Source: Acidobacteriota bacterium (GTDB lineage Bacteria > Acidobacteriota > Thermoanaerobaculia > Multivoradales > JAHEKO01). Taken from it: a DNA stretch of 52,817 nt. Positions within the stretch are counted from its first letter, which is position 1; each line of letters opens with the position of its first letter. A program made the translations under genes and the position numbers. The DNA is taken from assembly GCA_030597375.1 (NCBI GenBank), contig JAUVRX010000001.1:1-52817 (forward strand). The letters are read 5' to 3'. Shown here piece after piece: positions 1-52,817 of the stretch. The notes beneath the pieces are model-generated. The model did no database searches, was not told the origin of the DNA, and worked only from the letters and a program-made list of their open reading frames with translations.

Positions 1-1
1 C

Positions 2-163
2 AGTGGGCTGTCATGCCTACACGGTTGGTGGATGAGCGAGGCATCGGGTTCGAGCTCAAGGCGCGCCGACACAGGCATAGCGGGACTATGTCGAGGAGGC
101 GCAACGCCGAGATCGGACTCGAGGGCCACTCAGGCTCCAAGGGTGTAGGCATGACAGTCCACT
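2..163 (+). repeat. Long-range inverted repeat (arms 2-22 / 143-163) enclosing ~120 nt of non-coding GC-rich sequence; MITE-like element or structured ncRNA of unknown class
   Basis: Hand pairing: AGTGGGCTGTCATGCCTACAC (2-22) pairs with 163-143 at all 21 positions if g7:t158 counts as G-U (favours a + strand RNA). Inner hairpin GGCG-CAA-CGCC at 98-108. No ORF with an RBS. The left flank is cut by the window edge. Confidence 0.4.
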
Positions 164-217
164 CGATGCCGTGGGGCTCATGAATCATGCGGGCTAGAGG
201 CATTCCCGGTCGGCCGA

Positions 218-245
218 TCGACAGGCTGGGCACATTGGATAGAAT
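218..245 (+). promoter_or_regulatory. Candidate sigma-70 promoter for the DUF2911 gene
   Basis: TCGACA (218-223), 16-nt spacer, TAGAAT (240-245), ~90 nt upstream of ATG 334. Motif match by eye only. Confidence 0.3.
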
Positions 246-333
246 CCGCCCGACGTTCGAAAACATGGGGTCGACGCTCAGACTGCGCTCGTCACCGCCA
301 AGCAATACGAATCGAGGACAAGGAGAAACTGCA

Positions 334-942
334 ATGAAACTAGCAAAGACCCCGTGGACACTGATGACTGCCTTGTTGTTCCTTGGCACCTGGATCTCGG
401 CTGTCAGCGTTGAAGCCCAGGATCTGCATCCCTCTCGTCGGCCGAGCCCGACAAGCATCGCGCGCACCTTCGTCGGCGACACCTATGTGAAGGTCGTCTA
501 CAGCAGGCCCTACAAGAGGGGCCGGGACAACATTTTCGGTACCGAGGAGAGCGAGGCACTGGTGCCCTTTGGGAAGATCTGGCGAACCGGAGCCAACGAA
601 GCAACCGAGATCACGCTCACCGACGATGTACTGATCGGCGACCAGAAGCTGTCAGCTGGGACCTACTCGATCTTCACCGTACCAGGCGCTGAGCACTGGA
701 CAGTACAGTTCAACTCGGTTTTGGGCCTGTCGGGCACCGGGCGGTTCGATCCGGAGACCCGGAAGTTCGAGGCTGTCGACCTGTCGACTTCCGTCGTACT
801 CGCCTACACCGCACCTGCGGCAAGCCTCGAGGAGGAGGTCGATCAATTCACCATCGCTTTCGAGCCCAGCGATGCGGGCGCCGACATGTGCATGCGTTGG
901 ATCACGACCGAGGTGTGCGTTCCCGTCGCCGCCACCGATTAG
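334..942 (+). CDS. Secreted DUF2911 domain protein
   Basis: ORF 187..942 trimmed to ATG 334, which has AGGAGA at 321-326. Signal peptide MKLAKTPWTLMTALLFLGTWISAVSVEA. DUF2911-like core VVYSRPYKRGRDNIFG...LVPFGKIWRTGANEATEITL...AGTYSIFTVP. Confidence 0.85.
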   Translation: MKLAKTPWTLMTALLFLGTWISAVSVEAQDLHPSRRPSPTSIARTFVGDTYVKVVYSRPYKRGRDNIFGTEESEALVPFGKIWRTGANEATEITLTDDVLIGDQKLSAGTYSIFTVPGAEHWTVQFNSVLGLSGTGRFDPETRKFEAVDLSTSVVLAYTAPAASLEEEVDQFTIAFEPSDAGADMCMRWITTEVCVPVAATD

Positions 943-2223
943 GTGCCCGGTCCCGTCACAGAGGCTCCAGCCGAGGTTGGGGGTTACGCTTTGAAGCTGC
1001 AGAGCTTCTCCGAGCGGACTCTTCTTCCTCGGCTCGAGCCGCCGACTCGGGATTTCATTCTGGGCCTGGCCATGGCCTACCGTTTCACCTTTCAGGAGCT
1101 ACGGCAGGTCGCCCAGGCCGCTCGAGATCTAGAGATGTGGTGCGAGGAGCCTCTCGAGCCCCTTTGGCTCCGTCTCGATTCCGCCGCAACGGGCACCGGT
1201 CGCGAGCGCAAGAAGGCTCTGCTCGGGAGTCTGCAGAGACATCTCCTCGAATTGAGCCGAGGTCCCAAGGCTTATCCAGACGAGGGTCTCGCCGCACCTG
1301 CCTACCGACGAGTTCGCCTCGAGGAGCGCCAGACAGACAAAGAGATCTTCGGCCTCTGTCCTGCTTACTCGGATCGGACTGTCTGTTGCGGCCTCTACAC
1401 GCTCGATGCCGTTCGGGGTTGCCCGTTTGGCTGCAGCTACTGCACGATTCAGACCTTCTACGGCGAGGCTGCCGAGCTCGAAGCCGACCTCTCTACGAAG
1501 CTCGCGGCCATCGAGCTGGATCCTGATCGCCGCTACCACATCGGTACTGGGCAGTCCTCGGACTCACTGGTCTGGGGCAACCGTCTGGACCATCTCGAGT
1601 CCCTCCTCGGATTCGCCGCCGATCACCCGAACGTCCTGCTCGAGCTCAAGACGAAATCGGACAACATTCGGTATCTCCTGGATAGACAGGTGCCCGAGAA
1701 CGTGGTCTGCAGCTGGTCGCTCAGCACCGACACCCTGATTCGCAACGAGGAGCACGGCACGGCGAGTTTGAGACGGCGCCTGGATGCCGCCGGATCGGTG
1801 GCAGACGCGGGCATTCCGGTGGCCTTTCACTTTCATCCCATGGTCCACTATCTCGACTGGCGAGACGAGTACAGCGCGGTCGCCCGACAACTGGTGGAGC
1901 GCTTCAACCCTACCGAGGTGGCTTTCCTGTCCATGGGCTCGGTCACTCTCATCAAGCCCGTCATCAAGGAGATTCGCCAAAGGGGCGGCGAGACGAAGAT
2001 CCTGCAGATGGAGCTCGTGCCGGACGCCCACGGCAAGCTGACCTACCCCGACGCCATCAAACTGGAGCTCTTTCAACACCTCTACCGAGAGCTCTCTGCC
2101 TGGCATGGCAAGGTGTTCTTCTATCTCTGCATGGAGCCTTCTCATATCTGGGAGCAGACCTTCGGACATGCCTATGAGTCCAATGAGGCATTCGAAGAGG
2201 ACTTCCTCGGAGCACTGCTATGA
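943..2223 (+). CDS. Radical SAM protein, spore-photoproduct-lyase / DNA-photolyase-like (COG1533-like)
   Basis: CX3CX2C cluster motif in VRGCPFGCSYCTIQTFY, resembling the SplB GCxGxCxYC context. GTG 943 directly abuts the upstream stop. Alternative start ATG 1072. Confidence 0.7.
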   Translation: MPGPVTEAPAEVGGYALKLQSFSERTLLPRLEPPTRDFILGLAMAYRFTFQELRQVAQAARDLEMWCEEPLEPLWLRLDSAATGTGRERKKALLGSLQRHLLELSRGPKAYPDEGLAAPAYRRVRLEERQTDKEIFGLCPAYSDRTVCCGLYTLDAVRGCPFGCSYCTIQTFYGEAAELEADLSTKLAAIELDPDRRYHIGTGQSSDSLVWGNRLDHLESLLGFAADHPNVLLELKTKSDNIRYLLDRQVPENVVCSWSLSTDTLIRNEEHGTASLRRRLDAAGSVADAGIPVAFHFHPMVHYLDWRDEYSAVARQLVERFNPTEVAFLSMGSVTLIKPVIKEIRQRGGETKILQMELVPDAHGKLTYPDAIKLELFQHLYRELSAWHGKVFFYLCMEPSHIWEQTFGHAYESNEAFEEDFLGALL

Positions 2224-2558
2224 ACTTCCTTCGACTTCTGCCTGTGATCCTCAGTCTGCTGCTGCTGGGGGCCCATTTCTCGCGACACAACCTCGGTTTC
2301 CTCATCGTCCTGCCTCTGGTGATGCTGGGACTCCTCTTCCTACGCCAGCCCTGGGTGGCACGCCTGGCTCAGTGGATGCTCGCTCTCGCCTCCCTCGAGT
2401 GGCTGCGCACCGCCGTGGTCTTGGCGCTGCAGAGACAGCGCCTTGAAATGCCCTGGGCCCGATCGGCGCTCATTCTCGGAGCCGTCTGCCTCTTCACCCT
2501 CGCTTCGGCCCTGGTCTTTCGCAGCGACGGGCTTCGCGCTCGGTATCGACTCGACTGA
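2220..2558 (+). CDS. Small integral membrane protein (about 4 hydrophobic helices), unknown function
   Basis: ATGA start/stop overlap with the radical SAM gene implies translational coupling. Sequence is almost entirely hydrophobic helices (LLPVILSLLLLGAHF, FLIVLPLVMLGLLFL, etc.). Confidence 0.6.
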   Translation: MNFLRLLPVILSLLLLGAHFSRHNLGFLIVLPLVMLGLLFLRQPWVARLAQWMLALASLEWLRTAVVLALQRQRLEMPWARSALILGAVCLFTLASALVFRSDGLRARYRLD

Positions 2559-2712
2559 GGGCTATCTGAAGCAGACCCAGCTGCTAGACTTCTCCCGTAT
2601 CTCCCAGTGAGAAGCTCTCAGTGACAAGGGATTGTCCATCCAGGACGTTACAGGCACCGAGGGGCGCCACCCCGAATCGGCCCCTCACCTGCCGCTCTCG
2701 TAGGTTCATGCC

Positions 2713-4266
2713 GTGATCAACGAGCCGATTCCGGTCATCGTCCATCTGTCCGGTGTTCGCCGCGGGACGACCCAGCGATTGCGTGGCGGCATCCTTCGCA
2801 TCGGCGTCAATCCGGAGGTGGAAGTTCGGGTCTCACCAGAGCCCTGTGTCGCCGATCGTCACGCCACCCTCCACCGTAGGGAGGAGACCTACGAGCTTCT
2901 GGTCGAGCCAGGCGAAGAGGTCTGGATCAACGGCGAGCCCAAGCAGGAAGCCCTCCTTGCATCTGGCGACCTCCTGGAGATCGGCCGTGACGGACCGATC
3001 CTCCGGTTCCGGCTCTATCCTCCCGGCTCGGACGCGTCGAAGACCTTCACCGAGGCCTTTTCGGATTGCCTCGACTGCGCCCGCTACAGCACCGATTCCA
3101 ATTTCCGCCGAGCCGCACTCTTCCTGACAGGTGCCCCCAAGGAGATGGCAACCCAGACATCCCTGACCTTTCGCATCACCATGGTCCTACTGCTGGGCTT
3201 GCTCGTTCTGGCGATCGGTTACCTGACGTTTCGAAGCCTCAGTCTCGAGCACCGTCTGGCGGAGGAAGCGCTACGAGTCGAGGGAATTTCACAGCTTCTG
3301 GAGGGCGAAGACAATCAGGGGCTTACCCCACAGGACCTCGAGGCGGTTCGATTCGACCTCTCGACAGCGCTCGAGCGGGTGCGGGCACTCGAGGACCGGT
3401 CCGAGGCTCCGGCCAGGGTCGTCTCGGGCGCTTCCCGGTCTATCGTTCTCCTTCAGGGCGCCTTCGGCTTCATCGAGCCCTCGAGCGGTCAGCCGCTCCG
3501 ATTCATGGGTGTCGGAGAGGATGGCCTGCCCCTTCGCGACCCCGACGGATCGCCTCTCGTCGGCCTCGGCGGCGACGGTCCGATCCTCGAGTCCTTCTTT
3601 ACCGGTACTGCCTTTGTCGTCACGGCCGACGGGCTGCTGCTGACGAATCGCCACGTGGTCCTGCCCTGGGAGTTCGAGGACGCAGCGAAGATGGTGATGG
3701 CTCAAGGTCTGGAGCCGATCATGCGACGGCTCCAGGGATATCTTCCTGGCGTTGCCGAGGCCTTCCAGGTCAGCCTCGTGCTCGCGAGTGAAACGGCAGA
3801 CCTGGCTGTGCTGGCATGCAGTGGCATCACGGGTACCGTGCCCGTTCTACCCCTTTCCCAGCGCTCACCGGACGGCGGAGAGGAAGTCATCGTCCTGGGG
3901 TACCCCACCGGAATCCGGGCGCTGTTGGCCAGGGCCGACGAGGCGTTCGTGGGCGAGCTGATGCGAAATCAAGACCTGGACTTCTGGGCCGTGGCGGAGC
4001 TCCTGGCCCGCGAAGGACATATCGCTCCTCTCGCCAGCCGAGGCATCGTCGCACAGGTGACACAGACGGCTGTCGTCTACGACGCCGAAACGACTCGCGG
4101 GGGCAGCGGGGGGCCGGTTCTGGACCTGGACGGGCGGGTTGTCGCAGTCACCACGGCCATCGTGCCGGAGTTCGGCGGCTCCAATCTCGGCGTTCCTGCA
4201 GAGCGAGCTCGAGAACTGGTATTCCTGGCCATCCTTCGTCGGCTCCCGCCGATCCACTTTCATTGA
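2713..4266 (+). CDS. FHA-like domain / single TM helix / coiled segment / trypsin-like (S1, Trypsin_2-type) serine protease
   Basis: N-terminal FHA-like region (RIGVNPEVEV...VADRHATL...WINGEP...ILRFRL). TM helix SLTFRITMVLLLGLLVLAIGYLTF. Catalytic triad context TNRHVV / ADLAVLA / TRGGSGGPVLDLDGRVVAVTTA. GTG start has a weak RBS and is uncertain. Confidence 0.8.
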   Translation: MINEPIPVIVHLSGVRRGTTQRLRGGILRIGVNPEVEVRVSPEPCVADRHATLHRREETYELLVEPGEEVWINGEPKQEALLASGDLLEIGRDGPILRFRLYPPGSDASKTFTEAFSDCLDCARYSTDSNFRRAALFLTGAPKEMATQTSLTFRITMVLLLGLLVLAIGYLTFRSLSLEHRLAEEALRVEGISQLLEGEDNQGLTPQDLEAVRFDLSTALERVRALEDRSEAPARVVSGASRSIVLLQGAFGFIEPSSGQPLRFMGVGEDGLPLRDPDGSPLVGLGGDGPILESFFTGTAFVVTADGLLLTNRHVVLPWEFEDAAKMVMAQGLEPIMRRLQGYLPGVAEAFQVSLVLASETADLAVLACSGITGTVPVLPLSQRSPDGGEEVIVLGYPTGIRALLARADEAFVGELMRNQDLDFWAVAELLAREGHIAPLASRGIVAQVTQTAVVYDAETTRGGSGGPVLDLDGRVVAVTTAIVPEFGGSNLGVPAERARELVFLAILRRLPPIHFH

Positions 4267-4325
4267 GGCACGAGGCTCGATGGATCTCCTGAACCATCTC
4301 CGCTGAACCCTGCATAGGAAGACTC

Positions 4326-5048
4326 GTGAGTCCAGACAAGCGTAAGTCTCGGGGCCCCCATCCGAAGGATGAATCCTGCTTTTCGGCCGCGACCCTGCCG
4401 CTCCTGCGCACCGCGGTCGACGATCTCTCCTGGCTCCTGTCCCGCGGCTATTCGATGAAGGCCTCCCTGAAACTGGTCGGTGACCACCATCGCCTGCGCG
4501 ATCGCCAGAGAAAGGCCCTCCAAAGGTGTGCGGCCAGTGACCGGAACTGTGCCAACCGGCAGCGGCGCCTCATGGCACCCGAAGCCATGATCGGAGAGAC
4601 CATCGCTGTCGATGGATACAATGTGCTGCTGACCGTCGAGGCGGCTCTCTCGGGAGGAGTCCTCCTGCTGGCGCGCGACGGCGCTCTTCGAGACCTTGCC
4701 GCCATGAGCCACCACTACCGTCGAGTCCATGCCACCCGACAGGCGGTGGAGCTGATCTCGAGCTATCTCGACACAGCCGGCTGTGCCAGGGTGCTCTGGT
4801 ACCTCGATCGCCCCATCTCCAACAGTGGTCGCCTCAAGAGCCTGATCGAGGAAGTTGTCGCGGCGGCCGACTCGCCGTGGCGGGTGGAGCTCACAGACCA
4901 GACCGATCGACTCCTGAAGGAGTCCCCTCACGTCGTGGCTACAGCCGACAGTGCGATTCTGGACAGCTGCAATCGGTGGGTCAATCTCGCCCGCGAGGTG
5001 GTGCGCCACTCGATCCCAGGCGCCTCGATTCTCGACCTCGGCTCCTGA
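4326..5048 (+). CDS. DUF434 family protein with a C-terminal uncharacterised (DUF5616-like) domain
   Basis: N-terminus RGPHPKDE...LLRTAVDDLSWLLSRGYSMKASLKLVGDHHRLRDRQRKAL matches my memory of the DUF434 signature. Lies 59 nt after the protease gene on the same strand. Confidence 0.6.
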   Translation: MSPDKRKSRGPHPKDESCFSAATLPLLRTAVDDLSWLLSRGYSMKASLKLVGDHHRLRDRQRKALQRCAASDRNCANRQRRLMAPEAMIGETIAVDGYNVLLTVEAALSGGVLLLARDGALRDLAAMSHHYRRVHATRQAVELISSYLDTAGCARVLWYLDRPISNSGRLKSLIEEVVAAADSPWRVELTDQTDRLLKESPHVVATADSAILDSCNRWVNLAREVVRHSIPGASILDLGS

Positions 5049-5187
5049 TCAGGCCCGGCGGCGAACCCTGGGGCCTGGGATGCCTCCCCCGGACCGGCAC
5101 TCTCGGTGAGCTCCCGCACGCGCCTTCGGGATCTGCTGGTGTCGCCGTTCATGGCCAGCCGCTCTGGGCTCGCGGAGGGGCTCGGAT

Positions 5188-6423
5188 CTACGGCAGCGAA
5201 GAGACCGACACTGGCATCAGATTCCAGGTGAATCGGCTCAGCCCGTCTGTGTAGCGGTGAATGACCTGGCGCTCGGCAAGGCCGTCATGCCAGACGTAGC
5301 GACGGATCTCGCCGTCTCGGTCGCTGGCGACGTACAGCTCATCGACGCCGTCTTCATCCAGATCGGTCAGGATCGCCGCATGCTCGAATCCCGACGAGTC
5401 CTTGTCGATGGACTCTACAGACCAGGTCGGCTCACCGGGTCTGAGCAGCCAGAGACCGCTCTTGAATGCCCCAGCGACGATCTCCTTGTCGCCATCACCA
5501 TCGACATCCCCGGCGGTCAGGAATCGGCAAAGGGTGTCATCCAAGACCGCGATCACCGTGCCGCCAGTCGGATCGGTGTCGGCATCGTATCGACGAATCT
5601 CGACGTCGCCGCCCGAGACCGCCTCTACCGAGACGTAGAGCTCATCGGTGCCATCACCGTCGACGTCGGCCACCAGGATCTCCTTGGCGTGCCGGTCACC
5701 TAGATCCGCCACCACCGTTCTACCTTCGTCCGCCGCGGGGATGTAGCGCACAACCTTGCCCGGCTGTGGCGTACCGTCCATCTTGTTGGGCTCACTCGGG
5801 GTAGCATAGACCTCGAGAACCCCGTCGCCGTCGAGGTCTCCGATTTCGATCTCATGAACGAAGGTGTTCGCTTCCCGATCCAGTTCCTCAACCGTGAATC
5901 CACCTTCTGAATCGGGCCGCAGCACTTCCACGACGCCCTGATCGTGGGTCGCCACGGCGATCGAGGCCAGTCCATCCCCGAAGATGTCGGCCACCTCGGC
6001 ATCCCGCATTCGGCTGAACTTACCGCCGAAGTCCGCCTCCCAGATCACAGTCGGGTCGACACCCCCAACCAGGTACTTGACCACCGCCCGAGTTCCACCG
6101 AAAGTGAGAACCCCGTCGGACCCGGCTCCGGAACTGTAGGCCATCGCTTTGTGGAAGACGTTGCTATCGGGATCTTCGAGGAATCGATAGGTCCAGCCTC
6201 TGTCACCGGCAGTCAAGATGCCCAACCGTGCAGGCTGTGGCAGGGGCTTGCCGTCGGCATCCTTGTCCAGCACGGCGAGGGACACCAGGATTCCATTGGG
6301 CAAGGGCTCCTGGCTCACAACTTCCTCTTTCACGGGTTCAGCAGTCTCCTTGGGTCCACATGCCATGACCCAGACCGTCGACAACAAGCTGGCTGCGAGC
6401 ACAAACGAAGTAGATCGATTCAT
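5188..6423 (-). CDS. FG-GAP/VCBS repeat lipoprotein
   Basis: Lipoprotein signal MNRSTSFVLAASLLSTVWVMAC. Repeated Ca-binding-type motifs GDLDGDGVLEVY, ADVDGDGTDELYV, GDVDGDGDKEIV, TDLDEDGVDELYV. Confidence 0.8.
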   Translation of the reverse strand: MNRSTSFVLAASLLSTVWVMACGPKETAEPVKEEVVSQEPLPNGILVSLAVLDKDADGKPLPQPARLGILTAGDRGWTYRFLEDPDSNVFHKAMAYSSGAGSDGVLTFGGTRAVVKYLVGGVDPTVIWEADFGGKFSRMRDAEVADIFGDGLASIAVATHDQGVVEVLRPDSEGGFTVEELDREANTFVHEIEIGDLDGDGVLEVYATPSEPNKMDGTPQPGKVVRYIPAADEGRTVVADLGDRHAKEILVADVDGDGTDELYVSVEAVSGGDVEIRRYDADTDPTGGTVIAVLDDTLCRFLTAGDVDGDGDKEIVAGAFKSGLWLLRPGEPTWSVESIDKDSSGFEHAAILTDLDEDGVDELYVASDRDGEIRRYVWHDGLAERQVIHRYTDGLSRFTWNLMPVSVSSLP

Positions 6424-6544
6424 GACAATTGCCTCGAGGTTGGATTCCTGGACGGACTCCTCGTCGGCAAGGGTATGCCGAATCAGTTCCAGCCCAGTCC
6501 GTAGATCATAGAAAGCCCGGCAAGAGGTTTCAATACCTGGCGCC

Positions 6545-7129
6545 TCAAAACGGTGGCGCTTCCAGGTCGATCTCTTTGAGCTGCTGCAGCTCTACCTCGC
6601 GCTCTGAAAGGTATCTGGACAGCAGGGCAACCTCACTACGGAGGTGCTGAATGCGCTCCTCGAGACCCTGAACTTCATCGTTCTTGTAGCCGACCTCCGA
6701 TTCGGTCCTGGCAAGATCCTCCTGAAGCCTCGAGAGCTCGGCAAGCAGCGCCTGGATGAGCTGGCGACGGGAAGCCATCACAGCTCCAAGACTGACCACT
6801 TCCTCATGCAGGTCCAGCATCGCTTGGGCCGCCAGCGAGTACTCCCCATCTGGGTCCTCCGCCAGAAGGCGCTCGAGTACCCTCACGGACTTCGCAGGAT
6901 CGTACAGAGAGCTAGCCGACGAACCATAGGTCACGGCCAGCCGATACAGAGCTCGGGAGGTGGCTGGCCCGGCCTCCGGGTCAGACGAGAGGTAGGACTC
7001 ATAGGCTCTCGCGGCCTGTGTGTACTCACCGGCTTCGAACAGGTCGTCAGCCTGCCGCACGACGCTGGCGCAGCTCCAGGCTACCCACGAGATCAACACC
7101 ATCCAGCCTATTCTTTTGGCAATCACCAC
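6545..7129 (-). CDS. TPR-like plus coiled-coil lipoprotein (YbgF/CpoB-like architecture)
   Basis: ORF 6545..7432 trimmed to GTG 7129 (or 7126 / ATG 7102) because upstream codons overlap the kinase 3' end. Signal plus lipobox VVIAKRIGWMVLISWVAWSC. TPR-like ADDLFEAGEYTQAARAYESYL. Heptad-rich C-terminus. Confidence 0.65.
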   Translation of the reverse strand: MVIAKRIGWMVLISWVAWSCASVVRQADDLFEAGEYTQAARAYESYLSSDPEAGPATSRALYRLAVTYGSSASSLYDPAKSVRVLERLLAEDPDGEYSLAAQAMLDLHEEVVSLGAVMASRRQLIQALLAELSRLQEDLARTESEVGYKNDEVQGLEERIQHLRSEVALLSRYLSEREVELQQLKEIDLEAPPF

Positions 7130-7139
7130 GGTCCCCTGA

Positions 7140-8599
7140 TCACTCCGCGACCGGGAGGGTGAAGGAGAAGATGCTTCCCCAGCCCTCCTGATCCCTGACG
7201 CTAATGGAACCCCCATGAGCCTCGATGATCTCACGGCAGATCGCCAGGCCCAACCCCACTCCCCTATCCCCACCTTCAGACTTCTTTCCGGCCACCTGAT
7301 AAAAACGCTCGAAGATCCGCTCCTTCTCTTCGTCTGGGACCCCTGGTCCTCGATCCCTGACCTCGACGAACGCAACGCCCTTCTGCGAGTTGGCAATCTG
7401 GAATGGGTGAATGGCGATCTCGATCGAATCACCCGGAGAGGAGAACTTCAGTCCGTTGTCGACCAGATTGCCAACTACCTGGATGATCCGGTCGTGGTCG
7501 CAATCCACGGGGACCCGATGCTCCGGCTGGATCAACTCGATGCCGACCTGTACCTCTCGAGAACGGGCCTCGAAGCCGTTCACTGCGGTCGTGACGATGT
7601 CCACCAGATCATGTCTTCGGAGCTCGTACTCCATGACGCCCGCTTCCAACTGCGACAGGTCCAACAGCCTCGAGATCATCGATGAGAGGCGCAGGCTACT
7701 CTCCAGGTTGAGCGTCAGGAAGCGCCTTTGTCTGTCGTTCAGGGGTCCTGGGATTTCCTCCAGCAGGAGCTCGTTCGTCTCCTGCATGGAAACCAGGGGC
7801 GTCTTGAGCTCGTGGGAGACATGCGAGAGGAAATCCTTCTTGACCTGATCCAGCTCGGCGAGTCGCCGAACCATCTGATTGAAGCTCTCTGCCAGTATGC
7901 CGAATTCGTCATTCCCGGAGCTGTCGAGCTGCAGGGTGAGATCGCCATCGGCTACGGCCCGGGTGCCCCCCGCTAGCCGTTTCAGAGGTCTCTGAATCGA
8001 TCGCACCGTGAGCCATAGAATCACCAGGCTCACAGTCATGGCGACGGACACCACCACCCAGGACACCCTTTCCGCCTGCCGGCTGGCGAGTGCCGACCGC
8101 TCGGCCACCCGAGAGACCGCCATCTGAGCCGCGTCATCGACCCGGCGAACCTGCTGCTGCAGCTCGTCCAATCTGGCCAGCAACTCATCCACGCGCGCCC
8201 GATAGTTGGATTCCCTCTCCTCTGGAGGTCCCTGAAAGGCCGTCGCCGATCTCCAGTAGCCGGCCCAGAGGCTGTTCAGTCTGCCGACCTCGGTACGCTC
8301 CTCGTCGGACAGACGCAAGGCGGACATCTCGGCCAATTGTCCTGCGAAGGACTCATGCAGCTCTCGCAGACGCTGGTCGTAGGCTTCGTCCCCGGTAACC
8401 GAGTACTTGCGAGTGAACTCGTCGATGCGATTCAGCAGACCATCCTGTTCCAGGGCCAGTACCGAGGTCCGGAACCTGACCTGTGAAAGCTCCTGCGCTA
8501 CCTCGGCGAGCTTTCTGATGGTTGCCAGATCCCAGGCTAGCACTCCCAACAGAAGCACCACAGCGATCCCGGTTCCGGTGGCTATCCTGCCGGTGACCT

Positions 8600-8603
<4 letters not shown>
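7140..8603 (-). CDS. Sensor histidine kinase (TM - helical periplasmic sensor - TM - HAMP - HisKA - HATPase)
   Basis: ATG 8603 overlaps the regulator stop (ATGA). H-box FLSHVSHELKTPL. HAMP RSIQRPLKRLAGGTRAVADGDLT. G-boxes DRGPGVP, GVGLGLAICREIIEAHGG. Confidence 0.9.
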
Positions 8604-9973
<1,370 letters not shown>

Positions 9974-10055
9974 CAAGCACCCCTTCACGATCTGCTCATC
10001 CGTTGACAAATGACCATCAGACCGAGCCGATTCAGCAGTGGCAAGGATAGCACCA

Positions 10056-10118
10056 GGGAAAACTTCCCCTCTCCTGACCCAGATGAGACCATTCCCGCCA
10101 AACCGGGGAACAATTCCC
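10056..10118. promoter_or_regulatory. Two copies of the palindrome GGGAA-N3-TTCCC (10056-10068, 10106-10118), candidate enhancer (UAS) sites
   Basis: GGGAAAACTTCCC and GGGAACAATTCCC have centres 50 bp apart. They lie ~145 and ~95 bp upstream of the sigma-54 -24 element, a typical bEBP geometry. Function is inferred only. Confidence 0.35.
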
Positions 10119-10204
10119 TTACCAGGGAGAGCCCGACGCGGTCCTGATCCAAGCTCGTGACGCAAGTCCCTGATTCGATGTGAGATAGCTCCTTGCCTTG
10201 CCTT

Positions 10205-10220
10205 TGGCATGAAGGTTGCT
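10205..10220 (+). promoter_or_regulatory. Sigma-54 (-24/-12) promoter
   Basis: TGGCATG-AAGG-TTGCT versus consensus TGGCACG-N4-TTGCW, with correct spacing and one mismatch. Lies 66 nt upstream of the bactofilin GTG and next to a divergent sigma-54 activator gene. Confidence 0.55.
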
Positions 10221-10286
10221 TTTGGAGTAGGCTCCACAACCGGGAGAACTGTACGCAATCAACCCGTCTCAGGAGGACCAATCAAG

Positions 10287-10727
10287 GTGTGGAACAAACC
10301 CCAGTCGGATTCAGAGTCGCAGTCCCAGCCCGAGCCACAAGCATCACCGCCCAGCCGCCCAGCCGTGGCTACGTCATCCCGTCAAGCGGTGCTCGGCCCT
10401 TCGATCTCGATCAAGGGAAACATCTCGGGTGAAGAGGATGTCCTGATCGAAGGGCAAATCGATGGTGAGATCTCTTTTCGACAGAACACCGTCACCATAG
10501 GCCCCAAAGGCCGCGTCAAGGCCGACATTCACTGCAAGACCGTCTTCGTGGAGGGCCAGGTCAACGGCAATCTCTACGGCGACGAAAAAGTAGTCGTGCG
10601 CCAGACGGGCCGAGTCGAGGGCAACGCCGTCGCTCCCCGGGTGGTGCTGGAAGAGGGCGCCAACTTTCGGGGCAACATCGACATGCAACCAAGGAGCGGC
10701 AAGCACGTCGGCCCCGCGAAGAGCTAG
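10287..10727 (+). CDS. Bactofilin (polymer-forming cytoskeletal protein, DUF583)
   Basis: ORF 10209..10727 trimmed to GTG 10287 (AGGAGG at 10271-10276), because ATG 10209 lies inside the sigma-54 promoter. Beta-helix repeats ISIKGNISGEEDVLIEGQIDGEI...VFVEGQVNGNLYGDEKVVVRQTGRVEGNAVAPRVVLEEGANFRGNIDM. Disordered P/S/Q-rich N-terminus. Confidence 0.85.
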   Translation: MWNKPQSDSESQSQPEPQASPPSRPAVATSSRQAVLGPSISIKGNISGEEDVLIEGQIDGEISFRQNTVTIGPKGRVKADIHCKTVFVEGQVNGNLYGDEKVVVRQTGRVEGNAVAPRVVLEEGANFRGNIDMQPRSGKHVGPAKS

Positions 10728-10752
10728 CCAACAAAACTCGAGGAGACACTCC

Positions 10753-11376
10753 GTGAAACAGAACTGGAATCGCTTGATTTTGCCAGCCGTCCTGCTGACG
10801 GCGCTGGTGGCCAGTGGATGTGCCAGCAAGAAATATGTAAGGACCGAGCTCGACACGCATACTGCCACCTCGACGGAGAGGATGGACGGAATCGAAGGGC
10901 AGGTAGAGAGCAATCAGACGCGCCTGGATCTGCAGCAGCAGGAGATCGTCGAGATCTCTCAGACCGCTCAGGATGCGCTGGATCGCGCCATCGCAGCAGG
11001 TCTGCTGGCCGAAGGGAAGTTCCTCTATGAGACGGTACTTTCCGACGACAAGGTTCGCTTCGCCTTCAATCAGTCCACGCTCTCAGCTGATGGCATGGCG
11101 GCGCTCGACCAGTTCGTCAGCGAGCTCAGAGCGAGAGACGAGAACGTATTCATCGAGATTCAGGGACACACCGACTCGGTGGGTGACGACGCCTACAACA
11201 TGATTCTGGGTGAGCGTCGGGCCGAGGCGGTCCGCCGATACCTGAGTCAGACCGGAGGCATGGCTCTGCACCGCATGTCGGTGATCTCCTACGGTATGAC
11301 CGCGCCCATAGCGGACAACGCCACCTCAGAAGGTCGGGCGATGAACCGACGCGTGACGCTGGTCGTCCTGCAATAG
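10753..11376 (+). CDS. OmpA-family peptidoglycan-binding lipoprotein with N-terminal coiled-coil
   Basis: GTG 10753 with AGGAGA at 10741. Lipobox LVASGC. OmpA_C motif IEIQGHTDSVGDDAYNMILGERRAEAVRRYL...NRRVTLVV. Confidence 0.9.
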   Translation: MKQNWNRLILPAVLLTALVASGCASKKYVRTELDTHTATSTERMDGIEGQVESNQTRLDLQQQEIVEISQTAQDALDRAIAAGLLAEGKFLYETVLSDDKVRFAFNQSTLSADGMAALDQFVSELRARDENVFIEIQGHTDSVGDDAYNMILGERRAEAVRRYLSQTGGMALHRMSVISYGMTAPIADNATSEGRAMNRRVTLVVLQ

Positions 11377-11405
11377 CCTTCAAGCTCGACGGTCGCGACC
11401 CTGCA

Positions 11406-11455
11406 GACAGCTCTCCACGCTCATGCGCCCATGGCCGTGAGCGTGGAGAGCTGTC
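11406..11455 (+). terminator. Perfect 18-bp stem / 14-nt loop hairpin downstream of the OmpA-family gene (terminator-like, no U-tract)
   Basis: GACAGCTCTCCACGCTCA (11406-11423) and TGAGCGTGGAGAGCTGTC (11438-11455) are exact reverse complements. Starts 30 nt after the stop codon. Confidence 0.5.
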
Positions 11456-11538
11456 CACGGGCTCGTATCCGATCCAAATGGGCACTATCGGGCCCCGAGT
11501 CGAATCTTTGCCGACGCCAACGCGTATCATGGACAACG

Positions 11539-12177
11539 ATGTGGTCTTTCGCCCGACTCCAGAAGACGACCGTCCTGATTCCGGCCCTGCTTCTTGCTGC
11601 CTGTGGGACAGACCGCGCCTCGGCTGAGGAGATCGACAGACTCGCCGAGGCCCTTGCCATCGAGGCTGGGATGAAGGTCGCCGACGTCGGCGCCGGCGAC
11701 GGCGACTGGAGCATAGCCCTCGCCGAGCGGGTCGGCGACTCGGGCCACGTGTTCGCCACCGAGGTGGACCAGGACGAGATTCGAAAGATCGAAGACAAGG
11801 TGGCGCTGTCCCGACTCTCCAACATCACCGTGGTGCTCGGTGATCAGCGGGACACTGGCCTGCCAGATGGCTGCTGCGACGCCATCTTGCTGCGCTTGGT
11901 GTACCACCACTTCGTCGACCCACCAGCCGTGCTGGCCAGCATTCATGCAGCACTACGACCCAGAGGACTCCTGGCGGTGATCGACATCACCCCCCAGGAG
12001 CATTGGCGACGCCTGCGTGGCGTTCCAGAGCGCGGCGGCCACGGCATTCCACCCGACGACCTGATCGAGGAGATCAGTCGAACGGGCTTCGAATTGGTGG
12101 CGCGGTATGACGACTGGAACCATGACGCCGAGAGGTTCTGCGTCGTTTTTCGTCGCACCTCCCGGTCGGATCCCTGA
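11539..12177 (+). CDS. Class I SAM-dependent methyltransferase with lipoprotein-type signal
   Basis: ORF trimmed to ATG 11539. N-terminus MWSFARLQKTTVLIPALLLAAC (lipobox LAAC). SAM motif I VADVGAGDGDWSIALA followed by VFATEVD. Confidence 0.78.
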   Translation: MWSFARLQKTTVLIPALLLAACGTDRASAEEIDRLAEALAIEAGMKVADVGAGDGDWSIALAERVGDSGHVFATEVDQDEIRKIEDKVALSRLSNITVVLGDQRDTGLPDGCCDAILLRLVYHHFVDPPAVLASIHAALRPRGLLAVIDITPQEHWRRLRGVPERGGHGIPPDDLIEEISRTGFELVARYDDWNHDAERFCVVFRRTSRSDP

Positions 12178-12320
12178 ATTTCTCGTCCAGCCAGGAAGTC
12201 CTCGAAGAGGCCCTATGTGGCGAATTCCCTTGATGGGGATAGACAAAACCCTCTACCGTGATGACGTCGGGTCGATCACTATCGACTTGCTGATCGCGGC
12301 TGAGGTCACGAGGAGCGCAA

Positions 12321-14186
12321 GTGCGGGTCGAAATGTTGGAACAGATTGGCAGATACGAAATCGTCGGGGAGCTCGGCGCCGGCGCGATGAGCCGCGTTTA
12401 CCTGGCTCACGACCCCAATCTGGATCGCCAGATCGCACTCAAAGTCGTGCTCAAGGGTTGGACGTTGGATACCCGGGAACAGTCGGAGCTCGAGAGTCGG
12501 TTCCTACTGGAGGCCCGAGCCATCGGCAAGCTCTCACATCCCGGCATCGTGCGCGTCTATGATGCCGCGAGCGACCCGAAGACCGGCTTGCCATACATCG
12601 CCATGGAGTGGGTACAGGGTCGTTCCCTACGCAGCCATCTCGAAGAGAAGGGCCGCCTTTCCGGTGGCCGCACGATGGAGATCCTGGCTCAGGTGGCCCG
12701 TGCCCTCGACTACGCCCATTCGAAGGGCCGAATCCATCGGGACATCAAACCCTCCAACATCCTGATCGAGAAGGAAGGGCGGCCGAAGGTATCCGATTTC
12801 GGTGTCGCCAAGATCATGACCGAGACCCACACGACCTCCGGCCATGTTCTCGGCACGCCGGCTTATATGTCCCCTGAGCAGGTCCGGGACGAGCCCCTGG
12901 ATGGCCGATCCGACCTCTTCTCGCTGGGCGCCGTGCTATATCAGTGCTTGACCGGAATCCTGCCGTTCCCCGGTGATTCCCTCGTCCAAGTGGTCTACAA
13001 GATCCTCAAGGTGGACCCCCGCCCCATGCAGCTCCCCAGATCGCCGGCTACCCAATTGCTCGTCGCCATCACCGAGCGTGCCCTGCAGAAAGACGCCGCC
13101 AGCCGCTATCAGACCGGTGAGGAGTTCGCCCAGGCACTCACCGAGCTTCAGGAGCTACTGCAGGACGAGTCCTCGGAGGATCTGGATGCGGCGGCTCCGG
13201 AAGCACGCTCCAAGACCCATGAGATCCTGCAATTCCCCGGATCCATCGAGGCCGTTCCTGGATCCAGTGCAAGCGTGACCTCCTCGCAGACCGTACGGCT
13301 CAGCACTGCCGAGATGCAGGTTTTTCCGCCGGTCACCCAACAGATCGAGTCACCTCACGCCACGGCCGAAATCGCTCTCCAGAAAGAGATCACGTCACCT
13401 TCCAGGCAACGGCGGTGGCTTGCATGGCTGGCTTACGGAGCGGTAGGGCTCGGACTCGTGGCAGCTCTCACCTGGCTGGGAATACGAGCCCTGGGGAAGC
13501 CGGCGGCAATTCCCACCACCACGGAGAAACAGCTTCACATTCCCGACTTTGGCACCCGGTTCCAACCCCAAGAGGTGCGCGTCGAAAGATCGGTTGAAGC
13601 CCTACCAGACCCTCCGCACAGCGACATCCAAGCCGTGCCCGCCGGGGTTCCACGGGCGGCGCCAGGAAGCCGTCCGCAGCCCTCGACGGAGGCGCAGAGC
13701 ACCTCACCAAAGCCCGTGGCATCTCAGTCCCAGGTCGCCGGGCCCGAGGATTCGCCCAGTCGCCCCGTGACTCTGTTCAGCCAGCCGGTCAGCGAGACCT
13801 CTGCCGCTGCAACCGGTCCAGTCTCGACAGCTGTAGTCTCGAAGAGCTCTGGATCTCGTGCGCCAGTTGTCTCGGTGGTCGAGCTCCACTACCGTCACAG
13901 GAACGAAAAAGCCCATTTGTCCGTACTCGTCGACGGCGAGGTGGTGTGGTCCGAGCCGCTCAAGCGACCGATCAACCCCATAGCCTGGGCCAAGGGCAAG
14001 GACGTCATGGCCATCATCCCGGTGCCTGAGGGTCAGCACTCCCTCGAGGTCAGGGTCTCTGTGCCGGCCCAGGCCCTAGAAACTTCGAGAAGCATCCGTA
14101 GTCACTTCACCTCCGGCGCCCAGCGGGTCCTGAAAGTCACCCTGAACCGGAAGAGCGGTGATCTGCGACTGCGCTGGAAGGAGTAG
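12321..14186 (+). CDS. Hanks-type Ser/Thr protein kinase with TM helix and extracytoplasmic C-terminal domain
   Basis: GELGAGAMSRVY, ALKV, HRDIKPSNILI, SDFG, TPAYMSPE. TM helix WLAWLAYGAVGLGLVAALTWLGI. GTG 12321 preceded by GGAG. Confidence 0.92.
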   Translation: MRVEMLEQIGRYEIVGELGAGAMSRVYLAHDPNLDRQIALKVVLKGWTLDTREQSELESRFLLEARAIGKLSHPGIVRVYDAASDPKTGLPYIAMEWVQGRSLRSHLEEKGRLSGGRTMEILAQVARALDYAHSKGRIHRDIKPSNILIEKEGRPKVSDFGVAKIMTETHTTSGHVLGTPAYMSPEQVRDEPLDGRSDLFSLGAVLYQCLTGILPFPGDSLVQVVYKILKVDPRPMQLPRSPATQLLVAITERALQKDAASRYQTGEEFAQALTELQELLQDESSEDLDAAAPEARSKTHEILQFPGSIEAVPGSSASVTSSQTVRLSTAEMQVFPPVTQQIESPHATAEIALQKEITSPSRQRRWLAWLAYGAVGLGLVAALTWLGIRALGKPAAIPTTTEKQLHIPDFGTRFQPQEVRVERSVEALPDPPHSDIQAVPAGVPRAAPGSRPQPSTEAQSTSPKPVASQSQVAGPEDSPSRPVTLFSQPVSETSAAATGPVSTAVVSKSSGSRAPVVSVVELHYRHRNEKAHLSVLVDGEVVWSEPLKRPINPIAWAKGKDVMAIIPVPEGQHSLEVRVSVPAQALETSRSIRSHFTSGAQRVLKVTLNRKSGDLRLRWKE

Positions 14187-14192
14187 GCGATC

Positions 14193-14921
14193 ATGGAAGT
14201 CACCTGCGACAACTGCGAATATCCCTTTTCACCACCTGAAGGCGATGGCACCCGCACCGAATGGAGATGTCCGATCTGCGGCTCGCCGGCTCACAGGACT
14301 GACCAGGCGACCGGGCATCGCGATGATGAGAACAGACCCAAGAGTCTCGGCTCGAAGACCGCCGACCTGCTCGACGAGATCGAGATCGAGCCAGACAGCC
14401 AGGCAAATCCCGGAACGCCAGGCTTCTCACCACCCGATCGTGTGAACCCGGCCGATACGGTCTTCCAGCCCGCCCTGATGATGGATTCGATCATGGACGA
14501 GCTGGAGCCCGCCCAAACGGACAGCCGTACTGAGCAAGCCGCTTCCACGACTACCGGAACCGAGCTCATGACGGAGAAGACAGAGCTGCCCTCCCCTTTT
14601 CTCGATCTGGAGACCCAGCCCTATCTTCTGATCCTGGGGGCACGGCCCGGAGAGGAGCGTCGACCCATCGTTCGCGCTCGAACATCATTCGGCCGCAAAG
14701 AGGCCGACGTCAACCTCGCCGACCCTTCGGTCTCCACCACCCACTTCCAGATCGAGGCCTTCGGGTCCGAGTTCTTCGTCAGGGACCTCGAGAGCCGCAA
14801 CGGCACCTTTCTGAACAGCAACCGTATCCGCTACAGCCAACTCCTACCAGGCGACCAGATCACGGCGGGCCGAACAACCCTGATCTTCCGACTATCGAAC
14901 GACGAAATCGGCCGCGATTGA
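14193..14921 (+). CDS. Zinc-ribbon plus FHA domain protein
   Basis: N-terminal CDNC...CPIC zinc ribbon. C-terminal canonical FHA (SFGRKEADVNL...SVSTTHFQI...ESRNGTFLN...TLIFRL). Starts 6 nt after the kinase stop. Confidence 0.85.
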   Translation: MEVTCDNCEYPFSPPEGDGTRTEWRCPICGSPAHRTDQATGHRDDENRPKSLGSKTADLLDEIEIEPDSQANPGTPGFSPPDRVNPADTVFQPALMMDSIMDELEPAQTDSRTEQAASTTTGTELMTEKTELPSPFLDLETQPYLLILGARPGEERRPIVRARTSFGRKEADVNLADPSVSTTHFQIEAFGSEFFVRDLESRNGTFLNSNRIRYSQLLPGDQITAGRTTLIFRLSNDEIGRD

Positions 14922-14937
14922 CCCTGACCCGCGGGAT

Positions 14938-16188
14938 TCATGCGCCCGAATCCCTGTCTCCTGGGAAGAGGTAGGAACGCCCCCTCCAGCGTGAACCTCT
15001 GCCTGAGAAGTGCGACCAGGCCGAGGACAATGTCATGAGCGCGTAAAGCCCGCCTGCGACCGGCAGGGTCAGACAGTACACTGCTGGGACTCGATGGTGC
15101 CGGACCGATGGCAGAAGCGCCCTGGCCTGCAGCAGCCAAGCCAGGCTCGCCCAGGTGAGGGTCCGCAAGCTGATAGCAGCCGGAGCGGAGCCGCTGGCGG
15201 CCTGGACTCCTGCAGCTCCGATCAACAAAGGCGGTGCGACCACGACGACAGCAAGTCCCAGGATCACGAGACACAGGAGATCGACCCTGTAGCGCAGTTG
15301 CACGTAGGCGCTCCTTGCCACCATTTGCCACAACTCACCGAGACCGCGATAGGCTCTGATCGAGCGGATGTCCTCATCGAGACCCAGCCAGATCCGTCCA
15401 CCCGAAGCCTTGATCAGCCTGGCCAGCTCCACATCGTCGATGAGAGCGTCACGCATCGCCGCATGCCCTCCAGCAGCCTCGTAAGCCGACCGCCGAACCA
15501 GAACGCACCCACCCGCAGCAGCGGCGACAGACGACTTCGAATCCCTCACTCGACTAAAAGGGTAGAGCAGCTGAAAGAAGAAGACGAACGGTGGGATGAG
15601 GAGCCTTTCCCAGAAGCTTTCGGTATGCAGTCTGGCCATTACGGAGACGAGATCGAAGGGTCCCCCCTGCTCCACCGACTCCGCGCGGGCCATGAGATCC
15701 CTTACCGTGCTCGAGTCATGTTCAATATCCGCATCGCTGAACAGCCACCAACCAGGCTCGAAAGCCTTTCGATCCGACTCCGACTCCAGGAGCCACGCAG
15801 TCGCGTAGGCAATGGCGTGGACCTTGCCACTCCAACCTGTTGGCAGAGCGGGCACCTCGACCCAGCGCAGCGCCTCGCCCCGCTTCGAAGCTTCAGCCAG
15901 CCGATGAACCACCTCGGGTGTCGCGTCCTCGGAGCTGTCGTCGGCAACGACCACCAGGTCGATGGACTGCTGATTCAGGAGAGAAGGCAAGGTTCGCGCC
16001 AGTGTGATCGCCTCGTTTCGAGCCGGAACCACGGCGCAGACCGAGCTGGTCGGATGTCCACTGCTCTGCTCCCCGGCCTTCGGGAGAACCGATTCTCCGG
16101 GCCAGGCTCGAGAACGGTCCAGCGCCAGGCCGACCCAGAACGCCAGGCACACCAGCGCCGCGATCTCGAGCCCGATCATCGACAGCAC
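14938..16188 (-). CDS. Family 2 glycosyltransferase, HpnB-like (hopene-associated GT pattern)
   Basis: VVPARNEA...LLNQ...VVVADDSSEDAT. Also ERLLIPPFVFFFQLLYPFSRV...AAAAGGCVLVRRSAYEAAGG...LIDDVELARLIK, which matches my recollection of the TIGR03469-type signature. No other hopanoid genes are in the window. Confidence 0.8.
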   Translation of the reverse strand: MLSMIGLEIAALVCLAFWVGLALDRSRAWPGESVLPKAGEQSSGHPTSSVCAVVPARNEAITLARTLPSLLNQQSIDLVVVADDSSEDATPEVVHRLAEASKRGEALRWVEVPALPTGWSGKVHAIAYATAWLLESESDRKAFEPGWWLFSDADIEHDSSTVRDLMARAESVEQGGPFDLVSVMARLHTESFWERLLIPPFVFFFQLLYPFSRVRDSKSSVAAAAGGCVLVRRSAYEAAGGHAAMRDALIDDVELARLIKASGGRIWLGLDEDIRSIRAYRGLGELWQMVARSAYVQLRYRVDLLCLVILGLAVVVVAPPLLIGAAGVQAASGSAPAAISLRTLTWASLAWLLQARALLPSVRHHRVPAVYCLTLPVAGGLYALMTLSSAWSHFSGRGSRWRGRSYLFPGDRDSGA

Positions 16189-16226
16189 CTACCTGTGAAA
16201 TGTCTCTTCAGGCGGGCTCCAGCAGT

Positions 16227-17462
16227 CTAGCCGGCCAGGACTACCGCCCCAGCTGCCATCACCCGATTCCGACCAGCCCTCTTGGCCTGATAGAGGGCTT
16301 GATCGGCGGCGCGGATCAACTCGGAGCTGTTGCGCCCATCCTGGGGAAAGCAGGCAACACCGCCACTGATCGTCAGCCGATCGAGAGGCTGTTTGTCACC
16401 GAAGGGGAAATCGTAGGCCTCGATAGCGGCGCGGATCTTCTCGCCGGTGATCCTGGCTTGCGACTTGCTCTTGCCGGGTAGGATGAGCAGGAACTCCTCG
16501 CCACCGAAACGTCCGAAGATGTCGTCGATCCGGACCTGCTCCTTGACCAGACGAGCCAGAGTCTGCAGCAAGCGATCTCCTGCTACATGCCCGTTGACAT
16601 CGTTGTAGTTCTTGAAATGATCGATGTCGAACAGGAATACCGCCAGATTCAGCTTGTTCTCCTCAGCGTCGAATACCAGCTCACCCAATCTGAAGTTCAG
16701 GACTCCTTTGTTCCAGATCTTGGTGAGCGGGTCGACGTCGGCCACCGACTTGACCTCGGCATAGGCCTGGAGGTTGTTCAGGGCAAAGGCCCCCATCTGG
16801 GCAACCACCCTGAAGACGTCCTTGCTGAACGGCTTCTGTTTGTTGGGCCGCCGGAGAGCCATCACTCCGAGAGTGCGCTCGTCAATGGTCATGGGAGAGG
16901 CCAGATCGGGTCGAAACGCCGACACGCCCTTGGCGCGCACATTCCGGTGCGGTGCGGCTTCTCGCTCCAACTCGGTTCCGTCCAGGACACGATGCTGCTG
17001 CGCCACATATCCGAGGTCACCCTCACCCATGGCTACGACCATTCCGCGATCGAAGGTTGATCTGGGCGCAGCCACCGCTGCCGCGATGAACTCTTTGTCC
17101 CGGTCGGGCTGCGCCAGGGTGCGCTTGCGTCGCAGCAGAATGACGGCCTGTTCAGGCTGGAAGGTACGCATTACCACGTTCATCAGAACTTCCGGGATGC
17201 CCCTGGGGTTCATCTGATTGTTCAACTCCCCGGTCAGGTGCGGCAACTCACGAATGAAGTCGAGAACGAAGTTGAGCTCTTCATCGATCCGATGGATTCT
17301 CTTCAACAGGGTCCTGATCTCTCTGGTCTGGTCTTCCAGGGAGCGAGAAAGGCGCCGCGCGCGTATGAAGAACACGATCAGCATGCCCAGAAGGGCCAGG
17401 CTGATCAAAATGCTCAGCATGAAGATTCCGTTATCGGTCATCGGACCAAGACTCGGGGGCAA
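16227..17462 (-). CDS. Membrane-anchored diguanylate cyclase (TM - GAF-like - GGDEF)
   Basis: Active site RFGGEEF with an intact RxxD I-site (RIDD) five residues upstream. N-terminal TM helix IFMLSILISLALLGMLIVFFI. Confidence 0.9.
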   Translation of the reverse strand: MPPSLGPMTDNGIFMLSILISLALLGMLIVFFIRARRLSRSLEDQTREIRTLLKRIHRIDEELNFVLDFIRELPHLTGELNNQMNPRGIPEVLMNVVMRTFQPEQAVILLRRKRTLAQPDRDKEFIAAAVAAPRSTFDRGMVVAMGEGDLGYVAQQHRVLDGTELEREAAPHRNVRAKGVSAFRPDLASPMTIDERTLGVMALRRPNKQKPFSKDVFRVVAQMGAFALNNLQAYAEVKSVADVDPLTKIWNKGVLNFRLGELVFDAEENKLNLAVFLFDIDHFKNYNDVNGHVAGDRLLQTLARLVKEQVRIDDIFGRFGGEEFLLILPGKSKSQARITGEKIRAAIEAYDFPFGDKQPLDRLTISGGVACFPQDGRNSSELIRAADQALYQAKRAGRNRVMAAGAVVLAG

Positions 17463-17768
17463 TCAGCAGGCACCCGACTTCTCAGGCCAGGTGCGGGTCA
17501 ACGTGCGAAAACCACTTTCCGATTATACCCACGGATCTCAGGTGGTGCTGCGAACCGTGTAACTGTCGAGAATCGCACCCTGGAGAACGCTCTCCAGAAA
17601 TGGCAAGAACCGCTCATTGCCGTATCCAACATCTAGAATAGAGACGCTGAGCGAGATGCCGGCTGTGGGGCGGCGCTCTTGAAACGTGGATACAGCCCGC
17701 CTCCAACCAGGTCAGGGATTGTGCGTGTGTGCTTGAAACCAGCGCTCAGGTGCCGATAGAAGCTCCGA

Positions 17769-19592
17769 TTGATACGGTTCAGTGCTGTCATCGTCCACCG
17801 ATTCATCGTAGGAGGAGACTTGCAGGATTCCGGCTTTCAGTTCGCCCCCGAGACCTACGAGGCGCAGTTGGTCGCCCTCATTTCCGAGATCGAGGGCTTG
17901 GACTCCTTCGACCAGGCTAGCTACGAGTCGGTCCTACGACGACATCCCAAGGATGGCTCGGGCTTCTTCTCCAAGAGCGAGATCATTCAGGGTTTCCGCT
18001 ATCTGAATCGCAAGCTCGCCTGGGGCCTGGACGAACGCCCCTTTGTCGAAAAGCTGCGTATGAAGCCGATGCGGACACTGAGCGGTGTCGCCCCGGTGAC
18101 CGTGCTCACCAAACCGTATCCGTGCCCCGGAAAATGCATCTTCTGTCCGAGCGATGTGCGAATGCCCAAGAGCTACCTGTCGGACGAACCCGGCGCACAG
18201 CGTGCCGCCCAGCATCGGTTCGACCCCTTCAATCAGAGCTTGTCCCGGCTCCTTACCTACCACAATACGGGCCACCATGTGGACAAAGCCGAGGTCATCC
18301 TGCTGGGCGGCACCTGGTCTTCGTATCCGGAGACCTATCAGATCTGGTTCGTCAAAAGATGCTTCGACGCCCTCAACTCCTTTTCTCCAGAGACACGCAC
18401 ACCCTACTCGACCACCCCGACAGCACCCTTCGACTACCGTCAGTTGAAAGAGCAGGTCGATGGCCGACGTATGGAGCGCACATACAACACCATCGTCACC
18501 GATATCTGGCACCAACTGGACCCGACCGTCCAGGAACTCGAGGAGGCCGACTGGGATTCGTTAGCACTGGCTCAGACCGAGAACGAGTCGGCCTACGCCC
18601 GGTGCGTAGGGCTGGTCGTCGAAACCCGCCCCGACAACCTCGAACTGGAGGAGGCCCTACGCATCCGTCGCCTCGGCGCTACCAAGGTCCAGATCGGCTA
18701 TCAGAGCCTTTCCGATAGGGTCCTCAGCCTCAACCGTCGAGGCCACGATGTAGCGGCCACTCGTAGGGCCACGGCTGTGCTCCGGCAGACTGGATTCAAG
18801 ATCCACGCTCACTGGATGCCCAATCTGTACGGATCCACACCCGAGCTCGACGTTGAAGACTTCGAACGCCTGTTCGACGACGCCGATTTCCGGCCCGACG
18901 AGTTGAAGATCTACCCGTGCAGCCTTGTCGACAGCGCCGAACTGATGGGGTACTACCAGCGTCAGGAGTGGAGCCCCTATTCCCAGAGCGAACTGACGTG
19001 GGTACTCACCGAATGTCTGACGCGAATTCCCGAGTACTGCCGGCTCAGCCGGGTCATCCGCGACATTCCAGGAACCGACATCGTGGTAGGCAACAAGATT
19101 ACCAATCTTCGGGAGGTGGTCGAAGCAGAGATCCGACATCGTGGCCTCGAGAGTCGGGACATCCGAGCCCGGGAGATCCGTCACCGAGGCGTGGATCTCG
19201 ACCGACTCACCTTGCATCGACTGGGCTATGACACCTCCATCGGCCGTGAGGTCTTTCTTCAATTCGTCACCAACGAAGACCGGATCGCCGCCTTCCTGCG
19301 GCTATCCTTACCGGGCGGCTCGGTCCAGATCCCCGAGATCGACAGCAGCGCCATGATTCGGGAAGTTCATGTCTACGGCGCCCTAGCGACTATTGGACAG
19401 AAGCGGGGTGTTCGATCCCAACACCTCGGCCTCGGCCGGAATCTCATCACGCGAGCCAAGGAGATCGCCGCTGAAGCCGGCTACAGGGACCTGGCGGTCA
19501 TCTCAGCCGTCGGCACTCGACCCTACTACCGGAAGCTGGGGTTCACCGACGGGCCTCTCTATCAGCACTTCGACCTGAGTAGGAGTCCGTAA
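17769..19592 (+). CDS. elp3: Elp3-family radical SAM / GNAT acetyltransferase (tRNA U34 carboxymethylation enzyme homologue)
   Basis: rSAM motif [31 protein letters not shown]-terminal KAT/GNAT region [13 protein letters not shown]...[10 protein letters not shown]...[20 protein letters not shown] begins at TTG 17769; TTG 17820 preceded by GGAGGA is a plausible true start. Confidence 0.85.
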
Positions 19593-21111
19593 CGTACTGT
19601 CGCAGCTTGGCTGCCCGCTGGTCGCGATTCAGCTTGGCCAGTGCCTGGGCCTGAATCTGCCGTACGCGTTCACGGGTGATGTCGAATTGCAGTCCCGCCT
19701 CGGCCAGGGTATAGGTATCGGAATCGCCGACACCGAATCTCATCCGCAGTACCCTTTCTTCTCGTGGACTGAGCATCCTCAGAGCGTCGGTTGTCTGCTC
19801 ACGAAGCCTTGTGGTTATGGTGCTCTCCAGCGGCGACTCTGCGGCTCGATCCTCCAAGAAATCTCCAAACTGCGCGTCCTCATCATCTCCCACCGGTGCC
19901 TCGAGGGAGATCGGTTGTTTGGCCACCTTGCGGAGCATTCTCACCTTGGCGACCGGCAGGGTCATCTGCGCGGCAAGTTCTTCTACCGACGGCTCCCGGC
20001 CCAACTCCTGGACCAGAGAGCGTTCCGCATATCTCAACTGATGGAGAGTCTCGATCATGTGGACAGGAATCCTCACGGTTCGGGACTGATCTGCCAATGC
20101 CCGCGTGATGGCCTGACGAATCCACCAATGGGCATAGGTCGAAAACTTGTAGCCCCGTCGATACTCGAACTTTGCCACAGCCCTCAAGAGGCCGAGGTTG
20201 CCTTCCTGGATCAGGTCGAGAAAGCTCAGTCCCCGGCGTGTGTACTTCTTTGCGACCGACACTACGAGCCTGAGGTTGGCGACGATCAGCTCCTCCCGCG
20301 CCCGCTCGGCGATCTCTGCGCCGCGGCTCACCTGCTCGACGATCTGCCTGATCTCTTGCCAGCTCGAGCCGAACCGTCGGTCCAGCTGAGGTTGGAGACG
20401 CCGATACTTGTCGATGCGACGGCGATGCAGCGCCTGGAGCTCTCTGCTGGTCTCAGATCGGCGAGCCTTGACCGCTCTGCGAGCGCCGAGGGCGGCACGA
20501 GAGTACTCTCGATCGATGGCGCTGAGCAGCTCGGCCAGGCCGTTCAGGGTCCCCACGGGAAGGTCGATATGATGGATTTCGATCGCCGCCCTACCAGCCC
20601 AGCGATCGATGTCCCTCTCCAACTCCTTAAATCGAGCTGCCTCCCGATCCATCCCCTGCTGCTGCAAACGGAGTCTGTCGATCGACTCTTCGACCTCGGA
20701 GAGACGACGGAAATGCCAGATCAATCGACGAATGCCAGGTAACGCCGGCACTTTTACAGAGCCTTCGAGAGACTCCTGCGGTCGGTGCGTTGCCGCCGAG
20801 TCATCGAGAGCGGCCAGGTGACAGGTCGTCAACAGACGGTCCAGAAGGAACAAATTCACGGCCAGGGACCGATAGAGAATCCGCTCTCCAACCTCGATAC
20901 GCCGAGCGATCGCCACCTCTCCTTCTCGGTCCAGGAGAGCGACCGAGCTCATCTCCCGAAGGTAGATGCGAATTGGATCCTGATGTCCCTCGTCTTCGCC
21001 GATCTCCTCCAATGGGGTCTTCTCATCGTCCATCGAGACCGGCTGCTTGTCGGCGAGCGAACACTGCACGGCTCGACCCTCTTGCTCGACCCCCTTGACC
21101 TTCGGCTCCAC
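19543..21111 (-). CDS. RpoD-family (group 1/2) sigma-70 factor
   Basis: Region 1.2 [10 protein letters not shown]. Region 2 [56 protein letters not shown]. Region 4 [27 protein letters not shown] 21111 or ATG 21033 as start. 3' end overlaps elp3 by 50 nt. Confidence 0.9.
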
Positions 21112-21294
21112 TGGAAGCTCACCTCCCGCGAGCGCCGTTCATCTTCACCCTACGGATCTCAGTTGGCCTTGACCTGGCACGGCTCGCATCTTCGGCGACG
21201 CCAACCGAAGCAGGTTCCGTGGGCTCGATTCTGCACCCTGACCGCGGCCCACTGATCAGTCCCTATCTATAATGACGCTTTGTAGGGTCTGAAA

Positions 21295-21328
21295 ATTCCT
21301 CGGGATTACTCCAGGAATCCCGAGGAAT
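21295..21328. repeat. Perfect 13-bp inverted repeat with 8-nt spacer in the sigma / anti-sigma-kinase divergent spacer
   Basis: ATTCCTCGGGATT (21295-21307) - ACTCCAGG - AATCCCGAGGAAT (21316-21328). Could be an operator or a 5' RNA hairpin. Flanked by two copies of ATAATGACG (21269-21277, 21386-21394). Confidence 0.6.
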
Positions 21329-21381
21329 CCGGTTGGCGAAGTCGAGACCGAAGCTACGATCGGCTCTCTCGTCCTTCTTCG

Positions 21382-21390
21382 TGCGATAAT
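21382..21390 (+). promoter_or_regulatory. Extended -10-like element (TGCGATAAT) upstream of the RsbW-like gene
   Basis: TGnTATAAT-like 9-mer ~45 nt upstream of ATG 21435. No convincing -35 element. Confidence 0.25.
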
Positions 21391-21434
21391 GACGGCAGCT
21401 TACGCCAGAGCCAAAATCAGGTATGGAGGCTGCC

Positions 21435-21881
21435 ATGCCAAGCGATTCAACTTCCAGGTGCGAGTTCGATTCCGACAAACTCATCCTGCGTCTCAATGTG
21501 ACGATTCAGGGTTCCGTCCAGGAGGTCACACCAGCCGTCGATCGGATCATGACCGTGGTCCAGGACATGCACTGCGCCAAGGGCAAGGAGAACGAGATCG
21601 AGTTGGCGCTGCAGGAAGCCCTGGCGAATGCGGTCGTGCACGGTTGTAAGGAGGATCCCTCGCGAAATGTCCAGGTCTGCGTCGCCTGTGACGAAAGCAG
21701 GGGCATGCTGATCATCATTCGCGACCCGGGACCTGGCTTCGATCCCAAGGACATTCCCAGCCCGATTTCGGGTGAGAACCTCTACGCCGAGGGCGGGCGG
21801 GGGATCTACCTGATCAACCAGCTCATGGATGAGGTGCACTTCGAGAAGGGCGGCACCGAGATCTGGATGAGGAAGCAGTAG
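21435..21881 (+). CDS. RsbW/SpoIIAB-like anti-sigma factor Ser kinase (HATPase_c_2)
   Basis: ELALQEALANAVVHG (N-box). IIIRDPGPGFD (G1). GGRGIYLINQLMDEV (G2). ATG 21435 is preferred (GGAGG at 21425-21429, 5-nt spacing); ATG 21423 is the alternative. Confidence 0.75.
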   Translation: MPSDSTSRCEFDSDKLILRLNVTIQGSVQEVTPAVDRIMTVVQDMHCAKGKENEIELALQEALANAVVHGCKEDPSRNVQVCVACDESRGMLIIIRDPGPGFDPKDIPSPISGENLYAEGGRGIYLINQLMDEVHFEKGGTEIWMRKQ

Positions 21882-22019
21882 ACACCGTTCGACAGCCTGC
21901 TACAAACCACCCTCGACTCCCGGACGGGCGTCCGTAGACCTCTGTCGCCGAGAAGCTGCCTCGTTTCCCGAATCTCCTCACCAGTAGCCTCGCCCAGAGT
22001 CGACAGAGAGAACAAGCAG

Positions 22020-22925
22020 ATGAGGGAGGCCGGTTTGAACAAAGCAGTCAATATCGTCGGCGTGCCGATGGATCTCGGGCAGTCTCGACGTGGCGTCGAC
22101 ATGGGCCCGAGTGCGGTGCGATATGCAGGCCTGGACGACCATCTGCGGCAGATGGGATGCAGAGTTCGAGACTGCGGTAATGTCGAGATTCCAGTCCGCG
22201 ATGAGCTGCCGGCTGAGGGCGGCCTGGCCTATCTACCGGCAGTCGTGGAGGCCTGTACGACGGTCTATGGAGCCGGATTGGAAGCGTTCTCCGAGGGCGC
22301 GATTCCAGTATTTCTCGGTGGTGACCACTCCATCGCACTCGGCACCGTGGCAGCCGCCACCGAAGCCCAGCCAGTCGGTGTGCTGTGGATCGACGCGCAT
22401 GGCGACTTCAACACCCCCTCGACCTCACCGACCGGTAATCTGCACGGCATGCCCTTGGCGGCACTCATCGGACAAGGCAGCCCCACCCTGGTCGACATCG
22501 GCAGACCCGGCCCCAAGATCTCTGCCCGTGACGTTGTCCTACTTGGACTCCGAAGCCTCGACCCGGAGGAGAGAGCCCTCCTCCGAGCCACCGGTATGAC
22601 GGTCTTGACGATGCGTGAGATCGATGAAAAAGGAATCGGAAAGGTTGCCAAGCAGGCGATCCAGAGTCTCTCCGGAAGCCCGAAGATTCACATCAGTCTG
22701 GACATGGACAGCCTCGACCCCAGTGAGGCTCCCGGTGTCGGCACGCCAGTCCCCGGAGGCCTGACCTACCGGGAGGCCCATGTCTTGATGGAGTTGATCG
22801 CAGCCAGTGCGACCGTCGGCTCGATGGATGTGGTGGAGATCAATCCGATTCTGGACCACCGAAACCGCACGGCAAAGATTGCTGTCGAGCTCGTTGCTTC
22901 GGCTCTGGGTCAGACGATCTTCTGA
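22020..22925 (+). CDS. rocF: Arginase
   Basis: Ureohydrolase Mn-site motifs GGDHSIALG, DAHGDFNTP, SLDMDSLDP, plus the arginase-type TGNLHGMPLA loop. Confidence 0.88.
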   Translation: MREAGLNKAVNIVGVPMDLGQSRRGVDMGPSAVRYAGLDDHLRQMGCRVRDCGNVEIPVRDELPAEGGLAYLPAVVEACTTVYGAGLEAFSEGAIPVFLGGDHSIALGTVAAATEAQPVGVLWIDAHGDFNTPSTSPTGNLHGMPLAALIGQGSPTLVDIGRPGPKISARDVVLLGLRSLDPEERALLRATGMTVLTMREIDEKGIGKVAKQAIQSLSGSPKIHISLDMDSLDPSEAPGVGTPVPGGLTYREAHVLMELIAASATVGSMDVVEINPILDHRNRTAKIAVELVASALGQTIF

Positions 22926-22959
22926 GGACCTCGGTAGGCACCGAAGGACGACCAGGGCC

Positions 22960-23058
22960 GAGCCCTTTACAACGGGCTCCTAGCGAAGTTTTGCCTCAAA
23001 CCGACTAGGAGACAGGGAAGGTCTCCACTCGGGTTGGTTTGAAGAACGGGTCTGCGCT
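22960..23058 (+). repeat. Intergenic repeat element, copy A (hairpin GAGCCC-N8-GGGCTC, then a conserved core containing hairpin GGAGAC-N7-GTCTCC)
   Basis: Core 22993-23033 GCCTCAAACCGACTAGGAGACAGGGAAGGTCTCCACTCGGG matches 47393-47434 at 38 of 41 aligned positions plus one 1-nt indel (hand count). Flanks are also similar. Confidence 0.6.
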
Positions 23059-23210
23059 TGAGGGATTCAGCAGGGGAGATGCCCAGAGGTCTGTCAACCA
23101 GTACATAGCAGCGCCAACAGCGGCATGGTAGACAAGCGACTGAACTGTCGCGTTCCCTGCTTCCTGGAAGATCTACGAGAGGACACGAAGGCGACGCTAG
23201 GTATGCAACC

Positions 23211-25613
23211 ATGAGCAACTTCACTTCTGGATCGAATGCCAAGACCGGCCAGTTCTCTCTCGGCTCAGCGACAGAGTCGGGCGATTCGGGCGCTGGCTGG
23301 GTTCATCACAACACGCGGGTCCTGTTTGACAACACGCCGGATTACCTCATCCTGCTGGACCTGCAGGGCGTGGTCCTTCTCGCCAACCGCCCCTTCCCCG
23401 ACCTTTCGATGGAAGACATGAGGGGGCAGAAGCTCTCCACCCTCATGCCGATCCGCTTCCGGCAGGATCTGACCGACTGTCTTCTGAGGGTCGCTGAGCG
23501 CAAGGTCCCAGACCGCTGCGAGGTCGAGTACCGCTCCCAGAGCGGCCAGATCTGGTCCCTGGAGGTCAGAGTCGGGCCCGTTGTGACTGCGGGACGGTTG
23601 AGCTCGTTCGCCCTCAGCTGCAGCAATATCACCGAGCAGCGCCACATGGTCCGGGCTCTCAAGCGCAGCGAGGCCCGATACCGGAGTCTGATTGAAACTC
23701 AGACCGAGTTCATCATCAGGTGGCTGCCCGACGGTACTCATACCTTCGTCAACGATGCCTACTGCCGTTTCTTCGATCAACCCCGGGATGCGATTCTCGG
23801 AACGAGCCTCTTTCCGCGGTGCCACGAGGAAGACCGAGACCTCGTGCGTGCCAACATCGCTGCTCTGTCGCCTTCGAGACCGACGGCCATGGACGAACAC
23901 CGGGTCCTCACTGCCGATGGAACCGTCCATTGGCAGGAGTGGATCGACCGAGGGCTCTTCGACGAAGATGGAGGGCTCGTCGAGATCCAGTCTGTGGGCC
24001 GTGATATCTCCGAGCGCCGGCGGGCCGAGGAGCAGTTACGCCAGAGCGAAGAACGCTATCTCCTGCTCACCGAGGCCATTTCCGACGTCATTTGGACCAT
24101 GGACCTCGACCAGCAGATCACCTACGTCAGCCCTTCGGTTCGACGACTCCTCGGCTACCAGCCTGACGAGCTTCCCGGTGTCGATCTCAGCCAACTCCTC
24201 GCCGCCGAGTCCTTCCCCATGGCTCGAGACACCCTGCTGGAAGAGCTGAGGTTCGAGCGTGAGGCCGAGACCGATCTGTCCCGCACTCGAACCCTCGACC
24301 TCGAGCTCGTGCACAGGGACGGGACACATGTCTGGTGCGAGGTCAAGATGACGCTGCTTCGGGATGAGCGGCGACAGCCCAAGGGAGTCCTCGGCGTGGC
24401 GCGGGACATCTCCTCCTGGAAAGACGCACAGGAGGCTCTGGTGGAAAGCGAGGAGCGTCTGCGCCGCGCACAGCGTCTCGAGGCCGTCGGGCAACTGGCA
24501 GGCGGCATCGCTCACGACTTCAACAATCTCCTGACCGTCATCATCGGCAATGTCGAGCTCATGGCCAGGGAGCTCAGGCCTGGAGACGAGCTTCGAATAC
24601 AGACCGAAGAGGTCAGCAAAGCCGCTCGCCGAGCCGCCTCGCTGACTCGCCAGCTCCTGGCCTTCAGCCGCAAACAGATGATGGTGCCGGAGGTCCTGAC
24701 CTTCAACACCATCGTCTGCGACATGAGCAACATGCTGCGCAGACTCGTCGGCGAAAACATCGAGCTGGAAACAAAGCTCGAGCCCGAGCTGGATTGGGTC
24801 AAGGCCGATCCGAGCCAGCTGGAGCTGGTTCTGGTCAACCTGGCGGTAAACGCCCGAGACGCCATGCCAGATGGCGGCCGTTTCACCATCGAGACCGCCA
24901 ACAGACAACTGGATCCCAGCTACAGCGACGGCAACTATGATGTGGTCGAAGGCCCCTATGCCATGCTGGCGGTGACCGACACGGGACGAGGAATACCGGC
25001 TCAGGATCAGTCCAGGATCTTCGAACCCTTCTTCACCACCAAGGAGGTGGGCAAGGGCACCGGACTCGGCCTTTCCACGGTCTATGGCATCGTCAAGCAG
25101 AGTGGCGGTTACATCTGGGTCGAGAGCGAGCCCAACAAGGGCACTCGTTTCAGGATCTTCCTGCCGCGCATCGACAAGGCCGGCGTCTTGAATCGCCCGG
25201 TTGCCGAGCAGATCGGACGGTCACCCGGAACTGAGACCATCCTGTTGGTCGAGGACGAGGACGGGGTCAGGACTCTGACCAGCAAGATTCTCGAGAAAAG
25301 TGGCTATTGTGTGATCGCAGCCGCCAACGGCGAACAGGCGCTCCGCATGCTGGCTGAGATGCAGGGCCCCCTGCATCTCCTGCTCACCGACGTCATCATG
25401 CCCGGGATGAGCGGTGCCAGGCTGGCAACGGAGGTCCTGGCCGATCGGCCCGACCTCAAGGTGCTCTTCGTCTCCGGCCACAGCGACGACGTGCTGACCC
25501 ATCACGGTGAGCTCGATCCGGATACCAATTTTCTGGAAAAGCCCTTCACACCCGACGGCCTCGCCAACAAAGTACGCGAAGTTCTTGACGACTCCAGACC
25601 GGAGTCTGGCTGA
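23211..25613 (+). CDS. Hybrid sensor histidine kinase (3 x PAS - HisKA - HATPase - REC)
   Basis: PAS-type segments ending in SVGRDISERRRAEEQL and GVARDISSWKDAQEAL. H-box GGIAHDFNNLLTVIIGN. DTGRGIP, GKGTGLGLSTVYGIV. REC ILLVEDEDGVR...LLLTDVIMPGMSG. Confidence 0.92.
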   Translation: MSNFTSGSNAKTGQFSLGSATESGDSGAGWVHHNTRVLFDNTPDYLILLDLQGVVLLANRPFPDLSMEDMRGQKLSTLMPIRFRQDLTDCLLRVAERKVPDRCEVEYRSQSGQIWSLEVRVGPVVTAGRLSSFALSCSNITEQRHMVRALKRSEARYRSLIETQTEFIIRWLPDGTHTFVNDAYCRFFDQPRDAILGTSLFPRCHEEDRDLVRANIAALSPSRPTAMDEHRVLTADGTVHWQEWIDRGLFDEDGGLVEIQSVGRDISERRRAEEQLRQSEERYLLLTEAISDVIWTMDLDQQITYVSPSVRRLLGYQPDELPGVDLSQLLAAESFPMARDTLLEELRFEREAETDLSRTRTLDLELVHRDGTHVWCEVKMTLLRDERRQPKGVLGVARDISSWKDAQEALVESEERLRRAQRLEAVGQLAGGIAHDFNNLLTVIIGNVELMARELRPGDELRIQTEEVSKAARRAASLTRQLLAFSRKQMMVPEVLTFNTIVCDMSNMLRRLVGENIELETKLEPELDWVKADPSQLELVLVNLAVNARDAMPDGGRFTIETANRQLDPSYSDGNYDVVEGPYAMLAVTDTGRGIPAQDQSRIFEPFFTTKEVGKGTGLGLSTVYGIVKQSGGYIWVESEPNKGTRFRIFLPRIDKAGVLNRPVAEQIGRSPGTETILLVEDEDGVRTLTSKILEKSGYCVIAAANGEQALRMLAEMQGPLHLLLTDVIMPGMSGARLATEVLADRPDLKVLFVSGHSDDVLTHHGELDPDTNFLEKPFTPDGLANKVREVLDDSRPESG

Positions 25614-25736
25614 AACCCGCGGGCGACGTACGGCGCCAGCCCCTCACCTCCTGCCTCGGAGAACCGCGCTCCGTGCTAGCCTGAGATTAGCCAGGTTTCA
25701 TGGCTCCGGTACCCAACCCGATCGAGAGGCAAGAAC

Positions 25737-26561
25737 ATGAAGAGCCTACGCGACAAGCTGATTCTCATCACTGGTGGAGCCCGGGGAATCGGGCTCGCCA
25801 TCGCTCGACGTCTCGGCCGAGATGGTGGCCAGATTGTCCTGACCGACCTCGACACCGCGGAACTGGAGCGCGCCCAGGAGACCCTCCAACAGGATGGAGT
25901 CCGTTGCTCGGTCTTCACCCTGGACGTCACAGAAACCGATGCCATGCCGGACTTTCGACAGCGTCTGCACGATACGGTCGGCCCCGTGGAGATTCTGGTC
26001 AACAACGCCGGAGTGGTCTTCGGTGGCCCCTTTCTCGACGTGCCGCTGGAGAAACACCTCTTCACCTACCGGGTCAACGTCGATGGCCTGGTGGCCATGA
26101 CTCATACCTTCCTGCCCGACCTGATCTCCGCCGGGGAGAGCCACCTGGTGAATATCTCCAGCGCCTCCGCGCTGGTCGGTCTGCCATGGGGCTCGACCTA
26201 CGCTTCGAGCAAGTGGGCAGTGCTGGGCTTCACCGAATCAATCCGTCAAGAGATGACGGAGTTGGACCACAAGCACGTCGGGGTTACTACCGTATGCCCG
26301 GGTTACATCGACACCGGGATGTTCGAGGGGGTCCGACCTCCTCTGATGATGCCCTTTCTGAGCCCCGAAGAGCTGGCCGAAAACGTACAGAAGGCGATCT
26401 TGAAGCGCCACGAATTGGTCCTGGAGCCCTGGCTTGTCAAACTCACCCCGTTCTTGAAGGGAGTCCTTCCCCGCTTCCTGTCGGATGGACTCGCCGACCT
26501 GATGGGGGCTACCACCGGCATGCGATCCTGGACGGGACATGAGGGCGGGCAGCGAGACTGA
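25737..26561 (+). CDS. Classical short-chain dehydrogenase/reductase (SDR)
   Basis: ITGGARGIGLAIA, NNAGV, YASSKWAV (YxxxK). Confidence 0.9.
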   Translation: MKSLRDKLILITGGARGIGLAIARRLGRDGGQIVLTDLDTAELERAQETLQQDGVRCSVFTLDVTETDAMPDFRQRLHDTVGPVEILVNNAGVVFGGPFLDVPLEKHLFTYRVNVDGLVAMTHTFLPDLISAGESHLVNISSASALVGLPWGSTYASSKWAVLGFTESIRQEMTELDHKHVGVTTVCPGYIDTGMFEGVRPPLMMPFLSPEELAENVQKAILKRHELVLEPWLVKLTPFLKGVLPRFLSDGLADLMGATTGMRSWTGHEGGQRD

Positions 26562-26612
26562 CCCCCCGCTAACGCAGGACCTCGACTGAGGTTGCTGGGG
26601 CGAAGTACCGGC

Positions 26613-28481
26613 TCAGGCTTCTCCACGGCGCAGCAGGGTGAAGGTTGTCGTATCGAGCCGATCGTCCATCATGGTGTGGAACTTGTCGGCCGGGATGGCT
26701 CCAACGGGCATACCGGTCTCTTCTTCCAGACCCAGCATGAAGTCCCACCAGGCTTTCTCCCGGCGAGAGATCTCGTCCAGGTCGTGTACCTTGCCGAAAT
26801 CCTGCACGAAGCGGTTATGACGGCACAGTAGCCGGAAGACGTGCTCTGTGTTGGGACGGGGCGTCGGCAGGCCCAGCACCCGCACGTCGTTGCCGACCTG
26901 GTGGATGGGCTGACCCCACTCACTGTAGCCAGCGAAGATCGTCCCCAGCTTGTCGAGCGCATGAGCGATCTTGTCCTGCTTGGCAGCCTTCAGGATCTTG
27001 GTGACGATCGGTAGCGTAACGGTTCGATGCAGCGTCGGTTCCGCCAACTTCACCTTGACGCCCAGTTCCTCCTGGACGATCTGGGCAATCTGCTGGGAAG
27101 TCAGACGATGATCCCCAGCCAGATGGATTCTCTCGCCCACAGCTGCCGGCTTCTTGAGCGCAGCTAGAATCCCGGCCGCAACCCGGTCCACCGGTACCAG
27201 GTTGAGCTCCGCAGTGGGGTCGGCGGGAAACACACATGCCATCTTGGCCAGCATATGCCCCTTGGATCGAGCGATCCAACTGCCGTCCTGGGACGCGAGA
27301 GCCTCCTGGGCCCGTCCGAACAGGTTCACGGGAGCGTTGACCACCTTGGTATCACCGCGGTTGTTTCCAGCTTTGGTCTCACCGATGACGATGGCAGGGC
27401 ATAGTTGAACGACCCTGAGCCCCTTCTCCAGCATGAAGCGCTCGGTCTCGAAGGAAGCCATCGCTTTTGTGGCCTCGTAGAAGTTGTTGTAGAAATTTCG
27501 AGGAAACACCACTTCTGCCTCCCGAGCCAGACCCTTGACCTTGCGGCCGTGGATATAGGAGGTCTCGATGCCCAGATGTGCGACGAAGGAGCTACCCGGC
27601 ATCGATTGCACAGCGTGTGAGAACCGGAGGGCGTTCAGAGTTCCCGTCACATTGGCACGGAAAGACTTCTCATAGGGATCGTCGAAAGAGACACTGGCCG
27701 CACAGTGGACGACATGGGTGATCCGTGGTCCCAACTCCTCCAGAACCTCGGTGGCGATTCCCAGATTGGGCTGCTCCACGTCGCCTGCCACGAACGAGAA
27801 CTTGGCACGTGTCTCGGGAGTGTCGAGCCAAAGTCGATCCAGCAGCCGTTCGCCTCGCTCGGCCGGACTGAGGACCCGCACCACTTCCCCGGTCTTGCGA
27901 TCGACGACCTTTCGGGGTCGAATGACCACGATCATCTCTGCGATGTCATCATCTCGAGTCGCCTGCCAGATGATCTCCTTGCCGACGAAGCCCGTGCCCC
28001 CTGTCAACAGAACCCGCAAGGCCGGACGCCCCTTCCCTGACAGATTCTCCAGCTTCTCCCGAGCTTCCTCACGGAGCTCAGCCGGTCGCTGAGTGATCTC
28101 CGCTGTTGTCACCGACGGTCTCTTGAAACGGAAGAAATACTCTTTCTCCTTCAAACCGAACAACGCCTTGGACACCTTCGCGACGTCGCGCTGACCGATC
28201 AGCTTCGCAATCACCTCGGCGGCCCTCCGCCCCTTATGCCGCAGCTGCCGCATCTTCTTGCGGGCCTCCTCGGGACTGCCCGTCTCCCGGACCACCCGAC
28301 TCATCATGCGGCGGGCATGGATATCCAACAGGTGATAGTCACGATGCTGCTGGACCAGGAGCTGTTTCGGGAGAATCTCTTCATCGAGAATCTCTCCTGT
28401 GATCAGACTCACCTTCTCGATATATCGAGAAGGCCGCATCTCTTCAGGTAGTGTTGGCTCGACGCTCATTTCGGCAGTCAC
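26613..28481 (-). CDS. 622-aa extended-SDR, thioester/fatty-acyl reductase-like (NAD_binding_4-type core) with unrecognised N- and C-terminal extensions
   Basis: VLLTGGTGFVGKEIIW Rossmann motif starts about residue 165. YEATK (YxxxK). GTG 28481 preceded by AGAGGA, 12 nt after the radical SAM stop. Confidence 0.72.
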   Translation of the reverse strand: MTAEMSVEPTLPEEMRPSRYIEKVSLITGEILDEEILPKQLLVQQHRDYHLLDIHARRMMSRVVRETGSPEEARKKMRQLRHKGRRAAEVIAKLIGQRDVAKVSKALFGLKEKEYFFRFKRPSVTTAEITQRPAELREEAREKLENLSGKGRPALRVLLTGGTGFVGKEIIWQATRDDDIAEMIVVIRPRKVVDRKTGEVVRVLSPAERGERLLDRLWLDTPETRAKFSFVAGDVEQPNLGIATEVLEELGPRITHVVHCAASVSFDDPYEKSFRANVTGTLNALRFSHAVQSMPGSSFVAHLGIETSYIHGRKVKGLAREAEVVFPRNFYNNFYEATKAMASFETERFMLEKGLRVVQLCPAIVIGETKAGNNRGDTKVVNAPVNLFGRAQEALASQDGSWIARSKGHMLAKMACVFPADPTAELNLVPVDRVAAGILAALKKPAAVGERIHLAGDHRLTSQQIAQIVQEELGVKVKLAEPTLHRTVTLPIVTKILKAAKQDKIAHALDKLGTIFAGYSEWGQPIHQVGNDVRVLGLPTPRPNTEHVFRLLCRHNRFVQDFGKVHDLDEISRREKAWWDFMLGLEEETGMPVGAIPADKFHTMMDDRLDTTTFTLLRRGEA

Positions 28482-28493
28482 CGGATATCCTCT

Positions 28494-29699
28494 TCAATAG
28501 ATGAACTCTCGAATGTCATATCGACTGACCTTGAGATCCAGTCGTCTAATTATCTGTGCCATCCGCTGCAACTCAGCCTCGGTCTCTTCCTCCGTCATAG
28601 GAGTGAGGTCGGCCTTCGTTCGCCGCTCGGAATAGTCCGTCGACCCAGGCTGCTCCACGAAGGGTGACAGGTAGATCAGATCGGAATCATCGAGTGGCAG
28701 CTTCTTCAACACCTCGAGGCTGGCTCGGGCGTGCGCAGACCTGTATTCGCGACCGCCAAGACCTACCATCAGGATGAGGCAGACACTCAAGGAAGCCCCC
28801 TTGAGCTCCTCCACGAAGTTGCGCAACTCTATCGCAGAGCCCGGCTTGTTGACGAAGGCGAGCAGCTCGTCCAGGCCCGTCTCCATGCCGATATACACCC
28901 GTCTCAAGCCCAAATCCACAAGCCGCTTCCAATGCTCCAGGGGGCGCCGATCACCGCTGAAGAGGTCGATGAAACCGAACAGGGGGCGATCGGGGAAGAT
29001 CTCTTTCGCCGCCCCGATCAAGGGCTCCAGCCGTCTCAGAGATAGTGCCAGGGCGTTGCCATCAGCCAGGAAGATCCCTCGCCGCAGCGCGGCACCCGCT
29101 CCCAATAGATCCTTGACACCCGACGCGTGCTCCCGGAACTCGACTGGCGATTTCGTCTTGAAGGGCCGGTCCATATAGAAGCTACAAAAGGTGCACCGGT
29201 TCCAGCTGCAGCCCTCGGTCGCCTGGAGCACGATCGAGAGGTACTGATCTGGCGGCAAGATGGAGATGGGTCGATAGCAGGACAGGAAGCGCCGCCGCTC
29301 TGCCGCGAGACTCTCCGGAGTCCAGCGCAGGATTTCCTCACAGAGTCGGACCTCGAGCTCTCCGACGGCCCGGGCTCGGACCTCGCCCGCCAGAGCATAG
29401 GCCTCGAGGAAGATCGATCGCGCCTCGTCGGAAGGAAGCTGCCGCCGCTGCCGGCCACCGTCCTGAAACCGCAAATGAAGCTCACTGGACAGGCTCCGTT
29501 TGTAGGTCAGGCCCTGCCTGAAATAGAGATGCAGACGACCTTCTCGATCGAAGGTCAACGAGTGCTGTCGATTCGGGCTGATGACGGTCGCGCCCGGCGT
29601 CAGATTGACCAGCAGCCCGCGGTTCCCGGCCGGTGACCGATCCTGGCTGCCGCTCGTGTGAGCGACAAATGCGTCCCTTCCACTGGACATATGGTTCAA
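28494..29699 (-). CDS. Radical SAM protein with CX4CX2C cluster motif and ~160-aa unrecognised N-terminal region
   Basis: QATEGCSWNRCTFCSFY read directly from the codons tgc agc tgg aac cgg tgc acc ttt tgt. Downstream TIM-barrel-like GIFLADGNAL, VYIGMETG. Start uncertain (TTG 29699 or ATG 29690). Confidence 0.78.
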   Translation of the reverse strand: MNHMSSGRDAFVAHTSGSQDRSPAGNRGLLVNLTPGATVISPNRQHSLTFDREGRLHLYFRQGLTYKRSLSSELHLRFQDGGRQRRQLPSDEARSIFLEAYALAGEVRARAVGELEVRLCEEILRWTPESLAAERRRFLSCYRPISILPPDQYLSIVLQATEGCSWNRCTFCSFYMDRPFKTKSPVEFREHASGVKDLLGAGAALRRGIFLADGNALALSLRRLEPLIGAAKEIFPDRPLFGFIDLFSGDRRPLEHWKRLVDLGLRRVYIGMETGLDELLAFVNKPGSAIELRNFVEELKGASLSVCLILMVGLGGREYRSAHARASLEVLKKLPLDDSDLIYLSPFVEQPGSTDYSERRTKADLTPMTEEETEAELQRMAQIIRRLDLKVSRYDIREFIY

Positions 29700-29731
29700 C
29701 CCGGATGATTCATGATCCGGGCCTGAGAAAC

Positions 29732-30442
29732 TCAGCCCTCGCCCCGCTGGAGGGATCGCGCCTCGAGAATCAGGTCCGCCGCCTGTTCGGGGGTAAACCG
29801 CGCCAGATTGATGGTGATGTCGTACCGCATGGGATCATCGGGATCGACACCAAAATGATGTCTGAAGAAACGAATGCGCTCTTGCTCGATGCGGTGCATC
29901 TCGGTTGGGCCCCTCCCCCGAGCCAGGCCGAGTGTCCCTGCAAACCCACGAAGGCGATCCTCTTCCGGCGCCACCAAACGCACCCGAAAACCTCGACTTC
30001 TCGGCAGGATGAGATCGGCCCCACGACCCAGGAAGACACTATTGGCCTGGCCTGCCAGCGACAGCAAAGTCTCACATAGACGACGGTAGTAGTCATTCCT
30101 GACGAACTCACCCTCCATCAGCGACCTCAGGGTTTCTTCCCACCAACCCAGATCCCGCTCGTCCATAGATGCGTAGACACGGCGTCTGTGTTCGTCGTCT
30201 CCTGCCATGGCCTCCAGAATCTGACGCCCGAAAACCGGCCACCCCAGCACTTCACCCACCCTCTCCGCGACCTCCCCGCCCTGTGTGCCCACCTGCCTGG
30301 AGATGCACACGAAGTCTTCGGCCAGGCGAGGCTTCGAGACCGAAGTAGTGGGCCTTTGCTGCCTGGCCAGTTCCCAGTTTCGAAGCTGCTTCTCCACCAA
30401 CCTGGCGATGTCCGGATTGCCGCGTGCGAGCTTGGCCACCAT
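29732..30442 (-). CDS. Cytidylate-kinase-like family protein (Cytidylate_kin2-type, function unknown)
   Basis: VCISRQVGTQGGEVAERVGEVLGWPVFGRQILEAMA resembles the ISRxxGSGGxxIAxxLAxxLG pattern of this family. ATG 30442 lies 6 nt after GAGGAGG (the ORF track begins at TTG 30448). Confidence 0.68.
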   Translation of the reverse strand: MVAKLARGNPDIARLVEKQLRNWELARQQRPTTSVSKPRLAEDFVCISRQVGTQGGEVAERVGEVLGWPVFGRQILEAMAGDDEHRRRVYASMDERDLGWWEETLRSLMEGEFVRNDYYRRLCETLLSLAGQANSVFLGRGADLILPRSRGFRVRLVAPEEDRLRGFAGTLGLARGRGPTEMHRIEQERIRFFRHHFGVDPDDPMRYDITINLARFTPEQAADLILEARSLQRGEG

Positions 30443-30493
30443 CTCCAACCTCCTCGACCTCGAACGTCCGAGTCGATCTTCGTCAGTCTACTC

Positions 30494-32950
30494 CTATCGA
30501 CAGGTCGATGCGGAACCAAGCGAACGGCCACCGAGGCTCCAGATCGCCATCCCTGCGAAGCCGTAACAGGCGGCTGCAAACATCCCCATGGCATCGAGGC
30601 CGAAGTGGATCGCCACCAACGGCGCGAGGGCGGCGCTCACCACGGTCGCCCAGCCGTTGATACCCCAGGCCCATGGAATCCACCCGGGATGGATGCGTGC
30701 GAGGTGTTGCAGACCCAGTGGGAAAGGCATTCCCATCACGTAGGCCAAAGGCGCGACGACGAGCACGCTGATGAGGACCTTCCAACCAAGCCCCAGAGCC
30801 AGGGTCGCCCTGAAGATCACGGGCGTGAGGCCCAGATGCACCAGACAAAGCACCACGATCGCTCCGACGACAAGACCCGTCTTCGCCTGCAGACCGCTGC
30901 CTGTCGAACCGCTCAGTCTGCCGGCAGTTCCACTTCCCAGTCCGGCAAAGATCAGAAACGCGGCGAGAGCCGTAGCCACCGCGAAGATCGGGTCTCCCAC
31001 ATAGAGAATCACCCGCTGGATATAGGCGATTTCCAACATCAGAAAACCCAGGCCGAGTGCCGCGAAGAAGACCCAGGTCATCACCGAGCCGGCGCTCTGC
31101 TGCCAACCGCCTTTTCGAAGGACAAGTGGGAGAAGAATCAGGACTGAACCGGCAACAAGCGCCTGCGCCAAGGTTCCGAGCACTACGAGATAGCCCCACT
31201 CCAGCAGGGACGCTCCTCCCCGCTGCCGCAACTCCACCAGCTCCGGCACGGTACGCCAGCGGAAGAAGTGGGAGAAGAAGGGCCGATCATCGGTGGCAGG
31301 CTGAATGAAGAACTTGTAGTTGTCGATGAAGTCCTGACGATCCTCACCTACCAGAGCCATGGCTCCCTGATGAAGGTAGGGCTGTTCGAGGTGGTTGAAC
31401 CGATTCGCTTCCCCCGGTACCATATCGGGGAGGAAGACCACATCGAACCAACGGGACTCACACCACGCTCGGAGATCCTGCAGCTCGGTACTCGACCACC
31501 CTCCTCTCTTGACCAGAAGGGTCACCGCATCCCAGCTTCTCGCCATTACCAGGCTGCCCTTGGGGTTCTCCCAATCCAACGTCTCCAGCGCCTGCAATGC
31601 TGTGGCGAAGAGCTTGAGGCTGTCTCGGGGCGGCAGCCTCAAGCGCCGCGTCACCGACAACACGCCATCAGGCGTGAGATGCTCGACCAGCGCCGCCAGG
31701 GCCTCCACCGTGTACACGTAGCTGACGCCAGCGGCACCCACCCCGCCACTCGAAGCGGCGAGGGACTGCATCCCCCTCAGATCGATGACATCCCAGGCCT
31801 CTCGGTCCGCTGCCAAGAAGGCACGCATCTCTCCAACCCTCACATCGACGCTCGGCTCCTCCAGCAGGTGACCCGAGAACTCGGCCAACTCGCCCTGCAG
31901 CAACCGCAGCGACTGCGGGTTATGTTCGATAACCAGCACCCGCTCGGCTCCGTGCTCGAGGGCAGAGAGGACCCCCTCTCCACCCCCCAGGCCGATCACC
32001 AGAACGCGAGGGCTCTCAGACAGGTGGTAGCCAAGAAAGGAGACCTGATAGTCGAGGAAGCTCAGGCGACTCTTCCCTTGCCGACGTCGATTGACGACAC
32101 TCAGAGCATCGCCATCTTCGAAAAGCCCGATCTGCTCGGGGAGATCACCCTCGAAAGCGAGACTGAGCCCAGGTGCATACCGCAGAGGAATGGTGGGGCT
32201 ACGGACCACAGACAGCAGGGCCAGTGGACTCGACCTCTGGGTCACGACTTCAGTTCCGGGTACGAGAAGCGCATGGCTCAAGTCCTTGTACTCCGACTGC
32301 CGAAGTCTGAGCCAGCTACCGGGCAGTGCCATCAAGGCCAGCGATCCTGCGACCAGCAGCAGCGTCGTGGTTCGCTTCACGGCGACTCTGGGATCCAGGC
32401 TGGCAGCCGTTGCGGCAAGGAGGCCGCCGGCCCCGACCAGCAGAAGACACCGCTCTGGGGAGGTCGTCCAGAGTGCAACAACAACGGCTACCGCTCCGAG
32501 ACCGGCTCCCAATAGATCGGCCTGATAAAAGCGGAAGATCTCGCCTCGCCAAACCGTCAGGACGAGACCGATCGAAAAGCCGACACTGAAGAAAGGCAGG
32601 GCCAGGACGAGATAGACGAGGAGCAGCCAGAGCAGCTGTTCCAGCTCCCAAACCAGGGCCAGCGGATTGAAGGGTAGTCGCTGAGCCAACAGAAAGGCTC
32701 CCACCGACAACGGCGCGAACGATGCTGCGCTGACGAGCACAAAGCGGCCAGGCCTCGTGGTTGGACCGGCAAGCAGACGAGCCCGCATCAGGGCCAGGAC
32801 GCTGCCGCTAGCCCCGTAGCCCAACAGCGCGAGGCTGATCACCATGGCTGCGAATTGCTGCCACTGGATGATGGAAAACAGTCTGATCAGCAGGACTTCA
32901 TAGGCGATGGCCGCAGCCGACAGAATCAGGATGGCAAGACGGAGCGGCAT
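30494..32950 (-). CDS. Polytopic membrane protein fused to a spermidine-synthase-like (SpeE-fold) methyl/aminopropyl-transferase domain
   Basis: Multiple N-terminal and C-terminal TM helices flank a central soluble domain containing PRVLVIGLGGGEGVLSALEHGAERVLVIEHNPQSL. Confidence 0.8.
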   Translation of the reverse strand: MPLRLAILILSAAAIAYEVLLIRLFSIIQWQQFAAMVISLALLGYGASGSVLALMRARLLAGPTTRPGRFVLVSAASFAPLSVGAFLLAQRLPFNPLALVWELEQLLWLLLVYLVLALPFFSVGFSIGLVLTVWRGEIFRFYQADLLGAGLGAVAVVVALWTTSPERCLLLVGAGGLLAATAASLDPRVAVKRTTTLLLVAGSLALMALPGSWLRLRQSEYKDLSHALLVPGTEVVTQRSSPLALLSVVRSPTIPLRYAPGLSLAFEGDLPEQIGLFEDGDALSVVNRRRQGKSRLSFLDYQVSFLGYHLSESPRVLVIGLGGGEGVLSALEHGAERVLVIEHNPQSLRLLQGELAEFSGHLLEEPSVDVRVGEMRAFLAADREAWDVIDLRGMQSLAASSGGVGAAGVSYVYTVEALAALVEHLTPDGVLSVTRRLRLPPRDSLKLFATALQALETLDWENPKGSLVMARSWDAVTLLVKRGGWSSTELQDLRAWCESRWFDVVFLPDMVPGEANRFNHLEQPYLHQGAMALVGEDRQDFIDNYKFFIQPATDDRPFFSHFFRWRTVPELVELRQRGGASLLEWGYLVVLGTLAQALVAGSVLILLPLVLRKGGWQQSAGSVMTWVFFAALGLGFLMLEIAYIQRVILYVGDPIFAVATALAAFLIFAGLGSGTAGRLSGSTGSGLQAKTGLVVGAIVVLCLVHLGLTPVIFRATLALGLGWKVLISVLVVAPLAYVMGMPFPLGLQHLARIHPGWIPWAWGINGWATVVSAALAPLVAIHFGLDAMGMFAAACYGFAGMAIWSLGGRSLGSASTCR

Positions 32951-32993
32951 CAGCTGACAGACGCGGAGCCAGATACTCGTTGGCTGATGCGGT

Positions 32994-33725
32994 TCATCGA
33001 TCTCCGGTCAGAGGAACGAATGCCACTGGCAGGACCTGTCGGGTTCGAACAGCTCCCGCATCGTCCTTCTCCACGAGCGTCAGGTGTTGAACAGCGAACG
33101 GTCCTCCCACCGGTATCACCAAGACCCCCCCGGCCTCGAGCTGCGAGACCAGTGGCGGAGGAATGGTCGGCGAAGCGGCAGTGACGATGATGGCGTCGAA
33201 AGGCGCCTCCTCCTCCCACCCGTAGTAGCCATCTCCAACCCGGCTGGTGACCTCCGAGATACCCAGCGACGCGAATCGCTTCGCCACCTGCCTCCCCAAC
33301 TCCGGAATGATCTCGATCGTGAAGACCCGGGCACCCATCGCCGCCAGGACCGCGGCCTGGTATCCCGATCCGGTTCCGACCTCCAAGACCTTCGCTCCCT
33401 CCTCCAGCCCGAGAAGATCGGTCATCAGGGCGACGATGTACGGCTGCGAGATCGTCTGACCGTAGCCAATCGGCAGAGGGCGATTGTCGTAGGCATGGCG
33501 ACGCAGCTCAGCCGGCACGAACTCGTGGCGTGGCACTCGGGCCAGGGCCGCCATGACTCGGCTGTCCAGAGCCTTCCTGCCGGTCTGCCGTGCGGTGAGC
33601 CGGGTGTCGGCTTCGATCTCCTGCAGCATTCGCTGTTGAGCTTTCCCGTAGCTCTCGGCTGCAAGGACTGTAGACCCTGCCGCTGCCAGGATCGCCAACA
33701 GAGATGCCAACACGGTCTTTCTCAT
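32994..33725 (-). CDS. pcm: Protein-L-isoaspartate O-methyltransferase with N-terminal signal peptide
   Basis: VPRHEFVP...YDNRPLPIGYGQTISQPYIVALMTDLL...VLEVGTGSGYQAAVLA. N-terminus MRKTVLASLLAILAAAGSTVLAAE. Confidence 0.9.
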   Translation of the reverse strand: MRKTVLASLLAILAAAGSTVLAAESYGKAQQRMLQEIEADTRLTARQTGRKALDSRVMAALARVPRHEFVPAELRRHAYDNRPLPIGYGQTISQPYIVALMTDLLGLEEGAKVLEVGTGSGYQAAVLAAMGARVFTIEIIPELGRQVAKRFASLGISEVTSRVGDGYYGWEEEAPFDAIIVTAASPTIPPPLVSQLEAGGVLVIPVGGPFAVQHLTLVEKDDAGAVRTRQVLPVAFVPLTGDR

Positions 33726-33951
33726 TGGATCCCTCCCCTACCATCCCACAACAATCTTTCATGCGAGCTGAATTTCCAAACGAGGCTCTCAACCGGCATG
33801 ATTCATGCGTCCAGGAAAAGGGCCATGCCGACGAAGCCCGAGGGAACGTCGGCAGGACCGATCGACGAATGAGCTAGGATCGGGTACTGTGCCGACCCGG
33901 CAGACCGACCGTAGACTCATTCCTCGAGCCTGCTTTGTAAGCTGTGGGAAC

Positions 33952-35037
33952 ATGGAGCCAGTCATGCCTCGATCGATCCTATCCTCCCTCCTGGCCACTG
34001 CGGTCCTCATCGCAATGACTCTAGTCACCGACACCGGCAGCGCTCAGACGCTCCTGGTGGCCAACAAGACCGACGATACGGTGGACCTGATCGATCTGGT
34101 CACCGGAGAATCGAAAGCGACTCTTCCCACCGGGCAGGCGCCTCATGAGATCGAGACCTCGGCCGATGGCTCCCTGGCTGTCATCAGCAACTACGGCACT
34201 CGAGAGACGCCCGGTTCCAGCCTCACGATTGTCGACATCGCCGCTGCCAAGGTGCTCCGCACCCTCGATCTCGGAGAGCATACCCGGCCTCACGGTCTCG
34301 CCTGGATCGGAAACCATCGAATCGCCGTGACCACGGAAGGCAGCGCTCATCTCTTGGTGGTCGATATCGACACCGGACGGATCGTCAGCCAGGTCCCTAC
34401 CGGGCAGGAGACTTCCCACATGGTAGCCGTGACCCCCGATGGCAGCAGAGCGTTCGTCGCCAACATCGGCTCCGGCACTGTTACCGCCATCGATCTGACG
34501 GCTGGCAGCAAACTGGCCGATCTCGAGACCGGTGAGGGCGCCGAAGGAATCGAAGTCACCCCCGACGGCAGCGAGATCTGGGTCACGAATCGCGCCGCCG
34601 ACACCCTCTCCATCATCGCCCCCCAAAGTCTGGAGATTCTGGCGACCATCGCTTGTGCAGGCTTTCCAATCCGTGTGGCCATCACGCCCGACGGCACCAG
34701 GGCCCTGGTGTCGGTTGCTCGCACCGGCGAAGTCGTCGTTTTCGACGTCCAGGAACGCCGGGAGATCCTACGCCGCAAACTGGATCTCAGCACCGTACCT
34801 GACGCCAGCACCCGCCTCTTCGGTGACAGTTTCGGTGAGAGTCCGGTGCCGGTCGGCCTGGTGATCGATGCAGCGGGCGACAGGGCCTGGGTGGCTGCCA
34901 CCCAGGCCGACGCCGTCGTGGTCATCGGCACGGAGGACCTGAAAGTCGAGGCTCTGCTCCAGGCTGGCAGGGAGCCCGATGGCATGTCCCTCAGCCCGAT
35001 TTCGGTCGCCAGCGTCTCGGCGACGGCAGTTCATTAG
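33952..35037 (+). CDS. Secreted YVTN/lactonase-type 7-bladed beta-propeller protein
   Basis: ORF trimmed to ATG 33952. Signal peptide. Repeating blades (LLVANKTDDTVDLIDL, HMVAVTPDGSRAFVANIGSGTVTAIDL, IEVTPDGSEIWVTNRAADTLSII, VAITPDGTRALVS). Confidence 0.75.
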   Translation: MEPVMPRSILSSLLATAVLIAMTLVTDTGSAQTLLVANKTDDTVDLIDLVTGESKATLPTGQAPHEIETSADGSLAVISNYGTRETPGSSLTIVDIAAAKVLRTLDLGEHTRPHGLAWIGNHRIAVTTEGSAHLLVVDIDTGRIVSQVPTGQETSHMVAVTPDGSRAFVANIGSGTVTAIDLTAGSKLADLETGEGAEGIEVTPDGSEIWVTNRAADTLSIIAPQSLEILATIACAGFPIRVAITPDGTRALVSVARTGEVVVFDVQERREILRRKLDLSTVPDASTRLFGDSFGESPVPVGLVIDAAGDRAWVAATQADAVVVIGTEDLKVEALLQAGREPDGMSLSPISVASVSATAVH

Positions 35038-36125
35038 TCGCTCACTCCTCGGACGACCGCCGCCGCAAAGCGCTCGACGATCGTTGCCACCGGCTCGATG
35101 GCCCGTACCCCGGCGACGCTCTTGCCCGCCTGCAGATAGTCTCGATAGGAGAACGATCGGACCGAGGAGCGCTTCAGACTCCACAGAGCCTGCAGCGAGT
35201 AGATCATTCTCATCCAATGCTTGGTCTTGCGGCCACGCAGCAGCCAGCGCGCCACTGGACCGGCGGTCGTCCCGACCCTCTCGATGTAGGGAGTGCGGAT
35301 GACCGATACCGGCACACCCGTGAGGCGCTCGGTGAGGACGATGTCTTCGGCCTCCGCCTTGACGATGGCGCTCTTGTAGTCATCGCTCGCACGGCACTCC
35401 GGTGTGGCGATGAATCGCGTCCCCATTTGAACCGCGGCGTAGCCGGCCCGCAAGGCTCGCTCGAACTCTCCTTCGTCTCCCACGCCACCGGCGCAAACCA
35501 GCGGTACCCCCAGATCCCCGAGCTCATCGAGGAGCCGCATGGAGCCCTTGGGCCCAGCGTGACCACCGGCCCGGTCGTTGACGGCGATCAAACCGTCCGC
35601 GCCCGCATCCAGTCCCTTCTCGGCCCACTTGCGTTCGGTGACGTCGTGGTAGACCAGCCCTCCCACCTGGTGGACCTTCTCCACCACCCAGCGAGGGTTC
35701 CCCAACGACGTCACGAAGAAGCGGATACCATCCTCCAGCGCCGAATCTACGTAGCCTCGCATGCGCTCCTCGTAGACCTTCGACGACTTCTCCACGACGA
35801 CGTTCATCCCGACCGGCTTGTCGGTCAGGCGCCGAATCGTCGCCAGGCCCTGCCTGAACTCGTGCCCATGAACATAGACCAGCGACAGCGGTTGGATGAT
35901 GCCAATGCCTCCGGCCTCCGAGACCGCTGCCACCAACTCCGGGTTGCTGCAGGGGTACATGGCGCCACAAATCAATGGCACCTCGATCTTCAGCTGCCGG
36001 CTGACCGCCGTCTCGAGACCGGGGCGAACCCAACCGGGTTCACTCACGATGAAGGCTCGCTGTAGGATGTAGATGCCATGCCGATCCGATCCAGTACTCC
36101 ACCGGCAAACCTCCTGGAGCGCCAT
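35034..36125 (-). CDS. NAD(P)H-dependent flavin oxidoreductase (nitronate monooxygenase / FabK-like)
   Basis: IEVPLICGAMYPCSNPELVAAVSEAGGIGII, VCAGGVGDEGEFERALRAGYAAVQMGTRF. True start may be GTG 36047. Confidence 0.78.
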   Translation of the reverse strand: MALQEVCRWSTGSDRHGIYILQRAFIVSEPGWVRPGLETAVSRQLKIEVPLICGAMYPCSNPELVAAVSEAGGIGIIQPLSLVYVHGHEFRQGLATIRRLTDKPVGMNVVVEKSSKVYEERMRGYVDSALEDGIRFFVTSLGNPRWVVEKVHQVGGLVYHDVTERKWAEKGLDAGADGLIAVNDRAGGHAGPKGSMRLLDELGDLGVPLVCAGGVGDEGEFERALRAGYAAVQMGTRFIATPECRASDDYKSAIVKAEAEDIVLTERLTGVPVSVIRTPYIERVGTTAGPVARWLLRGRKTKHWMRMIYSLQALWSLKRSSVRSFSYRDYLQAGKSVAGVRAIEPVATIVERFAAAVVRGVSD

Positions 36126-36142
36126 CTGACTCGGAGGTCGAG

Positions 36143-36337
36143 ATGAGCAGAGGCGATCCGATGTTGGGCAATCTTCTCTTCGGGCTCTTCACGGTCATCA
36201 GCATCGCGGGTACCTTCCTCATCGCCCAACACTTGCACTCCCGCCGGCTGGCTATCCTTCTGTCGGTGGCGTTGCTCATCTTCTTCGCCGGTCTCTACTG
36301 CGCCCTCGAGGCCCTGATGCGTTGGCTCGGCCTTTGA
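36143..36337 (+). CDS. 64-aa two-helix membrane protein, unknown function
   Basis: GGAGG 5 nt upstream of the ATG. Two hydrophobic helices (LLFGLFTVISIAGTFLIA, LAILLSVALLIFFAGLYCAL). Confidence 0.45.
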   Translation: MSRGDPMLGNLLFGLFTVISIAGTFLIAQHLHSRRLAILLSVALLIFFAGLYCALEALMRWLGL

Positions 36338-36364
36338 GGGCTCTTCGCCGGCAGGAAGACTCCT

Positions 36365-38320
36365 TCAGCGGAGATAGTAGGGGCTGGACCAGGCCGCGCC
36401 TCCGTCCACCTGGACTGCCCTCACATAGAGATACTCCCCGGCCTCGAGATCCTCCATGGTCGTGGCAAAGCGGCAATCTCTCTCCCCATCGCAAGCGACG
36501 CTCTCATGAATCTGGCCGCTGCGGATGACATCGACCCTGTCCAGGGGACCTGGTGCGACGATCCACACCGTCAGCTCAGCAGAGCCCGCACCCAAGGGCC
36601 CCATGCCCACCTCGTCGAGCCCGACATCGGCACCCATAGGCCGTCCACCGAGTCGCGTAGCCATGACGATACGGGGCCCGTTGGTGGCGTAGACCCGACG
36701 AGACCGCAGAGCCTCCAGGATGCCCTCCCGGGTCAGGTCGCTGGTGAGAAATGCGGCAAGTCCACCCGACGCCGACGTCAAGTGAGCCAATCCAGGATGG
36801 CCATCATGGCTGTCACCGCTGCCCACGAAACCGAATCTGTACCCTCGATCCAGAACGTCTCGGACAAAATTTCCCGGCAACGGGCTGTAGATCAGTCCTG
36901 GCGAGTCCATGGCTTCGCTGCTACCGTGCACCGAGACAATCTCGGTCACCGGCTCGAGCTCGGGGTCCGGTGGGATCTGCCAATTGGTCGGAATCGGTCC
37001 GCCAGCCGAGTGGTGGGCCAGGGTCAGGGCAGGTTTCCCCTTCAAGGCGGCCCAGAGCTGTTCGGGTGACTCGAAGGCGGGATCGACGGAGCTCAAGACC
37101 TCACCCTCGGAGTCGAAGTACAGGACATGTCGATGCCCATGGATCCAACTCGTCCATTCGTAGCCCAGCACGGTAACGAACCTTCCAGGTCGATAGAAGA
37201 GATCCCCCTGTCGTCGAATCTCGGCCCAGAACTGGGGGTTGAGGGCTAGCGGCTCCATACCCCAGTGGTCGTGATCGGTGAGGGCCGCCACGTCCAGCGC
37301 TGCCACATCTCGGGCGTAGCGAAAGTAGTCCTCGACTGTCCCTGTGCCGTCGGACAGTGCGGAGTGGCCGTGCAGGTCTCCCCACAGGACTCGATCGACT
37401 TCGGATGAGACTACGAGGGGGTTGCTTTCCGCCCTCAACCCGTCCGGGCCCTCGGCCGCGACCCGGAAGACGCCCTCACTCTCGACGAGCACCTCAAGAT
37501 GCAGGACACCCCGCAGCTCGGCCTTCATCTCCACCACAGGCGGCAGGTCCGGAAGACCCTCGGCTTGCAGTCGGATCTCACCTTCCACGTCCACCCCGGC
37601 ACTCCCCGTGGCATCCAGGATCGCCACCGTGAGCCGAATCGACTCTCCCGGCTGTGCAGTGGAAGGCTGGAGAAGAATCAACTGGGCAGCCGGGCCAGCC
37701 ACGACCTTCACATCCAGCCGTCCCTGCACCAGCTTTCGGACTCCGTCCCCGTCACCATCGACCGCGATGTAGAACCTCGATTCGCTTTCGGCGAACCGAT
37801 CGGCGATCGCCCCCTGGTCCCCGGCGCCGTAGACGATCTGCACCTGTTCCCCAGGCTCCAACGGACGACCCTGGATCTGAATGCCAAGGAGACCCTGATC
37901 GACGGTCTGAGCCTCGAGATCCACCCCTTCGGCAGCCGTGGACACCAGGGTAAAGCCCAGTCCCTCGGAGTTCGTCACCTGCGGAGTGCTCCAGCCCCAG
38001 AATGGCGGCGCCTGGAGAAATATCCAGCCACCTTCGGCGATTCCGAGAGGGCCGGCTTCGTAAAGGAAAGTCCATTGGCCCGGGCTGCCGGATATTACCT
38101 CCCTGCTGGCGGATTCCTCCTCCACGATCCAGACATCTCCCCCCCCATCGGAGGGATGTCTCACGGCCTCCAGATCCTGGCGCAGCGCCTCGACAATCTC
38201 GAGATGCGGACGCGGAGACATGGACGCACCCGGCTCCTCTGGAGTCTGTCCGCACGCCACTGCAATCAAAGCAGCAAGGGCCCACGATCCGCACCGCGTT
38301 CGTTTTCGAATCGATATCAT
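36365..38320 (-). CDS. PHP-superfamily metallohydrolase lipoprotein (DUF3604 / CehA-McbA-like) with N-terminal beta-sandwich region
   Basis: ORF trimmed to ATG 38320. Lipobox LIAVAC. Metal-site motif LWGDLHGHSALSDGTG...AALTDHDHWG...GSGDSHDGHPG. Confidence 0.7.
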   Translation of the reverse strand: MISIRKRTRCGSWALAALIAVACGQTPEEPGASMSPRPHLEIVEALRQDLEAVRHPSDGGGDVWIVEEESASREVISGSPGQWTFLYEAGPLGIAEGGWIFLQAPPFWGWSTPQVTNSEGLGFTLVSTAAEGVDLEAQTVDQGLLGIQIQGRPLEPGEQVQIVYGAGDQGAIADRFAESESRFYIAVDGDGDGVRKLVQGRLDVKVVAGPAAQLILLQPSTAQPGESIRLTVAILDATGSAGVDVEGEIRLQAEGLPDLPPVVEMKAELRGVLHLEVLVESEGVFRVAAEGPDGLRAESNPLVVSSEVDRVLWGDLHGHSALSDGTGTVEDYFRYARDVAALDVAALTDHDHWGMEPLALNPQFWAEIRRQGDLFYRPGRFVTVLGYEWTSWIHGHRHVLYFDSEGEVLSSVDPAFESPEQLWAALKGKPALTLAHHSAGGPIPTNWQIPPDPELEPVTEIVSVHGSSEAMDSPGLIYSPLPGNFVRDVLDRGYRFGFVGSGDSHDGHPGLAHLTSASGGLAAFLTSDLTREGILEALRSRRVYATNGPRIVMATRLGGRPMGADVGLDEVGMGPLGAGSAELTVWIVAPGPLDRVDVIRSGQIHESVACDGERDCRFATTMEDLEAGEYLYVRAVQVDGGAAWSSPYYLR

Positions 38321-38472
38321 CTCCTCTGGAGCGTACCCCAACGTCACCTCGGCGACCAGGGTGAATCGGATCCTTCGAGAATCACCGAAACTCTCAGGCC
38401 ACTCTCCACGTAGCTCCAATGGAAGAGGGTCGTTTTTCGTCCGCGGATCGGCATCGATTTGGGAGGAGTCCT

Positions 38473-39585
38473 ATGGCGAGGTTGTTCAAGATCCTTGTCG
38501 CTTTTCTGATCGTGGCTGCAGCTGTGATCGGAGCCTATTTCTGGTTTCAGGGGCGCACGGGGGGAAAAGAGACCTTCAAGTTGGTCCAGGTCGAGCGCGG
38601 CTCCATCACCGAGAAGGCGATCGCCGTCGGGCAGATCGAGCCTCGCCTCGAGTTCGAAGTCAAATCGAAGATCTCCGGGATTGTCAAGCGCTGCGCGGTC
38701 GAAGTAGGGGATCGTGTCGAGCCGGGAGACCCGCTCTTCGAGATCGTCCCCGACCCCACACCTTTCGAGCTCGTCGAAGCGCACCGCCGGGTCGATGCAG
38801 CACAATCGGCCTACAATCGCGCGCAGTCCGATTGGAATCGCTCGAGCAAGCTCGCCCGCCAGGGCATTATCGCGACCGAAGAAGAGGATGCCCGACGAGA
38901 ATCCTTCGAGCTCGCCAAGATCGAGCTGGCCACGGCACAGGACAACCTCGAGCTCACTCGCGAAGGTCGCATCGCGGGCCGCGGTCGGCAGATGGAGTCG
39001 ATCATCAGGGCGCCGGCGGCCGGTATCGTCCTGCAGCGAGAGGTCGATCCCGGGGACCCGGTCGTCCCACTGACAACTTTTCAGGCTGGAACGGTCATGG
39101 CCACCGTGGCAGATATGACCGACCTTCTCTTCAGGGGAACCGTCGACGAGATCGACGTCGGCAAACTGCAGGTTGGGGTACCGGCACGGCTCAACATCGG
39201 TGCCCTGCCGGGACATCCGGTGACTGGATACCTGAGTCGTATTGCGCCGCAGGCCAGAGAGGAGGAGGGCGCCCGCCTGTTCGAGGTCGAAATCGAGCTT
39301 CACGAGATGGAGAACGCCGACATCATTCTGCGCGCCGGCTATTCATCGACAGCAGATCTGATCATCCGAGAAAAGACAGATATCCTGATCGCGCCCGAGA
39401 GATTGCTCCTCTTCGAGGACGACCGTGCCAAGACCTTCGTGGAGCTGCCTCCGGAGACCCCGGAGGGCGAGCCTCGGAAAGTGGAGATCCAGACGGGGCT
39501 CTCCGATGGGTTGAACATCGAAGTGACCGAGGGGCTCGAGGAGGGTGACGAGTTGGTCGAACGACCACCGCGAGAGATTTTCTAG
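38473..39585 (+). CDS. Efflux periplasmic adaptor subunit (HlyD/MacA family)
   Basis: ORF trimmed to ATG 38473 (GGGAGGAG upstream). N-terminal anchor helix, coiled-coil hairpin, barrel-sandwich and beta-barrel segments (ISGIVKRCAVEVGDRVEPGDPLFEI, IIRAPAAGIVLQREVDPGDPV). Confidence 0.85.
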   Translation: MARLFKILVAFLIVAAAVIGAYFWFQGRTGGKETFKLVQVERGSITEKAIAVGQIEPRLEFEVKSKISGIVKRCAVEVGDRVEPGDPLFEIVPDPTPFELVEAHRRVDAAQSAYNRAQSDWNRSSKLARQGIIATEEEDARRESFELAKIELATAQDNLELTREGRIAGRGRQMESIIRAPAAGIVLQREVDPGDPVVPLTTFQAGTVMATVADMTDLLFRGTVDEIDVGKLQVGVPARLNIGALPGHPVTGYLSRIAPQAREEEGARLFEVEIELHEMENADIILRAGYSSTADLIIREKTDILIAPERLLLFEDDRAKTFVELPPETPEGEPRKVEIQTGLSDGLNIEVTEGLEEGDELVERPPREIF

Positions 39586-39590
39586 AACCC

Positions 39591-40823
39591 ATGACCTTCG
39601 TTCTCAATCCACTCCGCCAGCTTTGGCGCGACCTACGAACCCAGAAGCTTCGAACGTTCCTGACGACGCTCGGCATCGTCTGGGGAACGGTAGCGGTGAC
39701 ACTTCTCCTGTCGTTCGGCCAGGCGATGCATCGACAGATGCTCAAGAATGTCCTGGGACTCGGCAACGCCATCGTCATCTCGTTTCCGGCTATGACTTCG
39801 AAGCCCTTCGAAGGGCTCGGCAAGGGGCGTCCGATCCGGGTCACGGAAGACGATATCGAGTTGATTCGGAAGCGGGCGACACTGGTTGACGCAATTTCGA
39901 GCGAGTACTCCGAGACCCTGAAACTCAAAATGGGAACCAGGACTATGGCGGTCGATGTCTCTGGCGTCAGTCCCGAGTTCGGCGAGATGCGGAACATGAT
40001 TCCACAGATCGGTGGACGCTTTCTCAACCCGATCGACGCAGCGCAAAAGCGACGCGTCGCGTTTCTCGGCGACGAACTGGCGGAGGATCTCTTCGGCGCG
40101 ACGGATCCGGTCGGCCAGATCTTTCGGCTCCACGGATCACCCTTCACGGTGATCGGCACGCTCGAGCCCAAGACGCAGGACTCTTCCTACAGCGGACGCG
40201 ACAAGGACAAAATCATGATCCCCGGTTCCACCTTCCGCGCCTTGACTGGGGAGAAGTACGTCACTCTCTTCATCTTCACATCCAAGGACGTCCAACATAC
40301 CAAGCAGACCACCGACGAGGTCCGTACCATCCTCGCCGGCAAGCTGCGATTCGACCCTACCGACAAGGAGGCACTCATGATCTGGGACACGACCGAGATG
40401 TTCCAGTTCATGGACTCCTTCATGTTCGCCTTCAAAGCCTTCCTCGGAATCGTCGGCTCCCTGACGCTGGTGGTCGGCGGCATCGGTGTCTCCAACATCA
40501 TGAGCGTAGTGGTCGAGGAACGGACCCCTGAGATAGGCGTCAAAATGGCCCTCGGGGCCCGGCCCCGGAGCATCCTGACTCAATTCCTGGCCGAAACGCT
40601 GATTATCACGGCCATCGGCGGCATCGTCGGGCTCATGATTACGATCGGCATCTGCGAAATCTGGCCCTCCGGCATGGAGGAGTACATGGGAATTCCGACG
40701 GTCGATACTCAAGTGGCACTCCTGACTTCGGCACTCCTCGGTCTCATCGGATTGGTCGCCGGCTTCTTCCCGGCGCAGAGCGCCGCCAATCTCGATCCGG
40801 TGGTAGCCATGAAAATGACCTGA
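39591..40823 (+). CDS. ABC transporter permease (MacB_PCD + FtsX)
   Basis: Typical MacB-type N-terminus LRTQKLRTFLTTLGIVWGTVAV, large periplasmic domain, C-terminal FtsX helices, ending PAQSAANLDPVVAMK. Confidence 0.88.
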   Translation: MTFVLNPLRQLWRDLRTQKLRTFLTTLGIVWGTVAVTLLLSFGQAMHRQMLKNVLGLGNAIVISFPAMTSKPFEGLGKGRPIRVTEDDIELIRKRATLVDAISSEYSETLKLKMGTRTMAVDVSGVSPEFGEMRNMIPQIGGRFLNPIDAAQKRRVAFLGDELAEDLFGATDPVGQIFRLHGSPFTVIGTLEPKTQDSSYSGRDKDKIMIPGSTFRALTGEKYVTLFIFTSKDVQHTKQTTDEVRTILAGKLRFDPTDKEALMIWDTTEMFQFMDSFMFAFKAFLGIVGSLTLVVGGIGVSNIMSVVVEERTPEIGVKMALGARPRSILTQFLAETLIITAIGGIVGLMITIGICEIWPSGMEEYMGIPTVDTQVALLTSALLGLIGLVAGFFPAQSAANLDPVVAMKMT

Positions 40824-40840
40824 GACAAGGACCCTTCGAC

Positions 40841-42097
40841 ATGGCTCGTCCTCGCTTCCTCGTGCTACAGCTCTTCCTCCGCTCTTCGCGGGTACAGAAG
40901 AAGAGGGCGATCCTGACGATCGCCGCCATTGCCTGGGGTACTCTGGCCCTGCTTCTACTCCTGGCTTTCGGTGAAGGGCTTGGCCTGTCGCTCGGCAAGG
41001 CCTGGGCCGGTATGGGAACCGACATCGCGGTAATCTGGCCTGGAGAGACAACCGTTCCCTGGAAGGGACTGCCTGCCGGGCGCGCGATCCGTCCTCGCAT
41101 CGATGACATTCGAGCCCTCAAGGAGCGAGTCCCGGGATTGGTCGGCGTCAGCGGTGAGATCATTCGATGGGGTACCAACTTCACTCACGGCGACACTACT
41201 GTCAACGGGCCGGTCAAGGGGGTGAGCACTGTCTGGGGCCAGCTGCGAAACCAGATCCCGGTCGCCGGTGGGCGCTTCCTCAATCCGCTCGATGATGCCC
41301 AGCGCAGGCGGGTCGTATTTCTGGGCACTGATCTCGCCACGGAGCTCTTTGGCGAAGAGGATCCTATCGGCGAGAGCATATTGATCGACAAGGTTCCCTA
41401 CACGGTCATCGGTGTCCTGATTGACAAGATCATGTTCGGAAACTACAGCGGCATGGATGCTGACCACGCCATCATTCCGATCCGAACCCTCCACGCTCAG
41501 TACGGGAGTGACCGTCTGTCGGTCCTGGTACTCAAACCCGAGAATCGTTCTGGGATGAAGCAGGCGCTGTCTGAAGTCGCCCAGGTGCTGAGCGCCAAGT
41601 ATGGCTTCGACCCCGAGGATGATCGCGTCCTGGGTACCTGGGACACCGTCGAGACCGGCAAGATCCGCGACAATTTCCTGCTTGGCATCAAGCTGTTTCT
41701 GAGCATCATCGGGGTCCTCACCCTGACCGTCGGCGGCATCGGGGTCGCCAACATCATGTACGCCGTCGTCAAGGAGCGGACGCGGGAGATCGGCGTCAAG
41801 ATGGCCCTCGGCGCTCGCAGTCACTGGGTGACCGGTCCTATCGTTCTGGAGGGTCTCACCTACACGCTGCTGGGTGGGCTGACCGGGCTGGTCGTCGCCA
41901 CCATCCTCGTCTTTGTCCTGAGCCTGATCCCCACCGGTGACAGCATGGCTCTCGACGCCCTGGGCAAACCGACCCTCTCACCAGCTATCGCTGCGACCGC
42001 GGCTGGTGTGCTGGGCATCATCGGCCTCCTCGCCGGTTACTTCCCTGCCCGTCGAGCCGCCTCGGTGGAGCCGGCCGAGACCCTACGTTACGAGTGA
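40841..42097 (+). CDS. ABC transporter permease (MacB_PCD + FtsX), paralogue of the preceding gene
   Basis: Same architecture as the preceding permease. KKRAILTIAAIAWGTLAL...IGVKMALGAR...PARRAASVEPAETLRYE. Confidence 0.88.
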   Translation: MARPRFLVLQLFLRSSRVQKKRAILTIAAIAWGTLALLLLLAFGEGLGLSLGKAWAGMGTDIAVIWPGETTVPWKGLPAGRAIRPRIDDIRALKERVPGLVGVSGEIIRWGTNFTHGDTTVNGPVKGVSTVWGQLRNQIPVAGGRFLNPLDDAQRRRVVFLGTDLATELFGEEDPIGESILIDKVPYTVIGVLIDKIMFGNYSGMDADHAIIPIRTLHAQYGSDRLSVLVLKPENRSGMKQALSEVAQVLSAKYGFDPEDDRVLGTWDTVETGKIRDNFLLGIKLFLSIIGVLTLTVGGIGVANIMYAVVKERTREIGVKMALGARSHWVTGPIVLEGLTYTLLGGLTGLVVATILVFVLSLIPTGDSMALDALGKPTLSPAIAATAAGVLGIIGLLAGYFPARRAASVEPAETLRYE

Positions 42098-42840
42098 TCG
42101 TCATGAAACCACCACGGAGCATGCCGGCAAACGACACCATCATAGAGATGGAGGGGATACGAAAGGTCTACGACACCGGAAAGATCCAGGTCGAAGCGCT
42201 GCGCGGCATCGACCTGAACATTTCCCAGGGTGAGTTTGTCGCCATTGTGGGGCCGTCGGGATCTGGCAAATCGACCCTCATGAACCTGATTGGTTGCCTC
42301 GACACTCCCACCGCTGGCGTCTATCGTCTGAGTGGGCAGCTCGTGGCCGGTATGAAGAAAGACGAGCTGGCGACAATTCGCAATCGCAGGGTTGGCTTCA
42401 TCTTCCAGAACTTCAATCTACTACCACAGATTACAGCCTACGAGAACGTCGAGATGCCCCTGCTGTTCGGAGGTGTGCCTCGCCGCGAGAGGCGCAATCG
42501 CATTGAGGAATTGATGGAGCGCGTCGGCCTGAAGGATCGGATGGAGCACAAGCCGACCGAGCTCTCCGGAGGTCAGATGCAGCGGGTCGCCGTCGCCAGA
42601 GCTCTGGCGATGGACCCTGACATCCTGCTTGCCGACGAACCTACAGGCAACCTCGACACGTCCTCCGGTGGAGACATCATGGAGCTCTTTCATGAACTGT
42701 GGGAGCAGGGTGGCACCATGCTGGTCATCACGCACGATGCAGCCCTCGCGAGGCGGGCCGCACGTCAGGTCGAGATTCAGGATGGCCTCATCACCCGCAA
42801 CACCGTCGGCACAGGAGCAGGTCCCGCAGCCTCGGAATAG
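42094..42840 (+). CDS. ABC transporter ATP-binding protein (MacB/LolD-type)
   Basis: Walker A GPSGSGKST. Signature LSGGQMQRVAVARAL. Walker B LLADEPTGNLD. GTGA overlap with the permease stop (ATG 42103 is the alternative start). Confidence 0.93.
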   Translation: MIVMKPPRSMPANDTIIEMEGIRKVYDTGKIQVEALRGIDLNISQGEFVAIVGPSGSGKSTLMNLIGCLDTPTAGVYRLSGQLVAGMKKDELATIRNRRVGFIFQNFNLLPQITAYENVEMPLLFGGVPRRERRNRIEELMERVGLKDRMEHKPTELSGGQMQRVAVARALAMDPDILLADEPTGNLDTSSGGDIMELFHELWEQGGTMLVITHDAALARRAARQVEIQDGLITRNTVGTGAGPAASE

Positions 42841-42906
42841 ACCCGGCCACGAGGGGGTGGGTCAGGGGCCCCACTTGCCCGATGTTGAGATCTCTCTAGA
42901 TCCTGA

Positions 42907-44376
<1,470 letters not shown>

Positions 44377-44378
44377 CG

Positions 44379-47363
44379 ATGAAGGTTCGCCAGCAGCAAC
44401 AGGCTCGTCGTTTTCACGACCTGATGCCCTTCCGAATACGGGAGGTTCTGCTGGTTTCGTCACCGTTCGACGCCTTCATTCTGGAAGAAGACGGTCAGCT
44501 CACCGAGCAGGTGTTCTTCGAATACCGGGACGTGAGTCTCTCGGGTCCACCCCGAGTGACTCACGTGCCCACCGGTGAGCTGGCAATGCAGCGGCTCGCG
44601 GAGCACCGCTACGACCTCATTCTGGTCATGACCAGCCTTGCCGACATGGGCGCCAATGCCCTTGGTCGGCAGATCAAGGAGTTCCGGCCTGGACGCCCCG
44701 TGGTGCTGCTGGCATTGGATCGAAAAGAGTTGGATCGAGCCAAATCCACCATCGACCCCGAGGCCATCGATGGAGTCTTCCTCTGGTCCGGCGACTCCTC
44801 CATCCTGCTAGCCATCATCAAGTACTTCGAGGATCGGGAGAACGTCGATCACGACATCCAGTACGGCAATGTGCGCGTCATCCTCATGGTCGAGGACTCC
44901 CCTCGCTACTACTCGAGCCTTTTCGGAACCCTCTACAAGGAGCTCATGCGACAGTCGCACTCGCTGTACTCCGAGGGTGTCAACGAGCTGCACCGCCGCA
45001 TGTACATGCGGTCCCGACCCAAGATTCTCCACGCCAAGACCTACGAGGAGGGCCTGGCCCTCTTCCATCGCTACCAGCACAACATCATTGCCCTGGTCAG
45101 TGATGTCGAGATCCCGCGGGACGGAAAGCCCGACAAGGCAGGAGGTCTCGAGCTGGTCCGCCAGGTCAGGGCCTTCGACTCCGAGCTTCCGGTCCTGCTG
45201 GAATCGGCCGAGGAGAGCAACAAAGCCAAAGCGGAGGCCGTCAGAGCCACCTTCGTCCACAAGGGCTCTGAGAGCCTTCTGGCGGACATTCGAAACTTCT
45301 TTCGGCAGGAGTTGGGCTTCGGGGATTTCGTCTTTCGCACCGACGCGGACGGCGAGGAGGTCGCACGCGCTCACGATGTTCGTGAATTCGAAAGACAGTT
45401 GGCAGTCGTGCCGGAAGAGACTCTCGTCTACCACGCCTCGCACAATCACTTCTCCGTCTGGCTGATGGCACGCAGTGAGTTCGACCTCGCCGAGCGACTC
45501 CGCCCCCGGCAGATCTCGGATTTCGAGAATGTCGAGGGACTGCGTCAATACCTCATCGCTCAGCTGCGTGAGACGCGCCGTAGCTCCTATCAGGGTGTGA
45601 TCGCGGACTTCTCCCGCAAGACCTTCGATCGAGATGTCTTCTCCCGGATCGATCAAAGCTCGATCGGAGGTAAGGCCCGGGGCCTGGCCTTCCTGAATCT
45701 GACTCTCTCCAAGAGCTCTCCGGAAGACTTCGGCGGCATGGCGGTGCGCGTCCCCAAGACCACGGTCATTACGACGGACAAGTTCGACGATTTCGTGGAC
45801 CGCAACGAACTTCGGGAGTTCGCCTACAAGTGCGACGATGATCGAGAGCTGAGTGACCGCTTTCTGAGCGCCAGATTGTCGGACGAGCTGAGGAGCGATC
45901 TGACCTTCATCACCCATCACATCGATGGGCCCCTGGCCATCCGTTCATCGAGCCTGTTGGAGGACTCGATGCATCAGCCGATGTCCGGGATCTACTCCAC
46001 CCTGATGATCCCCAATCGGTCGCGAGATCCCGAAGAGCGCCTCCAGCAGATCTGCACCGCAGTGAAACTGGTCTACGCCTCCACCTACTTCCGCAACGCC
46101 AAGAGCTACCTCACCAGTACAGGGAATCGCGTCGAAGAAGAGAAGATGGGCGTCATCATCCAGAAGCTGGTTGGCCAGCGGCACGGTCACCGCTTCTACC
46201 CCCATTTCGCCGGCATAGCACAGTCCCACAACTTCTACCCGATCGGAGCGCAGCGAGCCGAAGAAGGAATCGTCCACGTGGCTCTGGGACTCGGGCGACT
46301 GGTAGTGGATGGCGGACTGGCCCTGCGGTTCAGCCCCATGCAGCCGGCAATCCTTCCCCAGTACGCCACACCCAAGTTGGCCCTCGATAGCACTCAACGG
46401 GAGTTCTACGCCGTCGACCTGGATTCGTCGTGCTGCGATGTGGATGCCATCCTCTACACCAATGTGAAGCCTTTTCCGCTGGAGGTCGCCGAGCAGGATG
46501 GAACTCTCCTGCCAGTGGGCAGCGTCTACAGCGCCGATGATCAGACGATTCGAGACGACCTGAGCCTGCCCGGACCGAGACTGGTGAGCTTCAACAACAT
46601 CTTGAAACACAATGCGATCCCCCTGGCCCAGGCGCTCCGAAAGCTCCTGGACCTCGCCGAGGAAGGGCTTGGCTGCCCGGTCGAGATCGAGTTCGCCTGT
46701 GACATGGGGGACTGGGGCCGGCCAGGTGCTCCGGGCAAGGGTCGAGCACAACCTGTTCTCTACCTGCTGCAAGTGAGGCCGTTCGCTACTCGAACAGCCG
46801 GCAAGGAAGTCACACGGTTTCGCTTTACGACAGCCGAGACGCTCTGCAGATCCAAGAGAAGCCTCGGTCACGGTGTCGAGGACGGTGTCCGCGACGTGGT
46901 CTATGTCCGTCGAGACCGCTGGACAGCGGCCAACAACAAGAAAATCGCTGGCGAGATCGGCGAGATGAACCAGATGCTGGGTGAAGCCGGGCGACCCTAC
47001 CTCCTGGTCGGACCCGGGCGCTGGGGTACGGCAGATCCGTGGCTGGGAATCCCCGTCCAGTGGACGCAGATCTCCAACGTGCGTGCAATCATCGAAGCCT
47101 CGCCGAAGGGCTACGATGTCGAGCCCTCGCAGGGCACCCACTTCTTCCAGAACATCGTCTCACTGCGGGTCGGCTACCTCACCCTGCCCCCGGGGGCGGA
47201 CACCCCGGAGGATGGAGCGGAGTTCCTCGACTGGGATTGGCTCGATTCGCAGCCGGCCACCAGCGAGACCGATCACCTGCGCTACCTGCACCTGGAGCAG
47301 CCGCTCACCGTCGTGCTGAACGGACGTGAAGGTCGCGGTGTCATCGCCAAGCCCAAGAGCTAG
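44379..47363 (+). CDS. Receiver-like domains fused to a PEP/pyruvate-binding (PPDK_N ATP-grasp) domain protein, function unknown
   Basis: N-terminal REC-like folds (IREVLLVSSPFDAF..., VILMVEDSPRYYS...ALVSDVEIP). IGGKARGLAFLN ATP-grasp motif. No recognisable phospho-His swivel or PEP-binding barrel. ATG 44379 lies 2 nt after the gdhA stop. Confidence 0.78.
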   Translation: MKVRQQQQARRFHDLMPFRIREVLLVSSPFDAFILEEDGQLTEQVFFEYRDVSLSGPPRVTHVPTGELAMQRLAEHRYDLILVMTSLADMGANALGRQIKEFRPGRPVVLLALDRKELDRAKSTIDPEAIDGVFLWSGDSSILLAIIKYFEDRENVDHDIQYGNVRVILMVEDSPRYYSSLFGTLYKELMRQSHSLYSEGVNELHRRMYMRSRPKILHAKTYEEGLALFHRYQHNIIALVSDVEIPRDGKPDKAGGLELVRQVRAFDSELPVLLESAEESNKAKAEAVRATFVHKGSESLLADIRNFFRQELGFGDFVFRTDADGEEVARAHDVREFERQLAVVPEETLVYHASHNHFSVWLMARSEFDLAERLRPRQISDFENVEGLRQYLIAQLRETRRSSYQGVIADFSRKTFDRDVFSRIDQSSIGGKARGLAFLNLTLSKSSPEDFGGMAVRVPKTTVITTDKFDDFVDRNELREFAYKCDDDRELSDRFLSARLSDELRSDLTFITHHIDGPLAIRSSSLLEDSMHQPMSGIYSTLMIPNRSRDPEERLQQICTAVKLVYASTYFRNAKSYLTSTGNRVEEEKMGVIIQKLVGQRHGHRFYPHFAGIAQSHNFYPIGAQRAEEGIVHVALGLGRLVVDGGLALRFSPMQPAILPQYATPKLALDSTQREFYAVDLDSSCCDVDAILYTNVKPFPLEVAEQDGTLLPVGSVYSADDQTIRDDLSLPGPRLVSFNNILKHNAIPLAQALRKLLDLAEEGLGCPVEIEFACDMGDWGRPGAPGKGRAQPVLYLLQVRPFATRTAGKEVTRFRFTTAETLCRSKRSLGHGVEDGVRDVVYVRRDRWTAANNKKIAGEIGEMNQMLGEAGRPYLLVGPGRWGTADPWLGIPVQWTQISNVRAIIEASPKGYDVEPSQGTHFFQNIVSLRVGYLTLPPGADTPEDGAEFLDWDWLDSQPATSETDHLRYLHLEQPLTVVLNGREGRGVIAKPKS

Positions 47364-47457
47364 CCCGACCTGCGGGCTTCTATCGAACCTCCGCCTCACA
47401 ACCGACGAGGAGACAGAGTAGGTCTCCACTCGGGATCGTTCGAGGATTGGGCTGGCG
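47362..47457 (+). repeat. Intergenic repeat element, copy B (hairpin AGCCC-N7-GGGCT, then the conserved core with GGAGAC-N7-GTCTCC)
   Basis: Core 47393-47434 GCCTCACAACCGACGAGGAGACAGAGTAGGTCTCCACTCGGG. Same orientation as copy A and same position just 3' of a + strand gene. Confidence 0.6.
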
Positions 47458-47517
47458 TCCAACAGACCTCGACTCGGACGTGACGATGTCACGCTAGAGG
47501 AGCTACCTAGACTCGAT

Positions 47518-48105
47518 TCAAGCCGATGTGGTGAGCAGCCGTTCGAACTGCTCCTTCGAGAAAGCCTCGACCTCCGTATGCAGAGAGCCACCATGGGCAT
47601 CCATGGTCACCATGACCGGAAACTTCTCGACCTGAATGACCCAGAGGGCCTCGGGCACGCCGAACTCCTCCAACATGAAGACCCGCTCGACTTTCTTCAC
47701 GGCCTGGGCCAGGACCTGCGCCGCCCCTCCGACGGCATGCAGGTAGAGGGCCCCACTCCTCCTCAGACCTTCGAGGGTCTCGAGACCCATACCACCTTTG
47801 CTGATCACTCCACGCAAGCCGTATCTCTCGATCACTTCGGCCTGATAGGGCTCCTCCCTGATCGAGGTCGTGGGCCCTGCTGCTACGAACTCGTAGGTCT
47901 CGTCCTCCAGCTGCCGGACAACCGGACCACAGTGGTAGATGACCGATCCTTCCAGGAAGGGGGCCACCTCTTGCCGGGTATCCTCCAACAGCCACTGGTG
48001 AGCGGCGTCGCGGCCCGTGATCATTCGACCCGTCAACTCGACACTGGCACCGACCTTCAGGTCCCGCACTGTCTTCTCGTCCATGGGTAACTTCAGTTCA
48101 ACCAT
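47518..48105 (-). CDS. Class I (Fe-S) fumarate hydratase / tartrate dehydratase, beta subunit
   Basis: LTGRMITGRDAAHQWL and GPTTSIREEPY motifs typical of Fe-S hydro-lyase beta subunits. Overlaps the alpha subunit gene by 13 nt. Confidence 0.85.
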   Translation of the reverse strand: MVELKLPMDEKTVRDLKVGASVELTGRMITGRDAAHQWLLEDTRQEVAPFLEGSVIYHCGPVVRQLEDETYEFVAAGPTTSIREEPYQAEVIERYGLRGVISKGGMGLETLEGLRRSGALYLHAVGGAAQVLAQAVKKVERVFMLEEFGVPEALWVIQVEKFPVMVTMDAHGGSLHTEVEAFSKEQFERLLTTSA

Positions 48106-48977
48106 GTCACCGCTCCTTCCTGGTCGAGACTGACGGCAGCACGGCGGTCAGCCCAGCACATGTAGCTCACGGTCACGAAGTAGGAAGCCGGCAACCGGTC
48201 CAGAACGCCGACCTTCACTCCCAGGACCGTTGTGCGGCCCCCGAAACCCATCGGCCCGATACCCAGTTCGTTGGCCTCCTTCAGCAATCGCTCCTCCAGC
48301 TCGGCGAGCTCCAGGATGGGATTGGTGTCCGGCAGGGGGCGCAAGAGCTGGCATTTGGACTCCGAGAACCCCGACACCCGGTCACCCCCGAGGCAGACGC
48401 CCAGGACCCCTGGAGCACAACCCTTCCCCTGAGCCTCGACCACGGCATCCAGAACAACTCTACGGACACCCTCCAGATTGCGGCCCGCCTGGAGGCGGGT
48501 GTCGGGTAGCTTGTATTGGGTGCCGACGTTCTCGCAGCCTCCGCCCTTCAGGATCAGCCGCACTTCGACCTTGGGCTCTTCCCATTCTTCGAAGTGCAGG
48601 AAGGGTATAGCCCTGCCGGAGCCATCACCGGTGTTCTTGCCTGTCAGCGTATCGACGGCATTCGGTCGGAGAAAGGTCTTGGCGGTGGCCTCCTTCACCG
48701 CCTCCTGCATGGCCTCCTCGAGCAGGCGAGTGCCGGTGCCTACGGGATAGCGCACCCAGGCCACCGGGGTGCCGGTGTCCTGGCAGATCGGGGCCGACTT
48801 CTGGCGTGCCAGGTCGACATTGTCCAGGATTGTGTCCAGAGCCCGCCGAGCCAGGCTGTCATCCACTTCTCGCTCTCGCCCCTCCTCCAATGCCTGCACG
48901 ACATCGGGCGGCAGTTCGGTCGAGGCCCGGCGTATCAGCTCCACAAAGGTGTCCACGTATTGCTCCTTCGTCAGCAT
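48093..48977 (-). CDS. Class I (Fe-S) fumarate hydratase / tartrate dehydratase, alpha subunit
   Basis: ORF trimmed to ATG 48977 (AAGGAG upstream). SAPICQDTGTPV, ILKGGGCENV motifs. Confidence 0.88.
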   Translation of the reverse strand: MLTKEQYVDTFVELIRRASTELPPDVVQALEEGREREVDDSLARRALDTILDNVDLARQKSAPICQDTGTPVAWVRYPVGTGTRLLEEAMQEAVKEATAKTFLRPNAVDTLTGKNTGDGSGRAIPFLHFEEWEEPKVEVRLILKGGGCENVGTQYKLPDTRLQAGRNLEGVRRVVLDAVVEAQGKGCAPGVLGVCLGGDRVSGFSESKCQLLRPLPDTNPILELAELEERLLKEANELGIGPMGFGGRTTVLGVKVGVLDRLPASYFVTVSYMCWADRRAAVSLDQEGAVTWLN

Positions 48978-49139
48978 AGGCTGCTCCTTCGATGCGGGTC
49001 GGCACCGACTCGACCCAGTTGGGTCCGAGACGTCCGATCCCTGGATATCCCAGGTTTCCATTTGCGGGGTCCGACACGCGAGGGAACTCCCCGCCCTGTT
49101 CATCCCTATGTTCTCAGGCCGTGAATCGCCTTTGAACAC

Positions 49140-49172
49140 CTCACTGGGTGGGCTGACTCCCCACCCCGTGAG
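49140..49172 (-). terminator. Terminator-like hairpin downstream of the hemerythrin-like gene
   Basis: CTCAC-T-GGGTGGG / loop CTGACTC / CCCACCC-C-GTGAG gives 12 bp with one mismatch. Only a weak U-run follows on the minus-strand RNA. Confidence 0.4.
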
Positions 49173-49210
49173 ACTGGCAGGGACTCCGTTATTCAGCCCA
49201 TGGCACCGAT

Positions 49211-49684
49211 TCAGTCCCCGGCACCCTGGTCTCGATACTCGAGGCGCTGAAACAGGTCGGTCTCTTCCTGCTCATGATGATGCAGAGTGTCCAGCAGCGA
49301 CAGGGTCCGTTGCCGAAGCTTCGGATCCTCGGGCAATTCACCCTCGGAGTAGGTCAGCGCATCCGTCATGATCGACCTCAGGTCGCGAAGCATGATGGGA
49401 TGCTGCCCAATGACTGCCTCCAGCCTGGACAGGGCACGGGGATGACGTTCGACGACATCCTCCACCAGCCCCATGGACTCCTCGAAGCGAAAGTGGCGAA
49501 ACAGCTCGTCGTGCAGCTTCACCAGACGCATCGAGAGATCGGAGGCCCAGGTGTGGGCTCCCTTCTCGCCCGCCTCGGGCCTGGCGCCAGCCAGAACCTG
49601 TCGCAGATCGGCGCACATCACCCGGAGGCGCTTGTGCTCCTCGAGCACCTCTTCGATCCAGTCCTGCGTTACCACGGTCGTCAT
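49211..49684 (-). CDS. Hemerythrin-like (HHE cation-binding) domain protein
   Basis: ORF trimmed to ATG 49684 (GGGAGGGGGA upstream). H/E-rich helices EEHKRL, LHDELFRHFRFEE, LLDTLHHHEQEETDLF. Confidence 0.6.
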   Translation of the reverse strand: MTTVVTQDWIEEVLEEHKRLRVMCADLRQVLAGARPEAGEKGAHTWASDLSMRLVKLHDELFRHFRFEESMGLVEDVVERHPRALSRLEAVIGQHPIMLRDLRSIMTDALTYSEGELPEDPKLRQRTLSLLDTLHHHEQEETDLFQRLEYRDQGAGD

Positions 49685-49697
49685 GCGTTCCCCCTCC

Positions 49698-49877
49698 CTA
49701 TTCAGGATTCGATTGCCCCCCGGAGGCAAGACTGGCAGCAGCCTGTGGTGTCTCCAACCTGACGCTGTTGCTGCCACATCGTGGACAGCTGCGCTCCACC
49801 ACCTCTTTGGGGTCATGGTCCATCGGAAAGCGATGCTGACAGCGAAGGCAGTAGAACGTCTTGATCTGCTTCGCCAT
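49698..49877 (-). CDS. 59-aa zinc-ribbon protein
   Basis: ATG 49877 preceded by GAGGGAG. MAKQIKTFYCLRCQHRF...SCPRCGSNSV has two CxxC pairs. Embedded in a longer spurious ORF (49698..50360). Confidence 0.55.
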   Translation of the reverse strand: MAKQIKTFYCLRCQHRFPMDHDPKEVVERSCPRCGSNSVRLETPQAAASLASGGQSNPE

Positions 49878-49900
49878 GATGGACTCCCTCGTGTTCGTTC

Positions 49901-52381
49901 TCAGTTCTGGATGGGCAGAACTGGCTCTCGTCTCTTCTTGGGAGGACTGGCCGAGCTTGCTTTCGACCTTTCCTTCTCGAGAATCTGCATGGTCTCCTCG
50001 ACCTCCTTCGCGGTCACCTGCCGCAGCAAGGAGTCGAGCTCCGTCATGATGCGAGCGAACTTCTGACCTTCCGCCGCGGAGATCCACTCCAGTTGCAGCC
50101 GCTCTGGACGGATTCCCAGCTTCTCCATCTTGTTCCAGATCTTCTCCACCCGTCGCTGCGTCCAGGTCACCGCGTCGATGTAGTGGCAGTCGGTGAAGTG
50201 GCAGCCCGAAATCAACACCAATGGAGCTCCCCGCCTGAAAGCGTGCCAGATAAAAGCCTGATCGACCCGTCCACTGCACATGGTCCGAATGAGGCGAACG
50301 GAAGCCGGATACTGAAGCCGCGAGGTCCCGGCGTTGTCGCCGCCGGCGTAAGAGCACCAATTACAGGCGAAACCGACGATCTTCTGCAGGGGATTCTCGG
50401 CCAGGATGCCGTCGATCTGCGCCAGGACCTGGCTGTCGGTGAAGTGGCGCATGTCGATGGCATCGAAGGGGCATTCCGCGGCGCAAGTGCCACAGCCCGC
50501 ACAGGCGGCCTCGACAAAGTGTGGCAGGAGCCCCTTCTTCTTGTCGGCCGGCTCGATGGCGTGAAATGGGCAGACCCGAGCGCAGATCGTACAGAGCTGA
50601 CAACGGTCCGGATCGAGGGTCGCGGTAATGGCCTCGATTCGCACCTGCCCAGCACCCAATAGATTGGCTGCCCTGCCGGCAGCGGCCCCGGCTTGCGTGA
50701 CGGTGTCCTTGACGTCTTTCGGTGATTCGACGCAGCCGGCGAAGTAGACTCCTCGGGTCGGGGCATCCACCGGCTTCAGCTTCGGGTGAGCCTCCATCAC
50801 GAACCCATCGGAGGTGTGCGAGAGGCTCAGGATCTCGTCGATGCTGCGCTTGCCGTTACCGTTGGAGCGACGCGGTACCAGGCCCACCGCCAGGACCAGC
50901 ATGTCCAGATGGTGCTCCTCCAGCGCCCCGGTGAGCGTGTTCTCGACCTCGACGATGAGGTCTCCTCCCTCGGGTGCCTGCCTCACATTGCCGGGCAGAC
51001 CTCTCACGTATCGCACGCCCGCTTCACGGCTGCGCCGGTAGAGGTCTTCGAACCCCTTGCCGAACGCCCGGATATCCATGTAGTAGACCGTCGACCGGCT
51101 CTCCGGATAGTGATCCGCCAGTAGCAGCGTCTCCTTGATCGTGTTCATGCAACAGATATTCGAACAGTAGGGAACACCCCGTTGGAGCGACCGGGAGCCG
51201 ACGCACTGCACGAATCCGACATGCTTCGGCACCTTACGGTCGGAAGGCCGCACCAATTCACCATCGGTCGGGCCGCCAGCGTTGATCAGTCTCTCGAACT
51301 CCATGCTGGTAACGACGTTCGGAAATCGGGTATAGCCATACTCATCGTTCTGGCGCGGATCATAGACCTCCATTCCGGTGGCCACGACAACCGTTCCCAC
51401 CTCGAGATCCAGGAGCTCGTCCTTGGCGTCGAAGTCGATGCACTTCTTGTCGCAGACCTCGAGGCACTTGCCGCAGGCGATCGGGTTGAAACCCAGACAG
51501 GCTTCGCCGTCGAGGCTGAATGCCGAGGGTACGGCCTGGGGGAAGGGCAGGTAGATTGCCTTTCGCGACGACAGACCTTCCTGGTACGCGTCCGGAACCA
51601 CAACGGGGCAGACCTTCTCGCATTCGCCACAGGAAGTGCATTCATCGGTATCGACGTAGCGGGCTCGGCGCCGTACCTGGACGCGGTAGTTGCCGACGAA
51701 GCCCGTGATGTCCTCGACCTCGGAATCGACCAGTAACTCGATGCGGGGATGCCGACCGGCATCCATCATTTTAGGGCCGAGGATTCATATCGAGCAGTCC
51801 ATGGTCGGGAAGGTCTTGTCCAACGCGGCCATGATCCCGCCTATGGAAGGCTCCTTTTCCACCAGATAGACCTGGTGGCCACCATCCGCCAGCTCGAGAG
51901 CCGTCTGAATGCCAGCCACACCCCCGCCAATGACCAGTGCCGCGTCGGTCACAGGGAAGATCTTCTCGTCCTGGGGTTCGAGCATCCGAGACCGACCGAC
52001 CGCGCTGCGCACGAGATCTTTCGCCTTCTCGGTAGCTGCCTCGCGATCATGAATGTGAACCCAGCTGCAGTGCTCGCGGATATTGGCCATCTCGACCAGA
52101 TAGGGATTCAATCCGGCATCGGCAACACAGTTCCGGAACGTCGGCTCGTGGATCTTCGGGGTACACGAAGCCACGACGACGCGATTGAGGTCATACTCGG
52201 CGATGGCTTTCTTGATCTCGTTCTGGCCCGGATCGGCACAGGTGTAGCGATTGCGAACGACTGCCACCACGTCGGGCAGCTCACTGGCAAAGCGGGCAAC
52301 CTCCTCTGTATCCACCGTGCCGGCGATGTTCAAGCCGCAATCGCAAACGAAGACACCGATACGCAAGGCTTGGTCTGTCAT
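49901..52381 (-). CDS. hdrA: Heterodisulfide reductase subunit A fused to MvhD, with predicted selenocysteine at in-frame TGA (51787..51785); 826 aa read-through product
   Basis: ORFs 51785..52381 and 49901..51769 share a frame (the span is 2481 nt, or 827 codons). Junction [23 protein letters not shown] motif [16 protein letters not shown]. Several CxxCxxCxxxCP ferredoxin motifs. C-terminal MvhD domain [16 protein letters not shown]...CSGRV. Confidence 0.85.
51741..51769 (-). promoter_or_regulatory. SECIS-like stem-loop downstream of the hdrA TGA
   Basis: mRNA GGAUGCC-GGUC-GGCAUCC (51764..51747) starts 20 nt after the UGA. GGUC apical loop as in E. coli fdhF SECIS. Possible lower stem AUG/CAU (51769-51767 / 51743-51741) across an internal loop. 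Confidence 0.55.
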
Positions 52382-52396
52382 GAACCTCTCCTGTCT

Positions 52397-52817
52397 CTAG
52401 CGTTCCGACGGTGAGTCCTTCTCCGCTTCATCGTTGATCGTCAGCAGACTGGCAGCGAGGACCGTGAGATCCTCGACCTGAATCTCGGCCGCCTGCCGTT
52501 CGTTGCGCCGATCCTCGGCCTGGGCACATCGGAAGTGAATCAGGCACTTGGGGCAGGCGGTAACCAACCTCGAGGCACCGGTCGCTGCGGCGCTCGCCAA
52601 CCTCTGTGTCTGGAGCCTTCTGGAGTCCCGATTGCACTGAATGAACCCCGGGGTGCCGCAGCACTGTGCATCGACACCCGAGCGCTCCATCTCCACGACC
52701 TCACTGCCGGGCAGCGATGCCATGACCTGCCGAGGCGCATCGAAGACTCCCAACTGCCTTCCCAGCCTGCACGGATCGTGGAAGGTCATGGTGCCGGCCT
52801 CTCCAAGATGCCGAAAA
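52397..52817 (-). CDS. CCG-domain (HdrB/HdrD-type cysteine-rich) protein, 5'-partial (continues beyond the window)
   Basis: The reading frame stays open to the window edge. CCG-type motifs FHDPCRLGR...GVFDAPR and CCGTPG...ACPKCLIH. Lies 15 nt upstream of hdrA. Confidence 0.75.
   Translation of the reverse strand, partial: FRHLGEAGTMTFHDPCRLGRQLGVFDAPRQVMASLPGSEVVEMERSGVDAQCCGTPGFIQCNRDSRRLQTQRLASAAATGASRLVTACPKCLIHFRCAQAEDRRNERQAAEIQVEDLTVLAASLLTINDEAEKDSPSER

Follow-up and report, generated by a model that had tools for sequence, protein, structure and literature searches.

The window considered here, i.e., the whole stretch of DNA that was analysed (52.8 kb; 52,817 nt), belongs to contig JAUVRX010000001.1 of a host from the Thermoanaerobaculia/Acidobacteriota lineage. 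Two of its minus-strand ORFs, 51785..52381 (198 aa) and 49901..51769 (622 aa), use a common reading frame. The initial annotation had described them as one frame split by a TGA and five codons, and every coordinate bears this out: the interval 49901..52381 measures 2481 nt, or 827 codons, its sole internal stop is the TGA at 51787..51785, and the five sense codons ILGPK (51784..51770) separate this TGA from the ATG at 51769. From the proximal to the distal end, the locus comprises the following features:

52397..52817, minus strand: 3' part of an hdrC/hdrB-fusion gene (CCG cysteine-rich domain; PF02754 CCG, E 1.4e-17), cut by the window end
52386..52393, minus strand: Shine-Dalgarno-like AGGAGAGG, 4 nt upstream of the ATG at 52381 (direct sequence reading)
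49901..52381, minus strand: hdrA-mvhD (HdrA2-type), interpreted as a single gene (826 residues plus stop)
51785..51787, minus strand: in-frame UGA, predicted selenocysteine codon, residue 199; U of the C-x-x-U in D-C-S-I-U
51770..51784, minus strand: Ile-Leu-Gly-Pro-Lys codons, from the UGA to the ATG taken by gene callers as the start of the 622-aa ORF
51747..51764, minus strand: candidate SECIS apical hairpin GGAUGCC-GGUC-GGCAUCC (7-bp stem and GGUC tetraloop), overlapping the codons M-D-A-G-R-H-P
49901..49903, minus strand: ordinary TGA stop ending hdrA-mvhD

The ATG at 52381 is found in the context GAGACAGGAGAGGTTCATG, while the internal ATG at 51769 is found in the context TCGGCCCTAAAATGATG, in which direct reading of the sequence reveals no comparable purine-rich or Shine-Dalgarno motif before the codon. 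The coding signal is strong on both flanks of the TGA (GC3-GC2 of 0.32 and 0.33). TGA is the commonest stop codon of the window, where it terminates 27 of 42 genes, hdrA-mvhD among them; an alternative genetic code with TGA as a sense codon is rejected for this reason. When the window was scanned for further coding regions interrupted by TGA, no other convincing candidate emerged: a radical-SAM gene and an NAD_binding_4 gene around 28494 simply lie in the same frame.

The read-through product aligns over residues 6-661 with the HdrA structure PDB 5ODC_A (E 3.9e-231, ~60% identity over 650 residues). The alignment is unbroken across the junction and includes every cluster-binding region. It is followed by a match to MvhD (5ODC_D, E 1.4e-38, residues 667-785), and the Pfam analysis places PF02662 FlpD at 668-788, Pyr_redox_2/FAD at 149-240 and Fer4 at 241-311 and 587-646. 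HdrA thus spans residues 1-661 and MvhD/FlpD about 667-788, and the protein exhibits the HdrA2 domain order: Fe-S, FAD domain with an inserted ferredoxin, C-terminal 2x[4Fe-4S] ferredoxin, and MvhD. The HdrA2 profile NF040770 scores 1152.5 bits, as compared to an NCBI cutoff of 1100, and is covered from position 1 to 776 of 777. A 2026 review assigns this profile to the CxxU HdrA selenoprotein family (PMC13188914).

The TGA had been proposed to occupy the second Cys position of a DCSxC-type motif, and an alignment to homologues had been suggested to see whether the column holds Cys or Sec. The column corresponds to the second Cys of DCSIC (Cys197 in 5ODC_A); it is Cys in all 90 full-length database homologues, and the equivalent residue is Sec197 in the M. 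maripaludis HdrA structure (PMC13518236). As the initial annotation had pointed out, HdrA counts among the established selenoprotein families of bacteria; its motif is CxxU (PMC13188914, PMC1794560, PMC5029168). One tally puts the family at 103 selenoprotein genes, spread over 42 bacterial genomes (PMC5029168). Fold, domain order, Sec column (Cys197/Sec197) and CxxU motif of the known Sec-HdrA (NF040770) are all shared here. The fusion to MvhD/VhuD, present in this protein, is also on record and frequent for HdrA2.

Eighty related loci from independent assemblies and about ten phyla were compared. TGA is found at the column in 73 of them, and 93 TGA genes stand against seven genes with TGT or TGC. 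The hosts of the TGA genes are Acidobacteriota, Zixibacteria, KSB1, Calditrichota, Ignavibacteria, Eisenbacteria, Gemmatimonadota and Chloroflexota, and the protein identity of the relatives is about 60-97%. The relative JAUWSP01 is 97% identical; JBATEX01 and CAMYLC01 are 92% identical. Among the 93 distinct sequences, the amino acids ILGPK are invariant (K or R at the fifth position), while they are written with 3, 5, 4, 4 and 8 different codons in turn. Conservation of the residues despite such synonymous variation indicates that these five codons are translated, and translation across the UGA is thereby supported at the codon level. The ATG equivalent to 51769 is replaced by CTG or GCT in three of the 93 sequences. 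Nevertheless, as had been anticipated of automated gene callers, all 30 close relatives in a large protein database show the same split: they are recorded as truncated 622-aa proteins beginning with MMDAGRHP, under the names ‘HdrA’ or ‘hydrogenase iron-sulfur subunit’.

The hairpin GGAUGCC-GGUC-GGCAUCC, which had been pointed out at 51764..51747, begins 20 nt after the UGA. Its DNA equivalent GGATGCC-GGTC-GGCATCC has a single match in the window, as compared to 0 expected (100 shuffles). Across the 93 distinct TGA sequences the consensus is GGAUGYC-GGUC-GRCAUCC, with 99.1% of the cells paired, and pair 35-42 covaries (C-G in 51, U-A in 29, U-G in 12). Four synonymous sites of the hairpin are invariant in 93/93 sequences (GAT, GGT, CAT, and the second hairpin codon, which always ends in C), whereas the major-base frequency at other synonymous third positions is 0.35-0.77 downstream and 0.42-0.77 upstream. 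The lone upstream exception is the ATA codon directly before the TGA (0.94). Conversely, the seven TGT/TGC genes keep the peptide D-(A/V)-G-R-H-P and have lost the hairpin. The stem-loop energy is -7.0 to -11.5 kcal/mol in the Sec genes, as compared to -1.6 to -4.2 in the Cys genes, for which MFE values alone were used because the energy of the target hairpin is not meaningful on sequences with non-canonical pairs. Judged from this comparison of sequences, the hairpin is under selection, and in UGA-bearing genes only.

By itself, the 61-nt region of this sequence shows no gain in folding over its shuffled versions (z = 0.15, with an equally good fold in 104 of 200 shuffles), so that the hairpin exceeds chance through the comparative evidence. 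The possible lower stem that had been mentioned together with it does form in this sequence; as a conserved element it is rejected, as its columns (13-16/54-57 and 25-27/51-53) are 70-81% paired with no convincing compensation, and RNAalifold predicts the upper-stem helix alone. A search with a SECIS model had also been suggested. Rfam release 15 gives no match, neither in the whole window at the gathering threshold nor in 51680..51830 at E <= 10; this weighs little, since bacterial SECIS elements are notoriously heterogeneous (PMC12013277). Bacterial SECIS elements are otherwise described as stem-loops that directly follow the UGA and carry a G in a small apical loop (PMC1088965), and a 7-bp stem with a GGUC loop 20 nt past the UGA is what is observed here.

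The SECIS of E. coli fdhF provides the closest comparison, being the only well-dissected one. Its sequence, TGACACGGCCCATCGGTTGCAGGTCTGCACC, was confirmed by 5419 of 5426 genomes and by 5413 of 5420 records at >=99% identity. Both elements directly follow the UGA, inside the coding sequence, and, as had been noticed, their loops are alike: the GGUC tetraloop is identical. In fdhF, loop nucleotides G23 and U24 are the SelB contacts (PMC8659212). The two elements nevertheless differ in detail. Counted from the U of the UGA, the loop occupies nt 31-34 here and nt 22-25 in fdhF, the hairpin starting 20 nt after the UGA instead of 11 nt (9 nt further); the stem is a perfect 7-bp helix devoid of the bulged U17 of fdhF, and the extended lower helix is not conserved. 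Archaeal SECIS elements sit in the UTR and not in the coding sequence. The element described here, within hdrA-mvhD itself, differs in this respect from that of archaeal Sec-HdrA.

Taken together, the interval 49901..52381 is very probably one gene, whose 826-residue product is an HdrA2-type flavo-iron-sulfur protein fusing HdrA and MvhD, with selenocysteine at the UGA codon 199, and the in-frame TGA almost certainly encodes selenocysteine. The treatment by gene callers corresponds to another reading, in which the TGA is a genuine stop between two polypeptides, the 198-aa N-terminal fragment and a 622-aa protein with ATG 51769 as its start codon, possibly reassembling as a split HdrA. The 622-aa database entries of the 30 close relatives and the predominance of TGA among the stop codons of the window agree with it, and a 198-aa product is expected as a by-product under selenium limitation even for a selenoprotein gene. 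However, such a split would fall inside the CxxC motif of the FAD/thioredoxin-reductase-like domain, the supposedly intergenic five codons keep their amino acids and vary synonymously, and the internal ATG has no Shine-Dalgarno motif and is missing in some relatives. A genuine stop also leaves unexplained why four synonymous sites and a compensatory hairpin pair are fixed in TGA-bearing genes only, and it is considered very improbable.

An error of sequencing or assembly, or the recent mutational inactivation (pseudogene) of a normal TGC/TGT Cys codon, has two points in its favour: a one-base change of TGA to TGC or TGT would restore Cys, and Cys-type homologues exist (7 of the 80 loci and 90 database proteins). 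The possibility of an assembly error had been raised from the start; the TGA recurs in 73 of 80 independent assemblies, which come from many different studies and phyla, and is not an error. Both flanks remain coding, at about 60-97% identity to relatives, and a co-conserved downstream hairpin is not expected of an error or of a decaying gene, so that this explanation is effectively refuted. Finally, the UGA could be recoded as Cys or Trp by near-cognate or suppressor decoding, the hairpin being a generic read-through stimulator or a pause site. Several results would fit: the Sec machinery is not found in the window, no Rfam SECIS model matches, and the spacing and the missing bulged U are unlike E. 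coli fdhF. But the position is the exact Sec site of archaeal HdrA and of the family CxxU motif, an alternation of Sec and Cys at a redox Cys is the usual hallmark of selenoproteins, and TGA acts as an ordinary stop elsewhere, hdrA-mvhD itself ending with one. Recoding to Cys or Trp therefore has a very small probability, and selenocysteine is by far the preferred assignment.

As to the machinery itself, the Pfam analysis of 39 ORFs identifies no selA, selB or selD in the 52.8-kb window, and no tRNA-Sec is found in the window, nor by ARAGORN in 60 related loci. Sec-decoding Acidobacteriota are documented in the literature; in the literature searched, no joint mention of Thermoanaerobaculia and selenocysteine was found.

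The hdrC/hdrB-fusion gene located upstream stops 15 nt before the hdrA start. Its full-length orthologue, in a locus 92% identical to this one, is 397 amino acids long and assembles Fer4 and 2xCCG. The loci of close relatives also hold a GltD-like NAD(P)H oxidoreductase-MvhD protein and a 2-oxoacid:ferredoxin oxidoreductase (OFOR). The context of hdrA-mvhD is thus made of hdrCB, the GltD-like-MvhD gene and OFOR, and hydrogenase genes are absent. The described bacterial Sec-HdrA are mostly from Deltaproteobacteria and Clostridia, in hdrA-frhD-frhG-frhA or glpC operons, whereas the present one belongs to Thermoanaerobaculia/Acidobacteriota and has the above neighbours without hydrogenase genes. 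The HdrABC-Mvh/Vhu complexes of the methanogens Methanothermococcus thermolithotrophicus and Methanococcus maripaludis (PDB 5ODC; 9SW2-9SW6 series) contain an HdrA that is ~60% identical. As compared to these complexes, the MvhD homologue is present but fused to HdrA, HdrC and HdrB are fused and encoded next door, and no [NiFe] hydrogenase is found nearby. The host being bacterial and non-methanogenic, CoM-S-S-CoB is unlikely to be the substrate. The gene order suggests that HdrA-MvhD works with the HdrC/B fusion encoded just upstream, its presumed partner subunit.

By analogy with the characterised bacterial pathway, the ribosome would reach the UGA and the hairpin 20 nt downstream would bind SelB, GTP and Sec-tRNA(Sec); SelB would then deliver Sec in competition with release factor 2. 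SelB binding and actual Sec insertion at this UGA are inferred from that pathway. Translation would carry on from the UGA to the true stop at 49901, so that Sec would stand in for the second Cys of C-x-x-C in the FAD domain, which resembles thioredoxin reductase, and would have a redox role there. In the solved archaeal HdrA, Cys197/Sec197 is either a ligand of the N-terminal [4Fe-4S] cluster of the partner protomer, or part of a Cys-Sec redox pair from this cluster to the bifurcating FAD. HdrA-MvhD, HdrC/B, GltD-like-MvhD and OFOR would form a soluble flavin-based electron-bifurcating complex, a composition suggested by the shared gene neighbourhood.

A further idea concerns the spread of the element. 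The near-invariant 18-nt SECIS, superimposed on M-D-(A/V)-G-R-H-P and common to Sec-HdrA2 genes and their tandem paralogues in some ten phyla, might reflect a single Sec-hdrA2 cassette that has spread horizontally more than once, or else a module for SelB recognition that is unusually rigid. This proposal is tentative and rather unlikely. If true, the 18-nt hairpin could serve as a universal, portable SECIS and could mark unrecognised Sec-decoding lineages (Thermoanaerobaculia, Zixibacteria, KSB1, Eisenbacteria). In the same vein, recoding efficiency might be tuned by the rare AUA codon that is fixed directly before the UGA.

The hdrA-mvhD gene is an ordinary new addition to a long-known bacterial selenoprotein family. 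Sec-HdrA being already well known, the knowledge of recoding is unchanged by these findings, and their consequences for annotation, physiology and mechanism are all modest. Databases systematically miscall the Sec-hdrA-mvhD gene, and their truncated entries hide a redox-active selenoenzyme in Thermoanaerobaculia and many uncultured phyla; the pattern TGA-N20-GGATGYCGGTCGRCATCC offers a simple means of repairing the split gene calls. The role of Cys197/Sec197, cluster ligand or Cys-Sec relay to FAD, is open according to the 2026 M. maripaludis paper (PMC13518236), and the many bacterial Sec/Cys pairs at this site could inform that question. For the organism itself, the findings imply Sec decoding in this acidobacterial lineage and a selenium requirement for what is probably an Hdr-type complex with flavin-based electron bifurcation.

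ORF finding divides the hdrA-mvhD locus into two parts that lie in one common frame:

51785..52381, minus strand, ORF of 198 aa
49901..51769, minus strand, ORF of 622 aa

Translation of 49901..52381 gives 827 codons ending at TGA 49903..49901, with TGA 51787..51785 as the sole internal stop; the latter is separated by five sense codons (ILGPK) from the ATG of the 622-aa ORF. As read from the sequence, a Shine-Dalgarno-like AGGAGAGG is found ahead of ATG 52381, and no comparable motif upstream of ATG 51769. The CxxC of the MvhD domain (C-N-W-C) is written with TGT and TGC codons, and the one internal TGA implies a protein with a single Sec. The initial annotation was accurate in every coordinate and sequence statement (ORFs, frame, TGA, five codons, hairpin site).

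Homology searches were performed with the 826-aa read-through protein, Cys being set at the TGA. It aligns with HdrA of Methanothermococcus thermolithotrophicus (PDB 5ODC_A; E 3.9e-231, residues 6-661) and MvhD (5ODC_D; E 1.4e-38, residues 667-785). Pfam reports a FAD/pyridine-nucleotide-disulfide fold, three ferredoxin-type regions and FlpD/MvhD (668-788), while NCBIfam NF040770 (‘CoB-CoM heterodisulfide reductase HdrA2’) scores 1152.5 bits, exceeding its curated cutoff of 1100; this model is given for the HdrA selenoprotein family, motif CxxU, in a 2026 review (PMC13188914). The HMMER alignment is unbroken across the junction and sets query residue 199 (the TGA) against Cys197 of 5ODC_A, bearing out the placement of the TGA at the second Cys of the DCSxC motif (here D-C-S-I-C) of the FAD domain. 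Cys197 has been described as the ligand through which one HdrA protomer binds its partner's N-terminal [4Fe-4S] cluster (PMC9012536). In the M. maripaludis complex, whose cryo-EM structure dates from 2026, this residue is Sec197, and a selenylsulfide relay (Cys-Sec) leading to the FAD has been proposed there (PMC13518236).

All 30 relatives of at least 89% identity found in a 5.8-billion-protein database are 622- or 613-aa fragments starting with MMDAGRHP, from JGI, ENA and NCBI assemblies. Among the entries related to 49901..51769 (P0001-P0031 and P0036), some bear the name ‘hydrogenase iron-sulfur subunit’ or ‘heterodisulfide reductase subunit A’. These fragments show that gene calling goes wrong systematically at the Sec codon in JGI, ENA and NCBI metagenome annotations, as anticipated by the claim that callers miss the recoding and report truncated genes. 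Full-length relatives (64-67% identity) possess Cys at the TGA column in 90/90 cases. Scanning GTDB species, each represented by one genome, yielded 80 loci, 73 with TGA at this column (Sec-type) and seven with TGT or TGC (Cys-type: L051, L055, L058, L060, L073, L078, L079), which answers positively the question of whether homologues carry Cys or Sec there. Counting tandem paralogues, 93 distinct TGA-bearing sequences are available. Their hosts are Thermoanaerobaculia and other Acidobacteriota, Zixibacteria, KSB1, Calditrichota, Ignavibacteria, Eisenbacteria, Gemmatimonadota and Chloroflexota (classes Anaerolineae and Dehalococcoidia); the nearest relatives, at 92-97% identity, are Thermoanaerobaculia or other Acidobacteriota loci.

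Conservation of the TGA column across so many hosts excludes both an assembly error and a private pseudogene. A genetic code using TGA as a sense codon is also excluded, as TGA otherwise ends 27 of the 42 window genes and is their commonest stop codon. From the TGA to the ‘start’ ATG, the intervening codons read I-L-G-P-(K/R) in 93/93 sequences, with 3, 5, 4, 4 and 8 different codons used, respectively. Because the amino acids are fixed while the codons vary, this segment bears the mark of protein-level purifying selection in the hdrA frame and not that of an intergenic spacer. In 3/93 sequences CTG or GCT stands in place of the ‘start’ ATG, and coding composition is equal and strong on either side of the TGA (GC3-GC2 of 0.32 and 0.33).

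Another pair of reading frames with a TGA between them occurs at 26613..29699 (minus):

28494..29699, minus strand, radical-SAM gene, in the same frame as the next gene, with TGA and 12 nt between
26613..28481, minus strand, NAD_binding_4/‘male sterility’ reductase-like gene, 622 aa

These were taken as separate genes, the TGA context (YDIREFIY*RGYP) being unlike a Cys/Sec site. Elsewhere, an 818-aa ORF (30494..32950, minus) displays a strong coding signal (GC3 0.73) and no Pfam family at E <= 1e-5.

Downstream of the hdrA TGA lies the SECIS candidate:

51764..51747, minus strand, hairpin GGATGCC-GGTC-GGCATCC, starting 20 nt after the TGA

Alone and without comparison, this hairpin is statistically unremarkable. 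The single-sequence fold of the 61-nt region is no better than shuffles (z = 0.15), and Rfam gives no match to the hairpin region even at E <= 10; the motif has a single site in the window and none across 100 shuffles. On an ungapped 94-sequence alignment, pairing in the 7-bp stem reaches 99.1% of cells (slid-partner controls, 20-57%). Five pairs are invariant and one covaries (C-G 51, U-A 29, U-G 12, other 1), several lineages containing both states; C-to-U turns Ala into Val, and the compensating G-to-A is synonymous in Arg. The upper 7-bp helix is the only one predicted by RNAalifold, and the lower stem suggested initially is only 70-81% paired and unsupported. Within the hairpin the codons used are GAT (93/93, never GAC), GYC (third base always C), GGT (93/93), CGG/CGA/AGG and CAT (93/93); this genome's own usage is 0.41 for GAT, 0.21 for GGT and 0.43 for CAT. 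Nearby synonymous third positions have major-base frequencies of 0.35-0.77, except the ATA codon before the TGA (0.94). The D-(A/V)-G-R-H-P peptide is encoded in the seven Cys-type genes as well, with the synonymous sites scrambled, and the 18 nt there have an MFE of -1.6 to -4.2 kcal/mol, as compared to stem-loop energies of -7.0 to -11.5 kcal/mol (mean -10.35) in Sec-type genes. Stem pairing, the covarying pair, fixed synonymous sites and the weaker fold of the Cys-type genes thus uphold the SECIS-like hairpin, and the comparative evidence for it as a putative SECIS is strong.

The E. coli fdhF SECIS sequence used for comparison matches fdhF in 5419/5426 E. coli genomes, with at least 99% identity in 5413/5420 matching records. 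The hdrA loop GGUC is identical to the verified fdhF loop, of which it had been called reminiscent. The SelB determinants of fdhF are loop G23/U24 and bulged U17, and its minimal hairpin starts 11 nt past the UGA (PMC8659212). Unlike fdhF, the hdrA stem is without a bulge and starts 20 nt after the UGA.

The codon directly 5' of the UGA (51788..51790, minus; columns 4-6 of alignment A1) is the rare Ile codon AUA, which represents 3.7% of Ile codons in window genes and 2/44 in hdrA. It precedes the UGA column in 87/93 Sec-type and also in 5/7 Cys-type genes. Its fixation could mean that codon context influences recoding, or could be an ancestral relic.

A second hdrA is present upstream at many loci from Zixibacteria, Calditrichota, Ignavibacteria and Eisenbacteria:

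about 5.2 kb from the main match: L020:297, L021:1388, L024:1058, L026:1364
likewise about 5.2 kb: L031-L037, L039, L044-L046, L050, L053, L066, L075, L077, L080
further sites: L016:202-241 (minus strand), L069:1487-1526

These paralogues share the in-frame TGA (often D-C-A-I-U) and the hairpin (GGAUGYC-GGUC-GRCAUCC), and are hence tandem Sec-HdrA genes. In L001, the 92%-identical relative of the window's lineage, there is no second hdrA within 6 kb upstream.

Standard bacterial Sec insertion is the best-supported prediction for UGA199: the hairpin would recruit SelB with GTP and Sec-tRNA(Sec), which would decode UGA199 and so equip the FAD domain of the HdrA2-type product with a C-x-x-U site for redox or ligand function. 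The 52.8-kb window contains no selA, selB, selD or tRNA-Sec, and no tRNA-Sec was found in 60 related loci. Sec-decoding Acidobacteriota are on record (PMC1794560), and Occallatibacter riparius is a Sec-decoding acidobacterium (PMC12013277); a literature search returned no paper tying Thermoanaerobaculia to selenocysteine. The neighbors of the gene are:

52397..52817, minus strand, 3' end of a CCG-domain gene, ending 15 nt upstream
49698..49879, minus strand, 60-aa zinc-ribbon ORF (CxxC...CxxC), directly downstream, no Pfam match
within 49211..49816, minus strand, hemerythrin-like protein, downstream
48093..49139, minus strand, class I fumarate hydratase alpha, downstream
47518..48105, minus strand, class I fumarate hydratase beta, downstream

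The order of the downstream block (47518..49879) is syntenic in L001. Converging on the fumarase genes, a plus-strand gene (44373..47363) encodes a 996-aa protein of unusual architecture, an N-terminal response-regulator receiver with a PEP-utilising/pyruvate phosphate dikinase N-terminal (ATP-binding) domain. The L001 counterpart of the CCG-domain gene is a 397-aa HdrC/HdrB fusion with two CCG domains. In L001:18-5985 the order is 2-oxoacid:ferredoxin oxidoreductase alpha/beta/gamma, an 803-aa GltD-like NAD(P)H oxidoreductase-ferredoxin-MvhD fusion, the HdrC/HdrB fusion and Sec-HdrA-MvhD, an arrangement suggestive of a bifurcating complex linked to NAD(P)H/ferredoxin that may act on a thiol or disulfide substrate. 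No hydrogenase or formate dehydrogenase gene lies near Sec-hdrA-mvhD (52397..52817 and L001:18-5985), and a soluble Hdr-type complex that bifurcates or confurcates electrons independently of hydrogenase would be a reasonable proposal.

Recognition of HdrA as an archaeal and bacterial selenoprotein family dates from the early 2000s. The published counts, 16 genes in 2006 (PMC1794560) and 103 genes in 42 bacterial genomes in 2016 (PMC5029168), together with the dedicated NCBI model, agree with its description as an established family; HdrA-MvhD fusions were previously known. The gene conforms to the family in every sequence-level feature that could be tested. The original observation is confirmed and its interpretation as a Sec-recoded hdrA-mvhD supported, pointing to a new, formerly mis-annotated Sec-HdrA in an under-described host lineage. 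It adds little to recoding biology, is of modest value for annotation practice, and has a modest bearing on the role of Sec197 in HdrA.
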